From the IMG/VR virus record IMGVR_UViG_2912375805_000003: a stretch of 24,490 nucleotides of DNA. The stretch is one strand, 5' to 3'. This document shows, piece after piece, positions 1 to 24,490 of this stretch. This DNA comes from an uncultured virus (IMG/VR IMGVR_UViG_2912375805_000003). Its lineage: Duplodnaviria > Heunggongvirae > Uroviricota > Caudoviricetes. The notes beneath the pieces are model-generated. The model was not told the DNA's origin, ran no database searches, and saw nothing but the letters and a program-made list of their open reading frames with translations. The first letter of the stretch is position 1. Each line of letters opens with the position of its first letter. The position numbers and the translations under genes were made by a program.

Positions 1-120
1 CGAACCTTTTGATTTCAATGCTTCGTTAATCAGTCGTTCGCTCTCGCTTGAATAGCGTTCCATCCGCACAAGAAGTTCATCATGTCCATTTATTTTTAGC
101 TCCCAACTATTTTTAGCCAT
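1..120 (-). CDS. N-terminal part of a putative neck/tail-completion protein (HK97 gp10-like position), truncated by the window edge
   Basis: ATG at 120 overlaps the upstream stop; reads MAKNSWELKINGHDELLVRMERYSSESERLINEALKSKGS; follows the head-tail genes. Confidence 0.55.
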   Translation of the reverse strand, partial: MAKNSWELKINGHDELLVRMERYSSESERLINEALKSKGS

Positions 121-514
121 GACAATCACTCTTCAATAATCGTCTAAACGTAAATACCAATTGATCGATATAGCGATCTTGGTTCTCTAGTTTTAAATGA
201 TTGGGATCCATTCTCTGAAAACGAATCGAACGATTTTGAATCAATGAAATAATATCTAGTGAGTCTCCTGTTAAATCTTCTCTATTTTCTGAATAGAAAG
301 TTAGATATAGATTTTGACCCACGCTATATTTTGGCTCAGTGATCATTTCTATTTCTCCTGTTTCGAGAATGAAGTAATTAAAATCATCAGGTAGCTCATC
401 CTCGCCTACGGAGTCTTGAAAGAGTTTGAGGCCAAAATGCTCTTCTAAGGAAGTTTTGATAGCAGAAATTTGCTTATTTAAACGTTCTTTTTCTTTAGAA
501 TTATCAATCACCAT
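113..514 (-). CDS. Putative head-tail/tail-terminator structural protein
   Basis: 133 aa from MVIDNSKEK, overlapping the upstream stop; size and position in the head-tail cluster. Confidence 0.55.
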   Translation of the reverse strand: MVIDNSKEKERLNKQISAIKTSLEEHFGLKLFQDSVGEDELPDDFNYFILETGEIEMITEPKYSVGQNLYLTFYSENREDLTGDSLDIISLIQNRSIRFQRMDPNHLKLENQDRYIDQLVFTFRRLLKSDCHG

Positions 515-857
515 ATTCACCCACACTTTCAAGATAAAAATAGATATAAAAATTATCGTAATCGGCATAGATAACGTTGTAACGCATACTATCGATTACG
601 ATAAAATATTGATCTTTATTAAATTTCTTGGCGATTGGATGAAATGGAGTCTTTACTTTCTTAGTTAATTTCGATCCCATCGCATCCATAGCTGTTATAT
701 CACTATCTCTCATGGAAAGATTTCTAAATTTTAAAGAAGTGATTTCTGTATCTTCTACACCAATCTTTTTTCCTAGTTCATTTCTTTTGGTAGTTTGCGT
801 CAAAATCTTTAACCAACCATCGTTGAATGTTTCTTCGAGTCTACGATTATTCGCCAT
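504..857 (-). CDS. Putative head closure (head-tail adaptor) protein
   Basis: 117 aa, beta-rich pattern (TFNDGWLKI...IVIDSMRYNVIYAD), directly after the connector gene. Confidence 0.7.
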   Translation of the reverse strand: MANNRRLEETFNDGWLKILTQTTKRNELGKKIGVEDTEITSLKFRNLSMRDSDITAMDAMGSKLTKKVKTPFHPIAKKFNKDQYFIVIDSMRYNVIYADYDNFYIYFYLESVGEYGD

Positions 858-1158
858 TCACATCACCTGCAATATATTCTTGTAGCGCATAATGTTGAAT
901 GAAACCTAATAACTCACTAGCGAAATTTTGTTCAAACTCATCTAAAGCACGATTCCAGTCGTATCTACATCTTTCGATTAGCAATCCGTATTCTAAGCTT
1001 TCAGGAGAAAAAGAAAGTGTTGTACTCACTTTACTTTGAAGATAAACAGCATTTTTAGCTATCATCTTTTTAATTGACTCATCTTCTTCGTTCCAGGTAA
1101 CGTAAATATTATCCTTCACAGCTATTAGCAATTCTTCAGTCACTTGTTCAGGCGTCAT
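847..1158 (-). CDS. Putative head-tail connector (gp6/gp15-like)
   Basis: 103 aa helical protein with VKDNIYVTWNEEDESIKKMI and LLIERCRYDWN motifs; first adaptor gene after the capsid. Confidence 0.75.
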   Translation of the reverse strand: MTPEQVTEELLIAVKDNIYVTWNEEDESIKKMIAKNAVYLQSKVSTTLSFSPESLEYGLLIERCRYDWNRALDEFEQNFASELLGFIQHYALQEYIAGDVNGE

Positions 1159-2030
1159 CTAACCACCGCCTTAATTGCTTTAACATATGCGTAAGAGCAT
1201 TTTTTCTTGTTTACAAATGATAAATCTTCATCAAAAGGCGTAGAAGTCACGTATCTCCCTTTGAAAAATAAATCTTCATCGTTTGTTGTTACTCCAGCAT
1301 TGTGTAAGATTTTTACTTCTTTAACTTTTTCTATTGGATCAGTAGCAAAACAAAAGTCTAATTCCTCGTGAACTTTAGGACCAATATTGAAATACATCAT
1401 GTTCCAAAGCTGTGCCCACATCTCGGCTGTCCAGATTTGTATATTTGTTTTTTGCCCTCTAAGGTAGCGATATAGCCGATTAGAATCCAGATAAACCTTT
1501 TTCCAATAATTCGCTTTAGGACGGTTAATAACCCACTGTGCGCCTCCTGAATTAGTGTTTATAGTTTCCAAAGATTCTACTGTAACATTTACAATGTTTG
1601 CCATATCTTTTAGAATATTTTCTCCGTTTTCACAGCTTCTAATATAATCAAGACTTAGATAACTACAGCAGTCGCTACAATACCAAACATCATCTTTAGA
1701 AGGCAATTTGCGCAAATTAATTCTTTTATTGAAAATGACATCCGAATCGATATAGAAATATCGGTCGTCCTCACGCGAATGATCTTCTTCTAAATATTTC
1801 CACCATAAATATGGTTTAATCGAAGGAATATACTCTTTGTCGTCCCGCAGATCATCGTACACATGAACTTCAACACCATATTCCTTCTCAAAAAAAATAG
1901 GAATCTGATCATCGTGTCTGCTGAAAAGCAATACGATATCTTTGATTCCTAGTTTCTTCAGATTAGTTAAACAAACTTCAAGCTCCCATTTAAACCGATT
2001 GATTGCCGGCTGACAAAGAATATACTTCAT
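1155..2030 (-). CDS. GT-A fold glycosyltransferase, similar to peptide O-glycosyltransferases (GT95/GT96-like)
   Basis: DxD motif after a hydrophobic strand (YFYIDSDVIF), plus YIPSIKP, SGGAQW, WTAEMWA and C-terminal ILHNAG. RBS AGGTGA overlaps the capsid stop and ATG is at 2030; the ORF is open from 2039. Confidence 0.8.
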   Translation of the reverse strand: MKYILCQPAINRFKWELEVCLTNLKKLGIKDIVLLFSRHDDQIPIFFEKEYGVEVHVYDDLRDDKEYIPSIKPYLWWKYLEEDHSREDDRYFYIDSDVIFNKRINLRKLPSKDDVWYCSDCCSYLSLDYIRSCENGENILKDMANIVNVTVESLETINTNSGGAQWVINRPKANYWKKVYLDSNRLYRYLRGQKTNIQIWTAEMWAQLWNMMYFNIGPKVHEELDFCFATDPIEKVKEVKILHNAGVTTNDEDLFFKGRYVTSTPFDEDLSFVNKKKCSYAYVKAIKAVVR

Positions 2031-2039
2031 TCTGATCAC

Positions 2040-3200
2040 CTACGCTTGTGTTGTAGTTGTTGTGGTTGTTGGTTTTGTAGTTGTAGTAGTAGTTCCCAAA
2101 GCGCTAATATCTAATACAATGAAACTATCGTTACGTTTAGGTTGACCGTTTGCATATTGTTTAGCTAGATAAATGCGTTCGTCTTCAACAAAATGGTATT
2201 CATCTGAAGCTTCAATTTTTAGTGTAGATCCTACACCCATGAAGTAATCTGAGGCTACCCCAATAACTGCTTTTCCTTCTGGCACAGCCGTTGACTGCAA
2301 ATCTGAAACTGGTACTGGCAATACTTGTACGTATTCTCCATTAGCAGTTAGTACAGTCTTAGCTGGGAATACTTTAGACCAGTAATCAGTTGGATTCACA
2401 ATTAGGACCACATCAGAAGGATTCACATTACGATAAATCGGATCATTCACACCTTCGATATTGAATTTTGATAGTCGCGCCATCAAACCGCCCATAGTTA
2501 CAGCATCTAAAGCTGTAATAGGTTCTGCTTTTTTTTCAGCATATTCTCCGCTAGTTTGTTTGCTCATGTCACGCATCATTCCGACTGGCATATCTTTACC
2601 AGTACCATCAACAATTGCTTGTTCTAATGCAATTCTCAATGATTCTACTAAAACAGTACGGACATAACGATCTAACCATACTGGACCTAAATCAAGCATT
2701 GCCTTACATACAGGAATATAACCTGATAGCTTGAACTGCTTCATGTTAATTACATCAAAGCCATTATCTAAAACTTTTTTAACAGCTTCGCAAAGTTTAC
2801 CCCACCATGCTGGATTGACTCCACGTGACACAATCCATTCTGTTACACCAGTTGTGTTAACAAAAGTAATTTTTTGCAATAGTGGATGAGATTGTTCTAA
2901 ATCTTCAAATACACGTTCAAATACAGTAGCTGGCACTAATTCTTCGACCCCTGCAAAACCTTCGTTTTTCACTACTTCGTTATAGAATTTTGTTTCTTGT
3001 GTAGTTAATACACGCTGACCACGGTTCATTAATACTAATTGATCTTGATTTTTTGCTGTTGCTTCTTCTAAAATTTTATCCTGAATTTCCTTAGATAAGC
3101 TTACCATAGCTGCGCTAAAAGATTCTTCGTTACCATCTTTAAAAGCTTTCATCAATTGGTCGCTTGCAGCTGTTACACCTTTTAAATTTTTAACTGTCAT
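2040..3200 (-). CDS. Major capsid protein (HK97 fold) with C-terminal poly-Thr tail
   Basis: 386 aa after the ClpP protease; LVPATVFERVFEDLEQSHPLL and AIVDGTGKDMPVGM motifs; ends GTTTTTTKPTTTTTTTQA. Confidence 0.95.
   Translation of the reverse strand: MTVKNLKGVTAASDQLMKAFKDGNEESFSAAMVSLSKEIQDKILEEATAKNQDQLVLMNRGQRVLTTQETKFYNEVVKNEGFAGVEELVPATVFERVFEDLEQSHPLLQKITFVNTTGVTEWIVSRGVNPAWWGKLCEAVKKVLDNGFDVINMKQFKLSGYIPVCKAMLDLGPVWLDRYVRTVLVESLRIALEQAIVDGTGKDMPVGMMRDMSKQTSGEYAEKKAEPITALDAVTMGGLMARLSKFNIEGVNDPIYRNVNPSDVVLIVNPTDYWSKVFPAKTVLTANGEYVQVLPVPVSDLQSTAVPEGKAVIGVASDYFMGVGSTLKIEASDEYHFVEDERIYLAKQYANGQPKRNDSFIVLDISALGTTTTTTKPTTTTTTTQA
2049..2093 (-). repeat. Thr-codon repeat encoding T6-K-P-T7
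   Basis: 13 Thr codons (ACT/ACA/ACC mixed) among 15 codons just before the capsid stop. Confidence 0.95.
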
Positions 3201-3886
3201 TATTTTACATCTCCTTGTCCAAATGTTTTATTTAATGCTGCTGTAAATGCAGCAATTTTTTCTGCTCTTTTTTCTTTAACGTCATTCAAAATTTCTTCAA
3301 CGCTTTGTTCTTTTTTAGCTTCAGTACCTGAGCTATTTTCTGCATCGATAATTTCATCGACCAATCCATAACTCAAAGCTGTTTCTGCATCCATAAACGA
3401 TTCTTTTTCAAGAAGTTCTTGCAATGCTTCATCTGTGCCATTGAATCGTGTTTTATATGAAGCCTTTACCGATTTATCAATTGATTCCAGTTGGTCAGCA
3501 ATCGTACGGAAGTCATCGACATTTCCTTCTCCGTATGTGGAAGCGCGGTGAATCATCAATTGTGCATTGTTGTAGATTTTTATAGTATCGCCAGCCATTG
3601 CGATAATTGAAGCAGCACTAGCGGCTAAGCCGTTAATCACAACGTTAACTTTTGCTTTATTTGACTTAAGTAAGTTCCCAATAGCAATCCCTTGAAATAC
3701 GTCTCCACCGTTTGAATTAATTACTACTTCAATTTCTTCTTGATCACCTAGACTATCCAAAATATTTTTGATTCCCTTGTCAGTATTCCCTTCAAAGAAC
3801 CAACTAGAACCAATAAATCCCTGAATAAAAATTTGCGGTACTGCGCCTTCATTCTTTACTGCTAGAAATGTTTTCATTGTCGTCAT
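3200..3886 (-). CDS. ClpP-type prohead maturation protease
   Basis: INSNGGDV, GLAASAASII (catalytic Ser), LMIHRA (His) and EALSYGLVDEI-like motifs; RBS AGGAGGTG before ATG 3886. Confidence 0.93.
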   Translation of the reverse strand: MTTMKTFLAVKNEGAVPQIFIQGFIGSSWFFEGNTDKGIKNILDSLGDQEEIEVVINSNGGDVFQGIAIGNLLKSNKAKVNVVINGLAASAASIIAMAGDTIKIYNNAQLMIHRASTYGEGNVDDFRTIADQLESIDKSVKASYKTRFNGTDEALQELLEKESFMDAETALSYGLVDEIIDAENSSGTEAKKEQSVEEILNDVKEKRAEKIAAFTAALNKTFGQGDVK

Positions 3887-5027
3887 TCGCCTCACCTCCT
3901 TTCGATACTTGTTGATTGTTTTTAGTTATAAATATTTCATCTGCCATCGCCTTATCAGAGCGATCATTTCCAACGCGTTCTCTTCCTTCGTTGATTGTAA
4001 ATACTCCATTTCTAATGCCTACATCAATAGCGTCAACCAAATCTTTGAAGCTAGTAATCTTGATCATAGTTGTATCCACACGTACAAAATTCCCTGACAA
4101 GTATTCTTCTACTTCATAGAGACTAGCGTTAAACGCATCCTGAATAAGTTCAGCAATCGGTATGATTTCGAACATTAAAAAAGCGTCCACTTGATCCGAT
4201 AACCCACTCATGTCTCCCTTTAGTAGGTTTTTCGGAACGTGAAACGCTGCTGCTGTCATCTCAAAGATGTCGTCTATTAAGTTTTTTATATCTCTTGAAT
4301 TGCTTTGGAAGTTTCCGCTGAAATCTTCTAATGTGTACTCATTTTGTAATTGAAATACCGCACCTGCATTATCAGCTTCCATAAAAGCCTTAAATTGTGA
4401 TGTCATCATTTTATTGATTTGATCTTGTGTTGTATTGTCTTGCGGTCGGAATAAATTCCCTTTCAGTACGTATCTACGAGCGTTAGAGCGCTTGTAAACA
4501 TTCATGGCACTAGAAATGAGTTTCCCATACGCTTGATAATACGCATCGACTAGTTGCCTAATTTGTTGATCTGCGTATTTTATATAGATAACATCACTTT
4601 CTAGAAATTCTCTATCAAGGACTATGTTGTTAATTTGCACTTGAGAAAACACATCATCTTTCAATGCATATTCTGTGACATCCCAACTATCCGCAATAAA
4701 TATTTCGCTAGAATTATTAGACGGAGAAACGATCAATACTTCATTGTAGAATATTAATCTCCTGATCAGTTTTTTTCTAAATTCTGTTGCATTATTTTTC
4801 TTATTAGGAGCTACATTCAGCCTATAGTAAAGATCATTCTTTTTATTTTTTCCATCTTCATATGACTTGAATTCCGCTTTACTCATCGCATTTGCAATCA
4901 AATCAATACAAGTTTCAATCGCAAATTTTCGATACACAAAATCAACTTGCAATTTACAAAAGTATTCTTCTAAAGGAACCGTTGCTTTTTTTGTGAAGTA
5001 TCCTACCGCCTTTTGAAAAATCCCCAC
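3849..5027 (-). CDS. Portal protein (HK97 family)
   Basis: About 392 aa between TerL and the protease; CIDLIANAMS, LNVAPN, AAAFHVPKNLL and FTINEGRERVG motifs; GTG start after AGGAGGTG. Confidence 0.92.
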   Translation of the reverse strand: MGIFQKAVGYFTKKATVPLEEYFCKLQVDFVYRKFAIETCIDLIANAMSKAEFKSYEDGKNKKNDLYYRLNVAPNKKNNATEFRKKLIRRLIFYNEVLIVSPSNNSSEIFIADSWDVTEYALKDDVFSQVQINNIVLDREFLESDVIYIKYADQQIRQLVDAYYQAYGKLISSAMNVYKRSNARRYVLKGNLFRPQDNTTQDQINKMMTSQFKAFMEADNAGAVFQLQNEYTLEDFSGNFQSNSRDIKNLIDDIFEMTAAAFHVPKNLLKGDMSGLSDQVDAFLMFEIIPIAELIQDAFNASLYEVEEYLSGNFVRVDTTMIKITSFKDLVDAIDVGIRNGVFTINEGRERVGNDRSDKAMADEIFITKNNQQVSKGGEANDDNENISSSKE

Positions 5028-5046
5028 TTTCTCACCTCCTTTCAAG

Positions 5047-6741
5047 TTAGAATACTAGAGGAGTAAATCCAGTTCCTGTATTTTCTACTGAGCTATTTGT
5101 GACTGTTACAGGAGCAGAATCATAAATATCATCTAAAAAATTCAAACCATGAAGGAATGAAAAAAAGCCATCCGTTTTTCTAGTTTCAGGTTCTATTTTT
5201 TCATAGCGTATATTTCCATTAGAAATATGCTCTTCATATACATTCATGCAATACCAACGCATAATCGCATCGTCACCAAAAAATAAACGTTGATTAATAA
5301 AAAGGTCATCAACCAGATCTTTTAACATACCATGTGTAACAGATCCGCTTCGAACAATTTCCACAGTAAAACCTGCTTCTTCTAAAGCGGGCTTCAATAT
5401 TTTTGCACGGTACATATCCATAGCGATTTTTTTAATATAATATTTATTACTCATTTCAAGAAACCAACCTACAATATAATCAGCTTCTATATTTTTTCCA
5501 TGAACGATCTGTGATTTTCCTTGATCTATAGAAATATCTATAACCTCTCGTTTGATGTTTTGTAATCGAAGGGCTGATTCGTGGATAAAAGTATGTTGTG
5601 TAAAATAAACATCTTTATCGTATTTTCCTAGCAACCCAACGCTGGCAAAATCTCGTCTATCAGCAAAATCGACTGTTCCTATCACTTCATCCATTTTTTC
5701 AGGAAATTCTTTTTCTTTCGTATGCAGAACATCATCATATGAAGCAACAGCAAATCGTGTATCTTCCATAGGTCTGTTCATTCGTTTGGTCATGAACGTA
5801 AGTCTTAAACCAGCATTACGTTGCATTTGAGAGTATTCTTGAAACATTTTCCGTTTTAAATCTGCATTGTAATTAATAGTTGGACAAGCTTTTTCCCACA
5901 TGTCGGGATCATCAACTTCATTATCGTTATCCAAGCGACAAATAAATGGAAACAAACTAGAAAATTCTGCTCCATCCTTGTCAATTCCAAGTTCTCCAGA
6001 AAGAATCATTTTTGATTCTTCTATAATGTCATCAAGCGGACCACCACGAACATGACCATTAGTTGTATCATAAAATTCTCTATAATCTCGAATTTTACCA
6101 CCACCAGAAGTAGCCACATTTATCATTGAATAATCTTCATTTTCGTGAATTTCATCAAAGCGGTTTGCACCTGGTCGCTTCCCATCTTTTGTTCTAGCAT
6201 TTGCCGTGTTATAACGAAGTTTGCTGTTTGTAGCGATATTTTGAATAACTTCCTTCGTAGCTTTAAATACTTTTTTATCTAAATCAGGATGATCTTTAAT
6301 TACTTTAAATACATCATCAAAACTAGTCTTTGCTTGGCTTTCATTATTGGCATAGATATCAATATCATAATTTTTAATACCGTGTTTAGCGGTTAGTAGA
6401 AAGAAGTTGTTCCAAGAAGCAAAACCAGTTTTACCATTACCACGTCCCATTAATGAAAGATATCTATTGAACACTAGTGTTTTATCTTTTTTCCATCGAA
6501 CACCATAAATAAAACATTGTAGAAATTTTTCCCACGGAATTAATTCGAATGGAAAGTATTGTGCTGGTATATTGATTGAATCCTCTACCATCTGCTTATC
6601 GAAGTAAATATCTTCTCTAGTAAAGACTCTTTCTTCTAGATAATTTTTTAGCAATAATTGCTCTTTGCATACCTTGATAGTGCCTTCTTCTATAGCTTTG
6701 AACCAATTTTCAATATGCTTATAACTCAGGAATTGATTCAT
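5047..6741 (-). CDS. terL: Terminase large subunit
   Basis: Walker A GRGNGKT, Walker B RFDEIH, nuclease acidic residues (VDFADRRD, KTDGFF). Confidence 0.95.
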   Translation of the reverse strand: MNQFLSYKHIENWFKAIEEGTIKVCKEQLLLKNYLEERVFTREDIYFDKQMVEDSINIPAQYFPFELIPWEKFLQCFIYGVRWKKDKTLVFNRYLSLMGRGNGKTGFASWNNFFLLTAKHGIKNYDIDIYANNESQAKTSFDDVFKVIKDHPDLDKKVFKATKEVIQNIATNSKLRYNTANARTKDGKRPGANRFDEIHENEDYSMINVATSGGGKIRDYREFYDTTNGHVRGGPLDDIIEESKMILSGELGIDKDGAEFSSLFPFICRLDNDNEVDDPDMWEKACPTINYNADLKRKMFQEYSQMQRNAGLRLTFMTKRMNRPMEDTRFAVASYDDVLHTKEKEFPEKMDEVIGTVDFADRRDFASVGLLGKYDKDVYFTQHTFIHESALRLQNIKREVIDISIDQGKSQIVHGKNIEADYIVGWFLEMSNKYYIKKIAMDMYRAKILKPALEEAGFTVEIVRSGSVTHGMLKDLVDDLFINQRLFFGDDAIMRWYCMNVYEEHISNGNIRYEKIEPETRKTDGFFSFLHGLNFLDDIYDSAPVTVTNSSVENTGTGFTPLVF

Positions 6742-7033
6742 TTGCTTCACCTACCAATTCAGGAGTAATGGCAAGTTTATCCAACATCAATCCCATTTGT
6801 TTGTTGACAGAAACAAGCAACGCTACTGATTCATTCTTTTTACCATTCTCCAGTCTAATGCCGTTCTCGGATATATCTTCTTCCAGTGATATCGCCGTTT
6901 CCCATAAACTGATATAACGATCAACATTATCTAAGAATGGCTCAATATTTGTTTTCTGACTTTCCAATTGGCTTATTAAAGAGCGGCGTAATTTTTCTCT
7001 GTAGCGATTTTGAGACAATTCGTTTTTAAACAT
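6719..7033 (-). CDS. terS: Terminase small subunit (P27-like)
   Basis: 104 aa directly upstream of terL; VDRYISLW...DISENG...KKNESV...NKQMGLMLDKLAITP pattern. Confidence 0.85.
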   Translation of the reverse strand: MFKNELSQNRYREKLRRSLISQLESQKTNIEPFLDNVDRYISLWETAISLEEDISENGIRLENGKKNESVALLVSVNKQMGLMLDKLAITPELVGEANESIPEL

Positions 7034-7074
7034 TTTAGCCCTCCTTTCATGATAAAGTTCGAAAAAATCTCTTT

Positions 7075-7140
7075 TCCTGACAGCCCCCTCCGTTTCATCA
7101 CCCCCAAAAAATTTGCGATTTATTTTAAGGGGGGGTTATC
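7075..7140 (-). other. Candidate cos (cohesive end) region
   Basis: GC-rich island in the intergenic space upstream of terS (minus strand CCCCCCCTTAAAA...GGGGG...ACGGAGGGGGC); typical position for cos in HNH-TerS-TerL phages. Confidence 0.55.
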
Positions 7141-7417
7141 TCACCATCGGAATGAAAGCTTCAGCGAAGTCAATGTAATAATTAATCTCTTCAATACTAT
7201 ATCCAAAAACATTTTTTATTCTTTCGACGTTATTATCTTTATTCAACGCTTCTCTTACTTGATTCACTTTGTATTTACTACAACAGTTATCTGATAACAG
7301 ATCCCTAATACCTACATAGCGAACGTATATCAAACGTTTAATTAATCCCTGAGTATAAGATGAATACTCTTCAATCTTTTCTGTATCATACTCTCTGCCA
7401 TTATCATTGATGATCAT
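7136..7417 (-). CDS. Hypothetical protein between HNH and cos
   Basis: 93 aa from MIINDNGREY with RBS AAAGGTGG. Confidence 0.7.
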   Translation of the reverse strand: MIINDNGREYDTEKIEEYSSYTQGLIKRLIYVRYVGIRDLLSDNCCSKYKVNQVREALNKDNNVERIKNVFGYSIEEINYYIDFAEAFIPMVR

Positions 7418-7421
7418 GCAC

Positions 7422-7766
7422 TTACCACCTTTCACTTGCATCGAAGTTAGCAAAGCTTTCTATCTTCTTCTCTTGTTTATCTAATGCTGTAAGATATCTG
7501 CCATGAACTTCATTATGATGTTCAACACATAAACAAATAAGATTATCTAAATCTAAAGCTAAGTCAGGTCTATCCTTGACTTCCTTTATATGATGAACGT
7601 TCTCTACTCTATGATACTTACCTAGTCTTCTACACTCTTGGCATTCATAGTGATCTCGTTTCATCGCTTTCTCTCTAAGCCTGCGCCATTTAGGAGACTG
7701 ATAGAACTTAACCAAACGATCTTCTCTTGTCAACTGTAATAGCCATCTATAGAATTCCTCGGTCAT
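7422..7766 (-). CDS. Packaging-associated HNH endonuclease (HK97 gp74-like)
   Basis: FYQSPKWRRLR, RDHYECQEC, VHHIKE and NLICLCVEHHNEVH motifs; upstream of terS. Confidence 0.92.
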   Translation of the reverse strand: MTEEFYRWLLQLTREDRLVKFYQSPKWRRLREKAMKRDHYECQECRRLGKYHRVENVHHIKEVKDRPDLALDLDNLICLCVEHHNEVHGRYLTALDKQEKKIESFANFDASERW

Positions 7767-7791
7767 GTTCCGTCTCCTTTCGCAATCTTAT

Positions 7792-7959
7792 TTAATGCTT
7801 AGCTATTCTTTTGCCATACAATGGAATAACTTCATTGTTTTCCTTTCGTTTATATGTATCGCTCTTTATTGGTCTTCTATACTCATATACTTTTTCGCCA
7901 TTACCTTTATGAACAGTGATTACTTCATACTTCTGTTCTAAGTATTGTGGTCTATACAT
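7792..7959 (-). CDS. Small hypothetical protein (55 aa), not in the ORF track
   Basis: Strong RBS AAAGGAGG, then MYRPQYLEQKYEVITVHKGNGEKVYEYRRPIKSDTYKRKENNEVIPLYGKRIAKH*. Confidence 0.7.
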   Translation of the reverse strand: MYRPQYLEQKYEVITVHKGNGEKVYEYRRPIKSDTYKRKENNEVIPLYGKRIAKH

Positions 7960-7979
7960 TGTTGTTTCCTCCTTTGTGC

Positions 7980-8010
7980 AAAAATAAAAAGACCACTCAA
8001 AGAGTGATCT
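7980..8010 (-). terminator. Intrinsic terminator downstream of the tRNA-like RNAs
   Basis: Minus strand AGATCACTC-TTT-GAGTGGTCT followed by TTTTATTTTT. Confidence 0.75.
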
Positions 8011-8100
8011 AATATGTAATAGTAACTTGCACGATGCACAAAACGCGTACGAAATTGCGCACCCCTATATTTTTAAACCGCCGATGCCTCGGTTGCTTAA

Positions 8101-8199
8101 AGTCGCTGGAGTGGGATTGCACCACTCACGAGAACTTACCAGGCTCTCACGAGGCTACTCGCCATTTACCGCTGCGTCTTCTACTTCCGCCACAGTGAC
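8101..8199 (-). ncRNA. Non-canonical tRNA-like RNA 1 (extra hairpin; anticodon-like loop CT-GGT-AA)
   Basis: Acceptor GTCACTG/CAGCGAC; TG; D arm GCG-GAAGTAGAAGA-CGC; hairpins GCGAG/CTCGT and GAGAGC-CTGGTAA-GTTCTC; T arm GAGTGG-TGCAATC-CCACTC; no encoded CCA. Confidence 0.65.
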
Positions 8200-8307
8200 C
8201 GAAGCTTGGTGGTGTACAGATAGCACACTTACTACATTGCCGTACGTAGCACCGTATAGCTTCTTAACGATCTTTTTTCGGTAGTCGTAACCGTCATAGG
8301 CATTTAA

Positions 8308-8396
8308 TGTCGCTGGCAAGGAATCGAACCTTGCATGGTTGCCGAAGCATTGACCTAGCACACATGCTTAGCGTCTACCCTTTCCGCCACAGTGAC
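8308..8396 (-). ncRNA. Non-canonical tRNA-like RNA 2
   Basis: Same acceptor GTCACTG/CAGCGAC; D arm GCG-GAAAGGGTAGA-CGC; AAGCAT/ATGCTT stem with a 13-nt loop centred on CTA; T arm GCAAGG-TTCGATT-CCTTGC; no encoded CCA. Confidence 0.72.
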
Positions 8397-8421
8397 ACTA
8401 TAAAATTATTCTTGGCTGCTA

Positions 8422-8505
8422 CTATTTTTTATTTTGCCCATTTTTAAATCCAATCATATAGACATTAAGACAGAGCGCAAAAATTGAAATTATTAATGGA
8501 ATCAT
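8422..8505 (-). CDS. 27-aa hydrophobic peptide (single TM helix, basic C-terminus)
   Basis: RBS AAAGGTGGGTG, then MIPLIISIFALCLNVYMIGFKNGQNKK*. Confidence 0.55.
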   Translation of the reverse strand: MIPLIISIFALCLNVYMIGFKNGQNKK

Positions 8506-8613
8506 TTCTCTTCACCCACCTTTAGTTATCGTGTGAATAATTAAAAAACAATAGACAGCAACAAAATAACATTGCTTTGATAATTTGGTATAAACCACTA
8601 TAAATTTCTTTTC

Positions 8614-8696
8614 TTGCAATTATTTTTAATATATGCTAGATTATCAACCGATATAGTCACTGCCTGTACTAGCGGAAACTAGTGCAGGTTTTTTGT
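8614..8696 (+). ncRNA. Candidate ~50-nt sRNA with its own promoter and terminator
   Basis: TTGCAA-17-(TGc)TAGATT at 8614-8642, then hairpin CCTGTACTAG-CGGAAA-CTAGTGCAGG plus T run; no ORF. Confidence 0.45.
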
Positions 8697-8731
8697 TCTA
8701 TTTACTCAAAAGTTATTACGATAAATTAATA

Positions 8732-8759
8732 TTGTGAAAATAAATACTAAGCGTATAAT
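8732..8759 (+). promoter_or_regulatory. Sigma-A-like promoter of the moron gene
   Basis: TTGTGA-16-TATAAT upstream of the ATG at 8815. Confidence 0.55.
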
Positions 8760-8814
8760 TTTATTTATCAGCGAGTGGTCCGCTGAAATATAAAACAAGG
8801 ATGTGCAAGACAAC

Positions 8815-9090
8815 ATGTATAAACCCTACATGATTAGTTATGATCTTAATAACCCAGGGCAAAAGTATGATAAAGTATTTGAAATAATAAAAGAATTTGG
8901 GGCATATATAAAGCTACAAAAATCTTTTTGGTTAGTTAAAACTAATTTGAATCCAAATCAAATGTGTGAAAAATTAAATACAGTACTTGATAATAACGAT
9001 TCCTTATTCATCTGTGAACTGCAAAAAAATTATCAAGGTAGAGCTACAGAGGAAAATTGGAAATTCATTAACGAACATATTTTCTCTTAG
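8815..9090 (+). CDS. Stand-alone Cas2/VapD-like ferredoxin-fold protein (moron)
   Basis: 91 aa; YMISYDL first strand with conserved Asp, then helix, then LQKSFWLV...LDNNDSLFICEL; antisense to the lytic operon with its own promoter. Confidence 0.65.
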   Translation: MYKPYMISYDLNNPGQKYDKVFEIIKEFGAYIKLQKSFWLVKTNLNPNQMCEKLNTVLDNNDSLFICELQKNYQGRATEENWKFINEHIFS

Positions 9091-9239
9091 TAAGGATTAG
9101 ATATTTTTTCTCTGTTTAAACAATTGCAAATACCGTCAATATCTGAATTAGAAACACTTACCTTTTGCTCCTTGCTACTACCAATAGCTTGGAGCAATTC
9201 TTGTATTTCTTCTGGAGTGCCTTCTACTGATAATTTCAT
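9087..9239 (-). CDS. Small hypothetical protein (50 aa)
   Basis: RBS GGAGG, then MKLSVEGTPEEIQELLQAIG... Confidence 0.65.
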   Translation of the reverse strand: MKLSVEGTPEEIQELLQAIGSSKEQKVSVSNSDIDGICNCLNREKISNPY

Positions 9240-9266
9240 TTTTCTTCCCTCCAATACATAAATTAA

Positions 9267-9406
9267 TAGACAGCAGCAGTTGAAAGACGACAAGAACATG
9301 TTTAGTTTTGTGAGTGCTGCTGTCTAATCAAAATAAACAGCAACCGATGAAGAATTTAGGAGGAGTTGAATTCACATCCTTTTCTTCATAATTAGTTGCT
9401 GTCTAT
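9267..9406 (-). repeat. Two tandem long hairpins closed by a conserved (A)TAGACAGCA/TGCTGTCTA(T) stem
   Basis: 9267-9278 pairs with 9315-9326 (12 bp perfect); 9333-9344 pairs with 9395-9406; a lone third half-copy lies at 8551-8562. Confidence 0.75.
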
Positions 9407-9490
9407 CTAAGAAGAAGTTTAAAACGATGAGGGAGATTGCCTCCCTTCGTTTATTTTGTCGATCCTGTTTCCTAATCTTTCGACACTACC

Positions 9491-9545
9491 ATAATAACAC
9501 TGGTAAATGTCTAAAAACCGCCATCATTCCGCCAAAAAACCGCCA
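9491..9545 (-). promoter_or_regulatory. Putative ArpU-activated late promoter
   Basis: Three TGGCGG direct repeats at 11-bp spacing (plus-strand CCGCCA at 9518, 9529, 9540) right after arpU, followed by an extended -10 TGtTATTAT. Confidence 0.7.
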
Positions 9546-9547
9546 AA

Positions 9548-9964
9548 TTATTTATAAGCAATTATTTTTCCGTGTTTATATGCTTCTGCAAACTCTATTA
9601 GAGCTTCCGACTTCATCCGTTGTATACTTCTTTCTGAATAACCCACTTCACGGCTAATTCTGTAGTTTGAGAAGCTATCTGGCACACAGAAGCTGTAGTA
9701 GAGTATCTGACGACTAATCAGACTAAGAGCCATCAAAGCCGCTAGAATCGCATCTCTCTCCGTTTCTATATCCATCATCTGAATAATCGCGTCTTCTGCC
9801 TTATTGCCATGCTTCGGTGCCTTCGGCATATCCGTTATAATCGGCGACTTAATATCTATCAAAGAGCGACCTGCCATCCGCTCCAAACGCCGAAAGTTCT
9901 TCAGCACATCTCTCGCATTACATCTTGTCTGTTTGAAATCTACCTCTCGTAACAATTGCATCAA
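9548..9964 (-). CDS. arpU: ArpU/RinA-family late transcriptional activator
   Basis: IKSPIITDMPK, SRQILYYSF and GYSERSIQRMKSEALIEFAEAY motifs; last gene of the early operon. Confidence 0.9.
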   Translation of the reverse strand: MMQLLREVDFKQTRCNARDVLKNFRRLERMAGRSLIDIKSPIITDMPKAPKHGNKAEDAIIQMMDIETERDAILAALMALSLISRQILYYSFCVPDSFSNYRISREVGYSERSIQRMKSEALIEFAEAYKHGKIIAYK

Positions 9965-10015
9965 GTCAAACCGCTCCTTTATGTGATATAATAAATGTGT
10001 TGGATTTATTGAATC

Positions 10016-10039
10016 AGTCGGAGCGATCCGGCTTTTTTT
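10016..10039 (+). terminator. Intrinsic terminator antisense to the early operon
   Basis: AGTCGGA-GCGA-TCCGGCT plus T run, preceded by TGaTATAAT at 9984-9992. Confidence 0.65.
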
Positions 10040-10334
10040 ATTTGCTCTTGATTACTTCCATGTCAACTAATCTCGCTACAGCTAAATAATGCTTGTGTTT
10101 TGCAGTCGAACGATCACACTTCATTGTATTTTCAATACGAATGATTGCTGAGTTTGACAGTATCTTTTTAACGTATCCTCTGAACGGATAAACGAACTCT
10201 TCTGCTTCACAGCGGACCATGTCACCGACTTTGAATTTTGATTTCTTGCGTGTTTTAGGGTTCTTTGTCGGCATATCTAGCATTAAACCGCCGATACCGT
10301 GACTGCTAGCGTAAAATCCGTCTTTTAGTTTCAT
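10038..10334 (-). CDS. Hypothetical phage protein (possible SH3/KOW-like fold)
   Basis: 98 aa, FKVGDMVRC motif, coupled to the upstream gene. Confidence 0.65.
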   Translation of the reverse strand: MKLKDGFYASSHGIGGLMLDMPTKNPKTRKKSKFKVGDMVRCEAEEFVYPFRGYVKKILSNSAIIRIENTMKCDRSTAKHKHYLAVARLVDMEVIKSK

Positions 10335-10888
10335 CTTTCTACCACCTCTTCCACTGTTCCATTCACCAACAATGCTGCAGCATCCGCTGTTGCTTTATCA
10401 GTGAAAAGCAATCGATGAGATGGATTGCATTCAAAACTATAATTTACTCCATCTTTTCCCCATAAAGCACATTTAGTAAGATAGTTTCCATCGGCATTCT
10501 TTATTGCCCATAACGGCTCTTTCTCAACCTCGTAGCCGTTGTATAGGCTCAATAGTGTTTCATATGATTGTCTTGTTGCCCAAGCGAGTAATTCTTCTCC
10601 TTGCTCTTGCGTCACTATGCCATCTCGTACAAACCAATCACAGAAATAATATGAATCACCATCTTTAGATTTGATTAAATACGCTATTTTTTCAGCTTTT
10701 GTAAAAGGGTCCGTAGATTTCTCAAGCCAACCGGCCACGAGTTGTGGAATAACTGGTTTCTGCGGTTCGTCTATTTTTTTCATTAACGTAATACCTGAAT
10801 TTATACTCTCGTTATAGCAAGCAGCTATTGCATCATTTCCTATCGCTTTAATACTTTCTAACTTTTTGATTGCTTCCTGTTTATTCAT
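10331..10888 (-). CDS. DUF1642-like phage protein
   Basis: EPQKPVIPQLVAGWLE...NGYEVEKEPLW signature. Confidence 0.8.
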   Translation of the reverse strand: MNKQEAIKKLESIKAIGNDAIAACYNESINSGITLMKKIDEPQKPVIPQLVAGWLEKSTDPFTKAEKIAYLIKSKDGDSYYFCDWFVRDGIVTQEQGEELLAWATRQSYETLLSLYNGYEVEKEPLWAIKNADGNYLTKCALWGKDGVNYSFECNPSHRLLFTDKATADAAALLVNGTVEEVVER

Positions 10889-11304
10889 CGCTGTTCCTCC
10901 AATAACTCGCTATTCTCGTATATATTTCCGGTGACTTCGTACGTGTATTCTTCAAACAGCTCTGTGTTAAAAATTTGATACTCTAAGTCTTCATCAACAG
11001 TGGCACAAACTAATCCGGAATAATCTATTGAATTTTTGACAATACAGACTTTATTATCTAAGTAATCGAAGCCATTTCGCACGCTGACTAATACTATATC
11101 CCCTTCAAATATATCCACACCATTCTTATCTTTCATTCCTGTGGATTGCATGAGGTCGATGTTTCGCACGTGATATGATTTCAATTCGGTAGGATTTATC
11201 CAATATTCAATAAAGTTTGTTTTGCCGTTTTTAGTAAAATGCAAGACGGCTACATCTCTCATTACGTTCTTTCGTTTATCCCACGCTCTAAACTTCGGTA
11301 TCAT
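10885..11304 (-). CDS. YopX-family protein
   Basis: MIPKFRAWDK...LMQSTGMKDKNGVDIFEGDIV...EVTGNIYENSELLE. Confidence 0.92.
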   Translation of the reverse strand: MIPKFRAWDKRKNVMRDVAVLHFTKNGKTNFIEYWINPTELKSYHVRNIDLMQSTGMKDKNGVDIFEGDIVLVSVRNGFDYLDNKVCIVKNSIDYSGLVCATVDEDLEYQIFNTELFEEYTYEVTGNIYENSELLEEQR

Positions 11305-11546
11305 TCGCTGTCCTCCTCGTATTTTTCAATCAATTCCATTACTTTTTTCACTATTTCAAACTCAACCGCTTTTGATTCTTCGAAATCATGAACAATTTCT
11401 GGAAACAGTACATCATCAACTACCCACAAAATAATCTGGCGCTTTCCACCAAAATTTATGATTAGATGGTCCGATTCCACAGATAGTGTTGCTCCTGATT
11501 CGATATCATATAAATCCATGCTGAATTGAACGAGTTTTTTTATCAT
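11301..11546 (-). CDS. Hypothetical phage protein
   Basis: 81 aa with RBS GAGGAGG, in operon. Confidence 0.7.
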   Translation of the reverse strand: MIKKLVQFSMDLYDIESGATLSVESDHLIINFGGKRQIILWVVDDVLFPEIVHDFEESKAVEFEIVKKVMELIEKYEEDSE

Positions 11547-11862
11547 TTGCTGTCCTCCTCAAATACTCTTCTAATATTTCTTTATACTTCTCTACAAATT
11601 TGAAACGATCTTGATGAAGTTTCTTGCTCCAATTTGTTTGCCGATCCAGCTCACGCATCTGATCGAACCCTTTTTGAATTTCGTTGTAATAAAATTCAAT
11701 GTTTGCTGCTGCTTTCCAATGCCTGCTACTTCGCACTCCTGCTCCTGTTTCAGCCATTTCTAACTTAACTAATTCAGCTCGTTCTTTTGATTTTTTATCT
11801 TTCTGAATCTTCATCATGATTTTCTTGAGGATGATGTCACTGTATTGTGTAATGAGATCCAT
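11506..11862 (-). CDS. Hypothetical phage protein
   Basis: 118 aa with RBS GGAGGAG, coupled to the upstream stop. Confidence 0.7.
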   Translation of the reverse strand: MDLITQYSDIILKKIMMKIQKDKKSKERAELVKLEMAETGAGVRSSRHWKAAANIEFYYNEIQKGFDQMRELDRQTNWSKKLHQDRFKFVEKYKEILEEYLRRTANDKKTRSIQHGFI

Positions 11863-12167
11863 TATCTCTCCTCCACATACCTAAACTGTCGTCCTTTTGA
11901 ATCAATCCATAAGCTCCTAGCTCTATCCCAGATAATGTTTTTGCTTAATCCAGTAATTTCAGATAACTGTTCAGCAGTACCTGTTACTAAAATTCGGTCA
12001 TCATGCCAGATTGCAATTTTTCTCGGCGTTCTCCGTTTGGGCTTTTCAGTCCACATTGATTTACCGAGCTTTTGGACTTCTGCAACTATTTCTTTGTCTT
12101 CTTGCCAAGATTCTGACTTGGTTAATTCAGCAATTCTTTTCATTGCTGCTTTCTTATCCACGCTCAT
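11862..12167 (-). CDS. Putative small DNA-binding protein, paralog A
   Basis: IAIWHDDRILVTGTAEQLSEITGLSKNII (NUMOD1/HTH-like); homologous to 12322-12624. Confidence 0.7.
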   Translation of the reverse strand: MSVDKKAAMKRIAELTKSESWQEDKEIVAEVQKLGKSMWTEKPKRRTPRKIAIWHDDRILVTGTAEQLSEITGLSKNIIWDRARSLWIDSKGRQFRYVEER

Positions 12168-12325
12168 TCCTCCAATCGATGGATTTCCCTTCTTAAATTC
12201 TCTATGTGCAAATCGATTGCCTTTCTCGCCGTTTCATTGACCATCACTGCCTTTGTTCGTTCCAGATCGTCAATCTCACGCTGAAGGCTTCGAATACGCA
12301 TTTGAATCACTTCTTCTGTTGTCAT
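12164..12325 (-). CDS. Small coiled-coil protein (53 aa), not in the ORF track
   Basis: RBS GGAGG, MTTEEVIQMRIRSLQREIDDLERTKAVMVNETARKAIDLHIENLRREIHRLEE*; ATGA overlaps on both sides. Confidence 0.75.
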   Translation of the reverse strand: MTTEEVIQMRIRSLQREIDDLERTKAVMVNETARKAIDLHIENLRREIHRLEE

Positions 12326-12624
12326 GATGATTCCTCCACGTATCTAAACGTTCTCTTCTTAGCGTCTGTGTAGCCACACCTTGCTCTTTTCCTCACGATT
12401 TTCTCGTGCAAGCCTGTGAGACTTGCTAACTGTTCAGCTGTCCCTATCACTAGAAGTTTGTCACCGTGCCAAATTGCGATTTTTCGTGGTCTTGGCTTGT
12501 TGCTCTTGTCTGCCCACATCGCTCTTCCAAGCCTCATCACTTCTGAAGCAGCTTCTTTGTCATTTTGCCAATCTTCTGAATAAGTCAATTCGATAATTCG
12601 CTGCATTGCCGCTTTCTTATCCAT
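12322..12624 (-). CDS. Putative small DNA-binding protein, paralog B
   Basis: IAIWHGDKLLVIGTAEQLASLTGLHEKIV; homologous to 11862-12167. Confidence 0.7.
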   Translation of the reverse strand: MDKKAAMQRIIELTYSEDWQNDKEAASEVMRLGRAMWADKSNKPRPRKIAIWHGDKLLVIGTAEQLASLTGLHEKIVRKRARCGYTDAKKRTFRYVEESS

Positions 12625-12781
12625 CCCGACATTCTCCTTTCAGTAATTTGAGTACTTGATCAAGTGCGCTCTCACGTCCGCCATGGAACGTGTTGAGCCA
12701 CTTGTCTTCGTACGATACACTTTGTCTTAAAGCTTCTTGATGCATTAGTTCAATCTGTGCTGTAAATGTCTTTAGGTCCAT
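12617..12781 (-). CDS. Hypothetical phage protein (54 aa)
   Basis: MDLKTFTAQ start with RBS AGGTG. Confidence 0.65.
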   Translation of the reverse strand: MDLKTFTAQIELMHQEALRQSVSYEDKWLNTFHGGRESALDQVLKLLKGECRDG

Positions 12782-12785
12782 CTGA

Positions 12786-13055
12786 TTACACCTGCTCAAG
12801 TTCATTAAGATGTTTTTGCAAGCCTTTAACACAATCAACAAATAGTAATTTGGTATATGCTAAATTTCTTAATTGTGTTGTATCGATATAAAGTGCGAAA
12901 TAGTATCTGAGCTTACTCCAACTCGAACGATCATTCTTAATTCCTTCAATTCCAGCTTCTTCGAGTTGATCATATACGTCTCTCAGGACGTCTAATTCCT
13001 CGCCCTTTTTATAATTCGCTATTTCATTAATTAGTTCTAGATAATCGATCTTCAT
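12786..13055 (-). CDS. Hypothetical phage protein
   Basis: 89 aa with RBS GAGGTGG, directly after rep. Confidence 0.7.
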   Translation of the reverse strand: MKIDYLELINEIANYKKGEELDVLRDVYDQLEEAGIEGIKNDRSSWSKLRYYFALYIDTTQLRNLAYTKLLFVDCVKGLQKHLNELEQV

Positions 13056-13066
13056 TTTTCCACCTC

Positions 13067-13816
13067 TTAGAATGGTGCTTTTGATTGTCTATTAGCTCGT
13101 TCTAGCGCTTTTTTCTTGAGATAGGCTTCTTGGTCGATTGCCCATTCAGGAAGCTTCTCTCGTCTTCCTGTGCGCTTGTATCCACTGCTTGCGTTCTTAG
13201 GTTCACTTTTTTCTTTCCTTGCCCAACTTCGAATAGTTGCCAAATAGTTTTTATAAGTCTTACCAGATGATTCACAATACTCTGACAGTCGTTCGATTCG
13301 CTCTTGGTAATCATTAGGGAATTCTGTTTTGAGTTTCTCCATCTGCTCATCTGACAAAAGAACATTTTTATACTCTCCGTATTTATGACGGACGGGCTTA
13401 GCCTTCGATTTTTTCGAAGGCGGTAACTCTCTTATATATTCTTTTGTATTATTAAATGTATTATTAATAGATGTATTATTATCTTTGACTTTTTCGTCAA
13501 TAGGGGTATTGCGTTTTTCGTCAATAGGGTATTGATTAATTCGTAGGTACCTATTGATTATTTGATTGGTACCCTCTTTGTAAATGATTTCCCGATTCAA
13601 GTATCCAAACTTAATCAAATCACTTACCCATCGCGATATGGTCTCTTTATTCACACCATATAAATCTGCAAAGTACTCATTGCCTGCCCAACAAAAGCCT
13701 CTTTCATTACACAAGGCCGTTATCTCTCCGTATAACAACTTAGTATTTGGTTTAAGTCTTTTGTCGTACCTTACGTTGGCTGGTATAATCGCATAATAAC
13801 TTCGATGTTCTGTCAT
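13067..13816 (-). CDS. Phage replication initiator (N-terminal winged HTH)
   Basis: YYAIIPANVRYDKRL...KLLYGEITAL...GFCWAGNEYFADLYGV...TISRWVSDL; C-terminal GKTYKNYLATIRSW; internal iterons. Confidence 0.88.
   Translation of the reverse strand: MTEHRSYYAIIPANVRYDKRLKPNTKLLYGEITALCNERGFCWAGNEYFADLYGVNKETISRWVSDLIKFGYLNREIIYKEGTNQIINRYLRINQYPIDEKRNTPIDEKVKDNNTSINNTFNNTKEYIRELPPSKKSKAKPVRHKYGEYKNVLLSDEQMEKLKTEFPNDYQERIERLSEYCESSGKTYKNYLATIRSWARKEKSEPKNASSGYKRTGRREKLPEWAIDQEAYLKKKALERANRQSKAPF
13435..13534. repeat. Putative replication origin: iterons and AT-rich tract inside rep
   Basis: TTTTTCGTCAATAGGG(G)TATTG twice (13490, 13514) next to AT-rich TGTATTATT repeats. Confidence 0.7.
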
Positions 13817-13818
13817 TT

Positions 13819-14505
13819 TTACCCTCCAATATTTAACTTTTTGATTGTTTTCTGGTTTAATTTGATCCCTTTGATTTGATATTTATTTTTGAAATTAATC
13901 ACACCTATTTTGTGCTTCTCTGTGTGATGGATTCTGCAGAGTGCTGCAAATGTGTACTCTGCATGATCAACTTCTTTGCGCTTTCGTCTTCCTAGCGCTT
14001 TGTCAAAGTGATCGATGTCAGCTCCTGTTTTGCCACAGATGCAGCAGACTCTTTTTGTGATGCATTTGTAGAAGTAATATTCTTGATTCGCAGGTAAAAT
14101 CTCATAGCCTTCTTTGAAAGGAATATGATGTTCAAAGATGAAATCTAAGATGATATTTGCTAAGACATTGGCATCACTCACAGTTGTATTCGATTCGTCT
14201 TTCAGGCTTATTTTGCGCCCTGTGACACCTTCAAAACGAAAGTAGAAGAATTCCTTCCAGAAGTCCGTTGGCATGCCTGTATCGATAAAAATATCGCCTA
14301 TCAGCGCATAGATGAAGTTTCGTTGCTGTACGGTGAAACGTCTAGGATCAATAAAACGAATTTCAATGACTCGATCACCATCGTAGCCGTCATACATCGT
14401 CTTTAGTCGATCAATGTTCACTTCCTCATTGATGGTTGCGCTTATGTCTTTTCCTTTGAACTTTTTCAGAACCGCTGAATATGAATCGATTAATGGTTTA
14501 AACAC
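13819..14505 (-). CDS. Putative HNHc nuclease (DUF968-like)
   Basis: C-terminal CCICGK...DIDH...ALCRIHHTEKHKIG motif; lies between the recombinase and rep. Confidence 0.8.
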   Translation of the reverse strand: MFKPLIDSYSAVLKKFKGKDISATINEEVNIDRLKTMYDGYDGDRVIEIRFIDPRRFTVQQRNFIYALIGDIFIDTGMPTDFWKEFFYFRFEGVTGRKISLKDESNTTVSDANVLANIILDFIFEHHIPFKEGYEILPANQEYYFYKCITKRVCCICGKTGADIDHFDKALGRRKRKEVDHAEYTFAALCRIHHTEKHKIGVINFKNKYQIKGIKLNQKTIKKLNIGG

Positions 14506-15502
14506 TCATATCACTTCTTATCTAATTCTTTTCTCTTAGCTGCTATTGCTCGCTCCATCAAGGCACATTGCTCATAGCTTAACTGTTCAATAGTTTCAAC
14601 GTTATCAGCTAAGAGCCCTAATTTATCTGTCTGCTCATTAACATATTCGATTAAGGTTTTGGTCATATCTTTACCCATCTGCTCATTGAAAGCTTCTAGA
14701 ATCGTCTCTAGCATGTTTAATTTCTTTGTATCGATTCTAGGTGGTGTTGGAATATCTTCCCCTTGAANCACAGATACAGCAGACTCTTTTTGTGATGCAT
14801 TTGTAGAAGTAATATTCTTGATTCGCTGGTAAAATCTCATAGCCTTCTTTGAAAGGAATATGATGTTCAAAGATAAAATCTAAGATGATATTTGCTAAGA
14901 TATTGGCATCACTCACAGTCGTATTCGATTCATCTTTGAGGCTTATTTCGCGCCCTGTGACACCTTCGAAACGGAAGTAAAAGAATTCCTTCCAGAAGTC
15001 CGTTGGCATGCCTGTATCGATGAAAATATCGCCTATGAGTGCATAGATGAAGTTTCGTTGCTGTACTGTGAAACGTCTAGGATCAATAAAACGAATTTCA
15101 ATAACTCGATCACCATCGTAGCCGTCATACATCGTCTTTAGTCGATCAATGTTCACTTCCTCATTGATGGTTGCGCTTATGTCTTTTCCTTTGAACTTTT
15201 TCAGAACCGCTGAATATGAATCGATTAATGGTTTAAACACTCATATCACTTCTTATCTAATTCTTTTCTCTTAGCTGCTATTGCTCGCTCCATCAAGGCA
15301 CATTGCTCATAGCTTAACTGTTCAATAGTTTCAACGTTATCAGCTAAGAGCCCTAATTTATCTGTCTGCTCATTAACATATTCGATTAAGGTTTTGGTCA
15401 TATCTTTACCCATCTGCTCATTGAAAGCTTCTAGAATCGTCTCTAGCATGTTTAATTTCTTTGTATCGATTCTAGGTGGTGTTGGAATATCTTCCCCTTG
15501 AA
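14034..15502. repeat. 734-bp tandem duplication joined by N (14034-14767 / 14769-15502); probable assembly artefact
   Basis: Near-identical copies with scattered SNPs and a single N at 14768; produces a truncated HNHc copy and a Sak C-terminal fragment. Confidence 0.9.
14769..15240 (-). pseudogene. Truncated second allele of the HNHc nuclease (ends at N)
   Basis: Identical to 13819-14505 except K/E and V/I changes, up to CCIC then N. Confidence 0.7.
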
Positions 15503-15917
15503 ATACATATAATCCCAGTCCGTGTAGAGCCAATGCTTTCACAAAGCATCGCTTCAATGAGTTATTGATTTGCATTGCATTTGGTTTAACAACTGGTTGG
15601 TTTCGATAATCTAAAACAGGAAATAATTCGGTTTCCGTGTGTCCTTTAACCGTTACTGAGACAGATACATAAGTCCCAGTTTCATCCATAAGAAAAGGTT
15701 TATATTCCTCAACAAGAAAGTCTTGATGAGTTCCAGAAACAACCCTGTAGTGTTTGTACTCATTAATAGTTACCGTTGCCTGTGGATCATTCTTTTTCAT
15801 AATCTCCCACGCGTGAGCCCAAGATAAATAATCAAAATTTCCTTTTTTCTTGAGAATTTTATTTAACTTACGACTAAAAAGTTTTTCAAAGTTCGTTGTC
15901 CCTTTGATTTCACTCAT
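15246..15917 (-). CDS. Sak/Rad52-like single-strand annealing protein (DUF1071)
   Basis: KKGNFDYLSWAHAW...FPVLDYRNQP...QINNSLKRCFVKALALHGLGLYVFQGEDIP. Confidence 0.88.
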   Translation of the reverse strand: MSEIKGTTNFEKLFSRKLNKILKKKGNFDYLSWAHAWEIMKKNDPQATVTINEYKHYRVVSGTHQDFLVEEYKPFLMDETGTYVSVSVTVKGHTETELFPVLDYRNQPVVKPNAMQINNSLKRCFVKALALHGLGLYVFQGEDIPTPPRIDTKKLNMLETILEAFNEQMGKDMTKTLIEYVNEQTDKLGLLADNVETIEQLSYEQCALMERAIAAKRKELDKK

Positions 15918-16251
15918 CAAATTCTGCCTCCATTTCAGCAATGTATTTCTTACCTGGTCCGTAATAAGAGATATCAATCAAGTTATCTCTGTCGTACTCT
16001 TCTAGCGCATCAATCAAGCCATCTTCGATGACGTAAATATATTCAGGTTTATTCGAATGCTTCGATAGATGGATAAGATAAACATGATCCCAAATAGTTA
16101 CATGGTTGCCTAAATCATCTTGATCCCAAGCTAGTTCTTCATTCGTCAAAAGATTTCGTCTGATTTTTCGACCACTTGTTTCCTCAATTTTCGGCTTGCC
16201 CCAATCAGGATCAATCAAATATTGATCTAGAGTGGAAAGTTCTTTTTCCAT
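15910..16251 (-). CDS. Hypothetical phage protein
   Basis: 113 aa acidic protein with RBS AAGGAG. Confidence 0.7.
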   Translation of the reverse strand: MEKELSTLDQYLIDPDWGKPKIEETSGRKIRRNLLTNEELAWDQDDLGNHVTIWDHVYLIHLSKHSNKPEYIYVIEDGLIDALEEYDRDNLIDISYYGPGKKYIAEMEAEFDE

Positions 16252-16307
16252 ATGCTAAAATCTCCTTATGATGTGTTTTCTTTGTGACTCTTTGCTTGCC
16301 GGCGGAG

Positions 16308-16436
16308 TCACTTTTTTATTTGTTGCCATGCTTTTTGCTTGTCAATATGTTGTTGGCTTAGGATGATTGGTTTATAGTATTTCCACCAGCAATTAGCAAT
16401 TGCCGTCCCTATTCTTAGCGCTTCAGCTCTATTCAT
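16308..16436 (-). CDS. Small hypothetical protein (42 aa)
   Basis: MNRAEALRIGTAIANCWWKYYKPIILSQQHIDKQKAWQQIKK*, overlapping the Rha stop. Confidence 0.55.
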   Translation of the reverse strand: MNRAEALRIGTAIANCWWKYYKPIILSQQHIDKQKAWQQIKK

Positions 16437-17127
16437 TGTCATCACCAAAAAGTCTCTGTTGTCTGTTCAGTTGATCAATTTCCATACGGATCGCAGTTTC
16501 TGGCAACCACATTTCAATAAATGAAACAGCATCATCGAATCTCTTACGAGGTAACTCGCCATATCTTGGGATTGAAAAGGTACGTTTAAATTCAGACCAA
16601 AATTTTGAGAATACTTTTTTGCTGATTTCTTCATAAGCTCGGCTTTCTTTTCCCCCTAGAACTCCCATAACTTTCATATTTCCTTTTTGCTTAATTTCAA
16701 ACTCTTGTTGTCCGCTAATTCGCATAGTATCTTTAAGCATGGAAACATCTTTTTTAACATCTTTCATTTCTTCTAATTGATAGATCATCATATCTTCAAT
16801 TGTTTGAGGAACAGTATTCTTGCGAATAACATCTTCCATTTCGTTGAATGCTTCAATGTATTTTTGTTTGAAGTAGATAGCTTTCTTTCCTGTAAACCCC
16901 ATAGCCAGCAAGAAAAATCCATCTCTACTAATGAAGAAAACTCGTCGATTTCTGCCATATGAATCTGGTTCATTACCTTCTACAAACATCTGTCCAAAAT
17001 TGGACACATCTTTTTTTAGTGCATCAATATCTCTTAAAACATGTTGATGTTTTTTCTCGAAGCTTTCTGCCACTTGTAAGCTCGTAGTCACAGCTTCTTT
17101 ATTTTTCAAAATTACTAATTCTTGCAT
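16429..17127 (-). CDS. Rha-family regulator/antirepressor with ORF6C-like C-terminal domain
   Basis: TTSLQVAESFEKKHQHVLRDI...RDGFFLLAMGFTGKKA..FKQKYIEAFNEME; C-terminal FSIPRYGELPRKRFDDAVSFIEMW. Confidence 0.9.
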   Translation of the reverse strand: MQELVILKNKEAVTTSLQVAESFEKKHQHVLRDIDALKKDVSNFGQMFVEGNEPDSYGRNRRVFFISRDGFFLLAMGFTGKKAIYFKQKYIEAFNEMEDVIRKNTVPQTIEDMMIYQLEEMKDVKKDVSMLKDTMRISGQQEFEIKQKGNMKVMGVLGGKESRAYEEISKKVFSKFWSEFKRTFSIPRYGELPRKRFDDAVSFIEMWLPETAIRMEIDQLNRQQRLFGDDNE

Positions 17128-17180
17128 TATTTCTTCTCTCCTTTTTGGTATAATTTAGTTAAAAACTGGTGGTGTTTATT

Positions 17181-17684
17181 TTGAATTTTTTTCACTTAAC
17201 AATTTTTCAATGGATGTCAATAATAAGTTTTATATTGAGTACGTTTTTAACAGGGATAAAAATAAAAGGAATGCGCCCTCAACTAGAAGTTGAACTTAAT
17301 GCTTCTTACTTCGCTGCAGATATGATTTATACAAAAGTAATCATTTCTAACTATTCAACAGAACCAGCTATGTTAGTTAATTTAGAACTTTCATCCGCTA
17401 ACTTAAACCGCAGATGGTCAGCTACTCCATTTAAGAAATTAATTGCTAAAGGAGGATCAGTCGATGATAATAGAATATACTCTGAAGCTGTACCGCTAAA
17501 TATTCCTCCTAAAAGTGCTATATCTTGTTACCTTGCATTTGAAGTAGGGAAAATTAATTTTAATAAACTCCTTAATCACCAAACAAAAATGATATTTACT
17601 CTAAATAGAACCCAAATCCACAAAATTGTTGATATCAAAAATACAAACTTCCCAATAGAGAAATTAGTGAAAGAATTAAACTGA
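17181..17684 (+). CDS. Membrane-anchored hypothetical protein (moron, antisense to the early operon)
   Basis: Own extended -10 (TGgTATAAT near 17147), RBS GGTGGTG and TTG start; N-terminal TM helix followed by a beta-rich domain; low GC. Confidence 0.75.
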   Translation: MNFFHLTIFQWMSIISFILSTFLTGIKIKGMRPQLEVELNASYFAADMIYTKVIISNYSTEPAMLVNLELSSANLNRRWSATPFKKLIAKGGSVDDNRIYSEAVPLNIPPKSAISCYLAFEVGKINFNKLLNHQTKMIFTLNRTQIHKIVDIKNTNFPIEKLVKELN

Positions 17685-17726
17685 GTAATAGTAATATACA
17701 TTCTAGTTTCTCTTTTCTATTCATTT

Positions 17727-17906
17727 TTAGTCAGCCCCCTCGGTTGGCTTTTTCGCTCTGTACTCAGCTTCAGCTTCATCAAGCCCCATAAAAATCCAAA
17801 CCATGTAAACAATCGTTCCTATCAACGCTTGCCTGCTTCCCCAGAGGCCTAAAGCGTAGATGATGAATGGTGTGCTGAATACTAGTGCTCTGTTGAATTT
17901 GCCCAT
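17727..17906 (-). CDS. Small membrane protein (59 aa), allele A
   Basis: RBS GAGGTG; MGKFNRALVFSTPFIIYALGLWGSRQALIGTIVYMVWIFMGLDEAEAEYRAKKPTEGAD*. Confidence 0.65.
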   Translation of the reverse strand: MGKFNRALVFSTPFIIYALGLWGSRQALIGTIVYMVWIFMGLDEAEAEYRAKKPTEGAD

Positions 17907-17936
17907 TAACCTTCACCTCTCAAAATGTTCTGTTTT

Positions 17937-18185
17937 TTATAAATCAACTAAATGCTTCTCGATAAATTCTTTAGGTGTTATCTTTCTTGTGCGTAACCTG
18001 TTATAGGATTTGAAAGACAAAAATTTATCGTATAATTCTGTATTGATCCAAACTTCTTGTCCTGTGACCCGTTCATACGCCGCTGAGAAAATTGCTGTAT
18101 TTTTTAGTTCCGACATTCGACGTTGATAAGTAGATGGAGAATAATTGTATTTTTTTACAAAATCTTGTTTTTTTAGTTTTGTCAT
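17937..18185 (-). CDS. Putative excisionase-like DNA-binding protein
   Basis: 82 aa basic winged-HTH-like pattern (LKKQDFVKKYNYSPSTYQRRMSE...VWINTELYDKFL). Confidence 0.55.
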   Translation of the reverse strand: MTKLKKQDFVKKYNYSPSTYQRRMSELKNTAIFSAAYERVTGQEVWINTELYDKFLSFKSYNRLRTRKITPKEFIEKHLVDL

Positions 18186-18461
18186 CGCCTACCCCCCCTA
18201 TCGGATGTCCAATATNCTGAAGCTGTACCGCTAAATATTCCTCCTAAAAGTGCTATATCTTGTTACCTTGCATTTGAAGTAGGGAAAATTAATTTTAATA
18301 AACTCCTTAATCACCAAACAAAAATGATATTTACTCTAAATAGAACCCAAATCCACAAAATTGTTGATATCAAAAATACAAACTTCCCAATAGAGAAATT
18401 AGTGAAAGAATTAAACTGAGTAATAGTAATATACATTCTAGTTTCTCTTTTCTATTCATTT

Positions 18462-18641
18462 TTAGTCAGCCCCCTCGGTTGGCTTTTTCGCTCTGTACTC
18501 AGCTTCAGCTTCATCAAGCCCCATAAAAATCCAAACCATGTAAACAATCGTTCCTATCAACGCTTGCCTGCTTCCCCAAAGTCCTAAAGCGTAGATGATT
18601 AGCGGTGCGCTGAACACTAGCGCTCTATTAAATTTTCCCAT
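18462..18641 (-). CDS. Small membrane protein (59 aa), allele B
   Basis: MGKFNRALVFSAPLIIYALGLWG...; RBS AAGGAGG. Confidence 0.65.
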   Translation of the reverse strand: MGKFNRALVFSAPLIIYALGLWGSRQALIGTIVYMVWIFMGLDEAEAEYRAKKPTEGAD

Positions 18642-18966
18642 CCGCTTGCCTCCTTAAGATTTCCGAAAAATTTGTTTCTAAAAATTCAAGTGTTTTACTT
18701 CTTAAAAATAGATATGTGTCTCTTCCTTCAACTGGATAATAGACAAATCCATTTTTGTTTTTCTCGATATCGATAATATTTCTATATCTTGGGTTCTTTA
18801 AAACTCTAGAAGTAAACCAATCATATTTTCTGTTAATCCGTTCTAGCACTTCTGGCAACGTCATCCATCTACCAGTATCATCAGCTTTTTTTAACTCCTC
18901 ATAATCCACTTGGGAGATAATTACATAGCCTTCTGGAATTGGGATTTTTGCTTCTAGATATTGCAT
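18628..18966 (-). CDS. DUF771-like putative DNA-binding protein
   Basis: IPIPEGYVII..VDYEELK...GRWMTL...GFVYYP...YLF...FLETNFSEI pattern. Confidence 0.7.
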   Translation of the reverse strand: MQYLEAKIPIPEGYVIISQVDYEELKKADDTGRWMTLPEVLERINRKYDWFTSRVLKNPRYRNIIDIEKNKNGFVYYPVEGRDTYLFLRSKTLEFLETNFSEILRRQADGKI

Positions 18967-18981
18967 TAGCTGTTCCTCCCT

Positions 18982-19185
18982 TTACAATTCGTACATAGTG
19001 ATAATCGAATCTATAATTCTGTTTGCTTCTGCAGAAGTCTTTTTACCGTTTAAAATTAAAGATAAGTAGCTTTTGCTAATTCCAAATCTTTCAGCAAGCA
19101 TGGTGTAAGTTAAGAACTTTGAACTTTCGACATATTCTTTGATTTTTTCTCTATCTCGTTGAGTGATTTCTGCAATGTCAGTCAT
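18982..19185 (-). CDS. Cro-like XRE HTH protein
   Basis: 67 aa; LTYTMLAERFGISKSYLSLILNGKK; RBS GAAAGGAG. Confidence 0.85.
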   Translation of the reverse strand: MTDIAEITQRDREKIKEYVESSKFLTYTMLAERFGISKSYLSLILNGKKTSAEANRIIDSIITMYEL

Positions 19186-19199
19186 ACTAAAACTCCTTT

Positions 19200-19976
19200 C
19201 TAACCAATTTCCTCTAAATCCATTTGAGGGTAATATCCTTCTTTTTTTAGTAATTCGTAGATAAATAGACGCCCTTTCTGTGTCCATTTGGTATTCATTA
19301 CAATTTTAGTGCCACCATCGGCTTTCGGGATCTCAGTTGTATGAGATTTTGTGTATCCTTGGTTCATGTGTTTTTTGCACAATAACCATTGGTTACCGAC
19401 TTTTTTCTGAATACCTAGTTTATGAAGTAATTTATTCATCTGTTGTGGAGACATCCCATAATCTGCTGCAATCTGACTAATTGTTACTGAATCTGTAGAA
19501 GATAATATGCTATCTAAATAGGAGATTTTAGGTTCGTACTCTGCAATCTTTTGTTCTGCGATTAATCTTCCAGTTCTTTCTTCTTTTAGTTGAGTTGCTA
19601 ATTGAATGATTGTATCTGGATTAAGCAAAGCTTCTTCTACTTTTTCTGGAGTTAGATAACCTCCATGTTTTCTAATTGCTGGCAACACTTCACTTGTTAC
19701 CCAACGTTTAAATTTTTTGGCAGAGGGAAGTTTTGATTTTAAGATTAAACTGTACAAACCAGATTCGTTGATGATTGTCATCTCTCTTGATTGACCTGAG
19801 GTCGTGATTCGCGACCCCATCTTATCTTCCAAATCTACATGCCGCGACAAAGCATCTTTAGTGTTTGAATAACCCAAAACACTCGCAACGTCTTTGCCTA
19901 CAAAATATGGTTCATCATTTACTAAAATTGTCCGAACTTCGTTTTGTTCGAAATTAAAAATTTGCGGTGTGTTCAT
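19200..19976 (-). CDS. Phage antirepressor (Bro-N plus KilA-C/ANT)
   Basis: EPYFVGKDVA..LGY, INESGLYSLIL.SKLPSAKKFKRWVTSEVLPAIRKHG and TKWTQKGRLFIY motifs. Confidence 0.93.
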   Translation of the reverse strand: MNTPQIFNFEQNEVRTILVNDEPYFVGKDVASVLGYSNTKDALSRHVDLEDKMGSRITTSGQSREMTIINESGLYSLILKSKLPSAKKFKRWVTSEVLPAIRKHGGYLTPEKVEEALLNPDTIIQLATQLKEERTGRLIAEQKIAEYEPKISYLDSILSSTDSVTISQIAADYGMSPQQMNKLLHKLGIQKKVGNQWLLCKKHMNQGYTKSHTTEIPKADGGTKIVMNTKWTQKGRLFIYELLKKEGYYPQMDLEEIG

Positions 19977-20036
19977 ATTTCTCATTCCTTTCTTTTATAT
20001 TCGTAAACAAATTTAACAACTTTTTTCTAAATTCAA

Positions 20037-20065
20037 TTGACAGTATCTGAGTAATACTCTATACT
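20037..20065 (+). promoter_or_regulatory. Lysogenic (repressor) promoter
   Basis: TTGACA-17-TATACT; spacer contains TCTGAGTAATACTC. Confidence 0.8.
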
Positions 20066-20185
20066 AAGAGCATAATTAAATAAGACATAAAAACATTGAT
20101 TTTAAAGCTTTCTTGGCGGTCTGCATTTACATATCAATAGTGTTTTTTGTTGTCTTTTTAGTTGTTAAATCTGTTTACAAGATAT

Positions 20186-20214
20186 AGTATAGCTCATTAC
20201 TCAGAATTAGTCAA
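20186..20214 (-). promoter_or_regulatory. Early lytic promoter
   Basis: TTGACT-17-TATACT on the minus strand; spacer contains TCTGAGTAAT. Confidence 0.8.
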
Positions 20215-20274
20215 ATTATTTCTGCGTATTTTTCTAAACTTTTTTTGTAAACATTTAGAAAGGTTGTTTTATCG

Positions 20275-20595
20275 ATGAATACCTATGAAATAATAAAAGA
20301 CTTGGCGAAGAGGAAAAAGATATCTATACGGCAGTTAGAAATTAATTTTGGATATTCTAACGGTTATCTAGCAAAGTGGAAAAATAATACTCCTAATTCA
20401 GATGAATTAAGTCGGATTGCTGACTATTTCGATGTCTCTGTAGACTACCTTCTAGGTAGAGAAGAAAGAGAAACCCCTAAACATGTGGATTTATCAGAAG
20501 ACGATACTGTTTTTTCTTTTGATGGAAAAGAAATATCTAAGGAGACAATGCGTAAAGCGATTGCAATTGCTAAAGCTTTAGAGGAAAATGAATAG
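20275..20595 (+). CDS. CI/ImmR-like prophage repressor (XRE HTH)
   Basis: IKDLAKRKKISIRQLE...IADYFDVSVDYLLGRE; divergent from the lytic genes and followed by ImmA. Confidence 0.92.
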   Translation: MNTYEIIKDLAKRKKISIRQLEINFGYSNGYLAKWKNNTPNSDELSRIADYFDVSVDYLLGREERETPKHVDLSEDDTVFSFDGKEISKETMRKAIAIAKALEENE

Positions 20596-20600
20596 TTGGA

Positions 20601-21044
20601 GTGATGGTTTGTATGTATTTGAAATTGAAAGAAATGTTGAGCGAATACAATTTGAAAGTAGTTTATATGGAGATGAAAGAGCCTGGTTTCTACTATCCAA
20701 AACCCAGAATCATTTTTTTGAATGAAAATCTATACGGTGAAACTGCAGAAGCCTTTCATTTATCTCATGAACTTGCACATTTCAGCGCCTCTCATTTTGA
20801 ATTTTCAGTTTTGTACGATACTTCTACAACTTTTCACTCAAAATTTGAAACAGAAGCAGATAAAATAGCTATTCTAATTTTATTAAATATCTATATTGAG
20901 AACGAACTGACTGATGAATCTCAGTTTAATCTCGAAAAATTTATGGAGTATTATTCTATTCAGAATAAGCTCAGATACACTTGTTATGCTGTCTGCCAAT
21001 GCTATTTTAAGAAAAAATATTCTTACGCAAGGCAATATGTATGA
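20601..21044 (+). CDS. ImmA/IrrE-family metallopeptidase
   Basis: HELAH zinc motif and ETEADKIA; adjacent to the repressor. The true start may be one of the nearby downstream Met codons. Confidence 0.88.
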   Translation: MMVCMYLKLKEMLSEYNLKVVYMEMKEPGFYYPKPRIIFLNENLYGETAEAFHLSHELAHFSASHFEFSVLYDTSTTFHSKFETEADKIAILILLNIYIENELTDESQFNLEKFMEYYSIQNKLRYTCYAVCQCYFKKKYSYARQYV

Positions 21045-21173
21045 ATACATCAAGAATTATTAAAAAAACCGATTTCAGCAAAACATTAAAAAAGCCCGTG
21101 CTGCAACACGGGCTCTTTCCTCATATATGAGCTTCTACAAAAAAAATCATATCACAGAAATGAGGAAGAAAAA

Positions 21174-21635
21174 ATGGAAAAAGAGATTTTAATAAAATCT
21201 CCAGGAAAAACCTTGATTAAAGTAACTGATGATTCTATTTCAATTATTAGAAAAGGATTTATAAATTTAGTTAATCAAGGTATTAAAGGAGAAAAAACTA
21301 TCCCCTTTAAAAATATATCAGCCGTACAATTAAAAAAACCAGGTATGAGTAATGGTTATATACAATTTACCTTGCTAGGCGGAAACGAAAGTCGCGGAGG
21401 TATATTAGCGGCCACGAAAGATGAAAACACCGTTATGTTTACAAAAAAATATTGGAATGAAATGGAAAATTTAAAAAAATATATAGAGAAGCAACAATCT
21501 ATATTAGATAATAATTCCAAAGAAACACAAATTTCAAGTGCAGATGAAATTAAAAAGTATAAAGAGTTGTTAGATGAAGGGATTATTAATCAAGAAGAAT
21601 TCGATTTTAAGAAAAAAGAATTGCTTGGTTTATAA
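21174..21635 (+). CDS. DUF4429 (PH-like) plus SHOCT domain protein
   Basis: GEKTIPFKNISAVQLKKPG..NGYIQF; C-terminal ADEIKKYKELLDEGIINQEEFDFKKKELL. Confidence 0.85.
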   Translation: MEKEILIKSPGKTLIKVTDDSISIIRKGFINLVNQGIKGEKTIPFKNISAVQLKKPGMSNGYIQFTLLGGNESRGGILAATKDENTVMFTKKYWNEMENLKKYIEKQQSILDNNSKETQISSADEIKKYKELLDEGIINQEEFDFKKKELLGL

Positions 21636-21668
21636 TATTCAATATCAAAAGAGAAAGAGGATCTATTA

Positions 21669-22304
21669 ATGGACGGTATATTTGGTTTTACTGGTATTGT
21701 TTTATTTATTATAGGTTTAATCATGTTAATTGTAAGATTTATCAAAAAAACAAATAAGAAAACACCTATGATTCTCCTTATTATCGGGATTATTTTTACT
21801 ACCGTAGGTTTCTCGCTTTCCTCATCAAACGAGGCAAATGACAATAACAAACAGGAAAGCTCATCATCTGATACTCAAACTACTACATCTAACAGCAGCA
21901 ATAAAAGCCTAACTCAATTTGAAGAATTTTTAGAGACAAATAATCATGACTGGGGTGCTTTCTTAGATAGTTATTATTCTATTACTCCAGCTACTGAGCA
22001 AAATACAGCTTTTACTAAATATATTAGTGGTAAAACATATACTTTTGAAGGAACTGTTATCGAATCAATGACTACTAGAATAGCCATTATAGCAGACAAA
22101 GAGTACGATGATAAAAGTTGGAATGATATTTCTGCAACACCTAAAGTTTCATATGTAATTTTTGCGAAGGACTTAAACAATGCTGATACCTTTACAAAGG
22201 GCGATAAAGTAACTTTTACAGGAGAAATTAGTTCAAGAGGATCGAACATAGAAAAATCCTATGCTCAATGGGATATGATTAATAGTAAAGTAAGTAAAAA
22301 ATAA
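21669..22304 (+). CDS. Membrane-anchored protein: two TM helices, S/T linker, OB-fold-like extracellular domain
   Basis: Hydrophobic N-terminus; GKTYTFEGTV...KGDKVTFTGEI pattern. Confidence 0.7.
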   Translation: MDGIFGFTGIVLFIIGLIMLIVRFIKKTNKKTPMILLIIGIIFTTVGFSLSSSNEANDNNKQESSSSDTQTTTSNSSNKSLTQFEEFLETNNHDWGAFLDSYYSITPATEQNTAFTKYISGKTYTFEGTVIESMTTRIAIIADKEYDDKSWNDISATPKVSYVIFAKDLNNADTFTKGDKVTFTGEISSRGSNIEKSYAQWDMINSKVSKK

Positions 22305-22416
22305 ATGAACCACGCCCCACTAAGAGTTAGATTGTGCACAATAATAAAACCTATACAAAAGAGTGCCATCAGGAGTCACAATGCTTGTAAAGGAAATGAC
22401 AAAATAGGAGGTAACT

Positions 22417-23052
22417 ATGGATAATAGCAATGAAAAACTAACCAAAAAAGAATATCTTGAATTAATAGTTGAAGGCGGTATTGGAGCAATTCCTTATATT
22501 GGTGGCGTTGTGCAGTCACTTTATTTTGGGTCTAAAAACGAGAAGCGTTTCAAACGCATCGAGAAATTCTACAAAAATTTAAACGAATCATTAGAAAACA
22601 TTCGCGATCAAATTCCAGAAGATGTTTTCAACTTAGAGAACAAGGACCAACTCATTGGAATATTCGAAGGGATAAATGACGAGGTAGAAAAATCAAAGGC
22701 ACAAAATAAAATAGATATGTATAAAAATCTTTATAAGAATTGTTTACTTCGAATTAACAACGCTTCATGGGATAACGAGGAGTATTATCTTCTTGTACTG
22801 AATCAATTAACATCGATTGAGATTCAATTGTTAGCATGCTTAATGAGTCGTGGAAACGAAAATTTCACTGGAAATATCAGCATGTCTGGCTATTCACAAG
22901 AGCTAATAGATGGTAGCTTAAATAGATTATCTGATTTTGGTCTGTTAGAAAAAACGATTAGCTCCATAGTATTAGGTGATGTCGGCAAACAAAATATGGG
23001 CTACAAAATATCTCATTTAGGAATTCAATTTATTAACTCAACTCTTACTTAA
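22417..23052 (+). CDS. Hypothetical protein resembling the Abi-alpha/DUF4393-type architecture
   Basis: N-terminal GAIPYIGG helix pair; LNQLTSIEIQLL; C-terminal winged helix LNRLSDFGLL...ISHLGIQFI; RBS AGGAGG. Confidence 0.5.
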   Translation: MDNSNEKLTKKEYLELIVEGGIGAIPYIGGVVQSLYFGSKNEKRFKRIEKFYKNLNESLENIRDQIPEDVFNLENKDQLIGIFEGINDEVEKSKAQNKIDMYKNLYKNCLLRINNASWDNEEYYLLVLNQLTSIEIQLLACLMSRGNENFTGNISMSGYSQELIDGSLNRLSDFGLLEKTISSIVLGDVGKQNMGYKISHLGIQFINSTLT

Positions 23053-23179
23053 GTTTTCTTTCTAATATGACATCTAGACCTATCAGCAATGCAACAATAA
23101 AAAACCAGACATACCAATAATCAACAAATAATCTAAACTCTGGAAGTTCAGTTATTCTTTTAAAAATCACTTTAATCAT
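23045..23179 (-). CDS. 44-aa single-TM peptide, not in the ORF track
   Basis: TGgTATAAT near 23218-23226, RBS AGAGGTG, MIKVIFKRITELPEFRLFVDYWYVWFFIVALLIGLDVILERKLK*. Confidence 0.6.
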   Translation of the reverse strand: MIKVIFKRITELPEFRLFVDYWYVWFFIVALLIGLDVILERKLK

Positions 23180-23350
23180 AATAAACACCTCTGATTGGAT
23201 GATCTAATACACATCCAATTATACCATTAAAACGACAAATAGCACATCCTTGCGCCGGCAAGCAAAAAGGATGTGCAAAAAATAATAAAACCCAAACAAT
23301 GGGCTTCTTTATAGTTCCTATTGTATCAGAGAAAGAGAGCTGATTCAATT

Positions 23351-24490
23351 ATGGCAAGATTAGTCAAACGTGGAAATAGTTGGCAATACGAAATTTCATA
23401 CAAAAAAGATGACGGAAAATACACGAAGATAAGAAAATCAGGATTTAAGACAAAAGGAGAAGCAAAAGATGCCGCCAACGAATTAGAATATAACTTGAAC
23501 AAAGGCCTTAAAGGGGATCGCAAAAATCTATTATTATCAGATTACTTTGAGGATTGGATGCAACTTTATAAAGAAGGAACAGTATCTCCTATCACTTATA
23601 GAAAATACGAAGATACGTTAATGAACATAAAGAAATATATGCCAGCGGTATTGATTTCTGATTTAGATAGAGTGGGATATCAACGCTTTTTAAATAAGTA
23701 TGCTAAAGACCATGTAAAATCTACCGTTATTAAGTTTAATAACCATATTAGAGCGTCGTTGAAAGATGCCGTAGAAGAAGGATTAATTCCGTTTGATCCA
23801 ACTAGAAAAGCAGTAATCAAAGGAAAAGATTCATTGAAGCCAAAAGAAGATAAATATTTAGATTATGATCAATTTAAATCTTTAATGAAACTCGTAGAAG
23901 AAAACCTTTCTGCGCAGTACTCTTCTCCTATGCTCGTGTTAGTTGCTGGTGCCACTGGAATGCGATTTGCTGAACTTCTAGGATTAACATGGGAAGATAT
24001 CGATTTCGAAGATCAAATCATCACTATTAATAAAACATGGAATTATAAATTAAATGAATGGGGAAAAACAAAAAACGAAACTTCAAATAGGAAAATTTCC
24101 ATTGATAAACATACGATTGATCTCTTAAAAAAGTTTAAAATCAATCAAAAAGAATTATTCGAGAATTTTGAAATCAAAAACCCTCATAATTTTGTTTTTT
24201 TCAACTTAAAAAATGGATTAGTTTCATCAAACGCCGTCAGCAAATATTTGCGCAAAAAATTAAAAGAATTAGGGATTGAAAAGCAATTTACTTTGCATGG
24301 ACTAAGGCATACACATGCATCTATTTTACTTTATCAAGGAGTAAATATACTTAGCGTATCGAAACGTTTAGGACATAGCAGTTTAGAAACTACAATGTCT
24401 ACTTATCTTCATATTGTTCGAGAGCTTGAAGATCAGGATAAAGAAAAAATCAATACTGTGTTCGATAGTTTATATAAAAATGATAACTAG
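23351..24490 (+). CDS. int: Tyrosine recombinase (phage integrase)
   Basis: Arm-binding KSGFKTKGEA, TGMRFAELLGLTW (R), HGLRHTHAS (HxxR) and RLGHSSLETTMSTYLH (H, Y). Confidence 0.97.
   Translation: MARLVKRGNSWQYEISYKKDDGKYTKIRKSGFKTKGEAKDAANELEYNLNKGLKGDRKNLLLSDYFEDWMQLYKEGTVSPITYRKYEDTLMNIKKYMPAVLISDLDRVGYQRFLNKYAKDHVKSTVIKFNNHIRASLKDAVEEGLIPFDPTRKAVIKGKDSLKPKEDKYLDYDQFKSLMKLVEENLSAQYSSPMLVLVAGATGMRFAELLGLTWEDIDFEDQIITINKTWNYKLNEWGKTKNETSNRKISIDKHTIDLLKKFKINQKELFENFEIKNPHNFVFFNLKNGLVSSNAVSKYLRKKLKELGIEKQFTLHGLRHTHASILLYQGVNILSVSKRLGHSSLETTMSTYLHIVRELEDQDKEKINTVFDSLYKNDN

What the first reader, a model, noticed from the sequence alone, without database searches (positions are those of the whole stretch)
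1155..3200. Candidate capsid O-glycosylation system: peptide glycosyltransferase paired with a poly-Thr capsid tail
Seen: a ~291-aa non-structural enzyme gene lies between the major capsid and head-tail connector genes, coupled to both (its RBS overlaps the capsid stop). The capsid ends in GTTTTTTKPTTTTTTTQA. Seen motifs, in order: RFKWE, YIPSIKP, YIDSDVIF, SGGAQW, WTAEMWA, LHNAG. Knowledge, recalled rather than searched: this order matches the plant/algal peptide O-glycosyltransferases, namely GT96 peptidyl-serine galactosyltransferase and GT95 hydroxyproline arabinosyltransferase (YFDWQ, YPAINKP, ILDADM, GG, WxxEMY). These enzymes sugar-modify hydroxy amino acids in low-complexity peptides. 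Virion protein glycosylation is known in some mycobacteriophages. Inference: the enzyme glycosylates the 13 Thr residues on each capsid subunit, giving a mucin-like glycan coat that could affect antibody recognition, mucus interaction, stability or capsid-sensing defences. I know of no description of this in Firmicutes phages.
Basis: partly seen in the sequence, partly recalled or inferred. Interest (0 to 1): 0.93.

Follow-up and report, generated by a model that had tools for sequence, protein, structure and literature searches.

The report
Phage sugar-transferase paired with poly-threonine tags
A temperate Enterococcus phage encodes an unannotated sugar-adding enzyme right after a capsid gene that ends in a threonine-only tag, and across many phages this enzyme occurs with such tags, so these phages probably sugar-coat their particles, though no sugar has been measured.

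Summary
The capsid gene (2040-3200, minus strand) ends GTTTTTTKPTTTTTTTQA. A 291-aa gene (1155-2030) follows, translationally coupled on both sides, and all six quoted motifs are present.

The enzyme has no Pfam family. It belongs to PHROG 4417, labelled "unknown function". It folds with high confidence (pLDDT 96) as a GT-A glycosyltransferase closest to GT8-type enzymes, with a conserved DxD motif and His.

- In 51 loci from different species, 49 carry at least one structural protein ending in an S/T run. In 46 of them such a protein ends within 120 nt upstream of the enzyme gene.
- The tags sit on at least 11 PHROG families: capsids, tail tubes and connectors.
- Of 69 homologous tail-tube genes not next to the enzyme, none is tagged.
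- Capsid and tail-tube tags within one phage usually share the same last three residues.

The plant GT95 (HPAT) link is only sub-threshold. Glycosylation itself is inferred, not shown.

The closest precedent is mycobacteriophage virion glycosylation, which uses other enzymes. My ten literature searches found no description for Firmicutes phages. This scan has noted the same enzyme-tag pairing before on other DNA, mostly large aquatic phages. This window adds lab-tractable hosts.

The parts
2040..3200 (-). Major capsid protein gene (386 aa, HK97-type), the proposed substrate
   Evidence: PF05065 E 1e-16 and phrog_10 E 3e-64; ORF
2043..2096 (-). Codons for the C-terminal tag GTTTTTTKPTTTTTTTQA (13 Thr), the proposed O-glycosylation sites
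   Evidence: Translation. These are the only S/T runs of 5 or more in the window's 42 ORFs. Equivalent tags occur in 49 of 51 loci that carry the enzyme.
2036..2041 (-). AGGTGA ribosome-binding hexamer for the enzyme gene. It overlaps the capsid stop codon (2040-2042) and lies 5 nt before the ATG at 2030.
   Evidence: Read directly from the sequence
1155..2030 (-). 291-aa soluble GT-A glycosyltransferase of PHROG 4417 (no Pfam family). DxD at D95/D97 (YIDSDVIF) and conserved H243 (LHNAG).
   Evidence: phrog_4417 E 2.4e-156. AF2 pLDDT 96.2. GT-A/GT8-like fold matches. D95, D97 and H243 invariant or nearly so in alignments A1-A4. No hydrophobic segment, max Kyte-Doolittle 19-residue mean 1.11.
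1155..1158 (-). ATGA overlap of the enzyme's stop codon with the start codon of the next gene (translational coupling)
   Evidence: ORF coordinates and sequence
847..1158 (-). phrog_749 protein in the connector position. It is untagged here (ends ...GDVNGE), but its homologues carry a poly-Thr tag in 9 of the 82 strictly tagged ORFs from relatives.
   Evidence: phrog_749 E 1.1e-27; tagged homologues

Best explanation
The gene at 1155-2030 encodes a soluble, metal-dependent GT-A glycosyltransferase. It is made late in infection, together with the structural proteins. In the cytoplasm it probably uses a host nucleotide-sugar to O-glycosylate the threonine hydroxyls of a short C-terminal tag: roughly six to ten Thr, sometimes repeated, followed by two to four small residues.

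In this phage the tag is on the major capsid protein. In near-identical relatives it is also on the tail-tube protein, whose gene lies just beyond the window's left end. The result would be a glycan layer over head and tail.

Shown here: the gene arrangement and coupling, the GT-A fold with conserved DxD and His, and the tight association of enzyme and tags across unrelated structural protein families.

Inferred: that the tag is the acceptor, that Thr is O-linked, that the donor comes from the host, and that the tag is exposed on the virion surface (recalled from HK97-type capsids and siphophage tail tubes). The sugar and the benefit to the phage are unknown.
For: Enzyme:
- High-confidence GT-A model.
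- GT8-like matches at Z 14-15 stand above other GT-A folds at Z 9-12.
- Several top matches glycosylate proteins, by their PDB titles plus recall: glycogenin, the Skp1 galactosyltransferase, GlyE, UGGT.
- DxD and His are conserved over relatives down to about 30% identity.
- There is no membrane segment.

Coupling: the ribosome-binding site overlaps the capsid stop, and an ATGA overlap joins the enzyme to the next gene.

Association, over 51 loci from different species:
- 49 of 51 have at least one ORF with 5 or more consecutive S/T in its last 25 residues.
- 103 of 1063 ORFs are tagged. 102 are on the enzyme's strand and 101 lie within 4 kb of it.
- In 46 of 51 loci a tagged ORF ends within 120 nt upstream of the enzyme's start.
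- Under a stricter criterion, 82 ORFs in 45 loci qualify. By PHROG they are 33 major head, 37 major tail, 9 phrog_749, 1 adaptor and 2 with no hit.
- They span at least 11 PHROG families, so shared descent of one tagged gene cannot explain the pattern.

Control:
- I examined the 70 best phrog_88 tail-tube matches in 401 Lactobacillales genomes. The one next to the enzyme is tagged. The other 69 are not; their longest S/T run is 3.
- Only 5 of those 401 genomes hold the enzyme at all.
- In enzyme-bearing loci, 31 of 34 phrog_88-like tail tubes are tagged.

Reverse direction: 4 of 80 randomly returned IMG/VR loci with an (ACN)8 DNA pattern carry a family member beside T-rich proteins. The baseline is about 551 hits in 2.9 million contigs.

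The same pairing appears in isolated phages:
- phiFL2B, on capsid and tail tube.
- Lactococcus phage 1706, where orf10 and orf13 both end ...THHD and the enzyme is orf14.
- nattely, Bacchae, bIL285 and PLE3.

Shared tag ends: in 22 of 35 loci the capsid and tail-tube tags have identical last three residues. Shuffling pairs between loci gives a mean of 3.4 and a maximum of 9 in 2000 shuffles.

Fusions: 63 of the 150 best family representatives exceed 400 aa. Their extra parts include second glycosyltransferase domains (Glyco_transf_7C in 9, GT2 in 4, GT25 in 2, GT6 in 1). One member is fused to a PqqD domain, which I recall as a peptide-binding domain.
Against: - No biochemical or mass-spectrometric evidence exists for any member that I could find, so glycosylation is inferred from context only.
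- No Pfam glycosyltransferase model matches the window protein.
- The donor sugar is unknown, and no sugar-nucleotide genes lie in the window.
- Two of 51 loci lack a clear tag. L134 ends only ...TTPATTAG. L136 is a 1-kb contig with no upstream DNA.
- Three of 34 tail tubes in enzyme-bearing loci are untagged.
- C-terminal poly-Thr tags also occur without this enzyme. Three of the 4 such contigs in the random sample (L143/L144, L171, L178) have no family member in the whole record (records 74%, 52% and 7% complete). No Pfam GT appeared among the 37 of 49 ORFs I scanned.
- Related genomes are not independent, so raw counts overstate significance.
- The control inspected only the 70 best-scoring rows.
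Confidence: 0.78

Rival explanations
1. The tags are real, but they are modified by a host enzyme or work unglycosylated as hydrophilic spacers or sticky ends. The phage enzyme glycosylates some other virion or phage protein.
For: C-terminal poly-Thr tags exist on structural-module proteins in three contigs with no family member detected. No direct evidence links enzyme and tag.
Against: The enzyme gene directly follows a tagged gene in 46 of 51 loci. Tags are absent from 69 of 69 homologous tail tubes that are not next to the enzyme. Tags move among at least 11 protein families but stay with the enzyme.
Confidence: 0.08
2. The enzyme modifies a host surface polymer (teichoic acid, cell-wall polysaccharide) for lysogenic conversion or superinfection exclusion, as some prophage glycosyltransferases do (recalled).
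For: The window is a temperate phage with an integrase at 23321-24490. The fold alone does not identify the acceptor.
Against: The gene sits inside the late head-tail operon and is translationally coupled on both sides, not in the lysogeny module. Homologues occur in large phages such as the Herelleviridae member Bacchae and the 85-92 kb Enterococcus and Staphylococcus phages, which I recall as strictly lytic. There is no membrane segment. This reading does not explain the tag association.
Confidence: 0.06
3. The enzyme is a glycogenin-like self-glucosylating primer or glycan polymerase that makes a free or enzyme-bound glycan, unrelated to the tags.
For: Glycogenin is the top structural match (Z 15.2).
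Against: Sequence identity to glycogenin is 11-12%. No Glyco_transf_8 hit appeared even at E<=10. This reading gives no account of the adjacency to tagged genes.
Confidence: 0.03
4. The enzyme glycosylates phage DNA bases.
For: Phage-encoded glycosyltransferases that modify DNA are well known (recalled).
Against: No base-hypermodification genes were recognised in the window. The gene lies in the structural operon. The tag association is unexplained.
Confidence: 0.02

Closest known systems
Mycobacteriophage virion glycosylation (Che8, Corndog, Myrna; Freeman et al. 2023, Cell Host Microbe). The paper itself is not held. I saw only citing passages in PMC12363180, PMC12691614 and PMC12894461.
   Same: Phage-encoded glycosyltransferases modify capsid and tail-tube subunits. 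From recall, the sites there are also C-terminal S/T-rich extensions.
   Different: The enzymes differ. None of the 77 phage records matched by tblastn at E<=1e-3 is a mycobacteriophage, and none appears in the top 50 BFVD fold matches. Here a single enzyme gene sits directly behind its presumed substrate gene, and the tag is nearly pure poly-Thr. The hosts are mainly Firmicutes.
GT8-type retaining GT-A glycosyltransferases (glycogenin, LgtC, WbbM C-terminal domain, GlyE of the pneumococcal serine-rich-repeat adhesin pathway)
   Same: They are the best structural matches: Z 14.4-15.2, rmsd 3.2-3.8 A over 204-238 residues. They share the DxD motif and a conserved C-terminal His.
   Different: No sequence-profile match to Glyco_transf_8 at E<=10 in 43 members. 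Identity is 9-12%. The retaining mechanism is recalled for GT8 and untested here.
Plant hydroxyproline O-arabinosyltransferases (GT95, Pfam PF23452 HPAT) and peptidyl-serine galactosyltransferase (GT96)
   Same: Both act on hydroxy amino acids in low-complexity peptides (recalled). PF23452 is the most frequent Pfam hit among distant relatives (4 of 84). One hit is collinear: residues 9-242 against model positions 9-230 of 307. A neighbouring ESM-Atlas cluster has PF23452 on 10% of its members.
   Different: All hits are below Pfam's cut-off (best 21.9 against 23.9 bits). The window protein has no hit. The enzyme is soluble and phage-encoded, not Golgi-resident. The presumed acceptor is Thr, not Hyp or Ser. 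GT96 was not testable.
Chlorovirus PBCV-1 A64R, the glycosyltransferase involved in glycosylating its major capsid protein
   Same: A virus-encoded GT-A enzyme acting on the virus's own capsid. It is a structural match at Z 11.4.
   Different: It is a weaker match than the GT8-like group. It comes from a eukaryotic virus. From recall, its glycan chemistry and attachment sites are different.

Membership tests
GT-A nucleotide-sugar glycosyltransferase superfamily | Single Rossmann-like GT-A fold | tested here: met
   AF2 pLDDT 96.2, pTM 0.92. 417 PDB matches at E<=0.001, led by GT-A enzymes. VIA-align Z up to 15.2 over the whole model.
GT-A nucleotide-sugar glycosyltransferase superfamily | DxD metal/nucleotide-sugar binding motif | tested here: met
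   D95 and D97 (YIDSDVIF) are invariant in A1 (43 sequences) and invariant or nearly invariant in A2-A4. Their placement in the active site was not checked in 3D.
GT8 (Pfam Glyco_transf_8) | Sequence-profile match to the family model | tested here: not met
   No Glyco_transf_8 hit for the window protein at E<=1, for 43 relatives at E<=10 or for 84 at E<=1
GT8 (Pfam Glyco_transf_8) | Closest fold neighbours are GT8 members | tested here: met
   Glycogenin 15.2, LgtC 14.9, WbbM 14.9, GlyE 14.4 and a GT8 protein of Anaerococcus 13.9, against 9-12 for other GT-A families
GT95 HPAT (Pfam PF23452) | Profile match at or above Pfam's gathering score | tested here: inconclusive
   The window protein has no hit. 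4 of 84 distant relatives hit at E<=1. The best, P0220, scores E 1.3e-4 and 21.9 bits against a 23.9-bit cut-off, and the match is collinear. The ESM Atlas neighbour cluster carries HPAT on 10% of members.
GT96 peptidyl-serine galactosyltransferase | Sequence or fold match to a family member | not testable with these tools
   No hit named as GT96 appeared in the Pfam scans or fold searches run here. Whether those libraries hold a GT96 model or structure was not checked.
Phage virion glycosylation system (mycobacteriophage type) | Phage-encoded glycosyltransferase plus S/T-rich C-terminal extensions on capsid and tail-tube subunits | tested here: met
   Capsid tag in the window. Capsid and tail-tube tags in the 97.6%-identical relative L088. 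33 head and 37 tail proteins are tagged across loci.
Phage virion glycosylation system (mycobacteriophage type) | Glycan demonstrated on virion proteins | not testable with these tools
   Needs glycostain or mass spectrometry. No such data were found in ten literature searches.
Phage virion glycosylation system (mycobacteriophage type) | Homology of the enzyme to the Che8/Corndog/Myrna glycosyltransferases | tested here: not met
   0 of 77 matching phage records is a mycobacteriophage at tblastn E<=1e-3. None is in the BFVD top 50.

The most novel reading that the evidence does not exclude
A portable glyco-tag system. A short C-terminal poly-Thr tag (six to ten Thr plus a phage-specific two-to-four-residue end) would be enough to direct any virion protein to a dedicated HPAT/GT8-like enzyme. 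Phages of Firmicutes, and beyond them, could then add or remove a mucin-like coat on capsid, connector and tail tube simply by gaining or losing tags. The matching tag ends within each phage would be the enzyme's recognition signal. Family members fused to second transferases, PqqD or radical-SAM domains would extend the same chemistry to longer glycans and to peptide natural products.
Probability: 0.45. Interest if true: 0.85.

Novelty: new variant of a known kind. Interest (0 to 1): 0.74.

Why it matters
It would give a function to PHROG 4417. That family is labelled "unknown function" and has at least 868 clusters at 50% identity and 77 matching phage records.

It would extend virion glycosylation from mycobacteriophages to phages of Enterococcus, Staphylococcus, Lactococcus, lactobacilli, Listeria, Clostridium and many Bacillaceae. 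These include phage types considered for therapy and phages that trouble dairy fermentations.

A glycan coat could change antibody recognition, stability, adhesion and sensing by bacterial defences that recognise capsid or tail proteins. All of these effects are untested.

The window's relatives offer models in which the idea can be tested directly:
- bIL285 in L. lactis IL1403
- PLE3 in L. casei BL23
- Lactococcus phage 1706
- the phiFL phages
- Enterococcus phage 4995_1

A minimal tag-plus-enzyme pair could also serve as a protein glyco-engineering tool.

Tried and rejected
- Sequence search of PDB with the protein and with profile A1 gave only chance hits, with best E values of 0.64 and 0.13.
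- Pfam on the window protein and 43 relatives gave nothing meaningful.
- Sampling genomes by taxonomy for the family was too sparse for a co-occurrence test: 1 of 401 in the phylum sample and 5 of 401 in the order sample. I used the genome-contig scan instead.
- The IMG/VR scan with A1 returned mostly near-identical E. faecium prophages, so I did not use it for counts.
- A scan with one tail-tube protein found only 9 close relatives and was not analysed further.
- A 150-sequence Pfam scan exceeded the size limit, so I split it in two.
Nothing was folded, and it bears on nothing.
- The Freeman et al. 2023 paper is not held.
- PMC9430571 and PMC7698478 mention glycosylation only of teichoic acid or flavonoids.
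- PMC12894461 stained ten other phages and saw no glycoproteins. Whether any of them carries this enzyme was not checked.
- Searching earlier findings by sequence gave nothing.
- Rejected readings: DNA glycosylation, host-surface modification and glycogenin-like self-priming. Reasons are under the rival explanations.
Full report
**What is in the window**

The window is most of a temperate siphophage, with nearly all genes on the minus strand. I recognised:
- an integrase (23321-24490);
- regulators and anti-repressors;
- replication genes;
- small and large terminase subunits (6719-7033, 5047-6750);
- portal (3849-5045);
- ClpP-type head protease (3200-3895);
- major capsid protein (2040-3200);
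- the gene in question (1155-2030);
- a phrog_749 protein (847-1158);
- a head-tail adaptor (504-857).

The gene in question is 100% identical over 291 residues to a hypothetical protein of Enterococcus phage 4995_1, whose host is E. faecium.

- The capsid ends GTTTTTTKPTTTTTTTQA, and all six quoted motifs are present in order.
- An AGGTGA hexamer overlapping the capsid stop codon precedes the ATG at 2030 by 5 nt.
- The gene's TGA stop overlaps the next gene's ATG as ATGA.
- The two Thr runs are the only S/T runs of 5 or more in the window's 42 ORFs.

**What the protein is**

No named sequence family covers it.
- It has no Pfam family at E<=1 and no PDB relative by sequence.
- It is a full-length member of PHROG 4417, 'unknown function' (E 2.4e-156).
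- The family is large: 904 hits in the 90% identity clusters and 868 representatives at 50% identity.
- It matches 77 of 50,697 phage records.
- Those records include large Lactobacillus phages of about 131-145 kb (Bacchae is filed under Herelleviridae), 85-92 kb Enterococcus and Staphylococcus phages, Lactococcus phages 1706 and bIL285, and Clostridium phage phiCTP1.

The fold is GT-A.
- With a 43-sequence alignment, AlphaFold2 gives pLDDT 96.2 and pTM 0.92.
- Foldseek against PDB is led by the WbbM GT8 domain, UGGT, glycogenin and the GT6 enzymes.
- An all-against-representatives structural search gives, as Z scores:

| Match | Z |
|---|---|
| glycogenin | 15.2 |
| LgtC | 14.9 |
| WbbM | 14.9 |
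| Skp1 galactosyltransferase | 14.7 |
| GlyE | 14.4 |
| UGGT | 14.3 |
| other GT-A families | 9-12 |
| PBCV-1 capsid-glycosylating A64R | 11.4 |

- D95 and D97 (the DxD in YIDSDVIF) and H243 (LHNAG) stay conserved down to about 30% identity.
- There is no hydrophobic segment.
- I conclude it is a soluble GT-A glycosyltransferase with a GT8-like fold but outside the GT8 sequence family.

- Among 84 distant single-domain relatives, PF23452 (HPAT, GT95) is the most frequent Pfam hit, but in only 4 of them.
- The best hit is collinear over three quarters of the model, yet sub-threshold: E 1.3e-4, 21.9 bits against a 23.9-bit cut-off.
- A neighbouring ESM-Atlas cluster carries HPAT on 10% of its members.
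- This is a lead for remote homology, not membership.

**The co-occurrence test**

Loci that carry the enzyme:
- A scan of one genome per species returned 51 loci with 10 kb flanks. They come from Enterococcus, lactobacilli, Lactococcus, Listeria, Staphylococcus, many halophilic Bacillaceae, Clostridium, Trichococcus and one Saccharimonadales MAG.
- The uniform criterion was 5 or more consecutive S/T within the last 25 residues. By it, 49 of 51 loci have at least one tagged ORF.
- The two exceptions are L134, whose upstream protein ends only ...TTPATTAG, and L136, a 1-kb contig.
- 103 of 1063 ORFs are tagged. 102 are on the enzyme's strand and 101 lie within 4 kb of it.
- In 46 of 51 loci a tagged ORF ends within 120 nt upstream of the enzyme's start.
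- A stricter criterion picks 82 ORFs in 45 loci.
- By PHROG these are 33 major head proteins (phrog_10, phrog_840, the protease-capsid fusion phrog_3270), 37 major tail or tube proteins (phrog_88, 117, 238, 2645, 14018, 6686), 9 phrog_749, 1 adaptor, and 2 without a hit.
- The tag therefore sits on at least 11 different protein families but stays with the enzyme.

Control loci:
- phrog_88 tail-tube genes were sought in 401 Lactobacillales genomes. 96 genomes have a match, but only 5 hold the enzyme.
- I read the 70 best-scoring matches and did not examine the lower rows.
- The single match next to the enzyme is tagged. The other 69 are not; their longest S/T run is 3.
- In enzyme-bearing loci, 31 of 34 phrog_88-like tail tubes are tagged. 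The 3 exceptions are loci where a small T-repeat protein precedes the enzyme instead.

Reverse direction:
- 80 loci were returned from IMG/VR for an eight-codon ACN pattern.
- 4 of the 80 carry a distant family member beside T-rich proteins. The baseline is about 551 hits in 2.9 million contigs.

**Isolated phages show the same pairing**

- phiFL2B: the head protein and the true tail-tube protein (gp48) both end in long Thr tags, and the enzyme (gp49) follows gp48.
- Lactococcus phage 1706: capsid/protease orf10 and 'major structural protein' orf13 both end ...THHD, and orf14 is the enzyme.
- nattely, bIL285 and PLE3 have tagged tail tubes, and PLE3 also a tagged capsid.
- Bacchae has three small T-rich proteins around the enzyme.

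For this window, the relative L088 is collinear at 97.6% identity over window positions 2-8019. Its tail-tube protein ends ...SSTTTTTTTQA, the same ending as the capsid. By the offset in L088, that gene would begin about 300 nt beyond the window's left edge.

**A shared tag end**

In 35 loci with both a tagged capsid and a tagged tail tube, the last three residues are identical in 22. Shuffling pairs between loci gives a mean of 3.4 and a maximum of 9 in 2000 shuffles. This fits a common recognition signal or repeated exchange between the two tag-coding segments. Which of the two applies is not shown.

**Wider family**

- 63 of the 150 best representatives are longer than 400 aa.
- Their extra parts include second glycosyltransferase domains: Glyco_transf_7C in 9, GT2 in 4, GT25 in 2 and GT6 in 1 of 63. 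This fits initiation followed by elongation of a glycan.
- Single members are fused to PqqD or to radical-SAM/SPASM domains. I recall these as typical of peptide-modifying enzymes.
- Most extra parts have no Pfam hit.

**Against the reading**

- Nothing here shows a sugar on any protein.
- Poly-Thr C-terminal tags on structural-module proteins also occur without this enzyme. Three of 4 such contigs in the random sample have no family member in the whole, incomplete record. They also have no Pfam GT among the 37 of 49 ORFs I scanned.
- Relatives share ancestry, so the counts are not independent trials. The spread over many protein families is the better argument.

**Comparison with what is known**

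- The closest system is mycobacteriophage virion glycosylation (Freeman et al. 2023). I could see it only through citing passages, because the paper is not held.
- According to those passages, the phages glycosylate capsid and tail-tube proteins with their own glycosyltransferases, which shields virions from antibody binding.
- The enzyme here is not one of those. The tag is nearly pure poly-Thr, and a single enzyme gene sits directly behind its presumed substrate.
- Ten literature searches found no description of this enzyme family or of virion glycosylation in Firmicutes phages. The library lacks most subscription journals, so this is not proof of absence.
- This scan's own notebook holds 27 earlier notes, from at least 26 other genomes, of the same enzyme-tag pairing; the eight it showed are mostly large aquatic phages. 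They agree with my reading but are not independent evidence.

**Verdict**

It is a new variant of a known kind of system. What this window adds is a compact, experimentally tractable form in phages of well-studied Gram-positive hosts.

Noticed in passing
L001:5345-6909 (Enterococcus phage phiFL2B, GQ478085.1): The GenBank record labels the enzyme homologue gp49 'major tail protein'. The 219-aa Thr-tagged gene before it (gp48) is labelled 'conserved hypothetical' and looks like the real tail tube. This seems to be an off-by-one annotation.
   Followed up: partly
L088-L132 (35 loci); for example L088:8831-9991 and L088:12327-12932: Capsid and tail-tube tags within one phage usually end in the same three residues (TQA, SHA, TSA, TGA, EAQ, TKG and others). 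This holds in 22 of 35 loci, against a mean of 3.4 when pairs are shuffled.
   Followed up: yes
L089:8186-8554, L090:9660-10001, L091:8871-9230, L092:9454-9822, L342:3620-3997 (PLE3), L338:8649-8996 (Bacchae): Small proteins of 113-125 aa, made largely of Thr-rich repeats, lie directly upstream of the enzyme gene. Those scanned (L089-L092) hit phrog_14018/341 'major tail protein'. They may be separate glycosylated decoration proteins or tail-tube extensions.
   Followed up: partly
P0164 and P0182 (family representatives): One family member is fused to a PqqD domain and another to radical-SAM plus SPASM domains. This hints that the family is also used in peptide natural-product pathways.
   Followed up: no
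L114:4949-6028, L115:8589-9668, L119:10001-11029: Variants of the enzyme in Trichococcus and Bacillaceae (L114, L115, L119) carry an extra C-terminal stretch of about 50-70 aa. Similar long forms P0115 and P0120 showed no Pfam hit. Its role is unknown.
   Followed up: no
L133:9132-10873; organism list: The enzyme, preceded by a protein ending ...ASTTTTT, occurs on a Saccharimonadales MAG contig. Phage records for Arcanobacterium and Chryseobacterium hosts also match, so the pairing is not confined to Firmicutes.
   Followed up: partly
L143:9997-10557 and 12028-12612; L171:9761-10048; L178:161-709: Structural-module proteins end in 9-15 Thr in IMG/VR contigs where no member of this enzyme family and no Pfam glycosyltransferase was found. 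The records are incomplete.
   Followed up: partly
window 13819-15240 (-): Two adjacent ORFs (13819-14505 and 14737-15240) both match phrog_398, and a third ORF (14511-14870) overlaps them. This may be a duplication or a split gene in the replication module.
   Followed up: no
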